64,000 nucleotides of DNA from a virus (Duplodnaviria; Caudoviricetes): positions 1 to 64,000 of IMG/VR virus record IMGVR_UViG_3300033067_001119, one strand, 5' to 3'. Every line of letters begins with the position of its first letter. The stretch's first letter is position 1. Positions 1 through 64,000 of this stretch are shown one piece after another. The notes below the pieces were generated by a model. The model did not search any database, had not been told where the DNA came from, and worked only from the letters and a program-made list of their open reading frames with translations. Made by a program: the position numbers and the translations under genes.

Positions 1-7
1 CTCCCTC

Positions 8-1000
8 TCAGGTCTTGATTACGTCAATGCCCGTGACGAGGGAAGGCTGGACGTTGTTGTGGGCTTGACCGCCACCGGCGGCGACGTTGGTGATGGCAAC
101 GCCAGTCGTGGCGGCGACGTTCTGGAGCGAGTCGATACCGTACTGGGCCGCGGTGCTTACAACGGCAACGCCCCCGATATTTGCGGAGAACCCTGACCTT
201 CCAAAGCCGTGAGTGTGTCCCGGATCAGCCAGAGTGTTGGCGTGCGTGTGCGCCGCGAGCTGGGCGGTGGTCAGAGTGACCGTCTGCGCATCCAGCGCCG
301 CGCCAAGCGTCTGTCCGTTGATGCCGCAGCCCGCGGCCGTGATGCGGGTGCCGGTGCCGTCGTAGGGCAGAGACATGCGCCCCCGCGTATCCGGGACACC
401 AAAGGTGGTGACGCCGTCGCCACCGAACTTGGAGCCGAGCTGCGCGCCCAAGAACGGATAATCGGAAATGTTGTAGAGAGTGCCGTCCTGCAGCAGGTAC
501 GGCTTGACAGTGCAGGCTGCTACCCACGCTGGCATCGCCGACAGGCCGTTCCAGTGGTCGCGCGCGCCAACGCGGCCGAGGCCTACGAAGCGCACGTTGG
601 CTCCGTCATTGTAGATTTCGAGGCGCTCGCCCTGCGGGGTGCCGATCACCTCGGTGGCCGTCGCGCCTTGGAAAGAAAGCACGAACGCGCCGGTTGTCAG
701 GTTCTCGATGATGTAGGAGCCCGGCAGCGGCAACGTGACGCGGACGTCGGCCGACAGCACGCCGGTGAAGCGCAGTATCCGGTTCTGCGACTGCGTGGGG
801 CCAGCGCTGGGCGACGACGTGAAGCTCGCCGGAGACGTCAGGGTGACGGGCGCATTGGAGACGCTGACCGTCTGCAGGCCGCCGATCAGGCCGTCGAGCG
901 CAATGAAGTCGGGGTTGAGGGCAGCCGATCCCCATGTGCCGACCTCGGTGCCCGTGACAGGCACGATAAATCCGACGTTTGAGGTAAATGGGCCCGGCAC
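8..1000 (-). CDS. Tail fibre protein with phage tail-collar domain
   Basis: YNISDYPFLGAQLGSKFGGDGVTTFGVPDTRGR and HNNVQPS C-terminus, typical of tail-collar proteins. Confidence 0.85.
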   Translation of the reverse strand: MPGPFTSNVGFIVPVTGTEVGTWGSAALNPDFIALDGLIGGLQTVSVSNAPVTLTSPASFTSSPSAGPTQSQNRILRFTGVLSADVRVTLPLPGSYIIENLTTGAFVLSFQGATATEVIGTPQGERLEIYNDGANVRFVGLGRVGARDHWNGLSAMPAWVAACTVKPYLLQDGTLYNISDYPFLGAQLGSKFGGDGVTTFGVPDTRGRMSLPYDGTGTRITAAGCGINGQTLGAALDAQTVTLTTAQLAAHTHANTLADPGHTHGFGRSGFSANIGGVAVVSTAAQYGIDSLQNVAATTGVAITNVAAGGGQAHNNVQPSLVTGIDVIKT

Positions 1001-1014
1001 TGTCTATCCCCCAA

Positions 1015-1725
1015 TCAGGTGCGAGGCGGCGTCGCGATGGGGTCGGGGTCCTTTGACGTCCAACCTTCGCTGCCGAACTTCTTCCTGATCTCCTCCCTCT
1101 TGGCCGAATCCAAGAGGGTCTTCACATGCGTTTCCCACGTTACACCAGCCTGCGGGTTGTCGCCAGCAGCTGAGAAATTGAGCTGGTAGCCCGCCGACAT
1201 CACGAGCGCTGCGGCGAGGAAGACATCCGGCAGGTACGTCGACAGGAACGTCGTCTGGTTCGAGGCCGACAGCGGGTCGGGGCGAATGGTGCCAACCACC
1301 TCCATCGTGTAGGCGGCATCCGGCCACGGGCCCAGTATCCACGTTGTCTGGTTGAGCGGCGCGAAGAACTCCGGCACGCCAGCCCCGGCAACACTGTTCC
1401 ATGTCGCGTCCAGATATTCCTTTGACGTGGGATCGAGCGCATTGCGCGTGCCCGCATCCGGATCAGTCTCGGTCGACGGCGTGATGACGTTGAACTGCTC
1501 GACGACGACGAACGTGCCGGAGCCAGTCGGCAGCGTGAAGTTACGGTTACTGGCCGTCAGAAGTCCCGTCGCGCGCACCCGCGTCGACAGCAGGTCAAGC
1601 TCGCGATAGAGCCGCTGCTCCGCATCGTCGATGATGTTGGGCAGCGCGAGCACATAGTTTGGGTCCGTCACCGGTACGACGATCATGTTGGCCAGCGAGG
1701 TCGTGAAGGTGTTGTAGGTCAGCAT
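1015..1725 (-). CDS. Head-tail adaptor-like virion protein
   Basis: IDDAEQRLYREL and GVPEFFA...LGPWPDAAYTMEV motifs; position in tail module. Confidence 0.65.
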   Translation of the reverse strand: MLTYNTFTTSLANMIVVPVTDPNYVLALPNIIDDAEQRLYRELDLLSTRVRATGLLTASNRNFTLPTGSGTFVVVEQFNVITPSTETDPDAGTRNALDPTSKEYLDATWNSVAGAGVPEFFAPLNQTTWILGPWPDAAYTMEVVGTIRPDPLSASNQTTFLSTYLPDVFLAAALVMSAGYQLNFSAAGDNPQAGVTWETHVKTLLDSAKREEIRKKFGSEGWTSKDPDPIATPPRT

Positions 1726-1726
1726 C

Positions 1727-4700
1727 TCAGTTCAGGTTTCCTGTATAGCAAGCCGCAGAAGTGCAGGTGGCCGCCGGGAGCGTGTAGGTCCAGCCGGGGG
1801 CAATGTTTTGCGAGATCACGTCGTATTGCGAGCACTGCTTCAGAATGGCGGTACCTGCGCCCGTGCCCTTGTCGATGAACCTGTTCCCCGCAATGTAGGC
1901 GCGGTTCACCTGCGTGCCGCAGTTGCCGAGGATGTTGATGAGCGGATTGGTGTAGGCGACGTTCGGTGACGTCTGGAAGATGTTGTTCACGATATGGAAG
2001 TTGTTCACGCCTGCAGTGGTCGGGGCAAATGCGCTCACGACTTCCATGGCCACTGGAAACTCGGTGAAGTACGAGTTGCTCAACCAGATATTCGAGTTCA
2101 CGACGCTGGCCGAAACTCCGGCGAAGACGACCGAGTTGACGGCCCCCGTGAAGTAAAGCTGATCCATGTTGAGCGTGCAGAGGGTGCAGTTCTGCATCTG
2201 GATGTAAGAGCCGTACGTCTGCCCACCCATCGCCACGTTGCCGAACCAAGCCGACGTCTTCGTCCCGCCTCCGGTCGTTTCCATCACCCAGCCGGTGACG
2301 CCCGTCTGCAGCCCGATGCCTCCGCCAACCATTTTGAAGTTGCCTGACGTCTGCACGCCGCCGTTAAACGTATCGAAGTTGCAGCCCGTACAGGTTATGC
2401 CAGCATCGCCAGCCGTCGCGAAGGTGCCGTAGAACATGTAGAGGCCAAGCTGCTGTGCCGTGGTGACGTTGGTCATCGTCATGCCGTCCACACGACCAAT
2501 CGAGAAGCACATCGCGCCGCTCGTCGATCCAGCAACCGGCGTCTGCGTGAGAGCGCCGTACTTTGTTGTCCCGGAGCCAATGCCGAATGGCCAGCAGTGG
2601 ATGTCCGTCAGGCGGATACTGTCGAGCGATCCGTCGATCTGGATGCCCTTGTTGTAGGCCGAGAACTGCACGTCCAGCATCTCAAGGCCGCCGCTGTTCC
2701 CGCGGAAATCAGCGAAGTCCCACGCCTCCTGCACCAGCACATGGCGCACCGACACACGCGCGCTGTCCTGACAATACAGGAATGGCTTGTAGGCCGTGAG
2801 CTGGCTGCGGATCGTCGACACGACGTAGGTCGTGATCGGCCCCGTATACGCCGTTGGCGCAAACGTCAGGGTCCACGATGTGCCGGAGCCGCTGGCGATA
2901 GTGACGTTTGGCTGCACCGATCCGGCCGGGCCGACCACTTGCCCGATGGCTATGCCGGTGCCGCTTGCCACCGTGAGGGATGTGCCGCTGATGGTTCCGG
3001 TAGTCGACGCCGCTGGCGTTGGCTCGGCCTGCGTAAACTGTACCATCAGATCGCGGATGGTGTTGCCCGGCTGCGAGCCGCTGCACTTGATGACCCCGTT
3101 GGTGAACCCGGCGTTGGAGGTGACGCAGAACGTCGGAACGCCGCGACCGTCGCCGAACACTTCCTGCGCGCCTGTCAGCTGCACGTCAGCTGTCAGCAGA
3201 TAGCAGCTCGACGGCTTGGGCCAGTAGATGTTCTTGCCGGTCGCGGCAGCTGTCGCAAACAGGGTCGAGGCGCTGACTGCGCCGGTGCCGTCTGCACCCA
3301 TCCACGCCATGTTGATCGGGAAGGCGTTCGAGCACGTCCACGCCGACAGCGTGCGCGCAATGACGTAGCCCACCGTATTGCAGTAGATGCTGTCGAACAG
3401 CGACGTGCCGCTCGTGCCGGTCGGCGTGGCTGTGCCGCCCGAGACGTTGGCCAAGACGCGGTTGTTGGCAATGGTCTGCGAGTTGATGATGTCCGCTGGC
3501 AGGACGTATTTGATGGTGCCAGCTGAGTTGTCGTAGATCGGCAGCTTGTCCGCCGCGCCGGGGGTGCCGCGCGCCGTCAGGCCCTGAATGGTGAAGTCCT
3601 GCACGTTGGCAGTCGAGGACGTCGGGTTGCCCTTGAGCGTGGCAGCGCCGCCCTGCGCGAGGACCGAGTTGGGCACCGTGTTGGCACCGGCAACCGTGCC
3701 GCTGAAGGTTGGGCTCGCAATCGTCGGGCTGGTGTCCATCACCACCTTGCCCGTACCGGTGATCTGGTATTCGCCGAGAACGCCCGCGTTGTCGTACAGC
3801 ACGCGAGTGGTGGTGCCGCCGCCGACCGTCGTCGTTCCCACCGTGACGCCGCTCGTCGAACCCGAGAACAGCACCCACGTCGAGGCGGTGGTGCCAACGG
3901 TCGTCACAGCAGGAGACATCACCCACGTCTGGCCGACATTGGCCGAGCCAGCAGTGATGGCGGTCGTGCTGTTGTTCAGCATCTCCGCCGCGGTGTCGAA
4001 GTAGGTGGCGCGGGTGAGTATCCACGGAGCCGCGCCCGAGCCCAGCTGCGTCAGCGTGTAGATGCCGTTCTGCGCCGGGGCGGCCTGATTCTTGACCAGC
4101 ACCACGTCGTTCAGGGCGACAGCCGTTCCATCCACCGTCAGCGTGGTGTTGGAGCCAGCCGTCAGCGTCGCGCCGACACCGGACGCGCCGTTCGAGTAGG
4201 TCGGCGAGTTCGGCAGCACCGCGGCGGTCGCGAGCAGGCTCGCCGCCACCGGGTTGAAGCCGGAGCCGACGCTGTCGACGTAGGCCTTGCTGGCGGCGTC
4301 ACCCGCAGCCGAAGGCGTCGGCACGTTGGTGATGGTGGTGCCGCTGGCATTGAAGCTCGTTCCGGTGATGGAGCCGCCGGAGATCGCGACGCTGGAGGCG
4401 TTCTGGGTGGCAATCGTGCCAAGCCCGAGGCTGGAGCGTGCTCCCGCAGCCGTCGTCGCCCCCGTGCCGCCTCCCGCAAGGCCCAGCGTGCCGAACGTCA
4501 TTGCAGCGGAACCGCCACCACCCGACAGCATGGGCTGACCTGACGCGCCCGCGTCGGTCGGCAGGTTGAAGTTGTAGGTCCCGGCCGCAGTCGCGCCGGG
4601 CTTGATAGTGACCGTGCCCGATACCGCCCCGGCAAAGCCGATCTGGCCGGTCGAGGTGCCGGGGATGCCGAGGACCGGATTGGTGATGCCGGACGGCGCG

Positions 4701-4918
4701 GCGGTCGTGGTGCCGCGGTTGCCGTAGATGGTGCCGCCGCCGATGTTCGGCAGAACGGCCGACAGGGAGACCCACGACGGAAGGCCCAGAGTGACGCCGT
4801 TGTTGCCGCAGAACGTCGAGGCGGGTGCCTGCCCCGAGCACTGCGCAAGAGCGCTGGGCGAGGCTGTCAAGGCCAGCAGGAGGGCAATAATTGAGAACAG
4901 ATAGTCGCGACGAGTCAT
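1727..4918 (-). CDS. Tailspike/fibre with C-terminal pectate-lyase-like beta-helix (putative depolymerase)
   Basis: 1063 aa, G/T/S-rich; DAASKAYVDS and VLVKNQAAPAQNGIY fibre motifs; KNIYWPKPSSCYLL...EVFGDG beta-helix entry; signal-peptide-like N-terminus. Confidence 0.8.
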   Translation of the reverse strand: MTRRDYLFSIIALLLALTASPSALAQCSGQAPASTFCGNNGVTLGLPSWVSLSAVLPNIGGGTIYGNRGTTTAAPSGITNPVLGIPGTSTGQIGFAGAVSGTVTIKPGATAAGTYNFNLPTDAGASGQPMLSGGGGSAAMTFGTLGLAGGGTGATTAAGARSSLGLGTIATQNASSVAISGGSITGTSFNASGTTITNVPTPSAAGDAASKAYVDSVGSGFNPVAASLLATAAVLPNSPTYSNGASGVGATLTAGSNTTLTVDGTAVALNDVVLVKNQAAPAQNGIYTLTQLGSGAAPWILTRATYFDTAAEMLNNSTTAITAGSANVGQTWVMSPAVTTVGTTASTWVLFSGSTSGVTVGTTTVGGGTTTRVLYDNAGVLGEYQITGTGKVVMDTSPTIASPTFSGTVAGANTVPNSVLAQGGAATLKGNPTSSTANVQDFTIQGLTARGTPGAADKLPIYDNSAGTIKYVLPADIINSQTIANNRVLANVSGGTATPTGTSGTSLFDSIYCNTVGYVIARTLSAWTCSNAFPINMAWMGADGTGAVSASTLFATAAATGKNIYWPKPSSCYLLTADVQLTGAQEVFGDGRGVPTFCVTSNAGFTNGVIKCSGSQPGNTIRDLMVQFTQAEPTPAASTTGTISGTSLTVASGTGIAIGQVVGPAGSVQPNVTIASGSGTSWTLTFAPTAYTGPITTYVVSTIRSQLTAYKPFLYCQDSARVSVRHVLVQEAWDFADFRGNSGGLEMLDVQFSAYNKGIQIDGSLDSIRLTDIHCWPFGIGSGTTKYGALTQTPVAGSTSGAMCFSIGRVDGMTMTNVTTAQQLGLYMFYGTFATAGDAGITCTGCNFDTFNGGVQTSGNFKMVGGGIGLQTGVTGWVMETTGGGTKTSAWFGNVAMGGQTYGSYIQMQNCTLCTLNMDQLYFTGAVNSVVFAGVSASVVNSNIWLSNSYFTEFPVAMEVVSAFAPTTAGVNNFHIVNNIFQTSPNVAYTNPLINILGNCGTQVNRAYIAGNRFIDKGTGAGTAILKQCSQYDVISQNIAPGWTYTLPAATCTSAACYTGNLN

Positions 4919-5418
4919 GGCGCAAAATCTCCGTAAAACCCAGCAGCACCGATCCTACGTGCAGCAGCGGCCTGTTCCTTATCCTTAAATTCACCGAGGA
5001 AAATTCTCGATCCGTTTCGGTAGATTAAGGCTACCCAAACCCGTCTACGGCGAGAAAAAACCACTCCAGTCGAGCCGCTAGTATTGTCCTTTCTCATCGA
5101 AGAGTTTTGCTTGTTCTGCGTGACCGTAGCCTCGCGCAAGTTACTCCACCTGTTGTCGTCTCGCTTTCGGTTGCGATGGTCGATTTCAAATTGTGGCCAC
5201 TCGTTTTTCATGAAAAGCCAAGCCACGCGATGCGCCAAATAGAAGACGCCATTTATCCCTATGTATCGGTATCCATTTGATGTGACAGAGCCAGCGATTG
5301 CCCCCTTTGGCTGACGACCGCGCGCCGCCTTCCACCTGAACACGCCAGTCAATGGATCATACTCCAACAACTGCTGGATCGTCTCTGGGGGTAAATTTTT
5401 CGTTCTTTGCTTTGCCAT
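4915..5418 (-). CDS. HNH homing endonuclease with AP2-like domain
   Basis: LEYDPLTGVFRW, YLAHRVAW, IDHRNRKRDDNRWSNLREAT; more AT-rich than flanks. Confidence 0.9.
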   Translation of the reverse strand: MAKQRTKNLPPETIQQLLEYDPLTGVFRWKAARGRQPKGAIAGSVTSNGYRYIGINGVFYLAHRVAWLFMKNEWPQFEIDHRNRKRDDNRWSNLREATVTQNKQNSSMRKDNTSGSTGVVFSRRRRVWVALIYRNGSRIFLGEFKDKEQAAAARRIGAAGFYGDFAP

Positions 5419-5423
5419 GGGGT

Positions 5424-5915
5424 CTAACAGCTAGTTAGGTACCAGTTACCATCATCGAGCGGATTGAAAACGATCCCGCCGTAGGGATTGGTGATCAGCA
5501 GCGGGCTGGAGAGCCCGTCAGCGGTCCCGGTGAAGGAGATCGAGATGTTGTTGACGTTGGCGTCGCCCTTCAGGTCCCGGATCATGACCGGATTGAAGCT
5601 GCGCGAGACGGCGGTGCTCAGCAGTACGTACGTCGGCCCCGGCACGTCCTTGTTGATCAGGACCCGCGTGTCGGTCGTGAGCACATCGTAGGGGTCGCCG
5701 ATGGTCGCCCCGGTGGTGATGATGGTCGGGGCCTGCGGGGCAGTCACGAACCCGGCAAGCATCGCCAAGGTCATCTGGTAGTTGACGCCATCCTGCACGT
5801 CTCCGGGAGAGACGACCTCGATGATGGCTGTCGGATCGTACGCGCCGGAATACTCCGGCAGGTCCGTCATCTGGCCGCCGTTGAAAATCTGTCCGAGTGG
5901 GTTGGGTGTCGTCAC
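5424..5915 (-). CDS. Putative virion structural protein
   Basis: 163 aa ORF with phage-like codon use, in tail module. Confidence 0.55.
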   Translation of the reverse strand: MTTPNPLGQIFNGGQMTDLPEYSGAYDPTAIIEVVSPGDVQDGVNYQMTLAMLAGFVTAPQAPTIITTGATIGDPYDVLTTDTRVLINKDVPGPTYVLLSTAVSRSFNPVMIRDLKGDANVNNISISFTGTADGLSSPLLITNPYGGIVFNPLDDGNWYLTSC

Positions 5916-5923
5916 GAATCACC

Positions 5924-6286
5924 TCAATTCGTGTCGAAGTACTTGGAGACCTGCAGATAGCGCGGTCGCCCGCCCTGCAGGGTGCGAGGCTGGCCGCCCT
6001 GCAGCAGCCGCGGCCAGTATTCGTCGACCGGGTACGGCTCCGGAAGCGCATCCAAGAGCGGCGGCGGGTCCGGCGGCAGGATGATTGCGCCGAGCTGTCG
6101 CTGCGGAATGTCGAGGCACCGCTCGCAGACCTGCAGGTTGATCGACATCAGCTGCGTGCCGCGCCACTGCTGCTGCCACTGCAGGTCCACGAGGTTGGCG
6201 ATGAACCCGCAACGCTGACACGTCGACCATCCTTGGGGCCACCGAGGATTGGTGCGAGCCATTTTTGGATGTGGACGATGTGCCAT
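5924..6286 (-). CDS. Phage protein with two CxxC motifs
   Basis: CQRCGF...VCERCLD...PPDPPP pattern, downstream of adaptor gene. Confidence 0.6.
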   Translation of the reverse strand: MAHRPHPKMARTNPRWPQGWSTCQRCGFIANLVDLQWQQQWRGTQLMSINLQVCERCLDIPQRQLGAIILPPDPPPLLDALPEPYPVDEYWPRLLQGGQPRTLQGGRPRYLQVSKYFDTN

Positions 6287-6305
6287 GTGTCCTCATATCA
6301 CCCGC

Positions 6306-7007
6306 TCACCGACGCCGGTAGTATGTCGAGATCGTCGGCGACATCGTCAGCGGCGTGTTCTCGACGTTCTGCGCGGCAGCCACGTTCCAAGCCTCGACAG
6401 CATCCGCCTTGCGCAGCTGCTCCACCTCAATCGGAGCATAGGACCGCGACAGGCGATGTGCGAGACCCGCAATGAACCAGTCCAGCCACAGGTACGGCAC
6501 ATCCGGCGTCTCTCCGCCGGTCAGGTTGGCGTCCTGCATCTGGATGCAGCGGTAATACTTCAGCGTGTAGCCGCTGACGTTCGGCACCGGCCACAGCGTG
6601 ATGGTCGGGGAGATCAGCCTGTCGAACCAGTAGGACGTAGGCCTGCCCGGCGTCGTCTTGTTGGAGAACGAGGCATACTGGGTGCGGCTCACCGGCGTGA
6701 TGTAGAGGTCGTTGGCCGAGGTCGGCGTGGTGTCGTTCTGGGTGATCCACGCATCGAGGATCATGACGGTCTTGGCATCGACGGCGTAAGTGGCCTGCGC
6801 AACCGAGAGCGAAACAGAGACGAGGTCCACCTTCCAGAGGTTTACCTGCTTGTTGGCGGCCTCGGCGAGCAGCAGGTTCAGCTCCCGCCGGGCGGTCGCC
6901 ATGTGCTTCTGGGTGATCGACGGCGCAAAAATCTTGATGCGCTCGTAGGCTGCCAGCACTACCTCGCCGTTGGAGATCGCAAAGTCGTACGTGCCGCTGC
7001 TCGCCAT
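6306..7007 (-). CDS. Head-tail adaptor (tail tubular A-like)
   Basis: MASSGTYDF...ARRELNLLLAEAANKQVNLW and GRPTSYWFDR...LWPVP motifs. Confidence 0.75.
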   Translation of the reverse strand: MASSGTYDFAISNGEVVLAAYERIKIFAPSITQKHMATARRELNLLLAEAANKQVNLWKVDLVSVSLSVAQATYAVDAKTVMILDAWITQNDTTPTSANDLYITPVSRTQYASFSNKTTPGRPTSYWFDRLISPTITLWPVPNVSGYTLKYYRCIQMQDANLTGGETPDVPYLWLDWFIAGLAHRLSRSYAPIEVEQLRKADAVEAWNVAAAQNVENTPLTMSPTISTYYRRR

Positions 7008-7008
7008 A

Positions 7009-7785
7009 TCATGCCACTGTCACGAGTGCCGTCCACGTCGTGCCGCCGTCTGTGTTGATGTAGGCGCGGTCATTGACGCCGGAGCCGTCGCTGCGCAGGT
7101 ACAGGGAGCCCTTCGCAGCAGCCAGCGTCGGCGCTCCCGATCCAAAGAACACCCCGAAGTTCGACGTCGACGAAAACTTGTAGCCCGTTCCGGCCGTGCC
7201 GCCCGCCGGGATTGCGGTCGCATTCGCAATCGTCGGGCCAGTCGTGCCCCAAGTGACGTTGCTGGGCGTGTATTTGTGCACGCTCCAGACACCGGCGGCA
7301 GTCGCAATCGAGGTGCAGGTGACGTCGGCCATGCCACCGGCGGCCACCGTCGTAACTGCGCCCGAGGCGCTATCCACGACCGTCAGCAGGCCAGTCGAGT
7401 TGTTGATGAAGCGGAAGCTCGCGCCGGTCGCCGAATAGGTCGTCGCATCAGGCAGCGCAAAGCTCTGCGCCGACGTCCCGGTCAGGACTTGCGTGAAGGC
7501 CGACCCCTCCGTCAGCGTCGTCGTGCCAGCGGCTGACGTGACCGAGTCAAGCGCGCCGATGAAGTTGTTGGCGTAGGAGTTGGCCGTATCGTCACGCAGG
7601 ACGACGCTCGTCACCTGCGAGGTGGCGCTCGCCAGATACTCGCCCACCACTCCGGAATTGTCGTAGAGGAAGCTGCCGCTGGCCCCGCCCGTGATGGTGC
7701 TTACACCAACCGTCAGGTTGTCGCTCCCGGCAATCCCCGGGATCAGCTCTACGCCTACTGCTGCAAGTTCAACGCCTGTCGCCAT
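7009..7785 (-). CDS. Virion fibre/decoration protein
   Basis: C-terminal GSGAPTLAAAKGSLYLRSDG motif; G/T/S-rich. Confidence 0.6.
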   Translation of the reverse strand: MATGVELAAVGVELIPGIAGSDNLTVGVSTITGGASGSFLYDNSGVVGEYLASATSQVTSVVLRDDTANSYANNFIGALDSVTSAAGTTTLTEGSAFTQVLTGTSAQSFALPDATTYSATGASFRFINNSTGLLTVVDSASGAVTTVAAGGMADVTCTSIATAAGVWSVHKYTPSNVTWGTTGPTIANATAIPAGGTAGTGYKFSSTSNFGVFFGSGAPTLAAAKGSLYLRSDGSGVNDRAYINTDGGTTWTALVTVA

Positions 7786-7794
7786 CTGGGCTCC

Positions 7795-8115
7795 TCAGTT
7801 ACTCGTGAAGCCCTGAAGGGTTTCTAGGGTGAGGGTGCCCGTCAGCGCCGCGATGACCACGCGAACGCGCGACACCGGGAACATGAAGTTGGTGACCTTG
7901 CTGGCGTTGGTGCTGGCGGGGATGTTGACGCTGTCCACCCAGATCGCATCCGTGTCAGCCACGTTGACGTCAGAGAGGCTGTACTGGAGCTTGTAGGTGG
8001 CTGTCGCGCTCAGGTTAACCCCGACGCTCGCGTTGAACGGCGAAATCGACGGATCGAGATTGACCGAGGTCTTGGTGCCGGTGGTGGTGTAGGCGACAGA
8101 GTGCGAAAGCGCCAT
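7795..8115 (-). CDS. Small virion structural protein
   Basis: 106 aa, beta-rich, in head-tail block. Confidence 0.55.
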   Translation of the reverse strand: MALSHSVAYTTTGTKTSVNLDPSISPFNASVGVNLSATATYKLQYSLSDVNVADTDAIWVDSVNIPASTNASKVTNFMFPVSRVRVVIAALTGTLTLETLQGFTSN

Positions 8116-8136
8116 TGCGATCTCCTGTTGGACCGC

Positions 8137-8337
8137 TCAGTCGCCCTGCTTGAGGTCAGGATACTTGCGGTAGACGGCCTCGCGGACCTTCCTCTTCAGG
8201 TCCCCGGTGCCAAACTGGCTTACCCGGGACAATGCATTAACCGCGTGGCTCCGGTCCTCGATGGGGTAGCTGCGATCAGGCCCGGCGAACTCGCTCGTCG
8301 GGATAGCCCTGCGCGTAGCTGCCGTGAGGCGCGCCAC
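8137..8337 (-). CDS. Small conserved phage protein (DUF6582-like)
   Basis: RRAIPTSEFAGPDRSYPIEDRSHAVNALSRVSQFG pattern. Confidence 0.65.
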   Translation of the reverse strand: MARLTAATRRAIPTSEFAGPDRSYPIEDRSHAVNALSRVSQFGTGDLKRKVREAVYRKYPDLKQGD

Positions 8338-8340
8338 AGC

Positions 8341-8535
8341 TCAGCCCTTGGTCGCCCGGTGCGCCGACGAGAACGGACGCTTGTCCGAACCGACGCCGCC
8401 GCCGGAGGCACGGCGCGGACGATCCATCCGGCCCTTCGCCATCTTGCCCTCGGGCATGCCGCAAACCTTGCCGCCCTTCTTGCGGGCAGCCGCCTCCTTG
8501 AAGACGTTCGGGTTGCCGGAAACCTTGTCAGCCAT
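8341..8535 (-). CDS. Small basic protein with RASGG motif
   Basis: 64 aa, K/R/G-rich, RBS upstream. Confidence 0.6.
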   Translation of the reverse strand: MADKVSGNPNVFKEAAARKKGGKVCGMPEGKMAKGRMDRPRRASGGGVGSDKRPFSSAHRATKG

Positions 8536-8546
8536 GTCAGTCCTCC

Positions 8547-9242
8547 TTACCGCTCGAACGCGGCAAACAGATAGTCGACGGTCATCGTCTTGGCGACCGC
8601 CTCGCCGTTCTGAAGCGTGACCGAAACCGTCAGGTTGGTGGCATCAGGCAGGTAGGTCGACGATGCGTCGATGGAGCCGATCTGGGTGCCGTTGTAGCCG
8701 TAGTACAGGCGGCCTGCGCCGTTGTAGTACCACTGCAGCGTGATGAAGGTGTCGTCGGCCATGGTCGCAATGGCCGTCGCGGTGTTGGAGCCGGTGGTCG
8801 CGTTCTTCCGGCAGATGACGGCGACCGAGGTCGAGCCGTCGTTCTTCTGGAAGTAGATGCCGTCCGTCGCATCCAGCGGCGTGGTGTCGACGATGACGAT
8901 GCCGACCTGAACGTCGCTCTGCGTCGCATCCGAAACCTTCAGCCGGGCCGAGAACCACGCCTGCTTGGCGGCGGTCATCGCAAAGGCGGCTGGCGTCTTC
9001 TGCAGCGAGACGAGGTCGTCGTCGGCGGCAGTGTTGGTGATCAGCAGCAGGCCGCCGTCACCGGCAGTCAGCGCCTCGGTCGCCGCCGAGTCCGTCTCGG
9101 TAACGACCCAGTCCCCAGCCGTGTAGACATCGAAGTCGTTGAAGTAAGTGTGGAACAGCGTCGGGTCCGGCGCGATCATGCTCGCGAACACGCTGTTCAA
9201 CTGCGCGTTCGTGATGCCGTCTGGGAAGTTGCTGGTCGCCAT
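8547..9242 (-). CDS. Capsid decoration/minor head protein
   Basis: MATSNFPDG...YFNDFD; lies downstream of the MCP. Confidence 0.65.
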   Translation of the reverse strand: MATSNFPDGITNAQLNSVFASMIAPDPTLFHTYFNDFDVYTAGDWVVTETDSAATEALTAGDGGLLLITNTAADDDLVSLQKTPAAFAMTAAKQAWFSARLKVSDATQSDVQVGIVIVDTTPLDATDGIYFQKNDGSTSVAVICRKNATTGSNTATAIATMADDTFITLQWYYNGAGRLYYGYNGTQIGSIDASSTYLPDATNLTVSVTLQNGEAVAKTMTVDYLFAAFER

Positions 9243-9245
9243 CTC

Positions 9246-9779
9246 TTACGCTCCAAAACCCAACGGCATGACCGGGACTACCGGCTGCACCAAAGGCACA
9301 TCTCTCGTCTCACCATCGTGAGCAAATTCACCTTGGAGCTTTCGAGCCGCTTCGAGGTATGCCGCATGGGCCTCCTCTTTCGTATCGAAATACCCCAGAG
9401 CAATCTGCCTTCTCTGGTAGGTGATGGATGCCTGCCACCGGCCGGTCCATCTCCCTCGCTTCAAGACCTTGCTGGCACCTTTCAGACCGCTGGTATTTCG
9501 CGAGTGCCGCTTTGCGTTAGCGGAATTCTGCGAGTACGTCGCAATTCTCAGGTTGTCGATCCGATTATCGAGGCGATCACCATTGATGTGGTCGATCACC
9601 TTCCCTTCCGGGTCTTCGCCAGTCGCCAGCAGCCAAGCCACTCTATGAGCCCACAAACTCTTCTGGTTCACTCGAAGTAGCCGGTACCCATTGCTGATGG
9701 AGCCGGGCTCTTTCTTCCAAGTGAACCGGCCAGTTGCCGGATCGTAGGTCAGCTCCTCTGACAGCTCTCGGTAGTCCAT
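9246..9779 (-). CDS. HNH homing endonuclease with AP2-like domain
   Basis: LTYDPATGRFTW, LWAHRVAW, IDHINGDRLDNRIDNLR; start moved to the ATG after the GGGAGG RBS. Confidence 0.9.
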   Translation of the reverse strand: MDYRELSEELTYDPATGRFTWKKEPGSISNGYRLLRVNQKSLWAHRVAWLLATGEDPEGKVIDHINGDRLDNRIDNLRIATYSQNSANAKRHSRNTSGLKGASKVLKRGRWTGRWQASITYQRRQIALGYFDTKEEAHAAYLEAARKLQGEFAHDGETRDVPLVQPVVPVMPLGFGA

Positions 9780-9783
9780 CTCG

Positions 9784-9805
9784 CCTCCCTCTTGGTAGAA
9801 GGAGG
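9784..9805 (-). promoter_or_regulatory. 9-bp hairpin sequestering the HNH Shine-Dalgarno
   Basis: CCTCCTTCT-ACCA-AGAGGGAGG, preceded by TGTGATATGAT (-10-like). Confidence 0.65.
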
Positions 9806-9821
9806 AAATCATATCACACCA

Positions 9822-10736
9822 TCAGGACGACGGGAATTCGCCCCAAGCACTTCTCGGATCGTTAAATCCGAAACTGTACCGCTCATATGCCTTCACGAGC
9901 AGGTTGTCGGTGATGTTGTCGACCCACATGTCGCTCTCGTACGGGATACGAAGCATGTGGATCAGGCCCTCGATGTTGGTGGTCAGGAACCACGCATACG
10001 CCGAGGTGAGGAAGTCCATCACGAGGTGGCCTTCCGGCAGACCGCCGGAGGTCGTCAGGATGGCGTTGACGTCGTTGTTGGCAGTGCCCGGCCGCAGCTC
10101 GGTCTTCATCAGCCGGATCGCGACCGGCTCAAGGTTGACCGGGACGATCAGGCGGCGGGCGCGGGCCAGAATCTTCAGGCCACGCTCGTTGACGAACAGC
10201 GAGCGGACGTTGGCCATGTTGGCCAGCAGCGAGGACTCGTTGAGCGACTTCGCCACCGTCGAGGTGTTGGCCCAAGTCCCCTGATCCCACGGGTGGTCCG
10301 TCGCAAACAGCGCCTTACCGTCACCGATCTGGACGCTGTTGTAGACGTTACCGAGGTTGAGGACGTTCGCGCCTTGGATTTCCTTGAACTGCGCGAAGGC
10401 TTCCTGCAGTTTCAGGTTCGTCGGGTTGAACTGAGCCTTGTAGAGGTTGTCGTCGATGGCCTTGCGGGTGATGGCGTAGCCGAGGGCGACCTCGATATGC
10501 ACGAACGCCCAAGTGAAGCGCTCGCCCGCGTTGTTGTCGAACTGCGTTGCCGCGCCTTCATCCTTAAGGAACGGCAGCGCCACGAAGGCCATCTGGGTCG
10601 AACGCTCGACAGCCATCTGGCTCTTGTGGGTCTTGAAGACCTTGTCCCACTGTCGTGGGATCATCTCATAGGAGCCCCGGACGTCAAACAGTCCCGGCAG
10701 GAGTTCCGAGCGGATGCTCGCAAGTGCAATGGGCAT
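9822..10736 (-). CDS. Major capsid protein, Mu gpT-like family
   Basis: SELLPGLFDV, LGYAITRKAIDDNLY, ERYSFGFNDPRSAWG motifs. Confidence 0.9.
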   Translation of the reverse strand: MPIALASIRSELLPGLFDVRGSYEMIPRQWDKVFKTHKSQMAVERSTQMAFVALPFLKDEGAATQFDNNAGERFTWAFVHIEVALGYAITRKAIDDNLYKAQFNPTNLKLQEAFAQFKEIQGANVLNLGNVYNSVQIGDGKALFATDHPWDQGTWANTSTVAKSLNESSLLANMANVRSLFVNERGLKILARARRLIVPVNLEPVAIRLMKTELRPGTANNDVNAILTTSGGLPEGHLVMDFLTSAYAWFLTTNIEGLIHMLRIPYESDMWVDNITDNLLVKAYERYSFGFNDPRSAWGEFPSS

Positions 10737-10747
10737 CTATAACTCCC

Positions 10748-11335
10748 TTATGCCAAGCCCGTCGACTGGTTGTTGAATGTCACCACGCACCAACCATACG
10801 CGGTCGACGGGTCAGACCCGTTGCCCACGATGCCGAAGTTGCCGGAGGTCGTGCACGGGGCAACGACACGGAACGGAAGCGTGTTAGTGGTGTTGAGGGT
10901 GGACTGGTCGACGGTGGCACCGGAAACTCCGGTGGCTGTCGAACCCGTGCCGATGGCGTAGCCGACGTTCTCGCCGATGTTGGCGGTAACGATGCTGGTG
11001 TTGAGCGCCGCCGCGAGGAAAAGCGCGTTCCGAGCGTCGATGATGTAGGCCGTAGCCGGGCCATAGGCCGAGCCGGGCCAGTAGGGCAGCCACGCCGGAG
11101 GACCGCCAGCGACAGGCGTATACATGCAGCCGTCGAAGATACCTGCGACCGTCGAGGTATTGTTCGCGCCTTGCACGATAGCGCCGGTGGTGGGGTCTAG
11201 GCAGACGGGGTCGCCGCGATAGATTTTGGTACCATTGGACGAAAGGATGGTGCCCGTGGACAGCTGATAGTCCGGTGCGCCACCGCCGAGGTACCCGATG
11301 TGTCGGAAGCCAAACTTAGCTTGTGTGTTCGCCAC
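10748..11335 (-). CDS. Capsid cement/decoration protein
   Basis: MANTQAKFGFR...IYRGDPV; directly upstream of the MCP. Confidence 0.7.
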   Translation of the reverse strand: MANTQAKFGFRHIGYLGGGAPDYQLSTGTILSSNGTKIYRGDPVCLDPTTGAIVQGANNTSTVAGIFDGCMYTPVAGGPPAWLPYWPGSAYGPATAYIIDARNALFLAAALNTSIVTANIGENVGYAIGTGSTATGVSGATVDQSTLNTTNTLPFRVVAPCTTSGNFGIVGNGSDPSTAYGWCVVTFNNQSTGLA

Positions 11336-11494
11336 AGGAACGCTCCGGTCTTAACGGGGCTTTTCCTAGCGCGCGTGGCCGGAATGATCGCCTTGGGAAT
11401 TGTGAGCAGCGCCCTGCGCGGTGCTGTTAGCTTGCCGAAGCTCTCGGCCTAAATTCGATCAACCCAGCACGGGGATCGTTTGATGCTGTCTTCG

Positions 11495-11524
11495 CCTATA
11501 CACCATCCCTTGATGAAGCGTCAA
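11495..11524 (-). promoter_or_regulatory. Sigma70-like promoter for capsid genes
   Basis: TTGACG-N18-TATAGG, about 160 nt upstream of the cement gene. Confidence 0.6.
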
Positions 11525-11536
11525 TAGCTGCCACTA

Positions 11537-12229
11537 TTAGGCCGCATCCTGCTTGCGCTTCGCATCGCGCGCAAAGCACGCGGTGAAGGCGTAGTTGCCG
11601 ACGTGGGTGATCTCGTACGCAATCGAAGCCCACACCTTGCCGCCGCACTCGCGCCAGCGCCGACAGAACGAGATGTCTTCCGACACCTTGCCTTCAGGGG
11701 TTCGCATCTGGTCGAAGAAACCGAGCGTGCGGCCGGGCTTGTTCGGGTCGCGCATGGTGGCCAGCGTGATGTGCGGATAGATCAGCTCCGGGAATTGTTC
11801 GATCATCTTGGTGACCGCGTCCCGGCGGATCAGGAAGCAGCCGGTGCCGAGCGCCTCCACTTCGATGAAGCCGGGGCGGAAGTCCCCCTTGGCCTCCAGC
11901 CCGCTCGCCACCCAGTCAATCGGCAGCGTCTTCTTCGGGTAGATAGCTCCCACCACCGGCTCATCCAGCAGCAGCATGTCGACGATCATGTCGGGCTCAA
12001 AGCCCATGTCGTCGTCGATCATCAGCAGGTGGGTGAAGTCCGGCACCGCGTCGTAGAAATACGACAGAACGGCGTTGCGCAGCTCTTCGATGTCGGGCCA
12101 CGAGAACGTCGAGATGTGCGTCTGGATGCCCTTGCTGATCATCGTGACGGCAAGGCGGTGGCTGCTTTCAAATGTCGCAGCATTGATGTTCCCCCGGAAG
12201 GAGGGGATGAAGCAAAAGACCTTGGCCAT
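11537..12229 (-). CDS. GT-A fold glycosyltransferase-like protein
   Basis: FTHLLMIDDDMGF (DxD) and GTGCFLIRR motifs. Confidence 0.8.
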   Translation of the reverse strand: MAKVFCFIPSFRGNINAATFESSHRLAVTMISKGIQTHISTFSWPDIEELRNAVLSYFYDAVPDFTHLLMIDDDMGFEPDMIVDMLLLDEPVVGAIYPKKTLPIDWVASGLEAKGDFRPGFIEVEALGTGCFLIRRDAVTKMIEQFPELIYPHITLATMRDPNKPGRTLGFFDQMRTPEGKVSEDISFCRRWRECGGKVWASIAYEITHVGNYAFTACFARDAKRKQDAA

Positions 12230-12400
12230 TTACGGTGAGACCCTGATGACTGGATAGATCAAATGGTCGGGCCACATGGGCCAAACGTCGATGCCGGTCG
12301 CTGTGCGGCGGTAGTAGACCGGAAGGGCGCGCACATCCTTCGGGAGCTTGTCCCACTCCTCGATCTGGATGAGAGCGCGCCCGTCCGGCTCCAGCCTCAA
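12230..12400 (-). CDS. 56-aa protein (TTG start), absent from ORF track
   Basis: Coupled to both neighbours (ATTGA and TAAATG overlaps); PVYYRR...IDVWP resembles the adaptor motif. Confidence 0.55.
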   Translation of the reverse strand: MRLEPDGRALIQIEEWDKLPKDVRALPVYYRRTATGIDVWPMWPDHLIYPVIRVSP

Positions 12401-13125
12401 TCGCCTTCCTCCTCTGTCGGATACTCCGGCGTCGGGATGTCGAGGCCCGGGTCGATGGACATCCGCATGCCCATGCTGGGACCGGCGAAGTTGTTGCGGC
12501 TGCGGGCCACGCCAGCGCCGGGCAGCTGCGCCTGCGTCATGCGGAGCGCGTCGGTGCGGTCGCGGACCTGAGCCTTGGCGCGCTGCTTGTCCTCCTCCAT
12601 GGCCTCCATGGTCAGGGACGCCGGGCGCTCTTCCAGCCGCAGACCCTCGATCACGATGGCTCCGTCATATTCCGGAGGTGTCCAGTGGCCCGGGTGGCGC
12701 GACGCCGGGACCGGCCGCCAGCCGTTCTCGAACATCTGCAGGTCGCCCTTGATGATCTCTTGGATGCCCTGATTGAGGACGGTGACCTGATTCCACTGGT
12801 AGGACCAACCCGGCGGGATGAAGTGTGCGGGCACCTCGAACTTGTCGACGGTAGCTGTGCGGCGGCGTGTCAGCCGCTCGCCATTGTGGCCAACCGCAAC
12901 CACCGCACCGCGGCGCGTGGTCTCTCGGGCCGTATCGCGGGTGCCCTCGGCGCGCGGAGCAGGACGCGGATTGGTCCGCTGCACCGGAGCCTCGGCACGC
13001 ACCTCTGGCTGCACCCGTGCAACGCGGGCCTTGGCTACCTTGCGCACTGGAGCCTGCTTGGCCCTCGGCGGCACCGGGCGCGGAGCGCCATCTTCAACTG
13101 GCTGGTTCATGTATAATCTCCTCAC
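12397..13125 (-). CDS. Conserved head-module protein
   Basis: PPGWSYQW...GWRPVP...IEGLRLEERP; sits between scaffold and cement genes. Confidence 0.7.
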   Translation of the reverse strand: MRRLYMNQPVEDGAPRPVPPRAKQAPVRKVAKARVARVQPEVRAEAPVQRTNPRPAPRAEGTRDTARETTRRGAVVAVGHNGERLTRRRTATVDKFEVPAHFIPPGWSYQWNQVTVLNQGIQEIIKGDLQMFENGWRPVPASRHPGHWTPPEYDGAIVIEGLRLEERPASLTMEAMEEDKQRAKAQVRDRTDALRMTQAQLPGAGVARSRNNFAGPSMGMRMSIDPGLDIPTPEYPTEEEGD

Positions 13126-14129
13126 GCCTCGATGTTGTTGCGGTCGTAGAGCCCTGCGGCCTTACCGGCAGCCTTGCGGCGCGCCATCTCCACCAGCCCA
13201 ATGGGGTCGCCGACCTTCCAGCGCCCCTTGCCGGTGGGGTCCGGGTAATTCCAGACCAGCGTGCCGTCCGTCGCCGATTCGGCCTCCCGCTTGGTCAGTC
13301 TCACCTCGGTGCCACCTCCGTTCAGCGCCCCGGACGGACCGCCTCCCGGAGCCGCAGCCGAGCTTGGACGTCTGCCGTCCTTGCCCGGAGCTGCTGGCTT
13401 GATGCCTTCCTCGATCCGCCGAAAATACTCCTCGCTCTCGATGGCGATGCCATCTGCAACAGCGAGATTGTGGGCCGCCAGCATGCGCGCATTGGCAACC
13501 GTGTCGGTGGCGCACTCGGGATGCGCCCGCACCCACGCCGCACTCTTGGGGGTGAGCTTGCCACCCGCGATAAAGGCCTCCACAGGGTCTGCAGGGGGTC
13601 GCTGGGAGGGCTCTCGATGCCGGGTCTCCTGAGCAGGCCTGCGCTTGGTAGCCTCCTCCAGATCGTCCTTGGCCTCGCTGAGGCGGGTTATGCGTGATTC
13701 AGCCGCAGCCATCTTGCGCTGGGCCCGTGCCTGAGCTGAGAAATCTCCGGCCTCGGAGGCTCTGACGTATTCCTGCTCAGCCGCATCGGCCTCCGCCTGA
13801 GCTGCCGCAAGGCCCGACAGGACCGTATCGAGCTGGCTGGAAACAACCTGCGTCTCCGCGGTCTGGGCGCGCCTCAGCGCCTCGTCCCGCTCACGGGCGA
13901 TACGCTCGTTGTCGCTCTCCACCGCCGTGACGCGCTGCGTCATGGTGGCGAACTGGCTCTTGAGGTCCGCTACCGGGTCGACGTCGCCGCCGGTACCTCC
14001 GGCTGGCGCGGCCGGTGTCTTGACGACTTGCCCCTCGCCCGGCTCAGCGCCGACCTGAACGGTGATCTCCTCCTCGGGCTCATTACCTGAGCCCAAGTCC
14101 ATCTGCAGCATGCTGTCTTCGCCAGCCAT
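13122..14129 (-). CDS. Scaffolding protein (putative)
   Basis: Acidic coiled-coil, 335 aa; start reassigned to MAGEDS with RBS. Confidence 0.65.
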   Translation of the reverse strand: MAGEDSMLQMDLGSGNEPEEEITVQVGAEPGEGQVVKTPAAPAGGTGGDVDPVADLKSQFATMTQRVTAVESDNERIARERDEALRRAQTAETQVVSSQLDTVLSGLAAAQAEADAAEQEYVRASEAGDFSAQARAQRKMAAAESRITRLSEAKDDLEEATKRRPAQETRHREPSQRPPADPVEAFIAGGKLTPKSAAWVRAHPECATDTVANARMLAAHNLAVADGIAIESEEYFRRIEEGIKPAAPGKDGRRPSSAAAPGGGPSGALNGGGTEVRLTKREAESATDGTLVWNYPDPTGKGRWKVGDPIGLVEMARRKAAGKAAGLYDRNNIEA

Positions 14130-14140
14130 TTTCGTTCCCC

Positions 14141-14554
14141 TCAGTAGTAGATTTCCGGGTCCTCGACCTTCATCAGGATGCGAGTGTCCGAGAAGATGCG
14201 GCAAGGCACCTCGTTGATGAAGAGCGCGTTGCCATCGGCCGGGATCGCCATCACCCAGTCACCGACCTTCAGCTTGTCGCCGTTGAACTTGGCGATGTTG
14301 TCGTCCTTGAAGGCACCCTTGCCCATCGCCACGACGAGGAAGACGTTGCCCTGAAAGCGGTCCTCCTCGATGATCTTGTCAGGCATGAAGATGCCGCCCT
14401 TGGTCTTGGCCGGACGGATGTATTGCGCCACCAGCACCTGCGAGTGGAAGACGTAGGTGTTGTGCTTGCCGAGCGCAGACATGATCGCCTTCTTGGGGTC
14501 TGTCGACGCCTCGGCGATCTCGCGCATCTTGCGCATGGCATTGGACGAAGCCAT
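14141..14554 (-). CDS. groES: GroES-like co-chaperonin
   Basis: VLV...KTKGGIFMPD...VVAMGKG...LKVGDWV. Confidence 0.9.
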   Translation of the reverse strand: MASSNAMRKMREIAEASTDPKKAIMSALGKHNTYVFHSQVLVAQYIRPAKTKGGIFMPDKIIEEDRFQGNVFLVVAMGKGAFKDDNIAKFNGDKLKVGDWVMAIPADGNALFINEVPCRIFSDTRILMKVEDPEIYY

Positions 14555-15225
14555 CAGTCTGTTTCCCTTGCGATTGGATGTTGGACAGGCGTGAAAGAGA
14601 GATTGACCGGCTCATAGACGACCGGGCCATCCCATGGATAGGCCATGGAGCCCAGCACCGGCCGGTCGATCAGCAGGCGGCGGCGCACATACTCGGTGAA
14701 GTCGAGCTTGCAGGTGACGGCGGCGTCAGCCCACCGACGCGGTATGCGGACAGTCAGCGGCACCTCGATGTCGATGGTGTCGCCCTCGAAATTGAGCTTC
14801 TCCCACTCTTCCGGGGTGCGCTTCTCCTCCGCCATCCATTCCTGCGGCATGATGACCATGGAAGAGCCAGCCTTCGCCGACTCAGCCCAGTTCTCAGCCA
14901 ACTTCCTTGGTCCATCAAGCTCAGCCCGAGACTGCTCAACTGATGTCTCTACAAGGACCAAACCATCAATGGTGATGTGTCCATCTAGCTCAAGATGGGG
15001 AGGTAGTTTCCAGTAACGGAGGAAGGGGACGAAACGCCAGCCGGGCTTGATTGGCCGATCCGATGGCACCCATTGAAAAACGCGGCCAACAGGGCGTTCG
15101 AGCTTCTCAACCAGATCAAAGTCTTGGTTGGAAGAGGCCGTCTTTGACGATGTCTTCTTCGGCTTGCGCGCCGCCGTCTTTGCCCTGCGTGGGCGAGCCA
15201 TGGGAGCATCCCTTGTTGCCATCAC
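14554..15225 (-). CDS. Hypothetical protein, partial paralog of 12397-13125
   Basis: GRVFQW...PGWRFVP...IDGLVLVE. Confidence 0.55.
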   Translation of the reverse strand: MMATRDAPMARPRRAKTAARKPKKTSSKTASSNQDFDLVEKLERPVGRVFQWVPSDRPIKPGWRFVPFLRYWKLPPHLELDGHITIDGLVLVETSVEQSRAELDGPRKLAENWAESAKAGSSMVIMPQEWMAEEKRTPEEWEKLNFEGDTIDIEVPLTVRIPRRWADAAVTCKLDFTEYVRRRLLIDRPVLGSMAYPWDGPVVYEPVNLSFTPVQHPIARETD

Positions 15226-15245
15226 CCGAGCATCGGGTGCGGTGG

Positions 15246-15503
15246 TTAACCGTCGAGCCTCTTTTGGACCTGTTGAGCGTGACTGATCGCAATGTCGAGA
15301 CCATCGATGCGGCCAACGATCTCGCGGTAGGTCGGGTAGTCCTTGACTGATCCCTTGGCGAGCTGCTCTGCGATCAGGGCGCGCTCCCTCTTCAGGATCG
15401 ACACCACGGTCGTTGCCAGATGCGGATGGTCGTCACGCTGCGTGGTGACGACGTCTCCAGCTTCAAGCGACAGGACGCCAGCATTGGGGCGGGCAAGGGC
15501 CAT
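15246..15503 (-). CDS. Conserved phage protein upstream of groES
   Basis: KDYPTYREIVGRIDGL motif. Confidence 0.7.
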   Translation of the reverse strand: MALARPNAGVLSLEAGDVVTTQRDDHPHLATTVVSILKRERALIAEQLAKGSVKDYPTYREIVGRIDGLDIAISHAQQVQKRLDG

Positions 15504-16111
15504 CAGTAGTCCTCGGCCTTCTCCAGACGGCCTTTGCCGCCGCCTGCGCCGCCGTGCATCTTCGGGCCCATGTTGGCCTTGAAGGAGACCTGCACGCCGC
15601 CGCCGGTGGCGAAGGTCACCTGACGCGGACGATGGATGTCCTTGATGTCGTTCTGGCCGGGCAGGTGCTGCACCTTGGTGCCGACCTTCATGCCCTTGGA
15701 TTTCACGCCGCCGCCCTTGGCCCGCATTGGCATGCCCGGAGGAGGACCTCCCGGACCCATGGGGCCGCCCGGACCACCCGGGGGCATCGGAGGTCCAGCC
15801 ATCGGCGGAGCGCCCGGAGGCGGCCCCGGAGGAGGCGGCGGAGGCATCATGACGGGAGGCTCGGGCGGTGGCTGCTGCTGCCCGCCGGTGATGACGTTGA
15901 CAGTGACGCCCTTGCCCTTCACGCCGCCGCCAGATGCCCGCATCGGGCGATCAGCGCGAATGCGCGCCATCGGGCTCTCGTCGCCGATCTCCGATCCGGA
16001 ATATGCTGAGGTGAGGTCGCCAGCGCGAGCGCGGGATACGTTGGACTGCCGGAATTTCTTGAATGGATGCCCGCTCATTGGATACTCCTCCAAGGCCCCG
16101 GGCGGCGGCAA
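15503..16111 (-). CDS. Pro/Gly-rich basic protein with three AxGG motifs
   Basis: RASGGGV, RAKGGGV, FATGGGV; poly-Pro tract. Confidence 0.65.
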   Translation of the reverse strand: MPPPGALEEYPMSGHPFKKFRQSNVSRARAGDLTSAYSGSEIGDESPMARIRADRPMRASGGGVKGKGVTVNVITGGQQQPPPEPPVMMPPPPPPGPPPGAPPMAGPPMPPGGPGGPMGPGGPPPGMPMRAKGGGVKSKGMKVGTKVQHLPGQNDIKDIHRPRQVTFATGGGVQVSFKANMGPKMHGGAGGGKGRLEKAEDY

Positions 16112-16120
16112 GCCTGCTGC

Positions 16121-16345
16121 CTATATCGCATCGTTTTGAGATTTGGGCAACTGCCGCGGCGGTGTCGATGCTTTCGGGTTGCCGAGCTGCCACAAATCAC
16201 AGACCGCGCCCCAGCGCACCCGTCCATAGACCCGATCACAGCCGCTGTCTTCGATGATGACGAACCTGCACGACTTGCAGAACCTCACCTGATCGTAGTT
16301 CTTGGCACGGTAGTTGGCCTCGGCCTTGTCTACAGGTTCAGCCAC
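16121..16345 (-). CDS. HiPIP-like four-cysteine mini-protein
   Basis: KAEANY...CKSCRF...GCDRVYGRV...VCDLW spacing. Confidence 0.6.
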   Translation of the reverse strand: MAEPVDKAEANYRAKNYDQVRFCKSCRFVIIEDSGCDRVYGRVRWGAVCDLWQLGNPKASTPPRQLPKSQNDAI

Positions 16346-19300
16346 AGCGCTATCACCTCTTCATCGTCTCGCTCGATCTCCCGCATGCGCATCACGGTAG
16401 CGTCGATGCGCTCCGGCTGCGGCGGGTCTCGCAGGAAGTCCTTGCCGAAGATGTCCTCCAGCACGCGCAGGATACGTTCCTTGTCGCGCGCCTCGTCGAT
16501 GTCGATCTGCGGGTGGCCCTGCGCCAGCCGGTACTGATTCCACAGCCTGCGCCACGCCGGTCCAACGTCCTCGTCCGGCGGGATGAACGGGATGAACGGA
16601 GGGATGAGGGTGTCCCACGGCAGAAGGCCTCCGCCGCGGCTGAACAGGGGATGCGGAGGCTGCCATGCCTGCGGCGGCACCCACAGATTGCCGGAAACAA
16701 CGAAGATGTACGGCCTGTAGATGCCGTCATCGCCACGCATGACCGCGCCCGCGCGCTCACGCCTCGGGTGAGGAGGCTGCGGCGGCTGCACCAAGAAGCC
16801 GGTTTCGGCAAAGCGGCGATAGACCTCCGCGATATTGACCTGCGGCATGATCGCGCCAGCCTTGGCAAAGCGCATGCGCGGGAAGACATCCGGGGTCTGG
16901 TACCAGTTGATGACTTGAGCGACGAAGGTGAAGATGTCCTCGATGCCATCCTCGCCGCGCATGATAGCGCCAGCTCTCTCGGGCCGCGGGTGCGGGGGCT
17001 GCCAAGACTGATTCTCGAACCCAAAGTCGAAGAAGTTCTGGTAGAGGGCTTCGATGTTGAAGGCCGCCTCTGGATTGCGGAACGAGCGATGCGGAGGCTG
17101 CCATGGCTGGACTGGCCAGCCCTCTATGAACGGCGGGATCGGCTGCGGCGCTTGGTTGCCGTCGTCACCGATCAGGATCGCGCCCGCCTTTTCCCTGCGC
17201 GGGTGTGGAGGCTGCGGTGGCTGGACGTAGAAGCCGAAATCCCGGAACTGCGAGTAGACCGCAAACAGCGACTTGCTGCGGATGGCCGAGTAACGCTGCC
17301 CCGTGAAGCTGTGCCGGATCATCGGCGGCTGCACTTCCCAGCCCATCGGGAAGTAGTTCATGAAGCGGAACTGCGTTCCATCATCTTTCGGGGCGATAGC
17401 CGCAAAGCGCTGCCGGACCTTCGGGAAGAACGGCGGCTGCCACGGCTGGACATGCCACGCAACACCGACATGGACGGAGAACTCGGCGTAGATGCCGTCA
17501 TCCTTCGGGGCGATAGCGCCAGACTTCTCCGGGCGGGGATGCGGAGGCTGCGTGGGCTGAACCTCAAAGCCGAAGTCGAAGAAATTCTTAAACGTCGGCT
17601 CAACAAGCGACAGAAAGGGCGCTAGAGCCCCAAACTTTTCCGGCTTGAAGTGAGGTGGTGGCGGGGGCTGAACTTCCCAGCCAAAATTACGCCACGCATT
17701 GAATTTGTCTTGGTTGCCGTCATCGCCGCGCAGGATCGCCGCCGCTCTCTCTGGCTTAGGATGAGGCGGCTGAGGCGACTGAACCTCTCCACCCACTCCA
17801 ATCCAGTAAGAGAATGTTCCGGTGATACCAGCGTCGCCAAGCATGATCGCCCCGACCTTTTCCGGGCGAGGATGCGGGGGCGGAGGCGGCTGAACTTCGA
17901 ATCCAAAATCATAGAAAGCGGCAAAAGTAGATTGCGTACCATCGTCGCCACGCATGATCGATCCGGCCCTTTCAGGACGAGGATGCGGGGGCTGCCAGTC
18001 TTGGTTCTGCCAGCCCTGCGGGTACTGGAGTGGAGGCGTATAAATATCCAAAATACCGTCGTCGCCGAGCATAATTCCCGCAGATCGCTCAGGGCGGGGA
18101 TGCGGAGGCTGCGTGGGCTGAATAGGAAAGCCGAGCGGGGAAAATTGCCGGAGTGTATCCACCCCATCGCTGCCTCCGGCGAGGATGCCGCCCTTTCGGC
18201 GAGCTGGCGACGCATACACCGAAATTTCGGTTTGAAAGTAAGCCGAAACAGCCAGCGTTCCGGTGATGATGATGGCACCGCCAGCACCCACGCCTCCCGT
18301 AAGTGTTCCAGACGTTGACTTGCCGCCAGCACCGCCGCCGCCGCCGGGCCACCCGCCTGCCCCGCCTGCGACCGATGTCGAGCTGCTGTTTGTGCCACCA
18401 CCAGCACCACCGCCACCGCCGCGCATGTCGGAGGTGCCAGCACCACCAGCGCCTCCGTTAGTTCCAGAGCCCCCCGCCCCGCCGGAGGACGCCGAGCCGC
18501 CAGCGGCACCAGTGGTGGAAACAGAACTCGCCGTCCCCTGCACACCGGCAGCGGCATTTGTCGCCGCAGCAGCGCCACCACCACCATTGTTAGTCGAGCC
18601 GCCGCCCGCGCGACCATCAGCGCCCGCCCGCTTGGTGTCGCCAATCGCCGAAGTCGTCGTAGCGCCGGTTCCGGCTGTTCCGCTAGGACCATTGCCGCCG
18701 TCTGCGCTGGCACCGTTCGCGCGCAACTGCGCCCCAATCGTGCTGTTGCCCTTTCGGTTGCCAACCGTGACCGATAGCGCGCCGCCGGGGGTAATAGTGA
18801 GAGCATTGACCTTCGAATAGCCGCCCGAGCCACCGGAGCCACCGGAGCCATTCGTCGCACCGTTTCCTCCGGATGAGCCGCCGCCCCATGCCTCTCCAAA
18901 AGCCCCCGACGAACTCCAGTTCGAGGGAATGTTCGCGTTAAGAGTGATCGTTCCGGTGTTGGCGCTATCGCCGACAATGATGATCTGGTCCGGATCGCTT
19001 CCGGTGTATGTGATCTTGATGAGGCCGTATCCGCCGCGCGCTGCGCTGCCTGCTGCACTAGCGCCGCTGCCGCCGCCCGGGTTGCCGCCATTGCCGCCAA
19101 CGCCGCTTGTGTTGCTAAAGGCACCCCCGCCTGCGCCGCCGTTGTCCCAATCATCGCCGCCTGCGCCGCCGTTGGTAGTGGTGCCAGTGCCAGCACCACC
19201 GCCACCGGACCCGACGCCGCCTGCGGTGCCATTGTTGCCTGATGTGCCGCCAGCGCCGCCAGCAACTCCGCCTACGCTGTTGCCACCTGTGCCACCCGTA

Positions 19301-19767
19301 TCCGTGACTGCGTTGCTGCCCACGGTGCCGCCGCCGTTTCCGCCGCCACCACCACCGCCCTTGTTGAAAACACCATTGCCGCCCTTCTTGCCAGCACCGG
19401 CCGGACCAGCGCAACCGCCGCCGCCGCCATTGCCGCCACCGGAAAAGGAACCTGCGCCACCGGCAAACGTAGTGTCGCCGACTTGGGTCGTGCCGCTGCT
19501 TCCGCCAGCCGCAAGCACGGTCGCGGTCGACGAGAACCACGTATCACCACCACTGGAGCTTCCACTGATGCCTGCCTTGCCGATATTGAATGCAACCGGC
19601 GTGCCCGACGTCAGAGATTGGGAATTTTTTACTGCATAGCCACCGCCGTTACCGCCGGACCCGGACCCACCATAAGCACCGCCGCCGAAGCATTCGACCT
19701 TGGCATTAACAGTGCTCGCCGGGTTGAAAGCCCCTGCGCCCTGACCGATGATATAGATCGTCGTCAT
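16330..19767 (-). CDS. Gly-rich virion protein with 14 Pro-rich repeats
   Basis: Two Gly-rich domains, then QPPHPRPERAGAIMRGDDG repeats and a DDEEVIALWL terminus. Confidence 0.75.
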   Translation of the reverse strand: MTTIYIIGQGAGAFNPASTVNAKVECFGGGAYGGSGSGGNGGGYAVKNSQSLTSGTPVAFNIGKAGISGSSSGGDTWFSSTATVLAAGGSSGTTQVGDTTFAGGAGSFSGGGNGGGGGCAGPAGAGKKGGNGVFNKGGGGGGGNGGGTVGSNAVTDTGGTGGNSVGGVAGGAGGTSGNNGTAGGVGSGGGGAGTGTTTNGGAGGDDWDNGGAGGGAFSNTSGVGGNGGNPGGGSGASAAGSAARGGYGLIKITYTGSDPDQIIIVGDSANTGTITLNANIPSNWSSSGAFGEAWGGGSSGGNGATNGSGGSGGSGGYSKVNALTITPGGALSVTVGNRKGNSTIGAQLRANGASADGGNGPSGTAGTGATTTSAIGDTKRAGADGRAGGGSTNNGGGGAAAATNAAAGVQGTASSVSTTGAAGGSASSGGAGGSGTNGGAGGAGTSDMRGGGGGAGGGTNSSSTSVAGGAGGWPGGGGGAGGKSTSGTLTGGVGAGGAIIITGTLAVSAYFQTEISVYASPARRKGGILAGGSDGVDTLRQFSPLGFPIQPTQPPHPRPERSAGIMLGDDGILDIYTPPLQYPQGWQNQDWQPPHPRPERAGSIMRGDDGTQSTFAAFYDFGFEVQPPPPPHPRPEKVGAIMLGDAGITGTFSYWIGVGGEVQSPQPPHPKPERAAAILRGDDGNQDKFNAWRNFGWEVQPPPPPHFKPEKFGALAPFLSLVEPTFKNFFDFGFEVQPTQPPHPRPEKSGAIAPKDDGIYAEFSVHVGVAWHVQPWQPPFFPKVRQRFAAIAPKDDGTQFRFMNYFPMGWEVQPPMIRHSFTGQRYSAIRSKSLFAVYSQFRDFGFYVQPPQPPHPRREKAGAILIGDDGNQAPQPIPPFIEGWPVQPWQPPHRSFRNPEAAFNIEALYQNFFDFGFENQSWQPPHPRPERAGAIMRGEDGIEDIFTFVAQVINWYQTPDVFPRMRFAKAGAIMPQVNIAEVYRRFAETGFLVQPPQPPHPRRERAGAVMRGDDGIYRPYIFVVSGNLWVPPQAWQPPHPLFSRGGGLLPWDTLIPPFIPFIPPDEDVGPAWRRLWNQYRLAQGHPQIDIDEARDKERILRVLEDIFGKDFLRDPPQPERIDATVMRMREIERDDEEVIALWLNL
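16640..18120 (-). repeat. 14 imperfect ~37-aa coding repeats
   Basis: Counted in the translation; GC(A/C)GCCTCCGCATCC-like units at DNA level. Confidence 0.85.
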
Positions 19768-19770
19768 CGC

Positions 19771-20481
19771 TCAATACTCGCAGGTCGCGGCGCCGATCAC
19801 GCCGAACAGGGACACGTCGATGGAGCGCAGCGACATCACCGCGACCTCGGCAAAGCCGATGCCATCGACATCGTTGGCGGTGATCGTGCTGGAGCCAGCA
19901 GTAATTCGGGAGGCTGAAGTCGCGATGCTGTTGGCCTCGAACGCGCCCGCGCTGAAGGCGTTGTTCTTGGTCGCGTTCACCCACGTTATGTTGGTGCCGA
20001 CGCCGCTAGTCTCGGTAAATCCAGAGCACGCAATCAGGCCACCGTTCTGCTCCACCCGGATCGAGCTGCTCACCGCCTGCGTGGCTGACTGCGTCGCCGT
20101 CGTGGCGGTCGCCAGAACAGGATCGCCAGCATCCGCGCCGATCACCCGGTAGACGGAGACGCCGACGATGTTGATGAAGGGATTGGACGCGAAGGTCACG
20201 ACCAGATCGGCGGTCGTCCCCGTCGGCAGCCGGGCGTAATAGATGCTGCACAGCGGATTGAAGGCCCCGGACAGGTTCGCAGCACAGGCCTTTGTTGCCG
20301 TCACACCGCCAATCGTCACCGACGTCGGCTCAGGCCCGGAGGCCATGAACAGCGACAGCGCAAGAACGACAAGCCGATCATCCTGCGGCGCGCCGATCAC
20401 GAGCCCCGGGATCGTCGAGACGACGGTCGGGCTCGTGATCAGGTCGGAGGCGTCGTCCGTGAGTGTGATGCTGGCAGGCAG
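19771..20481 (-). CDS. Virion beta-rich protein, probable CTG start
   Basis: Open frame extends 81 nt above the GTG at 20400 to a CTG 5 nt after AGGAGG. Confidence 0.6.
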   Translation of the reverse strand: MPASITLTDDASDLITSPTVVSTIPGLVIGAPQDDRLVVLALSLFMASGPEPTSVTIGGVTATKACAANLSGAFNPLCSIYYARLPTGTTADLVVTFASNPFINIVGVSVYRVIGADAGDPVLATATTATQSATQAVSSSIRVEQNGGLIACSGFTETSGVGTNITWVNATKNNAFSAGAFEANSIATSASRITAGSSTITANDVDGIGFAEVAVMSLRSIDVSLFGVIGAATCEY

Positions 20482-20503
20482 CTCTGCCTCCTGAGGGGCT
20501 CGG

Positions 20504-22159
20504 TTACTCCTTCAGGGCTTGTATCACGGCTTCGACCGGATCGCACCACACCCCCTGCTGCTTCTGGCGGAAGATGCGGATGGAGGGGTACCACGGCGAT
20601 TTCTCGTTCCAGATCGCTCCCGGCCGCTCGCACATGAAGTGCCATGTGCCGCCGTCACGCTGCATGATCAAATAGGTCGGCTTGCCCATGGCTCCGGCGA
20701 GATGAGCGATGGCGGTGTCGACCGTTACCACGACATCGAGGTTGGCCAGCAGCGCCGCCGTTTCATCCCATGTCGGCTTCTTGGGGAGGATGTCTGTGAC
20801 CCACTTGATGGTGTAGTGGCCGTCAATCTGCTCGCGCTCTGGCCCGATCTGCAGATTGACGAACGTAGGATTGTCCGGCAGCGTGAGCAGCGGGGCCAAA
20901 TCCTTAAGGTGCATCGACTTGGCCCTGCCGTAGCGGCCGATCCACGACCCCTCGCGGATGCCGCTCGACCAGCACAGCCCGATCTTGCGCGCCCCGTAGG
21001 GCAGCTTGGAGCCGTATAGAGCCACGCCATAAGGGTCTGGCTTGATGTAGGCCCCACGCCACGGCACGCTCTCAATCGTCGTCCCGAACAGGTCTGGGAG
21101 GCTCAGCGTGGGAATGTGGACATCGAAGGGCTTCAGGCCTGTAGCGGCGGGATAGTCCATCGCCCTCGGGCCCACCTCGACGCCCGGGAAGCTGCGCGCG
21201 AACAGGCTCACCAGCGAGTCCAAGGTCTCCAGCCGGATGGTGTGGCCGCAGGCCTGCAGCTCCGTCAGGTAGCGCACCGTCGCCAGCGCGTCACCATGGC
21301 CCATTTCCTGATGGACGTGCACCACCAGCGGCGGGCCGTTGAGGTGCTCCCGGGTCATCTTCGGCCGCTGGAAGCGGTTCATGATCAGCCGCATCGATTC
21401 GTCGGCCTCGTGATCGCCGCGCGCCTCGCTCATCGGCCAGCCCTCGGCATAGCGTCCGATGGCGTGCAGGGCGAGCGACATATTCCACCTGATCTGGGCC
21501 GCGGCGTGGTTGCCGGGAGATGCCAGCGCCTTCTCATAGAGCGCAATCGCCTCCTCGTGCCGCGATTCCCGGTAGGCGATCATGCCCATCACATGGAGGG
21601 CTTCACCGGCCAGATCGCCATCCACCAGCGGGGCTGCCATGTCGGCCGCAGTCACGTAGTCGCCCACGTTGATGGCGAGCGCAGCACGGTCGATGCGGGC
21701 ACGCGGATTGTCCGGGTCGACGGACACCTGCATGTCGTACGCCTCAGCCGCCGCCTCCTCCTCGCCCAGAGCCGCGCAGGACAGTCCCAGAGCGCGCCAC
21801 GCATCCGGGCACTGCGGGTCCATCCGCGTTGCGATCTCCGCTTCAATCTTGGCGTTCTTCAGCATGTTCATCGGCAGCAGCGCGTGAACGATGAAGCGCA
21901 GGCGATAGTCGACGCAGAGCGGGTCCGCATGGACAGCGCGCTGCCACCAGTCACAGGCTTCGCCATGGCGCTGGTTCTTCACCGAGCGTTGCGCCATGAA
22001 ATCGCAGGCCTCGCCCAGCGCCACCCGGTCAATCGCCGTCGTCGGCGGGTCGCTGGCCTTCATGATCATCCGGTAGAGGGTTTCAGCGGTGCTGAACTCG
22101 CCGCCCTCTACATGGAGGCGGGCATGCTCCACCATCTTCTGGACGTTCTGCTTGCTCAC
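20504..22159 (-). CDS. TPR-repeat + GT9-like (GT-B) glycosyltransferase
   Basis: TPRs, EMGHGDALATVRY, LDVVVTVDTAIAHLAGAMGKP. Confidence 0.9.
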   Translation of the reverse strand: MSKQNVQKMVEHARLHVEGGEFSTAETLYRMIMKASDPPTTAIDRVALGEACDFMAQRSVKNQRHGEACDWWQRAVHADPLCVDYRLRFIVHALLPMNMLKNAKIEAEIATRMDPQCPDAWRALGLSCAALGEEEAAAEAYDMQVSVDPDNPRARIDRAALAINVGDYVTAADMAAPLVDGDLAGEALHVMGMIAYRESRHEEAIALYEKALASPGNHAAAQIRWNMSLALHAIGRYAEGWPMSEARGDHEADESMRLIMNRFQRPKMTREHLNGPPLVVHVHQEMGHGDALATVRYLTELQACGHTIRLETLDSLVSLFARSFPGVEVGPRAMDYPAATGLKPFDVHIPTLSLPDLFGTTIESVPWRGAYIKPDPYGVALYGSKLPYGARKIGLCWSSGIREGSWIGRYGRAKSMHLKDLAPLLTLPDNPTFVNLQIGPEREQIDGHYTIKWVTDILPKKPTWDETAALLANLDVVVTVDTAIAHLAGAMGKPTYLIMQRDGGTWHFMCERPGAIWNEKSPWYPSIRIFRQKQQGVWCDPVEAVIQALKE

Positions 22160-22866
22160 ACCGGCATCCCCAAGAAGTTGTTTCCGCGGATCACCTCGAC
22201 GTTGTAGCCGAGGCTCTCGATGAAGTTGCCGAGCACAAAGCGGTTGGTGCGCGGGTGGTCGGCCTCCACCAGCAGGATCGGCTTGCAGCGCTCGATGGTG
22301 CGCCGTGCGCCGCGGATGACAGACAATTCCGCCCCCTCGACGTCGACCTTGATGAAGCTGATGTTGCCGGGCCGAAACATGAAGAACGCAGGCATCCGGT
22401 CGTCCAGCGGGCTGATCGGCACCTTCGTGACCATCGCCTTGGGCTGCTCGCTGTGGGCAATGCCGAGCGACACGCCGCCGAAATTGGCTGGCTGCTCCAG
22501 ATCAAGCACCGGGACATCGATTTCGCCGGTGTATTCGCCAAGCGCGCTCGTCGACAGGACGATCTTCCGGGCGGTCTCCACCTCCGCAGCTGAAACGGTC
22601 CTGTACAGGCAGGAGAAGACCGGTGGCTGCGGTTCGAAGGCGAAGACGCCCTTGCTGTGCCTCGCCAGCGGGAGCGTCCAGCAGCCGAAATTAGCGCCCA
22701 CGTCGACCGCGTAGCCGGGCTCGCGCTCATCCAGCATCTTGCAGATCAGTTCGATCTGATCATGCTCCGGAGACGTGGCCGTGAGCTTGAGCCAGCCATA
22801 CTGGCCCGTGTCGGTGTCGGGCACAAACATCGGCCCATACACCGTCTCCAGCCTCTGGATGGTCAT
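22156..22866 (-). CDS. FkbM family SAM-dependent methyltransferase
   Basis: VDVGANFG, AFEPQP, IKVDVEGAE. Confidence 0.9.
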   Translation of the reverse strand: MTIQRLETVYGPMFVPDTDTGQYGWLKLTATSPEHDQIELICKMLDEREPGYAVDVGANFGCWTLPLARHSKGVFAFEPQPPVFSCLYRTVSAAEVETARKIVLSTSALGEYTGEIDVPVLDLEQPANFGGVSLGIAHSEQPKAMVTKVPISPLDDRMPAFFMFRPGNISFIKVDVEGAELSVIRGARRTIERCKPILLVEADHPRTNRFVLGNFIESLGYNVEVIRGNNFLGMPV

Positions 22867-23378
22867 GCAGGCTCCGCAGGCGGCAGCCCGGCCATCTCAT
22901 TGGAAACTATCTCGGTCTTGGCGGGCTCGATCCAGAGCCTGCCGCCGCAGGACGGGCAGTGCGCCCACTCCCTGTTGACGGAGGCGGAGCAGTGCATGCA
23001 GTTCGAGGGGGCTGGTTTCTCTTTCGGGTGCGTGCGGCTCACCTCGTCACCGACGAAGCCGTCGTCATACAGGCGCACCTTGCCGGTGCCGCCACAGCGA
23101 TGGCCCCGGGAGCCATCGCCAGCACCCCCGCAATCCGGACAATCGATCATTATCCAGTGCTGGTGAGGTTCGCCCTCCTTGACCGTGTGCTCTACATGCT
23201 CGCCGAAGTCCTCGACGTGGCGATTGCACCCGAAGGCCCTGTCGGTCTCAATCCCCAGCAGGGCACACGCCCCCTTATTCTTTGGGGCGGTCCAGTTGAC
23301 GATGACTTCGTTGGTGCCTCTGTAAGCCGTCTCTCTGCGGACGGTCCAGTGCTGGCATTGATAGCAGTTTCCACTCAT
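22863..23378 (-). CDS. Cys-rich zinc-ribbon protein
   Basis: CYQC, CPDC, CMHC, CPSCG. Confidence 0.65.
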   Translation of the reverse strand: MSGNCYQCQHWTVRRETAYRGTNEVIVNWTAPKNKGACALLGIETDRAFGCNRHVEDFGEHVEHTVKEGEPHQHWIMIDCPDCGGAGDGSRGHRCGGTGKVRLYDDGFVGDEVSRTHPKEKPAPSNCMHCSASVNREWAHCPSCGGRLWIEPAKTEIVSNEMAGLPPAEPA

Positions 23379-23411
23379 GAGCGGCGCGCCTGTTCTGAGT
23401 TAGCCGGGCCC

Positions 23412-23696
23412 TTAATAGCAGCGCCAAGCGCCGATGTTAATCCTTTGTTGCAGCCGGTACGCATGTTCTTTCATCTCTGCCCGCTTCTCCGCTGGCACGC
23501 AGGGCTGACCGTAGCACTTCAGGCAGATCAACTTCATGCAGCCACGGCACAGCTCGACGTGGTTCATCATTTCCTTCATCGAGGGGAAGTCAGTGATGGT
23601 CTGGCAGTGGAAACATTTCGACGAATGCTCCTCCCGGACCAGCTTGCCGTCCTCGGTATAGAAGCCGACCGCGCCGGGCTTGACGATTGCGGGCAT
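23412..23696 (-). CDS. Small Cys-rich protein
   Basis: CFHC, CRGC, CLKC; start reassigned to MPAIVK. Confidence 0.6.
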   Translation of the reverse strand: MPAIVKPGAVGFYTEDGKLVREEHSSKCFHCQTITDFPSMKEMMNHVELCRGCMKLICLKCYGQPCVPAEKRAEMKEHAYRLQQRINIGAWRCY

Positions 23697-23769
23697 CTCG
23701 CTCTCACAAAAAAGACCGGACGCCTTGATAGCGCCCGGTCCAGCGGTTCGCAAGGCTCTCGGGTAGAGA

Positions 23770-24246
23770 TCAGCGTTCGATGAGGTTGATGTTGCCGACT
23801 GCCGACGAGGTGAAGTTCGACGACAGGGTACGCAGGCCGACACCGACGAGGTTGGTCGCCGGGATGATGATGTTGTCGCCGTCGTCGAGGGCGCGCCAGC
23901 GGTACGAACCGCGCTGGTTGATCGCCCAGTTCTTGAGGTTCAGACCGGCACCGGCCGTGGTGTAGGTCAGCTCGGTGGTGGCGGTGTTGGCGAAGATGGT
24001 GACCGCGGTACCGTCAGCTGGATCGAGTTTGTTGAGGACGACGGTGGTGGCGGTGAGGATGGCGGTCGAGGAGAATACGCTGAGGTCCCACTGGCACTGG
24101 CAGTCGGTCGACGCGAGCGCACCCGTCTGCCCCATTTCGATTTCGTAGACCTGAACTCGGCGGGAGCCCACCGACCAAAGTGCACCGGCAGTCTTGTACG
24201 TTCCGGCGACGGTGCCCTGAAGAACTGGGGCGGAATAGTTAGCCAT
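23770..24246 (-). CDS. Virion structural protein (putative)
   Basis: 158 aa, beta-rich, first gene after an internal promoter. Confidence 0.6.
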   Translation of the reverse strand: MANYSAPVLQGTVAGTYKTAGALWSVGSRRVQVYEIEMGQTGALASTDCQCQWDLSVFSSTAILTATTVVLNKLDPADGTAVTIFANTATTELTYTTAGAGLNLKNWAINQRGSYRWRALDDGDNIIIPATNLVGVGLRTLSSNFTSSAVGNINLIER

Positions 24247-24302
24247 GGACGCATGTCCCCCGGTTGATAAAACACTCTTCCAACCGGCGCGGTCCGGAAA
24301 CT

Positions 24303-24331
24303 GCTATACGACGACTTTAGCGAAATGGCAA
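24303..24331 (-). promoter_or_regulatory. Sigma70-like promoter
   Basis: TTGCCA-N17-TATAGC followed by a CCGGTTG/CAACCGG hairpin. Confidence 0.6.
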
Positions 24332-24335
24332 GACA

Positions 24336-27002
24336 TCACCCCACCCATGGTAGGGCTGCCGCCACTCCGCTCCTATTAGCAGGTTCGATCTCGATGATCT
24401 TGCCGTCCGGGCCGCGCCTGAACTCGACCGGAGCCGCGGCAAGACGCGCCAGCTCCGCCATGTCTTCAGGCGGCTTGTAGCCCGGGACGATCTCCAGCGA
24501 GACCGAGTTGTCCTTCGAATCGCGGATGACACGGCGCGGCGCAACACGCTGCTGGAGCAGCGCCTTCATGCCAGCCAGCATCTGCTCCATCATGTCGCTG
24601 CCGCCGCCCTCGTCGGCCTCCTCCTCGTAGACGCGACCGCCCGAGGCTCGCTTCTTCTTCGCGGCCTTTGGCTTCGGCGGGTGCTTGGCAACGTGGTCCT
24701 TGGTGTCAGCCTGCTGCTTGGCAACGCCAACTTTCGCACCCTCCAGCTCGGTGTTGGCGTGATCGACGCCGACCTGATGCTGGTGCTGCTGCTCGGCAAG
24801 GCTCGCCTCGCGGTGACCGAGCCCGACCTTCTCGTGCTCCAGCTGCAGATGGCCTCGGTCGATGAAGGCGTCGTGGACGCGCTTCTCGTGCTCGCTGGCC
24901 TTCTCGCGGGCATCCAGAGCATGCTCGCCGGTGGCGATCTGGAGTTCGGCCTCCGCCTTCATGCGCTCGTCCTCGTTGGCAGCGAGCGTGCGCGCCAGAT
25001 CGATCTCCTTGCCCTTGATGGTGGCCTCGGCCTTGGCCTGCTCGGCCGGTATCTTGAGCTTGGCCATCTCCATGTCGGCGTCGACCTTCTTGGCCTTGAC
25101 GTCGGCCTCTTTGGCCTTCGCCATCGCCTCGACCGTCTTCGGGTCCGGCGGCGCATTCGGGTCCGGCGGCTTGATCAGGCCCTCCGGGTCCTCGCGCATT
25201 GCCTGCAGGACGCGGCGCAGCGTCTCGTCCGGGTCCATCTTCGCGCCCAGAGGCGTCGAGATCAGCTCCGCCAGCGCCGTGGCGCGCATGATGCGGTGGA
25301 TGTGGCTCGGGACGTTGGGGTCGGATTTCGGCACCAGCGAGTATTTGTCGACCGCCTGCAGCAGCTTCTGCACGTTCCAGAAGCTCTTGGCGTCCTTGTT
25401 GCCGCGCCAGAACGCCTCCGGGGTCTCCTTGAACAGGTCGACCAGCATGGACAGCTCTTCGTCCATGGCGCGATGCTGGCCCTTGTGGGCCGCCGCCATG
25501 ACCTGCGTAGCCTGCTCGATGTGGGCGAGCATGGTGCCGACAGGCACGTTGCTCATGCCCTCGCCGACCGGGATGTCGGGCGCTCCGCCGACCGCCTTGG
25601 ACTGCTGAGTGATGCTTTCGACCAGCTTCATCAGGCCCGGCGTGACGTCCTTGCAGGGCAGCTCCTTGACCACGCTGGCGATGTCGCGACCGGCGGTCTC
25701 GATCTCGATGGCTGTACCCGGGGACAGACGGAAGTCGCTTGTCAGCTGGCGTCCTGCCAGCTTGTCGACGATGAAGGCCGGGAAGTTGGCGTACATGCCA
25801 GCATCGAGCATCAGCCGCCATGCCGCCGTCATCGCATCGGTGGAGTTGCCGAGGATCGAGGCGAGGCCGGTGCCGTAGAAGCCGGGGCCGGGGACGTACG
25901 GGTATTTCACGTACATCTTCTTGCGGTTGCAGTCCTCGTCTTCCGGCTTCCAGTCGCGGCGGATGGCGAGGATTTCGCGGCTGTCCTTGTCCATCGTCAC
26001 GAGATACGGCAGCGCGATGCCCTCGTTGCGGTAGGCGGTCGGCGCGAACTCCGGCAGGTCCAGCTCGCACTGGATTTCCCAGACCGTGTAGGGCTGGTCC
26101 TCGGGGCGATCCTTGCGCAGCGCCACGCCCTGCGTTGCCGCGATCTCCTCATCGACCTGCGTCGGTTCAGGTGTCGGCGGCGTCAGGGCAACCTTCCGGT
26201 AGATGCCCTTCATCTGGTACTTCTTCATCACCGACTGGCGCATCGAGATGACGTGCGTGATGCGCTCGCAGGAGGCGAGGTCCTTGGTCGCATCCGAGAC
26301 GATCAGGTGCTCTGGCGATACCGCCTCCGAGCACGGCCGCTTCTTGATCGGGTGGTTGTAGATTTTCTTGAAGCCGGAGCCGCCGAAGTAGCAGCCCCAC
26401 AGCAGCATGTGCGACGTCTCCGGCGCAAACTCGGTCGCCGTCGTCGTCAGGAAGTAGTTCATGTCCCGCTGGAAGGCTTCCGCCAGCTGGTCGTCATTGC
26501 GACCGGGGATCGGCTTGTAGTTGGCGATCTTGCAGGGGCCCTCGGCAGGCAGCAACTCAGCCTGCGCGTTCGCCCAGCCCTTCAGCAGGGCCTCCAGCAT
26601 CAGCGGGTTGGTGACGACCGACTGGCCATCCACGGCCGAGGAGCCATCGCCTACGTCCGGCTGCTGCGACTTGAGGCCCAAGAGCGACAGACGGTCGGCG
26701 CGGTCGGCAAGCCACTCGGAGCGGGACTGGTCGTCGGCCTGCACGGCCTCCATCAGGTCGTTGGCGATGACCAGCAGCTTCCCCTCGTCGATCTTGTCAG
26801 CGAGGTTGGCGTAGAATTTGGTCGGATCGTCGGCATCCTTGTCGGTGCCGGATCGCGGCGGGTTGAGCCGGACGACTACGCCACCGTCGTCTTGGTCGAT
26901 GGCGAGATGCCCGCCGGGAAGCTCCCTGACCGCATCATCCTCGTCATCGATGATGATGCGGATGCCGTCCTGCTCGAACACCTGCGGTGCAGAAATGGCC
27001 AT
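24336..27002 (-). CDS. Portal protein (P22-like) with C-terminal extension
   Basis: DDQSRSEW, GSGFKKIY, YVPGPGFYGTG motifs and C-terminal coiled coil. Confidence 0.9.
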   Translation of the reverse strand: MAISAPQVFEQDGIRIIIDDEDDAVRELPGGHLAIDQDDGGVVVRLNPPRSGTDKDADDPTKFYANLADKIDEGKLLVIANDLMEAVQADDQSRSEWLADRADRLSLLGLKSQQPDVGDGSSAVDGQSVVTNPLMLEALLKGWANAQAELLPAEGPCKIANYKPIPGRNDDQLAEAFQRDMNYFLTTTATEFAPETSHMLLWGCYFGGSGFKKIYNHPIKKRPCSEAVSPEHLIVSDATKDLASCERITHVISMRQSVMKKYQMKGIYRKVALTPPTPEPTQVDEEIAATQGVALRKDRPEDQPYTVWEIQCELDLPEFAPTAYRNEGIALPYLVTMDKDSREILAIRRDWKPEDEDCNRKKMYVKYPYVPGPGFYGTGLASILGNSTDAMTAAWRLMLDAGMYANFPAFIVDKLAGRQLTSDFRLSPGTAIEIETAGRDIASVVKELPCKDVTPGLMKLVESITQQSKAVGGAPDIPVGEGMSNVPVGTMLAHIEQATQVMAAAHKGQHRAMDEELSMLVDLFKETPEAFWRGNKDAKSFWNVQKLLQAVDKYSLVPKSDPNVPSHIHRIMRATALAELISTPLGAKMDPDETLRRVLQAMREDPEGLIKPPDPNAPPDPKTVEAMAKAKEADVKAKKVDADMEMAKLKIPAEQAKAEATIKGKEIDLARTLAANEDERMKAEAELQIATGEHALDAREKASEHEKRVHDAFIDRGHLQLEHEKVGLGHREASLAEQQHQHQVGVDHANTELEGAKVGVAKQQADTKDHVAKHPPKPKAAKKKRASGGRVYEEEADEGGGSDMMEQMLAGMKALLQQRVAPRRVIRDSKDNSVSLEIVPGYKPPEDMAELARLAAAPVEFRRGPDGKIIEIEPANRSGVAAALPWVG

Positions 27003-27049
27003 GATGCCCTCGGGTTTGCCCGAGAAGTCATACCACAGTCAGCAAAAAG

Positions 27050-27280
27050 TCAAAACGGGCGTCGTTTCTTGGCGATCTCGCGCGGCTTTCCCGTATCCAT
27101 CGCATACAGGCCCAGCTCCCGCAGGATTTGCCGCAGGATGTCGATCACCATCGAGGCGACAACGCCCCAACACACCGCGGTGGGGATATTCACCTCGCCC
27201 CACTCGCACAGCTTGATCGCAATGACGATGGGACCAATCATAGCCAGAAAAGTGAGGACGAAGGCGAGGAGGGATTTCAT
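27050..27280 (-). CDS. Small two-TM membrane protein
   Basis: MKSLLAFVLTFLAMIG..., overlaps the upstream stop. Confidence 0.55.
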   Translation of the reverse strand: MKSLLAFVLTFLAMIGPIVIAIKLCEWGEVNIPTAVCWGVVASMVIDILRQILRELGLYAMDTGKPREIAKKRRPF

Positions 27281-27546
27281 CGATGGATCACCGACCTGCC
27301 GCCTCCGGGCGAGGTGCGCTCCAGCAGCGTCCGCTGGGCCACGCCGCAGCCGAGGTACATGCGGGAGGCGTCGGACCCGGCAAATGCCACCCCGAAGTCG
27401 ACAGGGCCCACCGCAACCAGCACCAGCGCCATGACGTCGCCGTTCTTGGCGCTCTCCAGCGCCCCCTCCAGCAGCTCGATGCACTGCTTCTGAGCCGGGC
27501 TCATGACGGCCTCGCCGTTGGGCTTTAGCAGGGTCGGCTTAGCCAT
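27277..27546 (-). CDS. Hypothetical protein
   Basis: 89 aa, coupled ORF. Confidence 0.6.
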   Translation of the reverse strand: MAKPTLLKPNGEAVMSPAQKQCIELLEGALESAKNGDVMALVLVAVGPVDFGVAFAGSDASRMYLGCGVAQRTLLERTSPGGGRSVIHR

Positions 27547-27949
27547 TCTCTTCCTCCATCATCCGCGTCAGCTGACGCTTGGTTGCATTCGGGAGCTTGT
27601 AGCCGCGCCCCCAGAGCGTTTCAATGTCCATCCCGCGTGGCTTCAGGAGCTTGCGCAGGCGGCATACCACCACAGCGACAACCTCCGGAGCTGGCGGGTT
27701 GTTGGCGTTGTCGGAATACAGCGCCAGCATCATCGATTCCTTGGTCGCCTCCGGGACGCGAATCAGGTGCGACAGCACCTTGGCCTCCAGCGGTCGCAGC
27801 CCGAGGCTCTTCGGCACCGTCGCGGGCACGCCAATGACCCTCTCCAGCTGCCGGAGGCGCTCCCGCAGCATGTCGACCTCGTCGCGCAACTGGCGCTCTG
27901 TGGCTTCCATCATTTGCACGGCCATACCGGGAGATCGCCGAAGAACCAC
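27539..27949 (-). CDS. Coiled-coil + OmpR/CtrA-type winged-helix DNA-binding protein
   Basis: VVVCRLRKLL...IETLWGRGYKL; no receiver domain. Confidence 0.8.
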   Translation of the reverse strand: MVLRRSPGMAVQMMEATERQLRDEVDMLRERLRQLERVIGVPATVPKSLGLRPLEAKVLSHLIRVPEATKESMMLALYSDNANNPPAPEVVAVVVCRLRKLLKPRGMDIETLWGRGYKLPNATKRQLTRMMEEENG

Positions 27950-28092
27950 GCCACCAGAGCCAGCAGCGCCGCCATCAGGATGAAGCCGTCATACAGGCGC
28001 TCGAACGGATGATCCTCCGGCTGGTGCTCCATCACGCGTCCCAGCGTGAGGCCTATGATAGCGCCAGTGGCGAGCGGCATTATGAACTGCAC
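27910..28092 (-). CDS. Small membrane protein
   Basis: Two hydrophobic segments. Confidence 0.45.
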   Translation of the reverse strand: MQFIMPLATGAIIGLTLGRVMEHQPEDHPFERLYDGFILMAALLALVAWFFGDLPVWPCK

Positions 28093-28367
28093 TTTGCCCT
28101 CGCGATCTTGTCGCTGTTGCGCTTTTGAGCCGTGAGGTTCACGCCGCCAACATCAGGACGAACAGTCACCACGGTGTTTCCGCTGATCTCGAAGCGGACG
28201 CCCTCCGAGCGGAGCGTGACAGCCCCGTAGGCTGCTGGCCATGCACACAGATCAGCGATGTGGCTGCGGACGATCTCGACGTTGAGGCCCATGGCCCGTT
28301 CCATGTAGCGCAAAACGGCGTGGTCGCTTACTCGAACAGGCTCCTTGGAAAGTGATGCAATCTTCAT
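28080..28367 (-). CDS. Conserved phage hypothetical protein
   Basis: VSDHAVLRYMER motif. Confidence 0.65.
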   Translation of the reverse strand: MKIASLSKEPVRVSDHAVLRYMERAMGLNVEIVRSHIADLCAWPAAYGAVTLRSEGVRFEISGNTVVTVRPDVGGVNLTAQKRNSDKIARAKCSS

Positions 28368-28447
28368 GGCCTCCCTCCCTGCCGGGGATCAGTCTTCCAT
28401 AGGTTGCGCTGCGTCGTCTAGTGTTTCACCTGTTCGACGCGTATGGA

Positions 28448-28654
28448 TTAGGCGGCCTCGTATCGTTTGGACGATTTGTTGTATTCGATAGCGTTCGGGT
28501 GTGCGGCCTGGAACATCGCGAGGTCGGCGGATGCCTGTGGCGTTGAGATGCCGAACTTCCGCTCTATGTGCTCCCGGTTGATAAAGCCAAACACGCGGAC
28601 GGTCTCGCCGATCCACTCCTGACGCTGCCGGACGAACCAATTGCACTCGCTCAC
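28448..28654 (-). CDS. Stand-alone CapW/BrxR-like winged-helix domain
   Basis: INREHIERKFGISTPQASADL...NAIEYNKSSKRY; AGGAG RBS. Confidence 0.75.
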   Translation of the reverse strand: MSECNWFVRQRQEWIGETVRVFGFINREHIERKFGISTPQASADLAMFQAAHPNAIEYNKSSKRYEAA

Positions 28655-28681
28655 GCCAGAATCTCCTCTGCGCGGCAGCCG

Positions 28682-28807
28682 GCCAGGTTCCCGGATGGAA
28701 CGCTTGAACGCATAGACGCAGCCTTAGAGGATGGCGAGAAACGGTCGGATCTCGTCCGGGAAGCCGTAGAGAGAGAGCTAAAACGGCGAGAACGACTCAC
28801 GCGCTAA
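28682..28807 (+). pseudogene. Ribbon-helix-helix gene remnant lacking its start
   Basis: ARFPDGTLERIDAAL...RSDLVREAVERELKRRE; no plausible nearby start. Confidence 0.5.
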
Positions 28808-28979
28808 CCTTTCCCTTCCTTGCCGCATGTGCGGGGCTCCCACCCGCTGCGACGGTTGCCTTCTGCCTTGGCAGAATCTCGCCGTCTCTTTCGGATCAGA
28901 GCGTTTCGTCGTCCGACCGACGCCCGGTGCCTACGCGCAGGCATTCGGGGACTTCAAACCTTTTCCTTCTGCGCCGTGA

Positions 28980-29255
28980 CTAAAAGCTACCGTCCAATGC
29001 CCGTTCAACGCGCTTTAGATAGCCAAGGAACATCTGCTCGACTGGCGTTATGTCCTTGTTCTTGAGGTCAACAATCGCCCTACGGGTCTCCTCGTAGACG
29101 GCGGCCCGCCAACAGTGACTTGTAGCGAACTTGCGGGTGCAGGGGACCGGAGCATCGTCCGGGTGGCATGTGCATGTGCGGCTGTCCGCTTTGGCTTCCT
29201 TGGCTTGATCCGGCCGGGGGCCAGAACCATCCATTTCGCCCGCATAATGTCCCAT
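28980..29255 (-). CDS. Hypothetical accessory protein
   Basis: TAATG coupling; CTCH motif. Confidence 0.55.
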   Translation of the reverse strand: MGHYAGEMDGSGPRPDQAKEAKADSRTCTCHPDDAPVPCTRKFATSHCWRAAVYEETRRAIVDLKNKDITPVEQMFLGYLKRVERALDGSF

Positions 29256-29440
29256 TAAACCTTTTCCTTCTGCGGTGGCTGGGCGCATGGCTCGATACCC
29301 CAGACCTTCAGGCAGTGCTCCAGCGGGTAGTAATACTCCAGCTTCATCTTGGCCTCATCGACCGCTCCGGCGCGATGCAGTGTTCTGAGGTAGCTCTTAA
29401 CTGCCCACCAGATGTCGGCATCGACCTCGACATTTGCCAT
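29255..29440 (-). CDS. Hypothetical accessory protein
   Basis: Coupled small ORF. Confidence 0.5.
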   Translation of the reverse strand: MANVEVDADIWWAVKSYLRTLHRAGAVDEAKMKLEYYYPLEHCLKVWGIEPCAQPPQKEKV

Positions 29441-29808
29441 CAGCCCTCACCCTTCCTGAACTCGTCTACAGCCTTCTGGGCGAGCCCACGAGCGTCGTTG
29501 TAGCCAGCGGCGATCTTCTCCAGCACAGCGAAAAAACCGCGCCCATGGACCTCGTAGCGGCGCTGACGCCATGCCTCGTTGTAGCGGCGCTCTGCGGCGT
29601 CGCTTTTCTCCTTCACCCGGGCGGGGTCGTGGTGCTTGCAGTAGGCCTTGTCCGGGCCCCAGCCGCGCAGCTTGCTGCACTGGCGAGGCAGCTCCCGAGA
29701 GCGCACCACAGTGGCGCAACACCGGCGATAGTCCGGCGATGCACCAATGGGATCGGCCGCCCAGATGCCGTAGCCCTTAAGATACAGCCGGTTTTCCTGC
29801 TCGCTCAT
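29440..29808 (-). CDS. Hypothetical Cys/His protein
   Basis: RCC...QC...YCKHHDP. Confidence 0.6.
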   Translation of the reverse strand: MSEQENRLYLKGYGIWAADPIGASPDYRRCCATVVRSRELPRQCSKLRGWGPDKAYCKHHDPARVKEKSDAAERRYNEAWRQRRYEVHGRGFFAVLEKIAAGYNDARGLAQKAVDEFRKGEG

Positions 29809-29996
29809 GGCCGATCACCTAGAGCCAAGTTGAGCAAGCGAACAGCCTCTGCGATCTGGGAGTATTCTCGCTGATGCCGAAGGATTATCTCCAGCGGCCA
29901 GCCCTCGGAAAACTCAATCTTCAAAGCATGTGGCCAGCCCTCGGAGCCATTGCCAGAGCGCTTTTCGTATAGCTCGATGCCTGTCACCCGCTTCAT
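29805..29996 (-). CDS. Hypothetical accessory protein
   Basis: Coupled small ORF. Confidence 0.5.
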   Translation of the reverse strand: MKRVTGIELYEKRSGNGSEGWPHALKIEFSEGWPLEIILRHQREYSQIAEAVRLLNLALGDRP

Positions 29997-29997
29997 C

Positions 29998-30276
29998 TCA
30001 CTTCCCGAAGCTGTCGCCGCTGTCGCCCCACGTCGGCACGTTCATCGTGGCCATCTCGACGCCCTCCCACGGATCAAGACCGTGGGCGCTGCGCCACTGC
30101 TGGCGCATCAGGCGGGCGCGCTCAACGGTGTAGGAGACTGATTCGCGGATGTAGTTCGGGGGCGGGTTCGGCCCACCCCACTCGCGGGCCGCGCGCAGAT
30201 CGGCGGCCTCCACGACCATGGCGTGGTCGATCTCGCCGGTTGATTCGTTGATCAGGAGGTCCATGGGGGATGGCAT
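29998..30276 (-). CDS. Hypothetical accessory protein
   Basis: Coupled small ORF. Confidence 0.55.
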   Translation of the reverse strand: MPSPMDLLINESTGEIDHAMVVEAADLRAAREWGGPNPPPNYIRESVSYTVERARLMRQQWRSAHGLDPWEGVEMATMNVPTWGDSGDSFGK

Positions 30277-30539
30277 CAGATCACCCCCGCGGCGGCGTAG
30301 AAGGCGTGGCTGTAGCTGATGCGGCCCCAGCTCGGGTGGTCGGAGAACGCATTCACGGGGCTCTGGCCCTCGTACAGGGGCTCCTCCTGCACATACTCGA
30401 TAACCGCCGAATCATCATTGCGAACGATCAGGCGCGCCAACGTGGTGATGCGATAGAAGGCACGACCTGCCTCGGCGGAGCGCTCGTAGTTGTTGACGCC
30501 CGAGAGGTATAGCGGCTTGGTGTGCAACAGTTTGGCCAT
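30276..30539 (-). CDS. Hypothetical accessory protein
   Basis: First gene behind the repeated promoter; GGAG RBS. Confidence 0.6.
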   Translation of the reverse strand: MAKLLHTKPLYLSGVNNYERSAEAGRAFYRITTLARLIVRNDDSAVIEYVQEEPLYEGQSPVNAFSDHPSWGRISYSHAFYAAAGVI

Positions 30540-30552
30540 TGACGATCTCCGT

Positions 30553-30617
30553 GAGCCCCAATGGCTCGACCCGCACCTTATCGCACATCCCGGAGCGCCG
30601 GTCAACAGGATGTTTAC
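30553..30617 (-). promoter_or_regulatory. Repeated operator/promoter/hairpin element, copy 1
   Basis: GTAAAC-N5-GTTGAC, 33 nt, then GAGCCATTGGGGCTC. Confidence 0.85.
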
Positions 30618-33121
30618 GCTGCCCTCCGCTTCCGTGCCCCCGGGTACAGGTTCTTCGGCACCGGCTTGTGCTTGGCGCGCTCGGTCTCCTCGTAGCGGAT
30701 TTCGCTGTCGTTGCGCAGCAGGCCGAGGTCCCGCAGGTGCTTGATGCCCTGCGTCATGGCGTCCGTCAGATCGTCGTGCTTGCCCTTGGGGAAGATCGCC
30801 ATTTCGTCGATCAGGTCCTGCCCCCACTGCCGGAGCGGAAAGGGGATGTAGACCAGCTCTTGGCTGAACGCTGGCTGCACCGACTGCGCCCGCGCCCACT
30901 TGTCGCCCCTGGGCTCGATCAGCTGCACTGCCCAGCCTGCGTGCGGGTGCGAATTGGCCAACGACTGTGCGGCCGAGATGCCCGCCGACTTGTTCTCGAT
31001 CAGGAGCCGATCCGCCTTGCGCCGGGTGCAGGTGTCGGCCAGCCACTCCACAAGCCCCCAGCTGCGCATCTGGCGCTCGCGGAACGCAATCGCCTTCTCG
31101 CCCGGCTGCAGGGTGATCTTGGGCCCCGAGAACTTCAGGATGCGCCGCCACGCCTCGATCACCATGACGCGATTGTAGCCCTCCTCGTTCTGGAAGATGC
31201 CAAGGCAGACCGCCGCGCTCGGGTCGCTGTTCTCCTTCTGCCCGTAGGCCGAATCAACCGACACCACGACGTAGCTGAAGATCGGGAATTTGCCGTCTGC
31301 CGGGCTCCACGGCTGCCACCACTCGCGCTCGAAGATCGAGCCGCCGCGGGTCTCTGGCGTCTGCTGGTACTGGGAGTTGGACGATGCTAGCCCCCAGACC
31401 ACATAATTGCCGGTCGTGGTGGTTAGGCCGTAGACCTCCTCAGTCGCGTCCGGCTCAATCGATATTACCCGCTCCCGGCCGGTGAACATGCGCGAGTTGA
31501 TCGCACTCTCGATGATCCGGTCGCGCCATTTTGTGGGCTGCACCTGATGCAGAAAACGCTGATACAGAGACAACATGGAAGACCGGCCAGTTGGGCCAGC
31601 TTTGAGCCAATAGGAACGCACCGGCGCATGCCCTTTTGCCCTCTGCCGGTGGCGCATCCCATAATCGAGCCCCAACAGGCTCAAATTAGCCTCCAGCTTC
31701 TCGCACAGGGGCAAATTCTTGCCTGCAGACTGGGTAAATGAGATCAGAGCGCTGGCGCTATTATGTTCGCGGCGCAGGTTGAGAGAAACGGTACCCTCAC
31801 CATCAAAGAACCCAGCCAACCAACCTGCCGCCCGAACCTCGTCTGGGGCCAGCTGCGGTATTGCTGGCGGGCATACTCGACGCAACTCACCGCCAATCCA
31901 TGCTGGGGCATAGGGGGGATGAGCGGCATCATTGCGCCCGGTCCACCACCTATGGTTCGCGGTGCAGCGGATTGTTCGACCGCTGTCGAATGTGACCTTG
32001 ACGCAAGGCTGGAGTGATTTGTGGACATCCAGAACGGTGGCCTCTTGGTATCGAGCGCGCCGCCTGTTGTCACCGATCCTGAACCCCACAATCTTGTCCC
32101 CCGGCACAACGGTGCCGATGGGCCTCATTGACAGATCGGCCATCAAGATCGGGGCTTCATACGGGTTGCAAGCCCAAGCGAACTTGCTCGCGTCGGACTT
32201 CATGGTCGGGATGATGTGCTCCGGGAAGCGCTCCGGCCACGCCAGCTCACCGTCGCAGTCCTGCGGGCGTGGCTTCCAGCGGGGATCGACCCAGCCGATG
32301 CTGGTGGCGAGCGGCTGCCCGTTGTCGTCGGCCTGCCAGACGTACTCCATCGGGATCAGCAGGTGGCACCAGCCATCCATCGAGCTAATGATCTCGCCGG
32401 AGACGTCCTCCTCGTTCACCCGCTGCATGATGACGACCTTCGCGCCGGTCTCCATGTTGTTGAGGCGGGACGACAGTGATTCGCGGAACCAGCGGATGGT
32501 CTCCTGCCGGACTGCCTTGGACTCCGATTCCTTGACGTTGTGCGGGTCGTCGATGATGGCCCGGTCGCCGCGCTCGCCGGTGCCGACGCCGCCAACCGAG
32601 GAGGCCAGCTTCCAGCCGTGCCGCATGTTGGTGACCTTGGTCTCGCCGACCTTCCGCAGCTGGACGCGGTCGCCGTACATTTCCTGATATTCCGGGCAGG
32701 TCAGCAGGTCCTTGAAGCGACCGTTGTCGCGCTCCGTCAGCATCGAGGAGTAGCTGAAGGTCACATAGCGGATGTGAGGCTTGTTCATCGGGCCCCACTC
32801 CCACGCGGGCCAGAAGACGTCCGTCAGCAGGCTCTTCATGAAGCCCGGCGGGACGTTGATCAGGAGCTTGGTGATCTCCCCGAAGGTGACCGCCTCAAGG
32901 TGCTCGCAGATCGCTTCCAGAGCCCACCCATCGACAAACTTGGTCCCCGGCTCCAGAACTGACCAGAAGTAGCGGACGAACTCCAGCAGGCCTCCCCGCC
33001 ATACGCCATCGGCATCCCGGTATCCGCGCCGCTGCTGCAGCTTCTTGGCCTGCCGACGACGCATCACGGCCATCAGCTTGGCAAACTCGGCGTGCTCAGG
33101 CTGGGAGAGCGGCTGATTCAC
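30614..33121 (-). CDS. terL: Terminase large subunit (intein-containing)
   Basis: LLINVPPGFMKS, IIDDPHN, VVSVDSAY, IENKSAG, HDDLTDA. Confidence 0.95.
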   Translation of the reverse strand: MNQPLSQPEHAEFAKLMAVMRRRQAKKLQQRRGYRDADGVWRGGLLEFVRYFWSVLEPGTKFVDGWALEAICEHLEAVTFGEITKLLINVPPGFMKSLLTDVFWPAWEWGPMNKPHIRYVTFSYSSMLTERDNGRFKDLLTCPEYQEMYGDRVQLRKVGETKVTNMRHGWKLASSVGGVGTGERGDRAIIDDPHNVKESESKAVRQETIRWFRESLSSRLNNMETGAKVVIMQRVNEEDVSGEIISSMDGWCHLLIPMEYVWQADDNGQPLATSIGWVDPRWKPRPQDCDGELAWPERFPEHIIPTMKSDASKFAWACNPYEAPILMADLSMRPIGTVVPGDKIVGFRIGDNRRRARYQEATVLDVHKSLQPCVKVTFDSGRTIRCTANHRWWTGRNDAAHPPYAPAWIGGELRRVCPPAIPQLAPDEVRAAGWLAGFFDGEGTVSLNLRREHNSASALISFTQSAGKNLPLCEKLEANLSLLGLDYGMRHRQRAKGHAPVRSYWLKAGPTGRSSMLSLYQRFLHQVQPTKWRDRIIESAINSRMFTGRERVISIEPDATEEVYGLTTTTGNYVVWGLASSNSQYQQTPETRGGSIFEREWWQPWSPADGKFPIFSYVVVSVDSAYGQKENSDPSAAVCLGIFQNEEGYNRVMVIEAWRRILKFSGPKITLQPGEKAIAFRERQMRSWGLVEWLADTCTRRKADRLLIENKSAGISAAQSLANSHPHAGWAVQLIEPRGDKWARAQSVQPAFSQELVYIPFPLRQWGQDLIDEMAIFPKGKHDDLTDAMTQGIKHLRDLGLLRNDSEIRYEETERAKHKPVPKNLYPGARKRRAA
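31376..32170 (-). mobile_element. 265-aa intein with LAGLIDADG endonuclease in terL
   Basis: FAWA|CNPYEAPILMAD...CTANHRW...GWLAGFFDGEG...VYGLTTTTGNYVVWGLASSN|SQYQQ. Confidence 0.9.
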
Positions 33122-33370
33122 CAGTACCGCCTCGGCGGGGGAAGGTCGACGCGCTCAGCCGGGCCCGTCCAGCCGCAGCAGCAGGACACCGCCATCCAGA
33201 TCAGTGGCCAGTAATCCCGCTTGGTCCGATATACAGGCGGGCTGGAAGTCCAGTAGGCGCGCGGGTCGACATAGGCGTATGCGATGCGCTCGACGCCTTT
33301 GACGATGAGGTTCTCGGCCTGCACGACCATCTCCAAAGCACCAGCACGGTGCCGCTCGAATATACAGCAC

Positions 33371-33393
33371 AAAAAAGACCCCGCAAGCGGGGT
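33371..33393 (-). terminator. Rho-independent terminator
   Basis: ACCCCG-CTTG-CGGGGT followed by CTTTTTT. Confidence 0.75.
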
Positions 33394-33442
33394 GCGCTCA
33401 CGGGGCCAATCCCTCTGGGGTTGCGCCGTTGCGAGGGTCAGT

Positions 33443-33694
33443 TCAGGCGGCCTCTTTGGCCTTAGCCTCTTTTGACCGCGCCTTCTTGGCGCTGCTCTTG
33501 ATCTCCTCAAAGCTGTCGCCGCCGCTGACAGCGCCAGCCGAGGCCAGCGTCTCCTGCTGGGCGTTGACGTGCTCCTCGGCCTCCCGGATCACCTCCGCCA
33601 TCCGCATGCGCTGGGACGGGGTAATGACACCCTCGCCAATCGCATCGATCAGCTTCTGCAGGAACTCTTCCGAATCAATCCAGCGCTTGGTCAT
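33443..33694 (-). CDS. Hypothetical protein
   Basis: 83 aa with RBS. Confidence 0.6.
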   Translation of the reverse strand: MTKRWIDSEEFLQKLIDAIGEGVITPSQRMRMAEVIREAEEHVNAQQETLASAGAVSGGDSFEEIKSSAKKARSKEAKAKEAA

Positions 33695-33767
33695 GGGTCT
33701 CTCCTCAGTCGTTGCAGCGTTTCGTAGCAGTACAACGCCAACGCGGCAGCAAGGCAGGCGGTTCCCA

Positions 33768-33944
33768 TCACGTCCGACCCATTACGCGATTGCGGCGTGC
33801 GCCACGGTAGGTCTCTGCCGCGCGAGGTTGTCTGCGCGGAGATTTGATGGCCGAGCCTGCCGCCTTGATGCGTCGCCCAGATGCCTCAATCTGGTTGATC
33901 AGATCAATATCAAGACGCCGCTGAAGTGTTCTCGCGTAGCTCAT
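33768..33944 (-). CDS. Small basic protein
   Basis: ATGA overlap with the terS stop; ETYRGARRN. Confidence 0.5.
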   Translation of the reverse strand: MSYARTLQRRLDIDLINQIEASGRRIKAAGSAIKSPRRQPRAAETYRGARRNRVMGRT

Positions 33945-34507
33945 TCGACCTCCTCATCTTCCCGTTTGCTCAAATCCTCAATCGCCTTCACCGCCGGTTC
34001 CGGCAGCCCGAGCTGCAGCGCCATCTCCACCAGCTTGGCGTTCAGCTCCTCGTCCGTCATGCGGGCAAAGTCGCCGGGCCCGCCAACCTCCGTCCGCTGC
34101 ACGAACATGCCGATATCCTGCCCGATCAGGTGCAGCCCACGCAGTGCCGACTGCCTATCCGGGCGGTACACTTGATTACCGTTTGCGTCGAGTAACGGGT
34201 CACCGTTCCGTTTGTATACCGGGTCTCCCCTCATTGCTGAGGCTACTGTTCCTCTGAGGTACTGGAGAACGAAGGCTCTATCCATTGCCTCGTGTTTTAC
34301 TGCTCTATTTGCAGCTTGGCGGCGTACTTCTTCGCGTTCTGCTTGGATTTCCTCGATGCGTCCGGCTATATCGGGTCTGGAGAAGAAGCGGCTTGCTGCA
34401 CCTGCGTTGTACTTGAGGCCCATGCCTTCGTAGGCTTCCTGCTGGGTGGCTCCGTTGGCACGAGCGACAGCAGCGATCTCCCAGTGTGTGCGCTTTAGTA
34501 CAGGCAT
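33941..34507 (-). CDS. terS: Terminase small subunit
   Basis: AASRFFSRPDIAGRIEEI, LIGQDIGMF, MTDEEL; upstream of terL. Confidence 0.75.
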   Translation of the reverse strand: MPVLKRTHWEIAAVARANGATQQEAYEGMGLKYNAGAASRFFSRPDIAGRIEEIQAEREEVRRQAANRAVKHEAMDRAFVLQYLRGTVASAMRGDPVYKRNGDPLLDANGNQVYRPDRQSALRGLHLIGQDIGMFVQRTEVGGPGDFARMTDEELNAKLVEMALQLGLPEPAVKAIEDLSKREDEEVE

Positions 34508-34546
34508 GGGGGTACTTAACATTGTGGTAAGTCAAACGGTAGGGGG

Positions 34547-34645
34547 TCATGCCCGGATTGTCAGGAACAGGGTGGCTGCCATCAGGACGATGGTGAGCAC
34601 CCCACAGGCCATGAAACCATACCGGCAGAAGTCGATCAGGGTCAT
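34547..34645 (-). CDS. 32-aa single-TM peptide
   Basis: Overlaps the ParB stop; hydrophobic. Confidence 0.45.
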   Translation of the reverse strand: MTLIDFCRYGFMACGVLTIVLMAATLFLTIRA

Positions 34646-35196
34646 AGATTGTGCCCTATCTTGGCTGCATCCAGCGCCTTGGCGATGACTTTCCGGGCCT
34701 TCACCAGCTCCTCATTCTTGACGCTGATGAAGATGGTGGTCTTGGAGCGGTTAGGCCTTGGGGCGGCCGGGACGACCTCCTCAATGTCGGGCAGCTCGAT
34801 GTTGTCGAGGCCAAGGGGCTCCAACGGAAAGTCCAGAGACCGCAGGGTGGCCAGCTCCGCCTCCAGCAGATCGACGTCCCAGCCGGTGCCAGACTGGGCG
34901 ATGGAGTTGTCGGCGATCCGCAGGGCCCGCGCCTGCTCGGGGGTCAGGTGCTTCAGCCTGATGACAGGGACCTCCTCCAGACCCAGCGCCTCGGCCGCCA
35001 GCAGCCTGCCGTGACCGGCTATCACCGTGCCCTGCTCATCAACAAGGATGGGATTGACGAAGCCGAACTGGCTCATCGACGACTGCAGCATCGCCACCTG
35101 CTCGGGCGAATGGGTCTTGGCATTGCTCGGGTAGGGGTTGACGCTCTCGATGCCAACCATCTCCACCTTGATCGCACTATCGCTTTTTCTTGCCAT
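34642..35196 (-). CDS. ParB N-terminal-like domain protein
   Basis: PYPSNAKTHS, FGFVNPILVD, IAGHGRLLAA. Confidence 0.85.
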   Translation of the reverse strand: MARKSDSAIKVEMVGIESVNPYPSNAKTHSPEQVAMLQSSMSQFGFVNPILVDEQGTVIAGHGRLLAAEALGLEEVPVIRLKHLTPEQARALRIADNSIAQSGTGWDVDLLEAELATLRSLDFPLEPLGLDNIELPDIEEVVPAAPRPNRSKTTIFISVKNEELVKARKVIAKALDAAKIGHNL

Positions 35197-35545
35197 GATC
35201 CCTCGGCTGCGCCGTCTCGACAGGTGGAGGCCCCGACTTGCGCAGGTTCTCGATTATCCGGACCAGACCAGCTCCCTCCATCGGAGCCCCAAAGCCGCCT
35301 CGCCCGAAAAAGGCATCCGCATTGATCTCCGCGGTCCTGCTTACGAGGTAGCCATCGACCTGCCACTCCAGCACCACCTTGACGCTGAGCGGCCAGCTCT
35401 GATCCGGGTCGTGCATCTTGGCGCGGCCGGTGTCGGATTGAGGTCCATCCATCTTCTGTCCTGTGGGGTGGATGGCGACCCGGAAAGCATCACCAAACCG
35501 GGTCGCCATGCTTGCCTGCGGGAGCGGAGCCCGAGGCAAAACCAT
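35177..35545 (-). CDS. Hypothetical protein (start uncertain)
   Basis: Open frame overlapping the ParB start. Confidence 0.4.
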   Translation of the reverse strand: MVLPRAPLPQASMATRFGDAFRVAIHPTGQKMDGPQSDTGRAKMHDPDQSWPLSVKVVLEWQVDGYLVSRTAEINADAFFGRGGFGAPMEGAGLVRIIENLRKSGPPPVETAQPRDHGKKKR

Positions 35546-35566
35546 CCTAGAGACTTACCCGAAAAA

Positions 35567-35607
35567 ATCAACCTTTTGTTGACGTCCCAAGTGTGATGTT
35601 AGCTGTA
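35567..35607 (+). promoter_or_regulatory. Antisense-oriented operator/promoter
   Basis: ATCAAC-N5-GTTGAC overlapping a TTGACG -35. Confidence 0.55.
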
Positions 35608-35703
35608 GATATGCAGCACAAGCAGCGCCGCCATGAGAACGATGACCGCAGCCGCCGTCCACAGAGCGGCCCTTGTCAATAGCGTTGCTGTAGCGTTTGG
35701 CAT
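35599..35703 (-). CDS. 34-aa hydrophobic peptide
   Basis: MPNATATLLTRAALWTAAAVIVLMAALLVLHIYS. Confidence 0.45.
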   Translation of the reverse strand: MPNATATLLTRAALWTAAAVIVLMAALLVLHIYS

Positions 35704-35854
35704 GGGTCGAGCATGTCCCGGTGTGATGAAAGGGAAAGGTTAGTGGGGGCCGGTCACAATCCAAACCAGCAGCCCGACGAACGCTATCCGCAGGCCCCAC
35801 TCGTAAAGTTTGCCGTGGGGCACGTATTCGTTTTCGTCGCGTTCAAACATTGGC

Positions 35855-36094
35855 TTACCGATCTGTTGCGAGCGAGTCAGATATTCGACGCCAGAGCTTG
35901 CCGGTTATAACCGTAGCATTTGACTGCTCATTCAGGTGAGGACTGTCGCGCACGGCTTTCAGCAGCCTTTCAAATTCCAAAATTCTTGCCGCAGCGTTCG
36001 CATGTGTAGATGTAGCCATGTATCGGCTCCTTAATGATGCCGTCCGGGTAGTCGTGGAAGTCGGCGCTGCCTTTCGACGCCTCGCAAATTGCAC
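35855..36094 (-). CDS. Hypothetical protein
   Basis: Small ORF, start uncertain. Confidence 0.4.
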   Translation of the reverse strand: MQFARRRKAAPTSTTTRTASLRSRYMATSTHANAAARILEFERLLKAVRDSPHLNEQSNATVITGKLWRRISDSLATDR

Positions 36095-36139
36095 TCTTGC
36101 TAAGGCGGGTCCACGCTAAGAGCACTGTCCATGCACGCT

Positions 36140-36346
36140 TCATGTGTCTCGCCCTTGCTGCTGAACTGCGCCGATCTTGTCCTCTAGAATCGCAAGCAAC
36201 TCGTCATAGCGGACCTGTAGCAATTCCGGGTCAGCTTGGTCGTATGGGCCGGGCAGACCACAAACCGCGCGCATGATCTCGCGAACCGGGTGGCCGGGCT
36301 TGTATAGGTTGGGTGCGTCTTGTGGATGTCTGTCATCGGCGCTCAT
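36140..36346 (-). CDS. Hypothetical protein
   Basis: Small ORF with RBS. Confidence 0.5.
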   Translation of the reverse strand: MSADDRHPQDAPNLYKPGHPVREIMRAVCGLPGPYDQADPELLQVRYDELLAILEDKIGAVQQQGRDT

Positions 36347-36362
36347 GTTCTGTCCTGCCTGT

Positions 36363-36824
36363 CTACAGGGGAATTTTCGGTGAAGCCGCGGGCTTCTGTT
36401 GTTTCAGTGCTGCCTTTTTCTCGTTCCACTCCCGGCGCTGAATTATTGCCGCGATAGCAGCGTCGAACTCCTCGCGGTGCGCTTCAATCACCCCGGCGAT
36501 GGCTTGCAGCTCGTCCTTGAGTAGCTGGCCCCGGTCTGTGCGGGCGCGCCAGTAAGCTGAACCTCGCTCCCATTCGATCTCGCGCTGCATAGCAAGGCGC
36601 GGATCGTCGTCCCACGTTCCCCATCGCTGCGCGGTATCCGAGCAGGTCATGCAGGTCAGCATGGCGCAACGCTGCTTGCCCATATCCTTTAGCCGCTGGA
36701 AAAATTCGTCGCGCGTTAAAGACTTGACCTTGGATGCGTCGTAACCGCATTCGGTTATCGCCCCATCGAGCCCGCGCCGCCACGGGAGGCTCGGCCTGAT
36801 TATGTGGTCAACCGGTTCTTTCAT
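36363..36824 (-). CDS. Hypothetical protein
   Basis: HIIRPSLPWR...TECG...CMTC; start MKEPVD. Confidence 0.6.
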   Translation of the reverse strand: MKEPVDHIIRPSLPWRRGLDGAITECGYDASKVKSLTRDEFFQRLKDMGKQRCAMLTCMTCSDTAQRWGTWDDDPRLAMQREIEWERGSAYWRARTDRGQLLKDELQAIAGVIEAHREEFDAAIAAIIQRREWNEKKAALKQQKPAASPKIPL

Positions 36825-37012
36825 GTCTTTCCCCTCCGACGCGCGACGCTCACTCCTCGTCGCCTTCAAAATTCCAATCGACGCCTTGCTCCGCACCCGG
36901 CCAGCGCGAGGCGATGAAGCCGTGAACCGCCGTTATCCCGATGAAGGGACCGTGGCGCTCGCCGTCAGGTCCGATGATGTAGCGCATCATTTGCCGTCAC
37001 CGATGGTCTGGA

Positions 37013-37249
37013 TTAAGTCTCGTTGACCGGCGTCAGTTCGCGGATGCGCTTGTCAAGAATCCACACCACATCCTCGCCCATAGCGACGCTCTGATGAGGT
37101 AGCAGGCGCAGCAGCGTGGCAAGATTGTCATAGGCTTCAGCCTTGGGCTTCAGGCGGTCGATGACGGATCGCAAGCTGCGGATTTCCTCCTTGCAGCGGT
37201 TCATCATTTCGATTGCTTCCTTGTTGGTGATCGTGTCGCCGGGCATCAT
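37013..37249 (-). CDS. Hypothetical coiled-coil protein
   Basis: LKPKAEAYD motif. Confidence 0.6.
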   Translation of the reverse strand: MMPGDTITNKEAIEMMNRCKEEIRSLRSVIDRLKPKAEAYDNLATLLRLLPHQSVAMGEDVVWILDKRIRELTPVNET

Positions 37250-37255
37250 GCTCTC

Positions 37256-37589
37256 CTAGTTGAGGATTTTCATTCCGAGAACCTTGCGCATCTCCGGCGA
37301 CAGCTGCCTTGCGGCTTCCTGCCCTGACGGGCTGCGCATCCATTCGTCGCTTTCGTCCTTGGTCGCATCAAACTCGCCACTGGCGACGCGAGCGGCGAAT
37401 TTCGCGAAGCCGGCGGCTGTCAGCTCCGAATACAATTGCGTGATCGGACAGACAATAGGTGTCCGCATAGTCGTCAAATTCGCCGGTTGCCGCGCGCACG
37501 GCGAAAGCCTCATACTTCGCGGCGTTCGCTGGCGATGCCTGGGCGGCGATCTTGCGCAGTTCGCTTGCTAGTCTCTCGCGGGTTTTCAT
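37256..37589 (-). pseudogene. Hypothetical gene split by a one-base frameshift
   Basis: ACC TAT T GTC TGT CCG near 37454 joins MKTRERL...DTY to VCPITQLY... Confidence 0.65.
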
Positions 37590-37617
37590 GTTGTGCCCTT
37601 GGTGGTGTAGTAGGTTG

Positions 37618-37848
37618 TCAAAATTGCTCGTTCTCTTTCACAATCGCCGTGATCGGTGCGCGCCAAACCATCGGGTTTGTTCGCATTCCTTGTGCAATGA
37701 ACTCGGCGCAGCGGAACGCATCCGCCATGCCCTCGGCGCGCACGGCAAACTTCTGCGTTCGGTCGCCGGCAGCGAGCTGGTCCTTGTCAGCTCCGTTGCC
37801 CGTGGAATGCGGCCACGCCTCGATTGTCACCAGCCAGCGGTCGGTCAT
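37618..37848 (-). CDS. Hypothetical protein
   Basis: Coupled small ORF. Confidence 0.6.
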   Translation of the reverse strand: MTDRWLVTIEAWPHSTGNGADKDQLAAGDRTQKFAVRAEGMADAFRCAEFIAQGMRTNPMVWRAPITAIVKENEQF

Positions 37849-38030
37849 CGCTTCGTGTCCTCGGCGGTCTTGAAGGAATGGTTGCGCTCTCGCTCTGCGA
37901 GGTGGGCCGCCTTTTCTTCGGGCGTCCGCTTGCGATACCAGTGAGTGAGCGGCGTGAAGCGGACTTCGTAATCGTCCACCATGCCCTCATAATATTTGCC
38001 GGGCGGGAAGCCCCGTTTCCACTCAGCCAT
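37845..38030 (-). CDS. Hypothetical protein
   Basis: Start behind linker repeat RBS. Confidence 0.55.
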   Translation of the reverse strand: MAEWKRGFPPGKYYEGMVDDYEVRFTPLTHWYRKRTPEEKAAHLAERERNHSFKTAEDTKR

Positions 38031-38078
38031 TCGGCTCTCCCTTGGCAGACGCATGTGCGGTCTTGGGGGCGAGGTTGT

Positions 38079-38303
38079 TCATGGATTCAGGGTGTAAATT
38101 TCTTGGGCTAGATGCAGCGGAATTATCACGTCGGCTCGATCATCCTCGTAGATGACGCTTGCGACCAGATAGAACCCCATTGGCCCCGGAAGCTGGTTAA
38201 CGCCAATGCCCATTACTCCTTTGGCACCAGCCCTATAGTGATCGCCCGCTGGCGTGATTATGCCTGTCAGTCTATCGCCTACGACCAGTAGTTCTCGGCT
38301 CAT
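38079..38303 (-). CDS. Hypothetical protein
   Basis: Start behind linker repeat RBS. Confidence 0.55.
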   Translation of the reverse strand: MSRELLVVGDRLTGIITPAGDHYRAGAKGVMGIGVNQLPGPMGFYLVASVIYEDDRADVIIPLHLAQEIYTLNP

Positions 38304-38506
38304 CGCTTCTCTCCTTCGGCAGACGCCTGTGCGGTCTTAAGGGAACGGATGATTGCTGCGGCGCTGCCAAGGGTTATTGAGAACCGCTTGTCTGGCATGT
38401 GAGACTCTATCTCTAGCGCGCATTCCTCAATGATGCCGTTCCGTATCTCGGCGTCGGATGGCTGCGCGGCTAACCACGCCAAGATGCTATCTTGCCCCTC
38501 GATCAT
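38300..38506 (-). CDS. Hypothetical protein
   Basis: IIEECA motif; start behind linker repeat. Confidence 0.55.
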   Translation of the reverse strand: MIEGQDSILAWLAAQPSDAEIRNGIIEECALEIESHMPDKRFSITLGSAAAIIRSLKTAQASAEGEKR

Positions 38507-38537
38507 TGGTCCCCCTTGGCAGACGCATGGGCGAACA

Positions 38538-38798
38538 TCACGCGCTCCCCTTGCTGCGCATCACCTGTTCAATAGCTTGGGCGTTGCCCGTCTCGATGTT
38601 CTTGATGACGATCTCAAGGGCGCGCTCGCGTGTCATGGTGCGCTGATCCTGCATCGCCATCAGCTTGCCCACCATGTTCGCTGCGACCGCTAGAATTTCC
38701 TCCGCGCTCATGGCGTTGGCGTAGCGCCCGATGATCGCCGCCATGTCCTGATAGGCGGCCTCGTGTTCCGGCTTGGCCTGTACGACGCGACCGCTCAT
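38538..38798 (-). CDS. Hypothetical protein
   Basis: EILAVAANMVGKLMAMQDQR. Confidence 0.6.
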   Translation of the reverse strand: MSGRVVQAKPEHEAAYQDMAAIIGRYANAMSAEEILAVAANMVGKLMAMQDQRTMTRERALEIVIKNIETGNAQAIEQVMRSKGSA

Positions 38799-39121
38799 GT
38801 CCCCACCTTCTCGCTTGTGCCATCCCAAACGAACTCGCCGTCAGCGCCGACCGGGAAGTGCGCGCTGCATCCGCAGCAAAACGTCCCACTATAGAAGTCC
38901 GGCTGGCGGGCATAGGTCTCTGCGAGCGTTTGCCCCATCGTGGTGACGACGCCGCATTTCAGGTGCTTGTAGGATCGCCTGACGGGCCGCACAAAGCCCT
39001 TGGCGCGCTCCTCCTCGGCCAGCACGACGTAATCGTTCTGCTGCCCGTTTGGTTTCAGGTTGCGATGCTCGGGGTAGATTTGCCGACCATCGGTAAGCGT
39101 GCGGCGCGGTGCGTCAGTCAT
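38795..39121 (-). CDS. Conserved phage Cys/His protein
   Basis: KGFVRPVRRSYKHLKCG...AETYARQPDFYSGTFCCGC. Confidence 0.75.
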   Translation of the reverse strand: MTDAPRRTLTDGRQIYPEHRNLKPNGQQNDYVVLAEEERAKGFVRPVRRSYKHLKCGVVTTMGQTLAETYARQPDFYSGTFCCGCSAHFPVGADGEFVWDGTSEKVGT

Positions 39122-39513
39122 TGGTCGGTCTTTCCTATGTCGTCAGTCAGGGCGGTCCGGATACGGTCGTGCGCGTCGTAGCCGAGACCGCCCCTGCGGT
39201 TCAGCCATTCAAGCGTCTCTCTCGCCTTCGCAAGCCGCGTCGAAGCCGCTTCCGCCCGGTCGAATAGGCGCTGGTTTTCTGCGGCGTAACTGTCGCAGAC
39301 GCGCACCATTTCAGCATTCTCGGACTGTGCCTTCACAAGCTGTGAAAGCGCACTATCGCGCTCGCGAGCCGTAACGGCCAAGAGCCTCGCCAGCAGCCGC
39401 GCCCCGATCAGAAAGTCGTCAATCATTTTCATCGCGTCCCCCACATCAGCAAAACCAGAGCCGGAAACAGGCAGGCCATCGCAGGCACGCGCCACCACTC
39501 CGATTGCTCCCAC
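39118..39513 (-). CDS. Hypothetical coiled-coil protein
   Basis: Coupled ORF, start uncertain. Confidence 0.5.
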   Translation of the reverse strand: MGAIGVVARACDGLPVSGSGFADVGDAMKMIDDFLIGARLLARLLAVTARERDSALSQLVKAQSENAEMVRVCDSYAAENQRLFDRAEAASTRLAKARETLEWLNRRGGLGYDAHDRIRTALTDDIGKTDQ

Positions 39514-39535
39514 TTTTTATCGCGCTCGTAATCGG

Positions 39536-39811
39536 TCATGGCGACGCCGGATGCTGGGGATCGGGCGAATGGTCGAACTCGTAGCCCGGCCAATCGGGGA
39601 ACTGCGGCATCTCCCCATGGGCGTCATGATGACGTAGTATCATCCACGCCAGCCGGGCGATGTAGAGCGGAATCTGGAACTTGCCGTGCTCATACTTGCG
39701 CAGGCGAAACTCGTTGTTGCTGTCGGTGCCGGTGTAGCCAATCAAGCGAGCGAACTCGACCCGGTCCATGCCGATGGTGCCCCTGATTCGCGCCAGTTCC
39801 TTGCCGTCCAT
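39536..39811 (-). CDS. XRE-type HTH protein
   Basis: ELARIRGTIGMDRVEFARLIG...YEHGKFQIP. Confidence 0.7.
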   Translation of the reverse strand: MDGKELARIRGTIGMDRVEFARLIGYTGTDSNNEFRLRKYEHGKFQIPLYIARLAWMILRHHDAHGEMPQFPDWPGYEFDHSPDPQHPASP

Positions 39812-39812
39812 G

Positions 39813-40070
39813 TCAGCACCATCCCCTTCGGATCGCGTAGCGGAGCCAGTTGTTGTAGCCGGTCGACACCAGCCCGTAGCGGGACCAGTACCAGTCCTCG
39901 TAAGTGTCGACGGCAGCATACCATGCCCAGCGGGCGTGCCGGACGCCCCAGAGCCTCGCCAAGGGGTTTGCCGGGTCGGGCAGGGTCCAGCCCCGCCTGA
40001 GCCCACAATCGAACCAGAGGCAATCTCTGGTCGTCTGGAGGTATGTGTAGCCCCAGTCTGCCGTTCCCAT
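39813..40070 (-). CDS. Trp/Tyr-rich hypothetical protein
   Basis: First gene behind repeated promoter copy 2. Confidence 0.5.
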   Translation of the reverse strand: MGTADWGYTYLQTTRDCLWFDCGLRRGWTLPDPANPLARLWGVRHARWAWYAAVDTYEDWYWSRYGLVSTGYNNWLRYAIRRGWC

Positions 40071-40103
40071 TGCCGCCTTCCTACGCCTTGGTGCTTTTCT
40101 CCG

Positions 40104-40168
40104 GAGCCCCAATGGCTCGCAGGCAGGACCATCTCATATCCTGATGTCGCAGTCAACAGCTAGTTTAC
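40104..40168 (-). promoter_or_regulatory. Repeated operator/promoter/hairpin element, copy 2
   Basis: GTAAAC-N5-GTTGAC, 33 nt, then GAGCCATTGGGGCTC. Confidence 0.85.
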
Positions 40169-40470
40169 TTCAGGGCGCGCTTCAGCAGCTCGACGTCGGC
40201 GTAGATCAGCCGGGTCATCTTCTTGCCGGAGGCCTGCCCGAGGCCGGGATACATGATCGCCAGCCGGATCAGATCATTGGCGGTGTCGGCCTTGGCGACG
40301 TGGTCGCGGTGGAAAGCATACTGCTCGTAGTCGCCAAATGCTCGGCTGAGGCTGGCGTTGCGCACCTTGCGGTCCATATCGGCCATGGCAGCCGCCCAGA
40401 TCGACGACGGCTTCAACTCCATCAGCTTGGTGCCGTATCTTTCGAGCAGGACACTTGGCATGGCCTTCAA
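40165..40470 (-). CDS. Hypothetical protein
   Basis: 101 aa ORF. Confidence 0.55.
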   Translation of the reverse strand: MKAMPSVLLERYGTKLMELKPSSIWAAAMADMDRKVRNASLSRAFGDYEQYAFHRDHVAKADTANDLIRLAIMYPGLGQASGKKMTRLIYADVELLKRALK

Positions 40471-40542
40471 TCCATCAAAAATGGCCCGGGAGGGCTGTCT
40501 GGGGCTGGGGGCTGACGATCAGCCCTCCCGGGTTTGGGCCGC

Positions 40543-41598
40543 TTACGCGGCTTCCAGAACCTCCCGCCAGTCGTTGGCCGGGAGATCGATCAGCTTGCCG
40601 CCCATGGCCTCGAACTCCACAGAACGGTCGTAGTCGGCGATGCCGTGCGCCTGATGGGTGACGGCATTGACGATGCCCCAGCGGGATAGGTCGCCGCCCT
40701 CGATCAGGGAGCGCAGGATGCCGCCGCGCTCGCCGTCAGTGACGCCCAGCTTGCGCGAGAGGACCTCGACGGCCTTGACCGGGTCGCCGGTGACACCCTG
40801 CTGGGTGAGGCCCTGCAGCTGCTCCAGCTTCTTGGTGAAGAAGTCGGAGGACAGATAGCCAGCGACGGTGTCGCGGACCTTGAGCAGGATCGCCTTGTCG
40901 TCGGCGGCGCGGGTGTCGTCCTTGTAGAGGTCCTCGTTGTCGTCGATCCGGCGGCCGATGTGGGACGCGCGGAACGTCTCGGGCAGGATCAGCCCGTTCA
41001 GGCAGGCGAGGCGGTAGAACATCGCCTTGACGCTGACGGAGCCGTGGCCGGTCTCGCTGTTGGAGATGATCAGCCCGGCCTGCACAACGTCGCCGCGCTT
41101 GACCTCGCCGACCAACCGGTCAGTCGTGACCTGCAGGTACATCCGGCGCTCGGTGATCTGGCTCGATGCCACCTTGATGCCGGGGACGCTCAGGAGCACG
41201 GGCAGCGCAACTTCGGCGATCTCCTCGTGGTCGATGCGCTGGTATTTGTTGGAGTGCAGCGAGCGCATGTTGCCGCTGAGGGCGCGGACGAGGCGCTTGT
41301 CGTTGGTGCACTTGCTGAGCCAAGTGTTGACGTTGTCGGCGAGGAGCTTGGGGCTCTCGGCGAGCATGCGGTCATAATACTTGGCGGGGATGTCGGTGTA
41401 GCCACCGATCTGGTCGTGAGCCATCGGACGGATGGGCATCACGGAGTAGGACGAGTCGCTGGTGGGAACCTGCATCTCGACGTTCTCACCCTGAACCACC
41501 ATTTCGAGGCCCTTGGAGGGAACGATGTAGTCCTGCTTGGCGGCAGCGTTCGATTCGATCTGCGCGGCCAGCTGGGTGAGGGAAAGTCCGGTCTTCAT
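40543..41598 (-). CDS. DUF932/DUF945-like phage protein
   Basis: MKTGLSLTQLAAQIE, ISNSETGHGSVSV, YRLACLNG. Confidence 0.75.
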   Translation of the reverse strand: MKTGLSLTQLAAQIESNAAAKQDYIVPSKGLEMVVQGENVEMQVPTSDSSYSVMPIRPMAHDQIGGYTDIPAKYYDRMLAESPKLLADNVNTWLSKCTNDKRLVRALSGNMRSLHSNKYQRIDHEEIAEVALPVLLSVPGIKVASSQITERRMYLQVTTDRLVGEVKRGDVVQAGLIISNSETGHGSVSVKAMFYRLACLNGLILPETFRASHIGRRIDDNEDLYKDDTRAADDKAILLKVRDTVAGYLSSDFFTKKLEQLQGLTQQGVTGDPVKAVEVLSRKLGVTDGERGGILRSLIEGGDLSRWGIVNAVTHQAHGIADYDRSVEFEAMGGKLIDLPANDWREVLEAA

Positions 41599-41622
41599 GA
41601 TGCTTTTGCTCCTTGTTGCGCC

Positions 41623-41689
41623 GAGCCCCAATGGCTCGCGACCCCCGCTGTATCTCACAACGGAGGCCGCGTGTCAACAGGATGTTTAC
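41623..41689 (-). promoter_or_regulatory. Repeated operator/promoter/hairpin element, copy 3
   Basis: GTAAAC-N5-GTTGAC, 35 nt, then GAGCCATTGGGGCTC. Confidence 0.85.
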
Positions 41690-41770
41690 TCAGGCCGCCT
41701 GCTTCGCTGTCAGCTTGGCAAACACGCGCACGCCTTGTTTTACAGGGTCACGCCTGCGACAACATGTCCA

Positions 41771-41932
41771 TCAGTGGTCGTCGGGAAATTTGTCTGCCAT
41801 CTCGGCCAACATCTTGGTTTCGGCCCTGCTGACCAGCTCATGCAACACCATCAGCTCCTCGGCGTCGAGCAGCGATACATGCGCCAGCAAATTCTCGATG
41901 ACCTGCCGATACTCCTGCGCGCGAGTGTTCAT
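41771..41932 (-). CDS. Hypothetical protein
   Basis: ATGA overlap with the helicase stop. Confidence 0.5.
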   Translation of the reverse strand: MNTRAQEYRQVIENLLAHVSLLDAEELMVLHELVSRAETKMLAEMADKFPDDH

Positions 41933-42762
41933 ATCGCCTGCCCTCCACCGTGCTGCTCGCGGAAGATGCCGGTCTCCTCGTCGACCAAGAAAATGCAGTG
42001 GCCGAGCCTGCCGCCGAACGGACGTTCGCGAACCTTTGCCGAGATCACCGTCGCCTCCGGCTTGCCGGGGTCGGCCTTCAGGATCAGTCCGTTGTCGCAC
42101 TTGTTGAACCAGTGCGCGCTGCCCTCGATGTCGTACAGCGTCGGCGTGCGCGTCTTGCCGTCCTTGGCGATGTCCTTTGTTGGGTGGGCAACCATGAACA
42201 TGGTGCAGCCGGTCTCGCGGGCAAACATCTTCACCCGCATCAGGCAGCGCCCGATGTAGTCGGTCATGTTCTCGTCGCGAGCCCGCGCACGCTCCAGCTC
42301 GTTCCACGGATCGATCAGGACGTAGTTGATCTTGTCCTTCAGCCAAGCGTGGTAGGCGTTGTCCAGTATCCACTCAATCGTCCGCGGCTCCTCGCCGTAG
42401 TGGTGATAATCCGAAGACTGGACGAAGCAGTGGCTCGCAGCGAACTTCGCAAACTGCCGGTCTTGGTTGTTGAACATCCGCTGCAGCTTCTGCAACAGGT
42501 TGGCCTCGTTCTCCGGGACATACATCCACGCCCGGTGATTGTGCACCCAGCACAGGTTGATGATCAGGTTGAACAGGAACGTCGACTTGCCGCTGCCGGG
42601 GTTGCCGGTGCAGACGATGAACTGCCCGGGATAGATTTTGAGGATCGCATCCAGCTCCACCCAGCCGGTCGACTTGGCGGACGTGAGCAGCGATTCGCGC
42701 TGCGGAAGTTCAGCGAGCGAGTAGTAGCCGGGGATGCCATGGCGGGGAAATGGGATCGTCAT
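41929..42762 (-). CDS. SF4 (T7 gp4/Twinkle-like) helicase ATPase domain
   Basis: TGNPGSGKST, IDPWNELE, VAHPTK, GSAHWFNKCD. Confidence 0.85.
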   Translation of the reverse strand: MTIPFPRHGIPGYYSLAELPQRESLLTSAKSTGWVELDAILKIYPGQFIVCTGNPGSGKSTFLFNLIINLCWVHNHRAWMYVPENEANLLQKLQRMFNNQDRQFAKFAASHCFVQSSDYHHYGEEPRTIEWILDNAYHAWLKDKINYVLIDPWNELERARARDENMTDYIGRCLMRVKMFARETGCTMFMVAHPTKDIAKDGKTRTPTLYDIEGSAHWFNKCDNGLILKADPGKPEATVISAKVRERPFGGRLGHCIFLVDEETGIFREQHGGGQAI

Positions 42763-43487
42763 ACCAGCACCGACCTGATGTCGAACTGCGGTGCAGCGAC
42801 AACAGCCCCTCCGTTCACAAAATTTTCAAACCGGCGCTGGGACAGGTACCGGCAGCTATCGACCCAGAACTGTGGATCACGGACACTGGCCTTGTATTGA
42901 TCAATGGCTTTGCAGGCGTCGTTCCGGTCCTCTGGTGAGAGAGCCCTCCACTGCTTCCATGCGTCTGCCTTTGACCCCTTTGCGTACCGGCTCCAAAACC
43001 GGTCTTCAAAATCCTGAGAGTACGGAGGCTTCTTCCGCAGCGATGCGCCAGCATCGCCAAGAGATTCTTTCTTCTCTAGTCTAGTCTTCTCTATTAGGCT
43101 TCGATCATCTTTAAGCGACGCTTGAGCCACATTGTTTATTTCCAATGGCTTATGAGCCGAGGAACGTACCTCAGCGGACTTGAGACCTCCCTTAGAAGCG
43201 TTGAGGCGGTTCTCTGAAACTTTTTCGAGTTCTTTTTTTGCCCGAGAATTGCTGAGACGACCCTCTGAGAGGGCCAGCTTACCGTCGTCTAGGAGGGCTT
43301 TAAGGTTGGCCCGGAACGACCTGATCGACTGCTTGCAGCGACCGGCTATGCCGTGCTCGTTGAGCTTGATCGGACCCTCGGCCAAATAGATCAGCTGACA
43401 GACGACATGGTAGACCCGATACGGACCATCATCGAGGTCCTCGGTGCCATCCATCCAGTCTGGAATGTCGTGCTTGTAGAAGTCCAT
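42759..43487 (-). CDS. Replication initiator, YdaU/DUF1376-like
   Basis: FYKHDIPDWMDGTEDL...PYRVY; C-terminal FWSRYAK...YLSQRRFE. Confidence 0.8.
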   Translation of the reverse strand: MDFYKHDIPDWMDGTEDLDDGPYRVYHVVCQLIYLAEGPIKLNEHGIAGRCKQSIRSFRANLKALLDDGKLALSEGRLSNSRAKKELEKVSENRLNASKGGLKSAEVRSSAHKPLEINNVAQASLKDDRSLIEKTRLEKKESLGDAGASLRKKPPYSQDFEDRFWSRYAKGSKADAWKQWRALSPEDRNDACKAIDQYKASVRDPQFWVDSCRYLSQRRFENFVNGGAVVAAPQFDIRSVLV

Positions 43488-43520
43488 TGGAACAACCCCT
43501 TCCTGAGCGGATTGGGGCTG

Positions 43521-43549
43521 TTGACGGGAGAAGGGTAAACCCTTATTTT
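43521..43549 (+). promoter_or_regulatory. Antisense sigma70-like promoter
   Basis: TTGACG-N17-TATTTT. Confidence 0.6.
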
Positions 43550-43555
43550 ACTCCC

Positions 43556-43629
43556 GCACACTACCCAATCGCCATCATCGATTGGTTTCAGGCCCCGAGA
43601 GGTTCACCGCCTCCGGGGCCTTTTCTTTT
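43556..43629 (+). ncRNA. Candidate ~74-nt counter-transcribed RNA upstream of the rep gene
   Basis: Promoter, hairpin CCAATCG/CGATTGG and intrinsic terminator, all antisense. Confidence 0.5.
43591..43629 (+). terminator. Rho-independent terminator
   Basis: GGCCCCG..GAGG/CCTC..CGGGGCC followed by TTTTCTTTT. Confidence 0.75.
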
Positions 43630-43652
43630 ATCACTCCGAATCCACCTTGGAG

Positions 43653-44234
43653 TCAATCCCAGCTGATCCTGCTGATGGTCGCCGGGCCCCTATGATCGCC
43701 GTCAAAAACGAACCAAGCGAAGGGCACGGTGTTGGTCGAGCGCGGCCCTTCCCAGCCCTCCCTGTGCATGAAGGGAAGTCGGTTTCGGAAGATATGGACG
43801 CGCGCTAGATGCCCCCGGTCGAGGCACCAGAGCCGCGCCCGGCCCAGCTCCGTTTTCTGGTTTCCAGCCTCAAGGAAGGATAGCCGTAGTAGGGCGACGA
43901 CGTAGGGACACAACATGAGGGCATGCCTGACGTGGATCGACGCAGCAGCATATGGCGGGTTCATCACAATGCCGTCGACGCCAGATGGCACCTTCCGCGC
44001 CTGCAGGAAGTCGTAGGCTCCGGTCTGGAATGGGTAGTCCCGGTACTCGATGTCGGTGGCGACGACAGCATGTCCGGCATCCAATAAAATTTCTGCGATG
44101 GCACCCAGCCCGCAGTGTGGCTCCCAGATGCCATGGGGAAGGCGCTCGGCGCGAATCAGTGCGCGGGTGGCCTCCGGTGGGGTGCTGTAAAAATCCAGAC
44201 CGCGCTCCGCGAGCGCGTGCCGTATCTTAACCAT
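43653..44234 (-). CDS. N6-adenine DNA methyltransferase-like protein
   Basis: DFYSTP, WEPHCGLG, IVMNPPY. Confidence 0.8.
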   Translation of the reverse strand: MVKIRHALAERGLDFYSTPPEATRALIRAERLPHGIWEPHCGLGAIAEILLDAGHAVVATDIEYRDYPFQTGAYDFLQARKVPSGVDGIVMNPPYAAASIHVRHALMLCPYVVALLRLSFLEAGNQKTELGRARLWCLDRGHLARVHIFRNRLPFMHREGWEGPRSTNTVPFAWFVFDGDHRGPATISRISWD

Positions 44235-44706
44235 GAATAGGGAGGCTTTTGCGGTAATCTTCTCGCGCGGCGACAGCCTCCTCCAAAGTGGGATAGGTGC
44301 CGATGGTGATGTTCTTCCAGTTGAAGCCAATGACAGCACGATAGCCATCCCGGAACCTCTTTATCCCGGGAGCGCCGCTGGTGTTGTTTTTGTTGAGACC
44401 CTTCCGATTATGAAGGTTTACTAGAGGGGTGGTTACCCGAAGATTCACCCACCTATTGTCGGCCTCTTGGCCATTGCGGTGATCTGTATGGCTTTTCTTC
44501 GGTGGCCACTTTCCAGTCATAAACAGCACCGCGAGGTGGTGACCGTAATAGGCCTCGTAGTCGATGGTGATCGTGACATAACCGCTTGCCATGACATAAC
44601 CAGCGACATCGCCAACCTTCTTGTTGGCTCGGTCTATCTTGTAGGTGAACGCGCCCGTCTCTGGGTCATAATCCAACACCTGCTTCAGCCGCTCCTGCGT
44701 GAGCAT
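44227..44706 (-). CDS. HNH homing endonuclease with AP2-like domain
   Basis: LDYDPETGAF, TDHRNG...DNRWVNLR. Confidence 0.85.
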   Translation of the reverse strand: MLTQERLKQVLDYDPETGAFTYKIDRANKKVGDVAGYVMASGYVTITIDYEAYYGHHLAVLFMTGKWPPKKSHTDHRNGQEADNRWVNLRVTTPLVNLHNRKGLNKNNTSGAPGIKRFRDGYRAVIGFNWKNITIGTYPTLEEAVAAREDYRKSLPIHG

Positions 44707-44711
44707 ATTTC

Positions 44712-45155
44712 CTACTCCCAATCCCAAACACTGATGATCAGGCCCGGGTACGGCCCGTAATACTTCCGGAAGCTGGAGACGATGATCTGGCTGTCGTCTT
44801 TCCAGACGATCTTGTTGAGGGCGTCGCAGACCACCTTGCTGATGTTGTCGAAGTCGGGCTTCCCGGTTGGCATCAGATCGCCTGTAAGGGCCGCCTGTCG
44901 CTTTTTCTTACTCCAGCTGTCTGGGATGGCCATGCAGGCCTCGATCCGCACAGAGACGGCTCCCAACCTCATTGGCAAGGTGCCCATGCGGCGGGCCGCC
45001 TCGACTGCTACGGTCTCCTCGTAGGTCTTGGTCTTCTTGTCGGTCCAGACACGGACGAACTCACCAGCTCGCCCAAAACGCGGACGACCCTTGCCCCGGG
45101 GCTGGCCGGAGACAAGGATCGTGACGAACGCGCCGGGCGTATCAGTGCTTGAGAT
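44712..45155 (-). CDS. rusA: RusA-like Holliday junction resolvase (non-canonical start)
   Basis: PRGKGRPRF...KPDFDNISKVVCDALNKIVWKDDSQIIV; no ATG/GTG/TTG above residue ~57. Confidence 0.8.
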   Translation of the reverse strand: MSSTDTPGAFVTILVSGQPRGKGRPRFGRAGEFVRVWTDKKTKTYEETVAVEAARRMGTLPMRLGAVSVRIEACMAIPDSWSKKKRQAALTGDLMPTGKPDFDNISKVVCDALNKIVWKDDSQIIVSSFRKYYGPYPGLIISVWDWE

Positions 45156-45867
45156 CGCCCTGCTCCGCGGCCTGCTGGCGCTTGTACTCTTCCCGGGTCA
45201 TGGCGACGCCGGAGGCGGGCTGATCGAAAGCCGCAGCATCCTTGGCCTGCTCCGCCTCGCGCTTGGCCTTCTTCTCAGCCTGCTCCGTCAGGTCCTTCTG
45301 CACCTCCGGGTGCAACTTGGTGATGCCGCTCTTGACCCGGATTTCGGTGGCGTCGTGGTAGCCCTGCATGTACCGGCCATGCTGCGGGGTGGAGGGGTCG
45401 TAGGATGGCTTGGCGCTCTTGCCGCTCATGCTGTCGGTCTTGCCTTCCTCGTAGGCGCGGTCCTCGGCAGGCACCCGCTCGTCCTGCGAGAACAGGTCCA
45501 GCTGGGCCCCGAGATCGCAGCCCAGCCAGCGGGCGATCTGCAGGTTGCGAGCAATCGCCGCCTTCTTCTTTTTCTCGCCGTCTGCCGCCTGAATTTCAAA
45601 GGCGCAATCGAAGTCGACCTTCAGGAACCCGTCAGCCTTGGCGGTCTTGTAGGCATTGCGCAGGTTGGCGGTTGCCTTCGCCACCTTGTCCTTCAGGTCA
45701 GCGACCTTCGACAGGTGATGCAGGAACAGCGCCCGGTTCTGCTCGTCGGTGTCGTTGGCTCCCGGAGCCTTGACGGTGTCGGCCTTCGGGGCGGTCTTGG
45801 CGCGGCGTTCGGCCTTTGCGGCTGCCTTCTGGACGTCTTCCTTGGTCGGCTTCTTGCGGGGGGCCAT
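45142..45867 (-). CDS. GapR-like domain + QLDLF + Rmf-like motif protein
   Basis: LRNAYKTAKADGF; AQLDLF; RAYEEG...PSY...YMQGYHD. Confidence 0.55.
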   Translation of the reverse strand: MAPRKKPTKEDVQKAAAKAERRAKTAPKADTVKAPGANDTDEQNRALFLHHLSKVADLKDKVAKATANLRNAYKTAKADGFLKVDFDCAFEIQAADGEKKKKAAIARNLQIARWLGCDLGAQLDLFSQDERVPAEDRAYEEGKTDSMSGKSAKPSYDPSTPQHGRYMQGYHDATEIRVKSGITKLHPEVQKDLTEQAEKKAKREAEQAKDAAAFDQPASGVAMTREEYKRQQAAEQGDLKH

Positions 45868-45897
45868 GCAGCAGTTCTCCGGTGATGTGAGAGGGGG

Positions 45898-46110
45898 TTA
45901 GCCGAACAGGGACGGCAGCAGCTTGGCCTTGGATATACCGGTCGCCTTGCTCAGCGCCAGCACATACCGGGTCGGAACCGCCTTCCAGCGGGTGACCGCC
46001 TGCTTGGAGATGCCGACCATCTCGCCCAGTTGCTTCTTGGTGTACCCGTGGCCGTCAGGCTTTGGGGCAATAAGCCGCTCGAAGGCGGCCTCGTCAGTCA
46101 GTTTTGCCAT
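45898..46110 (-). CDS. cro: Cro-like HTH repressor
   Basis: KKQLGEMVGISKQAVTRWKAVP; 70 aa; at the divergent promoter. Confidence 0.85.
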   Translation of the reverse strand: MAKLTDEAAFERLIAPKPDGHGYTKKQLGEMVGISKQAVTRWKAVPTRYVLALSKATGISKAKLLPSLFG

Positions 46111-46140
46111 TTGGGCAACATACCGCCGTTCACGGAATCG

Positions 46141-46218
46141 GTCAACTGAATGTATACTGGCGTTGACAACACCATCAGGGTGGAGTACACACGTTGTTGA
46201 CCGGAGCCATGGGGGCTC
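46141..46218. promoter_or_regulatory. Divergent control region with two operators and hairpin copy 4
   Basis: GTCAAC-N5-GTATAC (46141-57), TTGACA (46163), GTACAC-N5-GTTGAC (46185-201), GAGCCATGGGGGCTC (46204-18). Confidence 0.8.
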
Positions 46219-46231
46219 GGAGGAACATCGC

Positions 46232-46576
46232 ATGACAAACCTTCAAGACCTTCGCACCGCCTACGACACCGCTAAGTCCGCCCACCTTACTGCGCAGGCG
46301 CTGGAGCGTGATACGCGCCGAGATGCTTATAACGCCGGGGTGGCGCTTACCACTGCCGCCTGCGAGGCGGTGAGGCCTCACTTCACCGAAAACACCGTCT
46401 TTACCCGCCGAAGCGGGAAGGAAATCATGATTGTTGGGTTCCGCTCCAACGTCTGGAATCCCGACCTGATCTTGGCCGTCTATGTCGAGCGGATCAAATC
46501 CGGCGCTTGGGGAAAGACTCGGAACACCAGTTCGGTCGTCTGGAATTTCGAAACAAACTCTTGGGTCGAACAGTGA
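46232..46576 (+). CDS. First early hypothetical protein
   Basis: GGAGG RBS; 114 aa. Confidence 0.65.
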   Translation: MTNLQDLRTAYDTAKSAHLTAQALERDTRRDAYNAGVALTTAACEAVRPHFTENTVFTRRSGKEIMIVGFRSNVWNPDLILAVYVERIKSGAWGKTRNTSSVVWNFETNSWVEQ

Positions 46577-46665
46577 TCGCCCGCCTCCTCGAATACACCT
46601 GCTACGCCATCATCTTTGGCGGCGTGGCTTTCCTCTGGATCGCAACACCCGCAGGGATGCAGTGA
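46573..46665 (+). CDS. 30-aa single-TM peptide
   Basis: GTGA overlap; hydrophobic. Confidence 0.45.
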
Positions 46666-46666
46666 G

Positions 46667-47092
46667 ATGACCTACTTCGTAAAATCGCGGTCCGGGCGCG
46701 ACCTTTTTAAGTCGCAGTTCTCAACTGCCAAGGAGGCTCTTGAAGAAGCCGTTAAGGGCGGCGCGTACCTCCGCGACGCGGACCTCAGCGGCGCGTACCT
46801 CCGCGGCGCGGACCTCCGCGGCGCGGACCTCCGCGGCGCGGACCTCAGCGGCGCGGACCTCGGCAAGCAGTGGATAGTACAGGGGACAACTCGCAGCGAC
46901 GGTTACGCATTTTCCCTTCAAAAACTGAGGGAGGACAAAGAGCCAATGGTGAAAGCCGGGTGTCGCTATTTTACTCTGGGGGAGGCTCACGCCCACTGGG
47001 AAGCTACACGCAAGGGTCAGAAACTTCTCGAAGAGACCAGAGAGATCGTTCGCTGCATGGTCAACATTGCTCACATTCGAGGGCTGATCTGA
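46667..47092 (+). CDS. Pentapeptide-repeat protein
   Basis: Seven A(D/Y)LxG units. Confidence 0.85.
46761..46865 (+). repeat. Seven 15-nt tandem repeats (coding)
   Basis: GCGCGGACCTCCGCG consensus. Confidence 0.9.
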
Positions 47093-47286
47093 TGCCTGCC
47101 CTCTGGATCACCATCGACGACATTGACGGGAAGAGCGTGGTCAAGGGCCCGCTCTATCCCGACGAGATCGACACCATGGGCATGCTCATGCGGCTGTCCC
47201 GCGGTGACATCGCCACCATCACCTTCACCAATGCGTCGCCGTTGGCGCAGATGAAGGCCAAGCTGGAGACCAAGCCCGATGTCTGA
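47092..47286 (+). CDS. Hypothetical protein
   Basis: TGATG coupling. Confidence 0.5.
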   Translation: MPALWITIDDIDGKSVVKGPLYPDEIDTMGMLMRLSRGDIATITFTNASPLAQMKAKLETKPDV

Positions 47287-48181
47287 CACCTTCAACCCAC
47301 GCGCCGTCCCCGGCGGCAACCAAGCCCCGGACTATGCCCAGCTTGAAGCCGAGCGCCTCGCCTCCGACTATGTCGGGCTCACGAGCGCACTGGACGAGCT
47401 GCTGGCGGAGGCTGCCGCCTTTCCCCCGGGCGTCAACGACGACGCCGAGGCGTTGGCGCGCGGGGCCATGATCAAGAAGCTCCGGGACCTCGACAGCCGC
47501 GCCGAGGGCGTCCGGGTGCTGGAGAAGGAGCCCCACCTGCGCCGCGGCAACGCGGTCGACAGCTTCTTCAACGTGCTCCGCGACAAGATCGGCAAGCGCA
47601 ACAAGAACGACCGCTCCGCCAAGCCGGGTGCCATCGACATCCTGCAGGGCGACATCAACGACTACCAGAACCGGAAGATCGCCGAGGAGCGCGCCCGGCA
47701 GGAGGCTGCGCGCCGGGAGGCCGAGCGCGTCGCCCGGGAGGCCGAGGAACAGGCCCGTAAAGCCGCAGCGGAGGCCGCTGAGAGGGTTGCCGCTGCCGAG
47801 CGGGCTAGGAAGGCCGAGAACATTGCCGCGCGCCAGCAGGAGGCGGACGAGCAGCTGAGGGCCGCCGACATGGCGAAGGCCGAGGCTGAGCGCACCGCCG
47901 CTCGGGCCGAGGAGGCCCGTCTGGCCTCCCTCGCCAAGCCCTCCGACATCGCCCGGGTCCGCGGCAGTGACGCGAGTGGTGCAGGCGTCCTGCTGACCGT
48001 GGGGCAGGAGCCCTACGCCATGCTGGTCGACCGCGCCAAGGTGAACATGGAGTTGTTGCGCCCCTACTTCACCGACGCCGAGATCGAGAAGGCGCTGCGT
48101 GGCTGGGCCAAGGCCACCGGGCACCGTGTCGCAATGGAGGGGGCCGAGATCGGCCACCGCAACAAGGGAGTGACCCGATGA
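47279..48181 (+). CDS. Coiled-coil protein of the recombination module
   Basis: EKEPHLRRGNAVDSFF; A/E/R-rich. Confidence 0.65.
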   Translation: MSDTFNPRAVPGGNQAPDYAQLEAERLASDYVGLTSALDELLAEAAAFPPGVNDDAEALARGAMIKKLRDLDSRAEGVRVLEKEPHLRRGNAVDSFFNVLRDKIGKRNKNDRSAKPGAIDILQGDINDYQNRKIAEERARQEAARREAERVAREAEEQARKAAAEAAERVAAAERARKAENIAARQQEADEQLRAADMAKAEAERTAARAEEARLASLAKPSDIARVRGSDASGAGVLLTVGQEPYAMLVDRAKVNMELLRPYFTDAEIEKALRGWAKATGHRVAMEGAEIGHRNKGVTR

Positions 48182-48660
48182 AGCGCCCCCACATCCCGTT
48201 GACCGTCCGCGTCGCTGTCGCCGAGCGTCAAGTCCGCGCCACCGGCAGCATCTTCTGGCCCCTGTACCTGTCCGCCATGGACAAGGACAGCGGCCTGACG
48301 GAGCCGTGGTCGCTGACGCGCCGCCTGCGGGTGCTGCTGAACGAGTTGTTCGCGGACCAGCCCTTCCAGCTGGATCACGACCCGGCGCTGGTGCTGCGCA
48401 AGTTCAACAGGCGCACCGGCAAGTACACCCCGGACGCCAACAACCCGGACTATCTGGTCTACCGCACCACGGCAGACCACCAGCAGAAGACGACCGGCCG
48501 CAAGCCGGGCGCGCTGAAGACCATCACCACCAAGGGCTCCGACATCGGCCTGAAGACCAAGTTCGCCCGGCTGGAGCGGAAGACGAGAAAGCGCAAGCAG
48601 AAGATCGCTTCGCGCCCCTTCCCCAAGACCCGGAGGAAGATCAATGCCAAGAAAAAGTAA
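48178..48660 (+). CDS. Divergent HNH-like protein
   Basis: QLDHDPAL...NPDYL...ADHQQKT. Confidence 0.55.
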   Translation: MKRPHIPLTVRVAVAERQVRATGSIFWPLYLSAMDKDSGLTEPWSLTRRLRVLLNELFADQPFQLDHDPALVLRKFNRRTGKYTPDANNPDYLVYRTTADHQQKTTGRKPGALKTITTKGSDIGLKTKFARLERKTRKRKQKIASRPFPKTRRKINAKKK

Positions 48661-49147
48661 CCGCCCTCTACGGGAATACGAGGTCGAGCAGCGCAAGGCT
48701 GGGTTTGCCGGGGCGCGCATGGCTATCGAGGACAGGTCGCGGGCTCTCGCCGACATTGCCAAGGTGATCGGCACGCATCGCCACACTATCACCATGGCGC
48801 TGGCTGTTCTCAGCCATGGCACGTCGGAGGAAATCGCGGCTACCGAAAGCGGGATGGCTCCGCTGCGCGCCACCTACACCGCCATCATGAAGCGGGTGCC
48901 TCCGGAGGAGCGCCGGTCGACCATCCGCAAGCCAGCGCAAACCGAAAACGTCCTCGGCGCGCGTGAAATAGACGCCGGGGTCTGGAAAAACCTGCGTGCG
49001 GCAATAGAGGCCGTGCAGTCGCTGCCGAGCCCGAAGGATACCGCGGCGTCGGTGCGCCGGAACGCAATGCGGACCGAATATATCAGTCGAAACCTCCTCG
49101 TCGCGCTGACGTGGATCACGGAGTTCTCCGATGAAATCACCCGATAA
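48644..49147 (+). CDS. Hypothetical protein
   Basis: Coupled ORF. Confidence 0.6.
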   Translation: MPRKSNRPLREYEVEQRKAGFAGARMAIEDRSRALADIAKVIGTHRHTITMALAVLSHGTSEEIAATESGMAPLRATYTAIMKRVPPEERRSTIRKPAQTENVLGAREIDAGVWKNLRAAIEAVQSLPSPKDTAASVRRNAMRTEYISRNLLVALTWITEFSDEITR

Positions 49148-49967
49148 GACGCCGCCCAAGATCGTCACGCTGACGGTCGAGGATGCTGTGGCGCTGTTGG
49201 AATCCAACACGCTCAACCGGCCGCTGAACGACCAGCACGTCAAGCGAATTGCCCGCCAGATCATGGATGGCAAGTGGCGCTTCAATGGCGACACCATCAA
49301 GATCAGCAGAAAGCGCTCGATCCTCGATGGGCAGCATCGGCTGTGGGCGATCATCGAGGCGAAGACGCCGGTCCAGACCATCGTTGTCTACGACATCGAG
49401 GAGGAGGCCTTCGCCACCATCGACACCATCCGCAAGCCCCGTTCCGGCTCCGACATCCTCACGCTGATCGGTGCCAAGAACAACCGCAGCACAATCTCGG
49501 TCGGGCTGCAGTGGCTGATCCGCTGGCAGCGCAAGACGCTGGAGGAATACCGCGCGCCGCAGAACCGGCTGGAAAACAGCGACATCGAGGAGGCCTTCAA
49601 GAACAACCCCGGCATCGCCCGCGCTGCTGAAGTAGCAAGCCGCCTGCGCGGGGTCGCAAACCCCGGCCTCCTGTGCTTTTTCTACTTCATCCTGACCAAC
49701 AGGAACCCTGACTTGGCCGAGCGGTTCATCCATACTATGGCCAACCCCGCCGGTGCCGGGATCAATGATCCTTTCTTCCGGCTCCGGAGCTATTTCATGA
49801 GCCGGGACCGCAAGGATCACCTTGTCTCGATTGCCCTGATGATCAAGGCCTCCAATGCTGCGTATGAGGACCGGGAGGTGAAGCTGCTCACATGGAAGAA
49901 TCAAGGCTCCAGCGCAGAGCCATTCCCCAAGCTCAACGTCGGGCACTCAGACGTCAACCATCGATAG
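49131..49967 (+). CDS. ParB/Srx-like (DGQHR) protein
   Basis: NRPL...GKWRFNGDTI...LDGQHRLWAII. Confidence 0.8.
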   Translation: MKSPDKTPPKIVTLTVEDAVALLESNTLNRPLNDQHVKRIARQIMDGKWRFNGDTIKISRKRSILDGQHRLWAIIEAKTPVQTIVVYDIEEEAFATIDTIRKPRSGSDILTLIGAKNNRSTISVGLQWLIRWQRKTLEEYRAPQNRLENSDIEEAFKNNPGIARAAEVASRLRGVANPGLLCFFYFILTNRNPDLAERFIHTMANPAGAGINDPFFRLRSYFMSRDRKDHLVSIALMIKASNAAYEDREVKLLTWKNQGSSAEPFPKLNVGHSDVNHR

Positions 49968-49975
49968 GAAACGCC

Positions 49976-50827
49976 ATGGACGTAAACACCGAATCCACTA
50001 CACCTAAGCCGAAGAAGGCCGTCGCCAAGAAGGCCGCAACCCGCGCTGTCTCAACAGAGGTGCGGGCAACTCCGCCTGTTACGCTGGATCAGCAGATCGT
50101 TCTGGCTGCCGCCGATCCGCGCGTAGACGTCGCCAAGATGAAGGAGCTGACCACGCTCCGCCGTCAGCTGCGCATGGAGGAGGCCGAGGAGACCTTCAAG
50201 CATGCGCTGGCCGAGGCGCAGCGCGAGATGCGGCCCATCGAGGCTGACGCCAACAACCCCTCCACCCACAGCAAATACGCGACCCTCTATGCGGTCGACA
50301 AGGCGCTGCGGCCGATCTATTCGCGGCACGGGCTGTCGATCAGTTTCAACACCGCGGACTGCCCGCTGCCGGGCCACACCCGGGTGCTTGCCTACGTCGA
50401 GCGTGGGCTGTTCACGCGCGAGTACCAGTACGACGTTGCCGTAGATGCGAAGGGTCCAAAGGGCAACGACGTCATGAACAAGACGCACGCCGGAGGCTCT
50501 GCTTTGTCCTACGGCAAGCGCTACCTGCTGCTGATGATCTTCAACGTCACTATCGGCGATCCCGGCCGCCGCGCCGACGACGACGGCAACGCCGCCGGTG
50601 GCATCGAGGTCATCACCAAGAAGCAGGCTGAGGAGATCACGCGACTGCTGAAGGAGGCCAAGGGTGATCCGGTGAAATTCTGTACCGCCTTCGGCGTCCC
50701 CAGCATCGAGAGCCTTCCTGCCAGCAGTTTTGCTGACGCCAAGGGCCGCATCGCCGCCTTCAAGAAGGTGCGCGAGTTGCGCGAGAAGGAAACAGCCTCT
50801 GACTTCCCGGGAGACAGGCCGCTATGA
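49976..50827 (+). CDS. erf: ERF family ssDNA-annealing recombinase
   Basis: SKYATL...SRHGLSISF...GSALSYGKRYLL. Confidence 0.9.
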   Translation: MDVNTESTTPKPKKAVAKKAATRAVSTEVRATPPVTLDQQIVLAAADPRVDVAKMKELTTLRRQLRMEEAEETFKHALAEAQREMRPIEADANNPSTHSKYATLYAVDKALRPIYSRHGLSISFNTADCPLPGHTRVLAYVERGLFTREYQYDVAVDAKGPKGNDVMNKTHAGGSALSYGKRYLLLMIFNVTIGDPGRRADDDGNAAGGIEVITKKQAEEITRLLKEAKGDPVKFCTAFGVPSIESLPASSFADAKGRIAAFKKVRELREKETASDFPGDRPL

Positions 50828-51435
50828 GCATGGAGATCATCGACTGCGAGCAGGGCTCGGAGGAGTGGTTCCGAGCCCGCATGGGCCTCCCCACAGCTAG
50901 TCAGTTCGCCACGGTAATGGCGCGCGGCAAAGGCGGCGGCGAGAGCCTCACGCGCCGCAAATACATGCTGCAGCTGGCTGGTGAAATCCTCACCGGCGAG
51001 CCGATGGAGAGCTACAGCAACGCCCATATGGAGCGCGGCAAGGAGATGGAGGAGCAGGCGCGCAACCTGTACTCCTTCCAGACCAACTACGATCTCCAGC
51101 GGGTGGGCTTCATCCGCAATGGCAAGAAGGGATGCAGTCCCGATGCTCTTGTCGCAGCCAACGGCATGGTGGAGATCAAGACCACGCTGCCGCACCTGCT
51201 GATTGACATTTTTCTACGCGGGGAATTTCCACCCGAGCATAGACACCAGTGTCAAGGAGGGCTATGGATAGCCGAAAGAGAGTGGATCGACATAGCAATC
51301 TTTTGGCCAAAGATGCCGCTCTACACCCAAAGAATCCACCGAGACGAGGTTTTCATCTCAGCGTTGGCCGTGGCGGTAGATGAGTTCAACGACGAGTTGG
51401 CCGACGTAGTTCAGAGGATGCGGAGCCATGGCTAG
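50824..51435 (+). CDS. YqaJ/lambda-like exonuclease
   Basis: QGSEEWFRARMG, GCSPDAL, VEIK, QCQGGLW. Confidence 0.9.
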   Translation: MSMEIIDCEQGSEEWFRARMGLPTASQFATVMARGKGGGESLTRRKYMLQLAGEILTGEPMESYSNAHMERGKEMEEQARNLYSFQTNYDLQRVGFIRNGKKGCSPDALVAANGMVEIKTTLPHLLIDIFLRGEFPPEHRHQCQGGLWIAEREWIDIAIFWPKMPLYTQRIHRDEVFISALAVAVDEFNDELADVVQRMRSHG

Positions 51436-52009
51436 ATCGTGTTCAGTTACCGACTGCGAAGGAGCCTACGAAGCTAAGGGCTTTTGCGCCAAACACTACA
51501 AGCGATGGAAGCAGCACGGGGACCCAAGCCTCACCTTGATAAAATCCACCCCCCGTGGGGCACCGATGGCTTTCATAGAGAGGTGCTTAACACACGAAGG
51601 GAATGACTGTCTTGTTTGGCCATTCAATCGATGTGGGCGCAGTGGCATTCCGCAAATAACGATTAGTCGAACCACACGAAGCCCCGCTCGCATTATCTGT
51701 GAGAAAGTTTATGGACCTCCACCGACACCCAAGCACGAGGCCGCGCATAGCTGCGGGAACAGCCACCTCGGATGCGTCAACCGTAACCACATCCGCTGGG
51801 CCACCCACGCCGAAAATGAGATGGACAAACGGAAGCACGGCACCGCTCCCATCGGGGAAGCTCACGGCATGGCTAAAATAACCGACGAGATTGCTCTGGA
51901 GATTATCCATTCAAAAGAAAGCCTCACCAAAGTCAGCGCTAGATTCGGGATCAGCTATGGCACCGCTGGGAAAATTCGCCGCCGCGAAAAATGGAAACAT
52001 CTAGGATGA
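51428..52009 (+). CDS. HNH/His-Cys-box homing endonuclease
   Basis: CAKHYKRW; EAAHSCGN...CVNRNHIRWATHAEN; GEAHGMAKIT. Confidence 0.85.
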   Translation: MARSCSVTDCEGAYEAKGFCAKHYKRWKQHGDPSLTLIKSTPRGAPMAFIERCLTHEGNDCLVWPFNRCGRSGIPQITISRTTRSPARIICEKVYGPPPTPKHEAAHSCGNSHLGCVNRNHIRWATHAENEMDKRKHGTAPIGEAHGMAKITDEIALEIIHSKESLTKVSARFGISYGTAGKIRRREKWKHLG

Positions 52010-52524
52010 CCCAGCCCCCTCGCCATTTCCGCTTCGTCTGGAAGGATGGAGTGTTCGTGCCCTACGGCACCCGCCTCGCCGTCTATTGCGATCAGCAGTT
52101 CGGCGAGGGCGAGATCATCACGTTCGAGCGTCACGAGGAGCGCTCGACCGCCAGCCATAATCACTACTTCGCCTCTATCAACGAGGCGTGGCAGAACCTG
52201 CCCGAGGGCGACGAGCGCTTTCCCACACCGGAGGCCCTGCGCAAATGGGCGCTGATCCGATCCGGTTACTGCACCGAGAAGACGGTAGTGCTGAAGACGT
52301 CGGAGGAGGCGCAGGCGGTCGCCGCCTTCATGGGCAGCGCCGAAGGCACCGTTGTTGTCGTCCGCGACAACGTCGTGAAGCGCTACACGGCCAAGTCGCA
52401 GTCGGTGAAGTCGATGAACAAGGAAGAGTTTCAGCGCTCCAAGGTAGATGTGCTCGACACCATCGCCGAGCTGCTGGAGGTGAAGCGCAAGGAGCTGGAG
52501 AAGATCGCGGGGAGGGTGGCGTGA
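52006..52524 (+). CDS. Conserved phage protein of recombination module
   Basis: RSTASHNHYFA...AKSQS...MNKEEFQ. Confidence 0.7.
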   Translation: MTQPPRHFRFVWKDGVFVPYGTRLAVYCDQQFGEGEIITFERHEERSTASHNHYFASINEAWQNLPEGDERFPTPEALRKWALIRSGYCTEKTVVLKTSEEAQAVAAFMGSAEGTVVVVRDNVVKRYTAKSQSVKSMNKEEFQRSKVDVLDTIAELLEVKRKELEKIAGRVA

Positions 52525-52688
52525 CCGTCTCACTTTTTAATCTTTTCTCCAAACTGCCCAGCGTGGCATGCTTCGTCAGCGCCGGTGTGCTCGCTTATGC
52601 CGACAAGCCTTGGTTTGTCTGGGGAGCGTTCCTATTCGTTGGGTGGGGCGTATTCACCACGGTCACGACAGGCAAGGACGGCAAATGA
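52521..52688 (+). CDS. Small membrane protein
   Basis: GTGA overlap; two hydrophobic segments. Confidence 0.5.
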   Translation: MTVSLFNLFSKLPSVACFVSAGVLAYADKPWFVWGAFLFVGWGVFTTVTTGKDGK

Positions 52689-52840
52689 GCTGGTTCATCA
52701 TGCTGATGGTGTCGGGGCGGCTGATGTACATCGGCCCGTTCTCCGAGACTGAATGCAAGGCAACCAAGCAGACCATCTTCAGCGACACCACCGCCCTGTG
52801 CGTCGAGAGGAGGATCATCGATGTCAGACGTCCGGCCTAA
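52685..52840 (+). CDS. Hypothetical protein
   Basis: ATGA overlap. Confidence 0.5.
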   Translation: MSWFIMLMVSGRLMYIGPFSETECKATKQTIFSDTTALCVERRIIDVRRPA

Positions 52841-53114
52841 GCTGGCACAAGCGATCTGGTCCGGCGTACCGGTAACGGGGCGCTATGAGGCAGACATCGT
52901 CAACACTCTGCTGGGCGGCTGGTCCCGTCACGAGATCGACAAGGCACTCAAATGGCTGGTCGAGCGTGGCCACCTGCGGAGGTGCGGCGACGCCGTGCGC
53001 CCGCTCTACGCTCGCCCGGAACGGAGCATCCGGTACGACAACATCCGCCCGCTCCACGGCATGACTGCCGCGCTGCTGGCCATGCATTCCAACTTCACGG
53101 AGGATAGAAGATGA
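52821..53114 (+). CDS. Hypothetical wHTH-like protein
   Basis: EIDKALKWLVERGHL. Confidence 0.5.
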   Translation: MSDVRPKLAQAIWSGVPVTGRYEADIVNTLLGGWSRHEIDKALKWLVERGHLRRCGDAVRPLYARPERSIRYDNIRPLHGMTAALLAMHSNFTEDRR

Positions 53115-53509
53115 GTTCGCTGCAAATGACCCTGTCAGAACAGGTCGACCGTCTCGTTGCCGAGAACCAGCACCTGCGCGTTAAGTCCGAGAACGACGAC
53201 AAGACCATTCACCTGCTGAAGGAGCAGTACACGCTGCTCGCCGATCAAGTGGACGGCATCAACGCCCGCGCCGAGCGTGAGATCGAGCGCTCCCGCACCA
53301 TCGCTCGCGACTCCATCATGAACATGCAGATCGACCGGGATCAGGCTCAGGTCGCCTACCGGGAGATCGAGAGCCTGCTGCTGCAGGCGACCGATACCAT
53401 CACGCAAGCGCTGCGGGCGCGCGTAGGAAACGAGACGCCAGAGAAAATGCCAGCAGCAGACCTGCCGCATATTCAGGACGACAGGCTCCCGGCCGTCAGC
53501 GTCGGCTGA
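53111..53509 (+). CDS. Coiled-coil hypothetical protein
   Basis: Last gene before the convergent terminator. Confidence 0.6.
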   Translation: MSSLQMTLSEQVDRLVAENQHLRVKSENDDKTIHLLKEQYTLLADQVDGINARAEREIERSRTIARDSIMNMQIDRDQAQVAYREIESLLLQATDTITQALRARVGNETPEKMPAADLPHIQDDRLPAVSVG

Positions 53510-53512
53510 AAC

Positions 53513-53551
53513 AAAAAACCCGCCACGACCAGTCAAGGTCGGGCGGGTTTT
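53513..53551. terminator. Bidirectional intrinsic terminator
   Basis: AAAAAA-CCCGCC.CGACC...GGTCG-GGCGGG-TTTT between convergent units. Confidence 0.8.
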
Positions 53552-53555
53552 GTAT

Positions 53556-53626
53556 TGGCACCGGTGCAAGGTACTGCCCCCTGCGTCACGGGTTTGGAGT
53601 CCGCATAGCGCCTTGCGCCCACCGGT
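53556..53626 (-). tRNA. trnW: tRNA-Trp(CCA), atypical T-loop GGCAGTA
   Basis: Cloverleaf folded by eye; encoded CCA. Confidence 0.75.
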
Positions 53627-53629
53627 AAT

Positions 53630-53703
53630 TGGTACTGCCTGATGGTTACGCTCCATCGTGTCGCGGTCCACAGCCGCGCGCTCTGCTATTGAGCTAAGGC
53701 AGC
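53630..53703 (-). tRNA. trnH: tRNA-His(GTG), G1:U72/A73, T-loop AGCGTAA
   Basis: Cloverleaf; encoded CCA. Confidence 0.85.
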
Positions 53704-53709
53704 ATGAAA

Positions 53710-53780
53710 TGGTCCCGAAGCCCTGTGTCGATCAGGGCTGGCAGCCGTATGAAAGCTGCGTCCTCGCCGGAGGCATCGGG
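53710..53780 (-). tRNA. tRNA-Met/Ile2(CAT), T-loop ATCGACA
   Basis: Cloverleaf; loop TTCATAC. Confidence 0.75.
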
Positions 53781-53781
53781 A

Positions 53782-53852
53782 TGGCAGCGGCACACAGTGT
53801 CGAACTGTGCTCTCAGGTTTCAAAGACCCAATCCCTCACCGGAGGTGCCGCA
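53782..53852 (-). tRNA. trnQ: tRNA-Gln(TTG)
   Basis: Cloverleaf; loop CTTTGAA. Confidence 0.8.
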
Positions 53853-53857
53853 TCAAA

Positions 53858-53933
53858 TGGTAGAGCCTGCGGGTGCTGCCCCCGCTTCCCCGCTTTGAAA
53901 GAGCAGGCATCCTAGCTGGTAGACGAAGGCTCC
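53858..53933 (-). tRNA. trnE: tRNA-Glu(TTC), T-loop GGCAGCA
   Basis: Cloverleaf; loop CTTTCAA. Confidence 0.8.
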
Positions 53934-53934
53934 G

Positions 53935-54009
53935 TGGAGCAGGCAGGGAGAATCGAACTCCCTTGGAACGCCTTGGAAGGGCGACGACCAGCCAATGGCC
54001 CATACCTGC
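53935..54009 (-). tRNA. trnG: tRNA-Gly(TCC)
   Basis: Canonical cloverleaf; U73. Confidence 0.9.
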
Positions 54010-54050
54010 GTAATTCGCAATTCGCCGCGAATTACGGCGAATTGCGGAAT

Positions 54051-54138
54051 TGGCGGAAGGCCGGAGACACGATCACCACACCGTTGCCAGTGCCATGCCC
54101 TTAGCAGGGGCCGCCAGCGCCTCGCTGGTTGACCTTCC
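54051..54138 (-). tRNA. trnS: tRNA-Ser(GCT) with 8/4 architecture
   Basis: 8-bp acceptor, 4-bp T-stem, 6-bp D-stem, long variable arm, G73. Confidence 0.8.
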
Positions 54139-54140
54139 AT

Positions 54141-54217
54141 TGGTGCCCACGGGAAGATTCGAACTCCCCTAGTCCAGCTACGGTACCCCGCTTAGGAGGC
54201 GGGGCCGGTACGTGGGC
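54141..54217 (-). tRNA. D-armless tRNA-like gene, anticodon CCT (Arg)
   Basis: 7-bp acceptor, 6-nt linker, 6-bp anticodon stem, 17-nt variable region, TTCGAAT loop. Confidence 0.6.
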
Positions 54218-54221
54218 AAAT

Positions 54222-54298
54222 TGGAGCCCCGAGGGTGAGTCGAACACCCGCCGGATCGCGTTTAGAAGACGCGCGCTCTTCCGCTGAGCTATCGGGGC
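54222..54298 (-). tRNA. trnR: tRNA-Arg(TCT)
   Basis: Canonical cloverleaf. Confidence 0.9.
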
Positions 54299-54300
54299 AT

Positions 54301-54374
54301 TGGAGATGCGAGCGCGAGTCGAACGCGCTTCCTCGGCTTTGCAGGCCGGTCCATGGCCGTTCTGGCATCGCATC
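54301..54374 (-). tRNA. trnC: tRNA-Cys(GCA)
   Basis: Cloverleaf; U73. Confidence 0.9.
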
Positions 54375-54378
54375 ATGT

Positions 54379-54448
54379 TGGCTGCGGACGAGGGTCTCGA
54401 ACCCGCTTCACCCGGTTCAGAGCCGGGCTTACTCCCTGAGTATCCGCA
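54379..54448 (-). tRNA. trnQ: tRNA-Gln(CTG)
   Basis: U1:A72; short D-arm. Confidence 0.8.
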
Positions 54449-54451
54449 AAA

Positions 54452-54528
54452 TGGTCTGGATGGCAGGCTTCGATCCTGCGGCCCCTCGCTTCCGAAGCGA
54501 GTGCTCTTCCGGGCTGAGCTACATCCAG
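54452..54528 (-). tRNA. trnP: tRNA-Pro(CGG), T-loop ATCGAAG
   Basis: C1:G72, A73. Confidence 0.9.
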
Positions 54529-54533
54529 ATGAA

Positions 54534-54610
54534 TGGTGATCCCGCGAGGATTCGAACCCCGACCTCCCAGATTCGTAGTCTGGCGCATTATCCAGTTGTG
54601 CTACGGGACC
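54534..54610 (-). tRNA. trnR: tRNA-Arg(ACG)
   Basis: Canonical cloverleaf. Confidence 0.9.
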
Positions 54611-54614
54611 GTTT

Positions 54615-54689
54615 TGGCGCTGCATGGGAGAATTGAACTCCCGTTCTCCGCGTGAGAGGCGGGCATCCTGACCACTAGACGAATGCAGC
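54615..54689 (-). tRNA. trnE: tRNA-Glu(CTC)
   Basis: Canonical cloverleaf. Confidence 0.9.
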
Positions 54690-54694
54690 ATGAT

Positions 54695-54769
54695 TGGCTC
54701 TGCTCCGAGGAATCGAACCTCGCTCGCATGCGTTAACAGCGCAGCCGCACACCTTGTGCGTTGAGCAGA
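54695..54769 (-). tRNA. trnN: tRNA-Asn(GTT)
   Basis: U1:A72, G73. Confidence 0.9.
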
Positions 54770-54776
54770 ACAGAGA

Positions 54777-54848
54777 TGGTGGAGTGACGGAGAGTTGAAC
54801 TCCGGACGGCAATCTTGCAAGGATCGCCTGCAGCCCGCTGCTCACCCC
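54777..54848 (-). tRNA. trnA: tRNA-Ala(TGC)
   Basis: G3:U70 present; reduced D-arm. Confidence 0.8.
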
Positions 54849-54852
54849 ATGT

Positions 54853-54928
54853 TGGTGCCCTGCGCCTGATTCGAACAGGCCTCCTGCGCTCTTCAGGCGC
54901 GTGCAATCACCAGATTTGCTAACAGGGC
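54853..54928 (-). tRNA. trnF: tRNA-Phe(GAA)
   Basis: Canonical cloverleaf. Confidence 0.9.
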
Positions 54929-54957
54929 GAATTGTGGGATTTTCCCACAATTCAAAT

Positions 54958-55031
54958 TGGAGCGGCCAGTCGGTTACGATCCGACGTCTCATCGTTGGCA
55001 ACGATGAACTCTGCCATTGAGCTATGGCCGC
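54958..55031 (-). tRNA. trnG: tRNA-Gly(GCC), T-loop ATCGTAA
   Basis: Cloverleaf; U73. Confidence 0.85.
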
Positions 55032-55032
55032 G

Positions 55033-55117
55033 TGGTGGGTAACCCGTGAATCGAACACGGCATGCCCGAAGGCGCAGCTTTTACAGAGCCGCTCAGTCAC
55101 CAGACTTGGCGTTACCC
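55033..55117 (-). tRNA. trnY: tRNA-Tyr(GTA)
   Basis: Long variable arm GCC-TTCG-GGC. Confidence 0.9.
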
Positions 55118-55122
55118 GAGAT

Positions 55123-55197
55123 TGGTTGCGGGAAAGGGACTTGCACCCCTGACCTCCGAGTTATGAGCCCGGCGAGCTGCTACTGCTCCACCCCGCG
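55123..55197 (-). tRNA. trnfM: Initiator-type tRNA-fMet(CAT), T-loop TGCAAGT
   Basis: C1xA72 mismatch; GGG in anticodon stem. Confidence 0.85.
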
Positions 55198-55201
55198 ATA
55201 A

Positions 55202-55277
55202 TGGTGCGCCGCTTGAACTCGGTCGCGCATCGACAAGTACATCCGTTGTTCGATGGAATTAGCGCTTGTAGCACATC
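55202..55277 (-). ncRNA. CCA-ending tRNA-like element of unassigned identity
   Basis: GTTCAA and CCA end; CATCG/CGATG stem; no cloverleaf. Confidence 0.35.
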
Positions 55278-55368
55278 TGGCGGGCGAGGGGTAGTAACGC
55301 TCTCCATGCCCGGTGGGCACCTTTGGTTTTCGAGACCAAGCTGGGGACTTCCCGCAGTTCTCTCGCCC
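55278..55368 (-). tRNA. trnS: tRNA-Ser(CGA) with extended acceptor and long D-stem
   Basis: 8-9 bp acceptor, T-loop AGCGTTA, long variable arm, G73. Confidence 0.7.
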
Positions 55369-55372
55369 GTGT

Positions 55373-55448
55373 TGGTGGTCCCCCGGTGATTCGAACACCG
55401 TGTCTCCCGCTTCGGAGGCGGGTGCCTTGTCCATCCGGCTCGGGGACC
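55373..55448 (-). tRNA. trnR: tRNA-Arg(CCG)
   Basis: Canonical cloverleaf. Confidence 0.9.
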
Positions 55449-55449
55449 G

Positions 55450-55827
55450 TTACTTCCTGCCCTTGCGGCGCACGTTGCCGCGGGCGTCGTAGTTGCCGGT
55501 CGGCCAGTAGCGGTTCATCTTCACCTCGCCGACCAGGCCGTCGTCGGTGAATACCGCCGGGCCCTTCAGCGTCTTGCCGTCGACCGCCTGCTCGAACGCA
55601 AGGTAGCTTCCGCCCGCATCCGGGCTCGCTGGGTTGACGAAAAACAGATCGAGGTCCGTTGGCTCATCCAGCGGGACGGGCACTCCAGCAGCCTCGCAGG
55701 CCCGGTAAAGGGCATCCCTGTATTGCTGGATTACCGCCTGATGCATCCGCCGGTGCGGTGCGTCGTGTATCCAGAGACGGAGCAGCGCCGGGAAGCGCTG
55801 GCCGTCATACTGTACCTTGATCTTCAT
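55450..55827 (-). CDS. Divergent RusA-like protein inside tRNA array
   Basis: LDLFFVNPASPDAGG...FEQAVDG...VFTDDGLV. Confidence 0.5.
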   Translation of the reverse strand: MKIKVQYDGQRFPALLRLWIHDAPHRRMHQAVIQQYRDALYRACEAAGVPVPLDEPTDLDLFFVNPASPDAGGSYLAFEQAVDGKTLKGPAVFTDDGLVGEVKMNRYWPTGNYDARGNVRRKGRK

Positions 55828-55837
55828 GGTGGGCCTT

Positions 55838-55903
55838 TGGTGGAAGCGGCGGGCTGGGTGAGCCCGCTAATCACTCTGTTATGAGCAGAGGGTCTCCGCT
55901 TTT
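55838..55903 (-). tRNA. D-armless tRNA-like remnant (CAT) overlapping the GIY-YIG 3' end
   Basis: CTCTG-CTCATAA-CAGAG arm, GCGGGC/GCCCGC T-like arm, CGCTTCC-A-CCA. Confidence 0.5.
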
Positions 55904-56404
55904 CGACTTCACTTCCCTCTGACGTTGCCACTGCAGGATCGCGGCTTGGCGCAGTCTCTCCCTATGCTCCGGCGATTTGGTGCGCCCCTTGTGGGCTAGG
56001 CCACCCTTTCGCCCGTTCTCACGAAGCTGCTCTTTGGCAAGAGAAAATATCCCAGTTCCACGATCTCGATTTGCGACCCCGCCCCGGCTTTGACTTTTGG
56101 ACGCGAATGCGCCCTTGCGGGCGTTCTCCGCGGTAAATCCACCAACACCACCGCGACGCATATTGTAGGTGCGCGACACACGGTAATCGGCGGTCAATTC
56201 CACTTCTTTTGCGTAAGCCTCAGCACTGGTGTCAAAAACGAACAACACGTCCTTGCGGAAGGAACGCTTGCCATGCTTCCGGATCGCAGCGCGGATAGCT
56301 CGACCACTCCCGAAGTATCCATCATTCGGATTGTCCGTCTTGTGGACACCGACGTAGGTCTTGCCGTTGGCCAGATTAGTGATGCGGTAGACGGTGAACA
56401 TCAC
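55871..56404 (-). CDS. GIY-YIG homing endonuclease with NUMOD3-like tail
   Basis: TVYRITNLANGKTYVG...YFGSG; HKGRTKSPEHRERL. Confidence 0.9.
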   Translation of the reverse strand: MMFTVYRITNLANGKTYVGVHKTDNPNDGYFGSGRAIRAAIRKHGKRSFRKDVLFVFDTSAEAYAKEVELTADYRVSRTYNMRRGGVGGFTAENARKGAFASKSQSRGGVANRDRGTGIFSLAKEQLRENGRKGGLAHKGRTKSPEHRERLRQAAILQWQRQREVKSKSGDPLLITE

Positions 56405-56447
56405 CGCACTATATCACAGGCCTTCCCATCTGGCTCAACGTGCGAAT

Positions 56448-56524
56448 TGGTCGGAGCGGCAGGATTTGAACCCGCGTATGCCTGCTCCCAAAGCAGGTGG
56501 TCGGCCAGACTGACCCACACTCCG
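56448..56524 (-). tRNA. trnP: tRNA-Pro(TGG)
   Basis: Canonical cloverleaf. Confidence 0.92.
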
Positions 56525-56629
56525 ATGTTCCCTCTCGTGGCGACGACGATGCGTCTTATCCGGCGCAGAAGTGTGGGACCTTGGTCACCACAGCGCTACC
56601 TCCAGTACGCCACGCCCCGGGGGACATGA
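56525..56629 (-). ncRNA. Unassigned ~105-nt structured RNA between tRNAs
   Basis: Nested stems CGTGGCG/CGCCACG, GCGC/GCGC, TGTGG/CCACA, GACC/GGTC. Confidence 0.4.
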
Positions 56630-56630
56630 T

Positions 56631-56705
56631 TGGCGATCCTGTCGGGTTACGATCCCGATTTGCTCCCGTGACAGGGGAGTAGCTTAGCCACTAGCTGACA
56701 GGACC
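56631..56705 (-). tRNA. trnD: tRNA-Asp(GTC), T-loop ATCGTAA
   Basis: Cloverleaf; G73. Confidence 0.88.
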
Positions 56706-56706
56706 T

Positions 56707-56782
56707 TGGTGTGCGTGGGGTGATTCGAACACCCGCTGTACAGGTTCTCGGCCTGCTCTCTCTGCCACTGGAGTACACGCAC
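56707..56782 (-). tRNA. trnL: tRNA-Leu(GAG), short variable loop, C33
   Basis: Cloverleaf; loop CCGAGAA. Confidence 0.8.
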
Positions 56783-56787
56783 ATTGT

Positions 56788-56863
56788 TGGTACACCCTCG
56801 GAGAATCGAACTCCGCCCTCATGGTTTAAGAGACCAGCGCACGAACCAACATGCTCAGGGTGT
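56788..56863 (-). tRNA. trnK: tRNA-Lys(CTT)
   Basis: Cloverleaf. Confidence 0.88.
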
Positions 56864-56868
56864 GTGAG

Positions 56869-56951
56869 TGGAGGACGTCGGAGGTTACGATCCTCATGCG
56901 ACGCGGTTTAAAAGACCGGCCCAAAGCCACTCTGGTTTACGCTCGACGTCC
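56869..56951 (-). tRNA. trnK: tRNA-Lys(TTT) with 8/4 architecture, U73
   Basis: GGACGTCG/CGACGTCC, GAGG/CCTC, 6-bp D-stem. Confidence 0.7.
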
Positions 56952-56956
56952 GTATC

Positions 56957-57160
56957 TCAGGACGCCGGTTTGCTGATGTTCTTCTCTTCGCACACCACGA
57001 TGGTGCCGGTGTCGCGGAAGTGATGCACCCAGCGTCGCCGCAGGCGCACGGGCACAAGCCCAAACTGGCAGTGGACGCATGGCGATGCTGCAGCCGCCCA
57101 TTCCTTCCATGCCTTCATCGAAGTCTCGACGAGAGGCCAGTCCGTTGCTGCCGTAGTCAT
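56957..57160 (-). CDS. Small Cys/His protein inside tRNA array
   Basis: CVHC...WVHH...C; AGGAG RBS. Confidence 0.5.
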   Translation of the reverse strand: MTTAATDWPLVETSMKAWKEWAAAASPCVHCQFGLVPVRLRRRWVHHFRDTGTIVVCEEKNISKPAS

Positions 57161-57173
57161 GGCGCTCTCCTGT

Positions 57174-57248
57174 TGGTGCTCGGAAGCGGCTTGCAACCGC
57201 CATGCGAGGCGTACGACGCGGCCTGCCCGCACCTTGCTAAGCCCGAGC
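57174..57248 (-). tRNA. Thr(CGT)-like tRNA with degenerate anticodon stem
   Basis: Good acceptor and T-stem, T-loop TTGCAAG, weak anticodon arm. Confidence 0.5.
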
Positions 57249-57252
57249 CTGT

Positions 57253-57326
57253 TGGTAGTCCCTGCTGGTTCTGCCCCAGCGTCGCACGGTTATCGGCCGC
57301 GCATTCTGCTATTGAACTAAGGGACC
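57253..57326 (-). tRNA. trnI: tRNA-Ile(GAT), C33, T-loop GGCAGAA
   Basis: Cloverleaf. Confidence 0.85.
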
Positions 57327-57330
57327 GTGA

Positions 57331-57405
57331 TGGTACGCGCTGCAGGTGCTGCCCCTGCCGCCTCCAGCGTGTCGAGCTGGCGATCTGCTGATGATCTAAG
57401 CGCGC
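57331..57405 (-). tRNA. trnV: tRNA-Val(GAC), C33, T-loop GGCAGCA
   Basis: Cloverleaf. Confidence 0.85.
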
Positions 57406-57410
57406 ATGAA

Positions 57411-57484
57411 TGGTAGTCCCTGACGGTACCTCCCCGCCTTCACCAGCGTGTAAAACTGGCGCATCAATTTAATGCTTAGGGACC
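57411..57484 (-). tRNA. trnV: tRNA-Val(TAC), T-loop GGAGGTA
   Basis: Cloverleaf. Confidence 0.8.
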
Positions 57485-57485
57485 A

Positions 57486-57562
57486 TGGTACCCGCGGCGT
57501 GATTTGAACACGCACTGTAACTTGTTTTGAGCAAGTGGCCTCTGCCGTTGGGCTACGCGGGC
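57486..57562 (-). tRNA. trnL: tRNA-Leu(CAA), short variable loop
   Basis: Cloverleaf; 6-nt variable region. Confidence 0.85.
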
Positions 57563-57566
57563 ATGG

Positions 57567-57643
57567 TGGTGTCCGCCCGGAGATTCGAACTCCGAACCTT
57601 CGCATTCTGAGTGCGACGCCTCTGCCAGTTGGGCTAGGCGGAC
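57567..57643 (-). tRNA. trnL: tRNA-Leu(CAG), short variable loop
   Basis: Cloverleaf; 5-nt variable region. Confidence 0.88.
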
Positions 57644-57644
57644 A

Positions 57645-57721
57645 TGGAGCCCGGCCGGGGTTACGATCCCCGTCCTCGCCCTTACCGGGGGCGTGTGCTG
57701 GCCATTGATCACTAGCCGGGC
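57645..57721 (-). tRNA. trnT: tRNA-Thr(GGT), C33, T-loop ATCGTAA
   Basis: Cloverleaf. Confidence 0.85.
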
Positions 57722-57802
57722 ATGTAGGCGGGAGCGTCCTAACCAACTAGACGAACAGGCCTGACGGCCCGTGGTGGATTCGAACCACCGTTTCTCCCTG
57801 CT
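57722..57802 (-). ncRNA. Circularly permuted, anticodon-less tRNA-like RNA (Asp/Glu-type body)
   Basis: 3' half (GGGAG-AAAC-GGTGG-TTCGAAT-CCACC-ACGGGCC-GTCA) precedes 5' half (GGCCTGT-TCGTCTAGTTGGTTAGGAC-G-CTCCC). Confidence 0.8.
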
Positions 57803-57877
57803 TGGAGCCCATGCCGATGCTCGAACTCGGCTCTCACCCTTACAAGGGGCGCGCGTCGCCATCTACGCTTCATGGGC
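57803..57877 (-). tRNA. trnT: tRNA-Thr(TGT)
   Basis: Cloverleaf. Confidence 0.88.
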
Positions 57878-57880
57878 AAA

Positions 57881-57955
57881 TGGTGCTGCCTCGGTGCCTC
57901 GAACACCGGTCACCGCTTTACGAGGGCGGCGCTCTTCCTGTTGAGCTAAGGCAGC
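57881..57955 (-). tRNA. trnT: tRNA-Thr(CGT)
   Basis: Canonical cloverleaf. Confidence 0.9.
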
Positions 57956-58161
57956 GCATGCGCACGCGGGTGGATGATCTTGTAGGCCTCGTAGTTGACG
58001 GGTTGATCATGCAACATCGTGCGATCTGCGGATTTGATCTTGTTGATCCAAAAGCGCGCCTCTTGGGCGCTGTAATGGTTTTCGAGAAACCGCTTCAGCT
58101 TGCGCGGATTCTCGGAAACCTGAACCACCTTCCCGTCCGGGAGGATGAACTTTAGGGCCAT
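57946..58161 (-). CDS. Hypothetical basic protein leading the tRNA array
   Basis: AAGGGA RBS; overlaps tRNA-Thr by 10 nt. Confidence 0.5.
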   Translation of the reverse strand: MALKFILPDGKVVQVSENPRKLKRFLENHYSAQEARFWINKIKSADRTMLHDQPVNYEAYKIIHPRAHALP

Positions 58162-58169
58162 CAGATTTC

Positions 58170-58440
58170 CCTTGAGCCGTTGCCGGTGGCGCGCAGTGAA
58201 GCCGCTTTCCCCGGAGGTCTTGTCGCCGGTCGTCCCACGAATGGGGCCTGCACACAAGGGCCTTTGCTCTCGGTGTCCGGCTGGGAGATGCAACTATCTT
58301 GGGGGAAGGTTGCGGGTATTTTCTCTCTGCCGGTAGTCGGCAGGAGGTTCGGTACCCGCTGCCGGTTAGTCTTTGCGCCCCTTGGGGCTATCGATCATGG
58401 ATTCCAAGCACGCAAACGACCACGTCCGCTGATTTAGCGG
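58170..58440 (-). ncRNA. Candidate structured RNA/leader upstream of tRNA array
   Basis: Non-coding, with many hairpins including UUCG and nested GCGGGTA/TACCCGC. Confidence 0.4.
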
Positions 58441-58483
58441 CGTGGCGGCTGGTGTATGGGTATATGACTGTCTCATGATCTTC

Positions 58484-58753
58484 CTACGAGCCAAGGGCCC
58501 GGTAACTTATGGGGCGCGGTCCTACACCCTCAGCATGGGAACTGTCAACAGCGTTCTCTGCAAACTTCGCAAATTCGTGATTGTTCCACACCGAGGTAAG
58601 CAGCGCCGTGAATGGGTCAGGAGCCCGGTTGTAGGTGCCGACAGTGGCGCGCAACGCTCTGGCGGTGCTGGCCAAATCGTGTGCCGCCTCGCGAACCTGA
58701 TCGCACAGGCCGCCATCCATTCCCAGCATTCTCTTCACCACATTTACGGTCAT
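58484..58753 (-). CDS. Hypothetical protein at end of lysis cassette
   Basis: GGGAGG RBS. Confidence 0.55.
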   Translation of the reverse strand: MTVNVVKRMLGMDGGLCDQVREAAHDLASTARALRATVGTYNRAPDPFTALLTSVWNNHEFAKFAENAVDSSHAEGVGPRPISYRALGS

Positions 58754-58755
58754 CG

Positions 58756-58935
58756 CTACCTCCCTACATGGGGAGCCAAGATCGAAGCCAACGCCTGAAG
58801 GGCCGTTTTGGTTTCAATCATTGCGGTCAGAGATTCTTTCATAATCTCGCGACGTTCTTGCCGTTCCATCCACCACATTGCTGCAAATATCACGGCTGGA
58901 CCAGCAGCAGCTATGTCCTTAATCCAGTCCGGCAT
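58756..58935 (-). CDS. 59-aa membrane protein (holin-like), absent from ORF track
   Basis: MPDWIKDIAAAGPAVIFAAMWWMERQERRE... Confidence 0.55.
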   Translation of the reverse strand: MPDWIKDIAAAGPAVIFAAMWWMERQERREIMKESLTAMIETKTALQALASILAPHVGR

Positions 58936-58953
58936 TCCACAAACCTCGCCCCC

Positions 58954-59169
58954 TCAGATCGGCTCGTTGAACTCGTCGATCATCTCGTCGAGCGACTTCT
59001 CAGTTTCGTCCAGCTGCTCTTGCGTGACGGTGCCGTTGCGAAAGCTGTCGATCAGCCCCTTGATTGCCGTGAACACCGGGCCAGCGTTCCTGCCGACTGC
59101 GACAGCAGTCTCTGCGATGGAGATGCCCTTGGCGATCAGCGCCATGACTGCGAGGACGTCCATGATCAA
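58954..59169 (-). CDS. Small lysis-cassette protein
   Basis: Amphipathic, coupled ORF. Confidence 0.6.
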   Translation of the reverse strand: MIMDVLAVMALIAKGISIAETAVAVGRNAGPVFTAIKGLIDSFRNGTVTQEQLDETEKSLDEMIDEFNEPI

Positions 59170-59585
59170 GCTCCCGGTGCCAGAGGAATGGTCTGCCCGG
59201 CCTCTGCAGCCTTGGCCCTGACGATGCCGATGATCTCCGTCATCTGGTTGAACACCACGACGGCGTTGACCTGATCGTTGTTCTTCACGAACGAGCGCAG
59301 CTCCCCGAGGTATGGCTTGAGCTGCAGCGTGTAGACCTGCACCGTCCTGATCTGCTGTACGCAGACATCAGGAATCAGTCGCTGGATGCACGAGCGCTTC
59401 CATGCATTGAGACCGGCGAACAGCACCTTGAGGCCGCTCTCCATCTGGTTGAGGCGCGTCTTCGTGACAGGATTTGCGACCGACGCTGTGCTGAAGTGCA
59501 CGGCGGTCTTGATGCTCTCCAGCGTTGGCGTGGTGCACGCCGAAACCGAGAGAGCGAGCGCGAGTATGATTGCGATCCGCTTCAT
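59166..59585 (-). CDS. Lipoprotein (spanin candidate)
   Basis: Lipobox LALSVSA|C. Confidence 0.7.
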   Translation of the reverse strand: MKRIAIILALALSVSACTTPTLESIKTAVHFSTASVANPVTKTRLNQMESGLKVLFAGLNAWKRSCIQRLIPDVCVQQIRTVQVYTLQLKPYLGELRSFVKNNDQVNAVVVFNQMTEIIGIVRAKAAEAGQTIPLAPGA

Positions 59586-59929
59586 CCGATCACCTGTTCT
59601 GCTTTCTTGGCAACTGCCGATGCCTCCCCCGGAGCAGGAGAGATATTTGGCTGATTCGGGTCTACGGCAAGCGCGGCGATGTTCTGCGGAGCTGAGCGGC
59701 TCACCTGAACGTCGACGCCCTCCATCGACCCGGCGTCCTTCACGGTGCTTGCGTTGCTAAGGAAGGGCGTCATCGCTGCCGCCATCAGGCCGCCAACGAA
59801 GGTAGCAATAGCGCCGATGGCCTTAGCTGTGGCCACGCCGATAACGGCATCGAGGGCGCTGATGCCCGTGGCGGTGAAGCTGAGCATCGCCAGTATCATC
59901 AGCACAACCTGCTTGGCATTGATATTCAT
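59582..59929 (-). CDS. Two-TM holin or i-spanin candidate
   Basis: Two hydrophobic helices, directly after endolysin. Confidence 0.6.
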   Translation of the reverse strand: MNINAKQVVLMILAMLSFTATGISALDAVIGVATAKAIGAIATFVGGLMAAAMTPFLSNASTVKDAGSMEGVDVQVSRSAPQNIAALAVDPNQPNISPAPGEASAVAKKAEQVIG

Positions 59930-59930
59930 G

Positions 59931-60620
59931 CTATCCCCCTAGATTAAATGTCTTCCAAGTCTGAGGCCCGCATACTCCATCAACCACTATGTGATGCGTG
60001 AGTTGATAGCCCTTCAGCGCCGTCTCCGTCATGATCCCAAAATCACCGTCGACGCTCTTGCCAGTAAAGCCTAGCCTTATCTGCAGCAGCCTCACGGTGT
60101 CTCCGTGGTCTCCCTTCCGGATCGTTGGCGGCATCGTCGCCAGCGGCTGCGGCAGGTGCGGAGGGTAGTCCGTCTCGGCCGCAGGCGCAGGCTTGGAGGA
60201 GCCGTCGAACTTCCACAGCCTCTCGTTGTCGTAGTGAGACTTATCTGATTTCACGGAAATATGACAGTGGTGATCGTGCGGATTCACTCCGGCGTACCTG
60301 CGCCATGCCCACGGGCTCGGGCCCTCGTTGCCGGACGCGATACGGTGGTTGGAGATGATGTACTTGATGCGGTCATCACGGCTGTCGAGCAATGCCTGCG
60401 CGAGCTTGTAGCTGTCGCAGCCGCTCGCCGGATCGTGGGTAATGTCCTCTGCAGTGACGACGCCGATTGCGCCGTCCTTCACCCACGGATTATGGTCGGA
60501 GCTGCGGGATGCGTGCGCGGCATCACCGATGGTGCCGTCGTTTTCCTTGCGGCGGTTGGGCCATTCGGCGTTCACCTGCTCCCGCAAAATCAAGAGGCTC
60601 TTTGCAACACGCCAAGACAT
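59931..60620 (-). CDS. Endolysin: zinc peptidase (M15-like) + peptidoglycan-binding domain
   Basis: DGTIGDAAH, SDHNP, NPHDHHCHIS; IRKGDHG...VDGDFG...VDGVCGPQTW. Confidence 0.85.
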   Translation of the reverse strand: MSWRVAKSLLILREQVNAEWPNRRKENDGTIGDAAHASRSSDHNPWVKDGAIGVVTAEDITHDPASGCDSYKLAQALLDSRDDRIKYIISNHRIASGNEGPSPWAWRRYAGVNPHDHHCHISVKSDKSHYDNERLWKFDGSSKPAPAAETDYPPHLPQPLATMPPTIRKGDHGDTVRLLQIRLGFTGKSVDGDFGIMTETALKGYQLTHHIVVDGVCGPQTWKTFNLGG

Positions 60621-60670
60621 TTGCCTGCTCCATCATCCTCGCAGCCGTCTGGCTGCTGGTGCCCTATCCC

Positions 60671-63600
60671 CTAGGGACGCTGCTGTTCCTCGTCGGCGCG
60701 TGTTGGGCTGGGGCCCTGAAGTCGTCGCACCGTATTCCCAAGGATCGACTGGTTGCGCATCAGGTACGACGGGAGGGGAGCCTTTGGCGGCAGTAGCCGC
60801 GGGGCCTCGTCCTCCAGATTATCCAGAGACCGGCCGACCTTCTTTGCGTTGCGCATTTCGGTGAAGCGTTCGCCGCCCTTCTCCAGAAGATGCTTGACGC
60901 CGATGCCAGCAAAGCCACCTTCGGCACCGCCGGTAAGGATTGAACCGATGCTGGCCATGATGGCGGCGCCGTACTTGCGCAGTGCCCCCATAATCGCTGG
61001 CGTCGTGTCCGAGTTTGTGCGGGCGTATTTCGGGATGATGGTGAGGCGTAGCGCCTTTGCGTAGCGGTCCATCATGGCGCGCTGCTCTTCCGTGTAGAGA
61101 GCCTTGGCGACCGACGCGCCCTTGCCATGCAGCAGCTCGCTGATGTTGTTGACGACGGCCTGCTGCCCCTTCCCCGAGCGGCCCTCGGTATTTGCAATCG
61201 TCTTCTGCCAGACACCCTGACGAACCGCAGCCATCGCTGGGCTGCCAGAGCCTGTCACGCGCTCGATGGCTGTAATCATGCGCGCCACGTTGCCCGGATT
61301 ACCGCCACCGATGGCATTGAAAACGACGCTGGAGACTTCCTCCGGAGTAGCGGTGCCTTCGACAATGCGACGGAAGGTCGCCTGCTGGCCACCGCCGATG
61401 CCCTGCCCGCCAAACGCGCTGTCAAACATCTGTTGGGCCTGCTCGGCATCGCGCGTCGCCGGGTGAGACGCAATCGACCTCTCCAGATCGCGGATGCCCT
61501 GCGCGTGAGAGCGCATCGCGGCCCGCTCCTGTGGAGTAAACATGCGCTGCGCCAGCGAGGAGCCAACGAAATCCAAGATGCCCTGAGCCGACTTTGCCGG
61601 GTCAATCTCTCCGGCGGAGTTCCGCGCCTGAGATGCCTTCTGCCACATCGCCTGCCGGATGGCGCTCCAGCCATCCGAATCAGCACCCAGCACCTGCTCC
61701 AGCCGGTCGGCAAGACGTACCGGGGTGCCGGAGTTGCCGATCTTGCCGGTGCCGATGATCATGTTGGCGATTTCTTCCGGCGTTGCGTTGCGCTCGGTGA
61801 TGCGCCGCATGGCGGTGCCCACGTCGTCCCCAGCGCCCCGTGGGGTGAAGGTCTGACGATAGCGCGCATAGGATGCCCTCGCCTCCTGCAACGCAGCCAG
61901 TGCCCTTGGATCGCCCGAGAAAAGGCCCTCTGTGATGGCTCGCTCGATCTGGGCGTCGAAGGCATCCATGATGCCCTGCATGGCGCGGGCGTCGGTCGCT
62001 CCGTTGGGTCCCGAGGCGCGGGCAGCCTGATAGTAAGCCACCAGCTTCTTGCGCATCTGGTCGACACCCTTGAGACTCACAGCGGTGACTTCGGCCGGGT
62101 CCGGAGCTGCGCGCGGATCGGCGCGGTTCTGGATGCGCGGAGCCGACATCTGGTCGAGGTCGCGGATTGCTCGCGATGCCACCGGCGTCAGCTGGTCGTC
62201 GATGATGATCGGATTTTCGCGCAGCGTCAGATCGTTCTGGACGCGGTTTCCCATACCGCGCACGGCATCGACCCTGAACTCGCCGGGGAGGCGACCGAAC
62301 TCATCGTAGCGGGAGCGAAATTCTCCGCGGTTTGCTGCGGCTGCATCTCGCACGTTCTGGCCGACGACCTCGCCCATCTCGCGCGGGTTCTCGATAGGCT
62401 GAGCCGGGCCACGCACCGCCTCATTGATGGCGCGACCTTGGTCTGCGACCATCCCGCGCTGAGCTTCGGCTTCAGTATTGGAGCGATGCAAAACACGATC
62501 TACGATGGTCTTCGCCTGCTGAAGACGATCACCCATCTCCCCCGTGATGGCAGAGGCAGCCTCGTTGGGATCGCTGACAGGGTGCGCTCCGCCCAAGCCG
62601 GTGCCAATCTCTCGCCCGGCTTCCTGAGTCCTTCCGTACTGGTCATCGAAGAACGTGGCCGCCTTGTCCTGCGCTGGCTTGCCATACGCGCCGCGCGCCG
62701 ACAGGTCTTCGTACCGGATCGCATCCAAATCCTGCGTGGCCTGCCCCTTGGACAGTGGAATTTTGAACTCAGCCGCCACATCCTTGTTGGCAGCTACTTC
62801 CGGCGGAATAGGCGGCCGGACAGGCAGCGCACGAGGCACCGCAAACAGGCCGCCTCCGGGCGCGCCGGGCGTCATGAATTGAACCGCCCGCATCGCATCC
62901 GGACCGCCACGTCCGAGGGCGGCATCGTATTCTTTCTGGCTCCCCGCCTCGCGGGCAGCTACGGCATCATGCGAGCTGTCAACAGCGCCCTTGATGCCCT
63001 GCCACGCCTCTTTCGCCATCCATAGCGGGCCGCCCGGCGTTGCCTTCTCCCACATGTTTGAGATGCGGTCGCTCCACGTCTTCTTCGGAGCCTCGGCAGG
63101 AGCATCATCCCATTTCACGCCACCAGCATCGGCGGCGTCATCATCCCACTTCACCCGGCCGCCCTCGGCGCGGTTCTTCACCGGCACCGTGGTGTCTTCC
63201 TCGCGCAGCCAGCGCTTGAACTGAGGGATGTCCATCTCGGTCATGTGCCCAATGCGGTCACGGCCACGACCATCAGAGAAAGCTGCGTGGTAGGCTGCCT
63301 CGGCCTGCGCCTTGCTGCCAAATCCGAGGAAGCACTTGTGCTCGTCGAAGCCGCCGGTGTGAAGATCGTTCTGGTCGATCACGAAGACCTTCGGGCTCTT
63401 CAGGTGAGGCCCGAGATAGACGTCGACGTGCGCACCATCTCCGCCGGTCGTGTTGCGGATGTAGCCGTAGTGGTGCGGGAGCCGGGATTTCCACGCCTTG
63501 CCGGTGCGCGCATCCTTGCCGCTACGATACGAGCCACGCGGGTTCTCGATGGAGATGTCGAGCCCGTGAACCCTGATGTGGCCCTTCCTGTAGTTGCCCG

Positions 63601-63673
63601 CGCGCTTCTGTCCGTCGCTCGGGTTGCGATTGACGGCACTGGCCTGCTCGGCGATTTGAGCGGAGAGGCTCAC
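60671..63673 (-). CDS. Polyvalent/internal virion protein with N-terminal InPase-like domain
   Basis: GNYRKGH...ISIENPRGS...HYGYI...DGAHVDVY...IDQ...FDEHK; long helical remainder. Confidence 0.8.
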   Translation of the reverse strand: MSLSAQIAEQASAVNRNPSDGQKRAGNYRKGHIRVHGLDISIENPRGSYRSGKDARTGKAWKSRLPHHYGYIRNTTGGDGAHVDVYLGPHLKSPKVFVIDQNDLHTGGFDEHKCFLGFGSKAQAEAAYHAAFSDGRGRDRIGHMTEMDIPQFKRWLREEDTTVPVKNRAEGGRVKWDDDAADAGGVKWDDAPAEAPKKTWSDRISNMWEKATPGGPLWMAKEAWQGIKGAVDSSHDAVAAREAGSQKEYDAALGRGGPDAMRAVQFMTPGAPGGGLFAVPRALPVRPPIPPEVAANKDVAAEFKIPLSKGQATQDLDAIRYEDLSARGAYGKPAQDKAATFFDDQYGRTQEAGREIGTGLGGAHPVSDPNEAASAITGEMGDRLQQAKTIVDRVLHRSNTEAEAQRGMVADQGRAINEAVRGPAQPIENPREMGEVVGQNVRDAAAANRGEFRSRYDEFGRLPGEFRVDAVRGMGNRVQNDLTLRENPIIIDDQLTPVASRAIRDLDQMSAPRIQNRADPRAAPDPAEVTAVSLKGVDQMRKKLVAYYQAARASGPNGATDARAMQGIMDAFDAQIERAITEGLFSGDPRALAALQEARASYARYRQTFTPRGAGDDVGTAMRRITERNATPEEIANMIIGTGKIGNSGTPVRLADRLEQVLGADSDGWSAIRQAMWQKASQARNSAGEIDPAKSAQGILDFVGSSLAQRMFTPQERAAMRSHAQGIRDLERSIASHPATRDAEQAQQMFDSAFGGQGIGGGQQATFRRIVEGTATPEEVSSVVFNAIGGGNPGNVARMITAIERVTGSGSPAMAAVRQGVWQKTIANTEGRSGKGQQAVVNNISELLHGKGASVAKALYTEEQRAMMDRYAKALRLTIIPKYARTNSDTTPAIMGALRKYGAAIMASIGSILTGGAEGGFAGIGVKHLLEKGGERFTEMRNAKKVGRSLDNLEDEAPRLLPPKAPLPSYLMRNQSILGNTVRRLQGPSPTRADEEQQRP

Positions 63674-64000
63674 TGCACTTCCTTCCCGTCGTCCTGATAG
63701 ACCACCTTGCCGCCCCTCACGATGACCTTGCGTCCGTTCATGGTGCCAGTGCGGCCCTCTTGCAAACCTCCAGCCTGCGCGGCTCCACCTGCTGGGGCCC
63801 CCGCGCTGCCATGACCCTGCTCGACAGACTTCGGTCCGTAATGCTGGCGATAGTATTCCTGCATGCGTGCAGGCGATCCCTTCGCCATCTCGATTTCATT
63901 GAGCATCGTGTCGAGTACGCGGTTAAACGTGCGCGGATCGCCCGCCGTGTTGAGCAGCTCCGACGCATGGTGACGCGACGAGTCCGTGGTGATGTTTGCG
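63670..64000 (-). CDS. C-terminus of an internal virion/ejection protein (partial)
   Basis: Frame open to the window edge; GTGA overlap with the next gene. Confidence 0.6.
   Translation of the reverse strand, partial: ANITTDSSRHHASELLNTAGDPRTFNRVLDTMLNEIEMAKGSPARMQEYYRQHYGPKSVEQGHGSAGAPAGGAAQAGGLQEGRTGTMNGRKVIVRGGKVVYQDDGKEVQ

Follow-up and report, generated by a model that had tools for sequence, protein, structure and literature searches.

A candidate non-canonical tRNA-Lys(UUU) with a covarying extra helix and an anti-acceptor leader in a phage tRNA array

What is encoded by an 83-nt stretch of phage DNA that carries the anticodon loop of a lysine tRNA yet goes uncalled by standard tRNA gene finders? 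The locus (56869..56951, minus strand, including U73 and an encoded CCA at 56871-56869) lies in a dense minus-strand tRNA array on a 74.4-kb IMG/VR viral contig, of which we analysed a stretch of 64,000 nucleotides, referred to here as the window. Its upstream neighbour is a small ORF whose stop codon lies 5 nt away, and a tRNA-Lys(CUU) gene follows 5 nt downstream. Neither ARAGORN in default mode nor ARAGORN -ps made a call at 56869-56951, though 23 tRNAs were called in the window, and Rfam RF00005 (gathering score 29 bits) gave no match to the element even at E ≤ 10. ARAGORN called it only in metazoan-mitochondrial mode or at -ps80, as a fold that is contradicted by the covariation described below. 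Our own covariance model, R1, scores the element at 94.6 bits with ends at exactly 56869-56951.

Read 5′ to 3′ on the minus strand, from 56951 to 56869, the element consists of GGACGUCG, A-GCG-UAAA, CCAGAG-UGG-CUUUGG, G, CCGGU-CUUUUAA-ACCG(C)G, U-CGC-AU, GAGG-AUCGUAA-CCUC, CGACGUCC, U and CCA, and all of the following features lie on that strand. The 5′ strand of the putative acceptor stem (56944..56951) is complementary over 8 bp to the 3′ strand (56873..56880), which is followed by the discriminator U73 at 56872. Nucleotides 2-4 of the linker, GCG (56940..56942), can pair with CGC in the variable region (56898..56900) in what we term helix X. A D-like hairpin (56921..56935) supported by covariation has a 6-bp stem, CCAGAG/CUUUGG, and a UGG loop. 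The anticodon arm (56902..56919) has the stem CCGGU/ACCG(C)G with one bulged C and the loop CUUUUAA, placing the anticodon UUU at 56910-56912, and the T arm, as read from the sequence (56881..56895), combines a 4-bp GAGG/CCUC stem with the loop AUCGUAA (A54, U55, C56, U58). Helix X is also present in the minimum free energy (MFE) fold of the window sequence alone. The single-sequence fold energy of the element is not significant (z = -1.77, with 8 of 200 shuffles equally stable), so the case for its fold rests on comparison.

To find homologues we utilized syntenic loci in related viral contigs, reached via the adjacent small ORF, and these carry one of two forms. Group 1 is the 83-nt form seen in the window and in L006. 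Group 2 is a 75-nt form with a 7-bp acceptor stem, a degenerate D stem and a GGCAGUA T-loop, which occupies the same locus beside a near-identical Lys(CUU) in metatranscriptome and DNA contigs. Scanning with the group-2 anticodon arm revealed a graded series of phage Lys(UUU) genes leading from fully canonical to group 2. Three further group-1 members came from a scan keyed on the T arm of the window alone, and the addition of a loop plus T-arm scan of metagenome and genome collections brought group 1 to a total of 25 distinct sequences in viral, metagenome and MAG contigs, although the family is probably larger than this sample. Because the CUUUUAA loop and an exact match to the T arm were preconditions of the wide searches, the invariance of both is circular and only a 5-locus unbiased set is informative on this point. 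No cultured relative was found: in the GenBank phage collection megablast gave no match, and blastn matched only the neighbouring Asp gene, to the tRNA-Asp of a Klebsiella phage. A search of viral contigs with the pattern GCGTAAACC-N15-24-CTTTTAA was discarded as its 115 or more matches were nearly all due to chance, the real ones being the window's own locus and L006 only.

The 25 homologues were aligned with unconstrained MAFFT (alignment A2) and scored against a fold of five helices: acceptor stem (8 bp), helix X (3 bp), D-like hairpin (6 bp), anticodon stem (5 bp) and T stem (4 bp). In this fold 95.5% of cells are paired, as opposed to 34-50% in a slid control in which the partners were moved by 1-3 columns. 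Changes on both sides occur in 18 of the 26 pairs across the 25 homologues, and the observed values were attained by 0 of 500 shuffles. The acceptor stem is 98.5% paired, with both-side changes in five of its eight pairs including the eighth (G-C to U-A). Helix X is 98.7% paired and all three of its pairs covary (GC22/AU3, CG23/UA2, GC22/CG2), giving five variants across the family, namely GCG:CGC, ACG:CGU, ACC:GGU, GUC:GAC and GUG:CAC. Both-side changes were also found in 5/6 pairs of the D-like hairpin stem, the UGG loop of which is invariant in 25/25 sequences, and in 5/5 pairs of the anticodon stem, which is 96% paired; the bulged C of this stem (alignment column 52) is common to the window, L006 and L281. 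A fifth T-stem pair (59-75) is impossible in all 25 sequences.

The same alignment led us to reject the 7/5 cloverleaf proposed by ARAGORN -mt (5′ strand GAGCGUA), in which pair 12-78 is unpaired in 20 of 25 sequences, pair 17-76 in 16 and the fifth T pair in every one. A residual 4-bp complementarity between the connector GAGC and the 3′ GUUC is seen in about 21 of the 25, and may be trivial, GUUC being able to pair with GGAC as well as with GAGC.

The covariation shows an RNA that keeps the usual 12-bp stack, built from an acceptor stem of 8 bp and a T stem of 4 bp. An extra 3-bp helix, X, is formed by the variable region and the strand that exits the acceptor stem, a normal 7-nt CUUUUAA loop is carried on a 5-bp stem, and a hairpin of 5-6 bp has an invariant UGG loop. 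The initial annotation had proposed a heavily remodelled tRNA-Lys(UUU) with an 8/4 fold, a 6-bp D-stem, an A54 T-loop and U73 next to a normal Lys(CUU). Each of these features is present at exactly 56869-56951 on the minus strand, the remodelling has strong comparative support from 25 homologues, and the neighbouring tRNA-Lys(CUU) (56788..56863, minus strand), a conserved downstream partner, is canonical according to both ARAGORN and Rfam (43.3 bits). Its '8-nt linker' needs revision, as there are indeed 8 nt before the hairpin but they are not unstructured, 56942-56940 pairing with 56900-56898. Canonical traits kept by the element are the 7-nt C-U-UUU-A-A loop (U33, purine 37), the 8+4 = 12-bp stack, U55-C56, a GG in the UGG loop, and U73 with CCA. 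Those absent are the 7/5 stems, the 2-nt connector and the 4-bp D stem closing a D-loop, in place of which there are 8/4 stems, an 8-nt connector and a 5-6 bp stem with a 3-nt loop. This would represent a naturally occurring tRNA architecture, with good comparative support, in which a helix of the connector and variable strands occupies the usual stacking position of the D stem, and the D-like hairpin is attached further down. It widens the range of architectures compatible with (probable) tRNA function, and is of direct use in tRNA engineering.

A number of 8/4 tRNAs have been described previously. 8/4 tRNA-Ser, tRNA-His and 'irregular tRNA polycistrons' are known in alpha-proteobacterial phages, along with allo-tRNAs (Mukai et al., NAR 2017, PMC5389517). 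Like the element, they lie in phage tRNA clusters, stack an 8-bp acceptor stem on a 4-bp T stem to give 12 bp, and close a loop of 3-4 nt with a long D stem. Their identity is Ser or His (Ser for the allo-tRNAs), their variable arm is long and their connector measures 1-2 nt (PMC5389517), whereas the element lacks a variable arm (its variable region is 6-7 nt), has the anticodon UUU, and has an 8-nt connector three bases of which are paired to the variable region. There is no mention of tRNALys in PMC5389517. The closest described relative is the 8/4 'E-loop' tRNA1 from acidobacterial soil metatranscriptome polycistrons (PMC5389517; review PMC7609411), which, in the passages that present it, likewise comes from soil and has an 8/4 fold, U73 and an additional loop that separates the acceptor stem from the D stem, but has the anticodon GCU, lies near toxin-antitoxin loci and is attributed to Acidobacteria. 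Compared by description rather than by sequence, no pairing of its extra loop with the variable region appears in those passages, which also state that it was not charged by the E. coli enzymes tried, GlyRS and ThrRS (PMC5389517). New with respect to known 8/4 tRNAs are the Lys(UUU) member itself, the extra segment pairing with the variable region, and the anti-acceptor leader with its AAA codon. The topology of the element, in which a 5′ acceptor strand leads through a short connector to a helix closing the rest and returns just before the T arm, is similar to that of the tRNA-like domain of tmRNA; unlike tmRNA it has no tag reading frame and no pseudoknots, is only 83 nt long and has a true anticodon arm, and ARAGORN detected no tmRNA.

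The fold appears to be specific to one anticodon. In the scan with the T arm only, all five loci with the element fold carry UUU (4 besides the window), and other tRNAs with that T arm are canonical and score ≤ 46 bits. A further 76 loci with the same T arm gave only canonical-bodied matches, again ≤ 46 bits with model R1. The other tRNAs of the window score ≤ 37 bits with R1 and have helix X unpaired in all cases, leaving the element as the only one that satisfies helix X. The helix-X fold is thus known only with the anticodon UUU. The A54/U58 T-loop is in contrast not Lys-specific and odd T-loops are found across the whole array. AUCGUAA is also present in the Asp, Thr(GGU) and Gly(GCC) tRNAs, AGCGUAA in His, and GGCAG-type T-loops in Glu(UUC), both Val and Ile.

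Considering the evidence together, we favour the interpretation that the element is a selectively maintained gene for a non-canonical tRNA-Lys(UUU), the phage's own AAA decoder, with its maturation probably gated by a leader hairpin, and assign this a probability of about 0.58. It is the only gene with a UUU anticodon in the 74-kb genome, the array otherwise covering the code for all amino acids, and AAA accounts for approximately 16% of phage Lys codons (~71 AAA vs 381 AAG). A second Lys(ttt) call in L260/L264 was considered as a canonical copy and rejected as unconvincing, being on the opposite strand with C33 and a poorly paired acceptor. The tRNA-Lys(CUU) gene is next to the element in nearly all loci, and the 5-nt gap between them in the window is as tight as is typical for the array. 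Fifteen of the 25 homologues encode CCA, and in the others the next tRNA begins 1-2 bases after the discriminator. In such a tRNA helix X would take the D stem's place in stacking on the anticodon stem, an arrangement which the strand polarity fits, and the UGG loop would do the work of G18/G19 opposite U55/C56 in the AUCGUAA T-loop, thereby preserving the L shape and the 12-bp acceptor/T limb. Host RNase P and 3′ processing would release the element from the tRNA polycistron, and it would be charged by a host class I LysRS and used on the ribosome for the ~16% AAA share. Two metatranscriptome contigs cover Lys(CUU) and run into the group-2 element of a relative, not the element of the window; such contigs cannot show RNA ends.

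Matches in the genome collection give an indication of the host. Five of seven contigs were binned with Xanthobacteraceae MAGs and one with Roseiarcus, the assignment being one of MAG binning of phage-sized contigs. Class I LysRS was present in all five MAGs examined (434-456 bits). The host tRNA-Lys(UUU) of the Xanthobacteraceae MAGs G001, G002 and G004 is canonical with G2·U71 and A73, while that of the Roseiarcus MAG has A2-U71. G2·U71 is also found in 20 of the 25 elements, that of the window having G2-C71. Ibba and colleagues are said to have found in 1999 that G2·U71 is tolerated by class I LysRS but blocks the class II enzyme. The discriminator varies among the 25 elements (G in 17, A in 5 and U in 3, the window included) as against the host A73, which is unusual for substrates of one synthetase and, like the failure of E. 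coli enzymes to charge the 8/4 'E-loop' tRNA (PMC5389517), counts against a charged tRNA. Class I LysRS, a CCA-adding enzyme and RtcB were looked for in the phage genome and none was found, so that the element would depend on host enzymes. On balance the element most likely works as a tRNA charged by the host class I LysRS.

The region upstream of the element suggests how its maturation might be controlled. The small upstream ORF (56957..57160, minus strand) encodes 67 amino acids, or 91 if the GTG at 57232 is the start, contains a CxxC...HH...C motif and ends K-P-A-S-stop; its homologues are 49-89% identical and it has no family match in Pfam and PHROGs. An 8-nt leader arm, CGGCGUCC (56960..56967, minus strand), is complementary to the 5′ acceptor strand at 56944-56951, and the 8-nt loop of the resulting hairpin (56952-56959, minus strand) contains the UGA stop of the ORF (56957-56959). 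In both groups, an element that comes after an ORF and not after a tRNA always has a leader ending in ~8 nt of complementarity to its 5′ acceptor strand, and the arm tracks the acceptor across lineages (CGGGGUCU/GGACCCCG, AGGGUUC/GGACCCU, UCGUGAUC/GAUCACGA, CCGGGUCC/GGACCCGG). Stems of at least 6 contiguous bp are formed by 19/34 own pairings compared with 7.7% of cross-lineage pairings and 3.5% of shuffled leaders, and in a same-array control of 594 other tRNAs 7 bp was reached by 2.5% and 8 bp by 0.3%. In the MFE structure of the window's 107-nt precursor the leader hairpin replaces the acceptor stem. Taken alone this hairpin has an energy of -14.1 kcal/mol (z = -2.98), and hairpins across the lineages range from -14 to -19 kcal/mol. 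We considered whether the arm is a mere relic copy of the 3′ acceptor strand and rejected this, since G·U pairs fall at different positions in the leader and the 3′ strand, which indicates that complementarity to the 5′ strand is conserved and not identity.

Leaders of the ORF type share a further feature. In the window an in-frame AAA (Lys) codon of the upstream ORF (56969..56971, minus strand) lies 1 nt before the leader arm. Every such leader has an invariant, in-frame AAA directly before the arm, the arm beginning 1-3 nt downstream, the other Lys codons of these ORFs being mostly AAG. At least three kinds of ORF occupy this position, coding for the CxxC protein or for an unrelated protein family (L014, L019, L030), or consisting of a mini-ORF. 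In the 15 diverged leaders of the mini-ORF kind, conservation extends to an SD-like GGAG, the ATG and the spacing ATG-N12-AAA, which has no indels, while the intervening codons vary, partly synonymously. The ORF stop falls in the hairpin loop in the window and other CxxC-ORF lineages, and further downstream, inside the element, in most mini-ORF lineages.

In the modelled structures the leader hairpin and acceptor stem are mutually exclusive, and translation would have to run through the hairpin, an arrangement which suggests the hypothesis of translation-coupled maturation. Within the precursor the 8-nt arm would pair with the 5′ acceptor strand and block the acceptor stem, probably gating maturation, and a ribosome on the upstream ORF, whose end lies in the hairpin loop, would have to melt the hairpin. 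If functional, the leader hairpin and AAA codon would constitute a new coupling of translation to tRNA maturation. A more specific model, which we regard as doubtful, is that the AAA acts as a 'hungry-codon' sensor through which a pausing ribosome senses the supply of Lys-tRNA(UUU) and gates the maturation of that same tRNA. A ribosome waiting at AAA would cover the anti-acceptor arm and free the 5′ acceptor strand, allowing the tRNA to fold and RNase P to cut; with a plentiful AAA decoder the ribosome would reach the stop, the hairpin would re-form and the precursor would be left unprocessed. If true this would be an attenuation-type feedback on tRNA maturation, raising the phage supply precisely when the host's own tRNA-Lys(UUU) runs short, as it might under attack by an anticodon nuclease. 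Leader-peptide attenuators of the trpL, hisL and pheL type consist of an SD-led short ORF, a cognate codon before an RNA arm and two exclusive structures. The leader described here is comparable in its short SD-led ORF, the cognate codon just before the arm and the exclusive RNA structures; it differs in that the alternative structure is a tRNA acceptor stem and not a terminator, in having one regulatory codon, and, for the window, in an ORF of 67 aa rather than a mini-peptide. In a limited literature search we found no described case of leader-peptide control of tRNA maturation.

The same leader could be read in another way, as part of a cis-acting tRNA-like switch, not a decoder, which mainly regulates either the small ORF before it or the tRNA-Lys(CUU) after it, for instance through where RNase P cuts the transcript, with UUU as a relic or factor-binding site. 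The exclusion of the acceptor stem by a hairpin present in the precursor MFE, the stop codon within the hairpin loop, the constant pairing of the module with Lys(CUU) and the variable discriminator would all be in keeping with this. However in L219, L256, L277 and L279 the element directly follows another tRNA without a leader ORF or hairpin, and it can therefore stand alone; its full tRNA dimensions, invariant anticodon loop and CCA end exceed the needs of a switch, and it is the only AAA decoder in a complete set, such that we consider the switch improbable. We think it very improbable that the element is an uncharged decoy or sponge, acting outside translation by mimicking the tRNA-Lys(UUU) anticodon arm in order to soak up or mis-trigger a nuclease. 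Its anticodon loop is exactly that of the host tRNA on a foreign body, and the variable discriminator could reflect lost charging, but an anticodon arm alone would suffice for such a role, yet the 3′ CCA is kept together with a 12-bp acceptor/T stack and with UGG and U55-C56 as partners at the elbow, and the retained stack, CCA and place in the array speak for a working tRNA. The phage set has no second, canonical Lys(UUU) gene for decoding, and a stoichiometric decoy would presumably be inefficient against a catalytic nuclease. That standard finders miss the element and that its fold energy alone is not significant might point to a decaying tRNA pseudogene that chanced to sit in the array. 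Against this are the compensatory changes in four helices across 25 sequences with invariant loops and the conservation of the locus across diverged phages; the covariation result brings this explanation close to refuted and we regard it as extremely improbable.

The remaining alternative concerns why the fold exists and is compatible with a working tRNA. The initial annotation had inferred an anti-defence replacement tRNA or decoy, recalling that tRNA-Lys(UUU) is the target of PARIS and PrrC and that T5 carries a resistant variant, and the literature bears out these statements (PMC12409363, PMC10264068). AriB of PARIS cleaves E. coli tRNA-Lys(UUU) at U36AAUC|A41, the T5 tRNA (U36AAACC41; U39A, A41C) resists it, and AriB contacts U16/U17 of the D-loop, where U16 also matters (PMC12409363); PrrC likewise cuts tRNA-Lys(UUU) (PMC10264068). 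The 3′ side of the anticodon stem in the window reads U36AAACC41, the same hexamer as in T5, and the likely host has UAAUCA, as at the cleaved E. coli site. This T5-like hexamer is restricted to one sub-lineage (window, L006, L281), other homologues having UCC, UCU, GCC, CCC, CUC or GUU at positions 39-41, and A41 is kept by none. The tRNA-Lys(UUU) of T5 is similarly phage-encoded, with a D-loop that differs from that of its host (PMC11464382, PMC12409363), but is a canonical cloverleaf the resistance of which was shown experimentally in E. coli, whereas the element has its whole core rebuilt and a soil bacterium of the Rhizobiales as probable host.

The remodelling might then have been selected to hide the AAA decoder from host tRNA-targeting nucleases (PARIS/AriB-like, OLD, Schlafen, PrrC-like and others) that read the D-loop, core or anticodon stem, an explanation we consider possible but on the unlikely side. 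In its favour, the isoacceptor is a documented target from which T5 escapes AriB via U39A and A41C (PMC12409363), the canonical D-loop has given way to a UGG triloop, the helix-X fold is restricted to UUU, and a full phage tRNA set would suit complete substitution for a host pool under threat. PrrC's cutting site, the anticodon loop, is however the same as in the host, and the anticodon-stem sequence varies freely among homologues as in any covarying stem, such that the T5-like hexamer may be a coincidence. Non-canonical elbows and 8/4 folds also occur in many isoacceptors here and in alpha-proteobacterial phages generally (PMC5389517), indicating that much of the oddity is not aimed at Lys. 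No tRNA repair gene was found in the phage in searches for RtcB and for T4 Rnl1, the latter with an uninformative control, a result that is neutral at best for an anti-defence role. The T5-type hexamer and the missing canonical D-loop are best described as suggestive coincidences in the sequence. A replacement tRNA, as originally proposed, is plausible given the single UUU gene, the use of AAA codons and the T5-like hexamer, while the decoy half of that proposal gained no specific support. A fold confined to the isoacceptor attacked by several anti-phage nucleases offers a testable case of escape at the level of the tRNA body rather than the loop.

The gaps of the array contain at least 10 further tRNA-like genes that were missed by ARAGORN, and many of its isoacceptors are non-canonical. 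Together with the Lys(UUU) element these missed genes should be useful for the development of tRNA gene finders. They include an 8/4 Ser(GCU) at 54051-54138, the D hairpin of which, CCAGCG-AGG-CGCUGG, is close to the D-like hairpin of the Lys element.

The Lys(UUU) element of the window (56869-56951, minus strand; group 1) has an 8/4 fold, and relatives of the virus carry a second non-canonical Lys(UUU) form of 75 nt (group 2) at the same locus. This form was found in L002 (4123-4197), L003, L004, L014, L030, L031 and L033, all loci in related viral or metagenome contigs. Its acceptor stem is of 7 bp and covaries, while the D region is invariant but degenerate (GUAG-GAAAGUA-GCAC), with only two possible pairs. 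The anticodon stem contains the mismatches C31.C39 and C27.U43 and the T-loop reads GGCAGUA. Four loci (L019, L023, L013 and L025) are intermediate between group 2 and the canonical forms of L012, L015 and L020. On metatranscriptome contigs a group-2 element is joined to a Lys(CUU) gene at least 95-99% identical to that of the window. The contrast with the host is array-wide: most phage array tRNAs (window 56707-57955 and relatives) are altered at positions 54/58 or 55, whereas the tRNA-Lys(UUU) of the likely host MAGs is wholly canonical, with T-loop UUCGAUA and GG in the D-loop.

In about 21 of the 25 distinct group-1 homologues aligned, the G-A-G-C of the connector between acceptor stem and D-like hairpin can pair with the 3′-terminal G-U-U-C of the acceptor strand (alignment columns 8-11 against 79-82, in the window 56944-56941 against 56876-56873). 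Compensatory changes in this pairing are absent across the 25 members, and the complementarity may be trivial or may represent an alternative conformer.

The 8/4 fold recurs in a Ser(GCU) gene (54051-54138, minus strand), where the 8-bp acceptor (GGAAGGUC/GGCCUUCC) is followed, after a connector of 2 nt, by a D hairpin of 6 bp (CCAGCG-AGG-CGCUGG); the variable arm has a GCAA cap and the T-loop reads AUCGUGU. The resemblance between this D hairpin and the one in the Lys(UUU) element is close and hints at a common origin of the 8/4 bodies.

At least ten tRNA-like genes not called by ARAGORN, this Ser(GCU) among them, lie on the minus strand in array gaps (53704-53934, 54010-54221, 54775-54852, 55198-55372 and 57253-57485). 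The others include Glu(UUC), Val(GAC) and Ile(GAU), whose T-loops are of the GGCAG type, Val(UAC), whose T-loop reads GGAGGUA, Gln(UUG), Ala(UGC), Ser(CGA), an element with a CCU anticodon and a D-arm-like segment 3′ of the anticodon arm, and one gene with an ill-defined loop (TTTCATA); Ile(GAU) alone was matched by Rfam (42 bits). Flanked by two Thr tRNAs is a tRNA that seems to be split or circularly permuted (57722-57802, minus strand): its 3′ half (GGGAG, T arm GGUGG-UUCGAAU-CCACC, ACGGGCC) precedes, across GUCA, the 5′ half (GGCCUGU, a canonical D arm, CUCCC). In one lineage an extra Lys(ttt) call (L260 10437-10511, plus strand; L264 4543-4617, minus strand) lies about 1.5 kb off the array on the opposite strand, with C33 and a poorly paired acceptor, and could be an att-site remnant or pseudo-tRNA.

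The array also contains a gene for a GIY-YIG (SegE-like) homing endonuclease (55871-56404, minus strand; Pfam PF19835, PF01541), adjoined by an unassigned 125-aa ORF (55450-55827); tRNA-Arg(CCG) follows 2 nt after the end of this ORF. A 1000-aa protein (60671-63673, minus strand), otherwise unassigned, has an inorganic pyrophosphatase (InPase) Pfam match of 165 bits over its first ~155 residues.

What the first reader, a model, noticed from the sequence alone, without database searches (positions are those of the whole stretch)
57722..57802. Circularly permuted, anticodon-less tRNA gene
Seen: order is 3' half then 5' half. The 7-bp acceptor GGCCTGT/ACGGGCC is closed by a GTCA loop (CCA changed to TCA), the D and T arms are canonical, and the CTCCC/GGGAG stem (same as the Asp tRNA) is left open at the anticodon. 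Processing of the two flanking Thr tRNAs would release it. Established: permuted tRNA genes are known from some algae and an archaeon, and bacterial YrlA Y RNAs have T-acceptor-D order with a closed acceptor. Inference: a mimic of an anticodon-cleaved tRNA that cannot be charged, so a decoy for elbow-binding or tRNA-cleaving defences, a ligase substrate that circularises, or a minimal Y-like RNA. No Ro60 or RtcB gene is in the window.
Basis: partly seen in the sequence, partly recalled or inferred. Interest (0 to 1): 0.9.

Follow-up and report, generated by a model that had tools for sequence, protein, structure and literature searches.

The report
Stand-alone tRNA-shaped Y-RNA head in phage
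Between two threonine tRNA genes this uncultured phage encodes a small RNA with the body of a glutamate tRNA, in rotated order, with a sealed amino-acid end and no anticodon. It is the tRNA-like "head" of a Y RNA without the stem or the Ro60 protein that Y RNAs normally need, so the head apparently works alone.

Summary
Window 57722-57802 (- strand) folds as a rotated cloverleaf: a 5-bp closing stem, a 4-nt variable loop, a T arm, a 7-bp acceptor capped by GUCA, and a D arm. It fills the gap between tRNA-Thr(UGU) and tRNA-Thr(GGU).

It is neither chance nor an artefact. Four orthologues lie in homologous tRNA arrays, one in an unrelated phage backbone. Together, 99% of pair cells form standard pairs and 11 of 21 pairs are compensated on both sides.

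A wider set of free-standing relatives in about 36 viral loci also covaries. In 14 of those loci a true Ro60 gene lies beside the element. There the head sits on a long 5'/3' stem and the 5-bp closure is absent. In tRNA arrays the closure is present.

The D arm and variable loop are of tRNA-Glu type. This genome and three other complete genomes with closed heads have no Ro60 match.

Best reading: a handle-less YrlA-type head, released by processing of the flanking tRNAs, that acts as a non-chargeable tRNA-body mimic binding a host factor. The identity is firm. The decoy function is inferred.

It is not a true permuted tRNA gene.

Earlier agents of this scan noted similar "handle-less tRNA mimics" on other DNA. 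I found no published description.

The parts
57722..57802 (-). Whole inter-tRNA transcript segment: the predicted released RNA, 81 nt before any trimming
   Evidence: It lies between ARAGORN tRNA-Thr(tgt) 57803-57877 and tRNA-Thr(ggt) 57645-57721. It folds as a rotated cloverleaf.
57730..57798 (-). 69-nt structured core (the 'head'): closing stem, variable loop, T arm, sealed acceptor, D arm
   Evidence: This is the model R1 region. Orthologues score 53-84 bits. Covariation was counted.
57794..57798 (-). Closing stem, 5' strand GGGAG (the position of anticodon-stem residues 39-43)
   Evidence: It pairs with 57730-57734. It is invariant or G-U in 5 orthologues. It covaries across the family in array contexts.
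57790..57793 (-). 4-nt variable loop AAAC (A44 A45 A46 C48, no residue 47), tRNA-Glu type
   Evidence: Read directly. Real phage tRNA-Glu genes in the fetched loci have the same loop.
57773..57789 (-). T arm: 5-bp stem and canonical loop UUCGAAU
   Evidence: Four of the 5 stem pairs change on both sides among the orthologues.
57755..57772 (-). Sealed acceptor: 7-bp stem (57766-57772 with 57755-57761) capped by the tetraloop GUCA (57762-57765)
   Evidence: All 7 pairs change on both sides among the orthologues. The loop is GCCA in L109 and GUAA in L111, and UUCG, GAAA or GCAA in wider relatives.
57736..57754 (-). U8 C9 plus the D arm (stem GUCU/GGAC with a U13-G22 wobble, loop AGUUGGUUA with G18 G19), tRNA-Glu type
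   Evidence: The D stem is invariant in 44 of 44 distinct relatives. The motif is found in 17 of 38 tRNA-Glu and in at most 1 tRNA of any other named isotype. The best own-tRNA match is Glu(CUC).
57730..57735 (-). G26 and the closing stem 3' strand CUCCC (the position of residues 27-31)
57722..57729 (-). 8-nt 3' tail GCCUACAU, ending at the RNase P site of tRNA-Thr(GGU)
   Evidence: GCCUA recurs in G006. GCCUAC ends the long 3' flank of the L109 and L111 orthologues.
57799..57802 (-). 4-nt 5' tail AGCA, directly after the encoded CCA of tRNA-Thr(UGU)
57803..57877 (-). Upstream flanking tRNA-Thr(UGU). Its 3' maturation would set the 5' end of the element.
   Evidence: ARAGORN. Rfam tRNA, 40.5 bits.
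57645..57721 (-). Downstream flanking tRNA-Thr(GGU). RNase P cleavage at its 5' end would set the 3' end of the element.
   Evidence: ARAGORN.

Best explanation
The element is a gene for a small structured RNA: the tRNA-like 'head' of a YrlA-type Y RNA, built on a tRNA-Glu body. It stands alone, without the 5'/3' Ro60-binding stem ('handle') and without any Ro60 gene.

Shown:
- the fold
- its conservation with compensatory changes
- its tRNA-Glu-type D arm and variable loop
- its kinship of plan with Ro60-linked heads
- the absence of a detectable Ro60 gene

Inferred:
- It is transcribed as part of the tRNA array and cut out when RNase P and the 3' processing enzymes mature the two flanking Thr tRNAs.
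- This gives a stable RNA of about 70-80 nt with an intact tRNA elbow, a sealed acceptor and a blunt 5-bp stem where the anticodon arm would be.
- It cannot be charged and cannot decode.

Most likely it acts as a mimic that occupies a host protein recognising the tRNA elbow and the tRNA-Glu-type D helix. Candidates are the still unknown effector that YrlA heads bind, or a tRNA-targeting nuclease. It would titrate that protein away during infection.

My odds: the identity as a functional handle-less YrlA-type head is about 0.9. The decoy or titration mechanism is about 0.35.
For: Fold:
- MFE and centroid are the rotated cloverleaf.
- All canonical tertiary partners are present: U8/A14, G15/C48, G18 G19 with the T loop, U54/A58, A46 with U13-G22 (read).

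Orthologues:
- Heads occur in G003, G006, L109 and L111. The first three lie in the same slot, between the second Thr tRNA, (UGU) or (CGU), and Thr(GGU). L111's head lies elsewhere in its array.
- G006 is an unrelated phage. It has no portal match, and the only shared genes are ORFs in or beside the tRNA array and HNH endonuclease paralogues.
- Five sequences: 99% of cells paired, 11 of 21 pairs changed on both sides, 0 of 500 shuffles as high, and at most 2 such pairs when partners are slid.

Wider family:
- 44 distinct sequences: 95.8% paired against at most 52% when slid.
- Acceptors are capped by UUCG, GAAA or GCAA tetraloops.

Two classes:
- True Ro60 (TROVE plus vWA_Ro60) lies next to the element in 14 of 36 loci.
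- There the head sits on a long terminal stem and the 5-bp closure forms only 2-3 of 5 pairs.
- In array contexts the closure forms 4-5 of 5 pairs and covaries.

Plan:
- Rfam YrlA aligns to the element over its T arm, closed stem and D arm, model positions 30-81.

Ro60:
- Absent from G000, G003, G006 and G008, all 100% complete by CheckV.
- Positive controls G010 and G011 were found.

tRNA-Glu type.

Literature:
- The YrlA head is the effector-binding domain and its effector is unknown (bioRxiv 10.1101/312249).
- The YrlA head was proposed as a competitive inhibitor of an anticodon nuclease (PMC7790460).
Against: - No expression data exist and no partner is known.
- No protein gene co-occurs with the closed heads in the fetched loci.
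- The element is single-copy and dispensable. The relative G002 keeps the array but its slot has decayed: no R1 match and fold z = 0.13. Relatives G001 and G005 have no detected tRNA genes, and G004 only two.
- Many anticodon nucleases read the anticodon loop, which this RNA lacks, so it may be a poor competitor for them.
- The alignments used for covariation were fitted to the model.
- The family was collected with a pattern that fixed part of the D arm and the variable loop. The invariance of those positions is therefore partly imposed. The U13-G22 wobble and the 3' D strand were not imposed.
Confidence: 0.5

Rival explanations
1. It is a cis-acting element of the array transcript: a tRNA-shaped spacer that helps fold, stabilise or order the processing of the polycistronic tRNA precursor, with no role once released.
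For: - It occupies a tRNA-like slot with tRNA-like spacing, 4 and 8 nt from its neighbours.
- Several relatives lie in similar slots.
Against: - Relatives of the same head type occur away from tRNAs and next to Ro60.
- The neighbouring tRNAs are themselves full RNase P substrates.
- The D-stem sequence, including a G-U wobble, is invariant. That points to recognition of the RNA itself rather than mere bulk structure.
Confidence: 0.15
2. It is a decaying relic. An ancestral array-borne Y-like RNA with long flanks lost both flanks, and its protein partner if it had one. The head is on its way out.
For: - Orthologues L109 and L111 carry conserved flanks of about 32 nt (5') and 49 nt (3'), with extra hairpins.
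- The window's 3' tail GCCUAC matches the end of that flank, as a deletion would leave it.
- G002's copy has decayed.
Against: - The three flank-less copies (window, G003, G006) share similar deletion boundaries, which suggests one old event.
- Since then they have diverged at all 7 acceptor pairs and at 4 of 5 T-stem pairs while keeping pairing. That requires selection on the head after the flanks were lost.
Confidence: 0.12
3. It is a two-piece tRNA-like molecule. RNase P cuts the acceptor loop before G+1, as in Mycobacterium smegmatis YrlA. The two halves stay paired and expose a 3' end that can be repaired to CCA and used, for example charged or modified.
For: - The acceptor has 7 bp, the feature to which Chen et al. 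attribute RNase P cleavage of M. smegmatis YrlA, which then gains CCA in vivo (PMC4201824).
- The loop reads G-UCA here and G-CCA in L109.
Against: - L111 has GUAA, and most relatives have UUCG or GNRA tetraloops directly on the stem. These leave no discriminator or CCA.
- Cleavage within a 4-nt loop is untested.
- GluRS identity includes the anticodon, which is absent. This point comes from established knowledge and was not tested here.
Confidence: 0.1
4. It is a true permuted tRNA gene, as in Cyanidioschyzon merolae or Thermofilum. The ends are joined to make an anticodon loop and the acceptor is then opened to give a working tRNA.
For: The 3' half precedes the 5' half, and both halves are complete.
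Against: - Joining the ends gives a 12-nt loop in the window and a 13-nt loop in G003. Neither has a conserved U33-NNN-R37 anticodon frame.
- The 4-nt and 8-nt tails cannot form a bulge-helix-bulge motif.
- Relatives seal the acceptor with tetraloops.
- No RtcB was found in the phage.
- G003 already has tRNA-Glu(CUC) and tRNA-Glu(UUC) as well as the element.
Confidence: 0.02
5. It is a chance or artefactual junction: two truncated tRNA genes, or a mis-assembly.
For: - Junctions of tandem tRNA-Glu genes do mimic the plan and score 45-56 bits with my model.
- Chen et al. warn of the same trap (PMC4201824).
Against: - No ARAGORN tRNA overlaps the element.
- The loop is only 4 nt.
- Five independent assemblies share the arrangement, with compensatory changes.
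Confidence: 0.01

Closest known systems
YrlA (Y RNA-like A; Rfam RF02553), the Ro60/Rsr-bound Y RNAs of bacteria and phages (Chen et al. [quoted passage not shown] 2018, bioRxiv 10.1101/312249)
   Same: - Same module order: variable region, T arm, closed acceptor-like stem, D arm.
- Same tRNA tertiary partners, no free CCA and no anticodon loop.
- Rfam's model aligns to the element over positions 30-81.
- Heads with the same tRNA-Glu-type D arm lie next to true Ro60 genes in 14 viral loci and 4 bacterial loci.
   Different: - There is no 5'/3' Ro60-binding stem. The flanks are 4 and 8 nt and abut tRNAs, and the head is closed by its own 5-bp stem.
- There is no Ro60 gene in the genome.
- It scores 20.7 bits against a gathering score of 69.
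- The D stem is GUCU/GGAC (tRNA-Glu type), not the GCUC/GAGC of the Rfam consensus.
Circularly permuted tRNA genes of Cyanidioschyzon merolae and other algae, and of the archaeon Thermofilum (from memory; reviewed in PMC4090602, which I did not read)
   Same: The 3' half is encoded upstream of the 5' half, and the two acceptor strands are joined by a short intervening sequence.
   Different: - Those genes mature through a circular intermediate into decoding, chargeable tRNAs.
- This element cannot yield an anticodon loop or, in most relatives, a CCA end.
Canonical tRNA-Glu of bacteria and phages (Rfam RF00005; the 'augmented D helix' identity set of Sekine et al. 1996, from memory)
   Same: - U8-C9, D stem GUCU/GGAC with U11-A24 and U13-G22, A46, and a 4-nt variable loop lacking residue 47.
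- The closest own tRNA is Glu(CUC).
   Different: The arm order is rotated, the acceptor is sealed and there is no anticodon arm. Rfam tRNA matches only a fragment, at 13.4 bits.
Junctions of tandem tRNA-Glu genes: a look-alike and a possible evolutionary source
   Same: - The 3' half of one copy followed by the 5' half of the next gives the same order, with complementary acceptor strands.
- Such junctions score 45-56 bits with model R1.
- L109's loop GCCA equals discriminator plus CCA with no spacer.
   Different: - In junctions both neighbours are complete tRNAs, and the 'loop' holds a discriminator, in most cases CCA, and a spacer.
- Here the outer halves are absent and the loop is a tetraloop.

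Membership tests
YrlA / Y RNA (RF02553) | tRNA-like module with the order T arm, closed acceptor-like stem, D arm | tested here: met
   - Fold.
- Rfam YrlA aligns over model positions 30-81 with these three hairpins.
YrlA / Y RNA (RF02553) | Long stem formed by the 5' and 3' ends that carries the Ro60-binding site (GNCGAAN0-1G motif in Chen et al. 2014) | tested here: not met
   - The flanks are 4 nt and 8 nt and abut tRNA genes.
- Rfam model positions 1-29 and 82-114 are unmatched.
- Ro60-linked relatives do have such a stem.
YrlA / Y RNA (RF02553) | Encoded near a Ro60/Rsr (TROVE) gene (within 4 kb in Chen et al. 2014) and bound by that protein | tested here: not met
   - No TROVE match in the whole genome.
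- No tblastn match with 14 phage Ro60 queries; best E = 0.24.
- Positive controls were found.
- Binding itself cannot be tested with these tools.
YrlA / Y RNA (RF02553) | Score at or above Rfam's gathering threshold (69 bits) | tested here: not met
   20.7 bits. There was no match at E <= 10 in the 5.5-kb scan.
Permuted tRNA genes (algal and archaeal type) | 3' half encoded upstream of the 5' half | tested here: met
Permuted tRNA genes (algal and archaeal type) | Joining the termini restores a 7-nt anticodon loop with a usable anticodon, via a bulge-helix-bulge motif | tested here: not met
   - Joined tails give 12 nt (window) and 13 nt (G003), with no conserved U33/R37 frame.
- The tails are too short for a bulge-helix-bulge motif.
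Permuted tRNA genes (algal and archaeal type) | The acceptor is opened to give a 5' end and a discriminator-CCA 3' end | tested here: inconclusive
   - The window loop G-UCA and the L109 loop G-CCA could allow it.
- L111 (GUAA) and most relatives (UUCG, GNRA) could not.
- Cleavage was not assayed.
Canonical tRNA (RF00005) | Standard arm order with an anticodon arm; detected by tRNA finders | tested here: not met
   - ARAGORN finds no gene at 57722-57802.
- The Rfam tRNA model gives only a truncated 13.4-bit match.
tRNA-Glu body (identity elements outside the anticodon) | U11-A24, U13-G22 with A46, and no residue 47 (4-nt variable loop) | tested here: met
   - Read.
- U13-G22 is kept in 44 of 44 relatives.
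- The D-arm motif is largely specific to tRNA-Glu among about 470 unique phage tRNAs.
tRNA-Glu body (identity elements outside the anticodon) | Acceptor identity pairs G1-C72 and U2-A71, and a free CCA end for GluRS | tested here: not met
   - The window has G1-C72 but G2-C71.
- Acceptor pairs vary freely in relatives.
- The 3' end is sealed.

The most novel reading that the evidence does not exclude
The tRNA-Glu-shaped head is a self-sufficient anti-host RNA. Freed from Ro60, it binds the same host factor that Y-RNA heads engage, or a tRNA-directed defence nuclease that docks on the elbow and the D helix. It thereby blocks that factor during infection. On this reading phage tRNA arrays carry RNA decoys as well as replacement tRNAs, and this RNA would be a direct bait for the long-sought effector of YrlA heads.
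Probability: 0.3. Interest if true: 0.85.

Novelty: new variant of a known kind. Interest (0 to 1): 0.62.

Why it matters
Y RNAs are understood as two-part adaptors: a stem that binds Ro60 and a second module that binds an effector. For the tRNA-like YrlA heads the effector has been unknown since 2014.

A head that is kept under selection without the stem and without Ro60 shows that the head has an activity of its own. It recurs in tRNA arrays that move between unrelated phages. It also offers a minimal 70-nt bait for finding the partner.

The tRNA-Glu identity of the D helix narrows the list of candidate partners.

The finding also warns annotators that 'empty' slots in phage tRNA arrays can hold RNA genes that tRNA finders and Rfam thresholds miss. 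Conversely, junctions of tandem tRNA-Glu genes imitate them.

Tried and rejected
- **Exact and strict pattern scans of IMG/VR** found nothing or only G003. A looser pattern was needed.
- **MAFFT alignment of window and G003** misaligned the acceptor, so I built the model from the window sequence alone.
- **Model R1 also hits tRNA-tRNA junctions.** Arg-Arg in G002 scores 25.9 bits. Tandem tRNA-Glu genes in L043 and L080 are hit too, and 63 of the 77 R1 hits from the bacterial pattern scan are such junctions. These were removed or flagged, and they still sit among the 48 rows of alignment A3. The score alone is therefore not diagnostic.
- **Neighbouring ORF 57946-58293** has no relatives.
- **The endonuclease in the array** led to unrelated arrays, not to kin. 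I first called it HNH; Pfam shows it is GIY-YIG/SegE-like.
- **Portal relatives** G001, G004 and G005 have no tRNA array or nearly none.
- **Search for a partner gene.** Clustering ORFs around 36 elements gave only Ro60 (in the handle-bearing class), a second protein found only in Ro60 loci, homing endonucleases and a 125-aa array ORF. Nothing is specific to closed heads.
- **A small CxxC ORF** (56957-57232) shares the element's presence and absence pattern across four genomes, but four genomes are too few to count.
- **The flank motif of L109 and L111** was not found in IMG/VR or in any other fetched locus, so I could not test whether that longer form travels with Ro60.
- **blastn against cultured phages** found only one uncultured huge phage, so no laboratory phage with this head is in hand.
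- **The promoter and terminator scan** of the array was uninformative.
- **DUF2828**, named in earlier scan notes as Ro60-like, is absent from G000, G002 and G003.

Full report
**1. What is there**

The window is the first 64 kb of a 74,452-bp viral record that CheckV rates complete. Its structural genes resemble those of cultured phages only distantly: the portal is 40% identical or less.

On the - strand, 53630-57955 is a tRNA array. ARAGORN finds 23 genes and Rfam adds one more. All 23 ARAGORN genes encode CCA.

The finding is the 81-nt gap between tRNA-Thr(UGU), 57803-57877, and tRNA-Thr(GGU), 57645-57721.

Read 5' to 3' it contains:
- a 4-nt tail
- GGGAG
- AAAC
- a canonical T arm
- a 7-bp acceptor whose strands are joined by GUCA
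- U8 C9
- a D arm with G18 G19
- G26
- CUCCC
- an 8-nt tail

RNAfold gives this rotated cloverleaf as both MFE and centroid, at -33.9 kcal/mol and z = -3.07. All the usual tertiary partners of a tRNA core are present.

**2. It is conserved, with compensatory changes**

Portal-based relatives include G003, at 65% portal identity. Its array has the same element between Thr(CGU) and Thr(GGU).

A pattern scan and a single-sequence covariance model (R1) found a third copy in G006. It lies in the same slot of an array with nearly the same gene order. G006 is otherwise unrelated: it has no portal match, and the only shared genes are ORFs in or beside the tRNA array and HNH endonuclease paralogues. 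The array therefore travels as a cassette.

A metagenome scan added L109 and L111.

Across the five copies:
- 99% of pair cells are standard pairs.
- 11 of 21 pairs change on both sides: all 7 acceptor pairs and 4 of 5 T-stem pairs.
- No shuffle out of 500 reaches this.
- At most 2 pairs do so when partners are slid.

The closing stem and the D stem are invariant.

The acceptor pairing joins the upstream '3' half' to the downstream '5' half'. Its compensation shows selection on the rotated fold itself. Two dead gene fragments would not behave this way.

The relative G002 keeps the array, but its slot no longer matches the model and does not fold. The element can therefore be lost.

**3. The wider family and its two classes**

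R1 matched 48 places in 53 viral loci collected with a loose pattern. Four of these are junctions of tandem tRNA-Glu genes and count as false positives. The remainder are free-standing.

Their acceptors are mostly capped by tetraloops such as UUCG, GAAA and GCAA. That leaves no room for a discriminator, CCA and spacer.

Over 44 distinct sequences, 95.8% of cells pair, against at most 52% when slid. Sixteen of 21 pairs change on both sides.

Clustering the neighbouring ORFs gave one large family, in 14 of 36 loci. It is a true Ro60, with TROVE and vWA_Ro60 domains, and it lies directly beside the element.

- **Ro60-linked class.** The head sits on a long stem made by the 5' and 3' ends. The 5-bp closure forms only 2-3 of 5 pairs.
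- **Array class.** In tRNA-array and other contexts the closure forms 4-5 of 5 pairs, with many different sequences.

The window's element belongs to the closed class.

In bacterial genomes the same pattern mostly finds tandem tRNA-Glu junctions: 63 of the 77 R1 hits. It also finds a few closed-acceptor heads 91-861 nt from a Ro60 match.

**4. Relation to YrlA**

Given only the element, Rfam's YrlA model aligns to it over positions 30-81, which are the T arm, closed stem and D arm. The score is 20.7 bits against a threshold of 69. None of 16 related loci passes that threshold.

Chen et al. (PMC4201824) define YrlA by two features: a Ro60-binding terminal stem, and a location near Ro60. Both were tested here and are not met.

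TROVE, DUF2828 and RtcB are absent from the whole genome. Fourteen phage Ro60 queries find nothing in G000, G002, G003 or G006. The TROVE search finds the positive controls but nothing in the complete genomes G003, G006 and G008.

The element therefore works like a YrlA head but is not a member of YrlA as that family is defined.

**5. A tRNA-Glu body**

The D stem is GUCU/GGAC, with a U13-G22 wobble, A46 and a 4-nt variable loop. This is the signature of tRNA-Glu. Real phage tRNA-Glu genes in the fetched loci have the same D arm and the same AAAC loop.

Among about 470 unique tRNAs, the D-arm motif occurs in 17 of 38 tRNA-Glu and at most once in any other named isotype. The phage's own Glu(CUC) is the closest tRNA. 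The Asp tRNA shares only the 5-bp stem.

Part of this invariance was imposed by my search pattern. The G22 wobble partner was not imposed, and it is kept in 44 of 44 relatives.

A scan by structure alone also found a second head type, with D stem GCUC/GAGC as in the Rfam YrlA consensus. It lies in tandem with the Glu-type head in 7 of the Ro60 loci.

**6. Origin**

L109's acceptor loop is GCCA, which is discriminator plus CCA with no spacer. The window has GUCA and L111 has GUAA. This fits descent from the junction of two tandem tRNA-Glu genes, with drift towards a stable GNNA or GNRA cap.

L109 and L111 carry conserved flanks of about 32 and 49 nt with extra hairpins. The window's tail GCCUAC equals the end of that 3' flank. 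The flank-less form in the window, G003 and G006 therefore looks like a double-deletion derivative.

Those three copies have since diverged with full compensation. This argues that the bare head is still under selection.

**7. How it probably works**

Shown: the structure, the selection on it, the tRNA-Glu type, the lack of a handle and the absence of a detectable Ro60 gene.

Inferred:
- It is released by RNase P at 57721/57722 and by 3' maturation of the upstream tRNA.
- It is as stable as a tRNA.
- It can be neither charged nor used for decoding.
- Its role is that of a mimic that occupies a host factor.

The structure paper on YrlA calls the head the effector-binding domain and points to the conserved D and T stems as the docking site for an unknown factor (bioRxiv 10.1101/312249). 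Hughes et al. suggested that the YrlA head could competitively inhibit an anticodon nuclease (PMC7790460). A phage Ro60 with its Y-like RNAs binds host PNPase in vitro (PMC12135203). A Ro60-like phage protein counters the Ppl defence system (PMC11482910).

These reports make an anti-host role reasonable, but none of them tests a bare head.

The rivals are a cis-acting processing element, a relic, an RNase P-cleaved two-piece RNA, and a true permuted tRNA. They are weighed in their own sections. The last is effectively excluded.

**8. Novelty**

I found no paper describing handle-less, Ro60-less YrlA-type heads in phage tRNA arrays.

Notes from earlier agents of this scan report similar 'handle-less tRNA mimics' on other DNA, and several other kinds of phage tRNA-Glu mimic. 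I formed my reading before seeing those notes and tested it independently on this DNA.

What this report adds:
- the tRNA-Glu identity of the head
- the closed-versus-handle dichotomy tied to Ro60
- movement of the array cassette between unrelated phages
- orthologues with long flanks and with a GCCA loop
- the size of the tandem tRNA-Glu junction confound

Noticed in passing
window 55871-56404 (-): A GIY-YIG/SegE-like homing endonuclease gene sits inside the tRNA array (Pfam; PHROG 314). Its relatives in other viral contigs also lie directly after tRNA genes within arrays.
   Followed up: partly
window 55450-55827 (-): A 125-aa ORF with no Pfam or PHROG match is conserved inside the tRNA arrays of G002, G003 and the otherwise unrelated phage G006.
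   Followed up: partly
window 56957-57232 (-): A small ORF has a C-terminal stretch of about 42 residues (CxxC...C) that is conserved in the arrays of G003 and G006 but not G002. That is the same presence and absence pattern as the tRNA-like head. It has no Pfam match.
   Followed up: partly
window 57256-57326, about 57405-57483 and about 56870-56945 (-): Three tRNA genes are missed by ARAGORN:
- an Rfam tRNA (42 bits) whose loop reads C33 and GAU
- a Val(UAC)-like gene with an aberrant T arm
- a Lys(UUU)-like gene seen in alignment A4

Their positions match Ile, Val and Lys genes in related arrays.
   Followed up: partly
window tRNAs Thr-ggt 57645-57721, Asp 56631-56705, Gly-gcc 54958-55031, His 53630-53703, Pro-cgg 54452-54528 (-): Five tRNAs have non-canonical T loops that begin with A54 (AUCGUAA, AGCGUAA, AUCGAAG) instead of UUCGAAU. 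The tRNA-like head keeps a perfectly canonical elbow. The Thr(GGU) gene of G006 has the same odd loop.
   Followed up: no
window 4915-5418, 9246-9812, 44227-44727 (-); genome 66810-67406: These ORFs form a paralogous family. The three inside the window carry HNH_3 domains (one also AP2), so they are homing-endonuclease-like. Copies occur in G003 and G006.
   Followed up: partly
L040 1094-1225 (+) (phage G002): A 132-nt RNA-like element lies between Thr(UGU) and a degenerate Thr(CGU) gene. It has a terminal stem of about 24 bp and an internal T-arm hairpin. Fold z = -4.4. It has no Rfam match.
   Followed up: partly
L109 830-978 (+); L111 2972-3120 (-): Orthologues of the head are embedded in an RNA of about 150 nt with conserved 5' and 3' flanks and two extra hairpins. 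The flank motif is absent from IMG/VR and from all other fetched loci.
   Followed up: partly
L045, L048, L050, L066, L074, L085, L093: Next to phage Ro60 genes, a Glu-type head and a second head with a GCUC/GAGC D stem lie in tandem, 100-250 nt apart. These phages therefore seem to encode two Y RNAs with different tRNA-like heads.
   Followed up: partly
window 30614-33121 (-): The large terminase ORF (835 aa) matches terminase profiles in two separate stretches, about residues 23-318 and 591-828. This suggests an inserted element in between.
   Followed up: no
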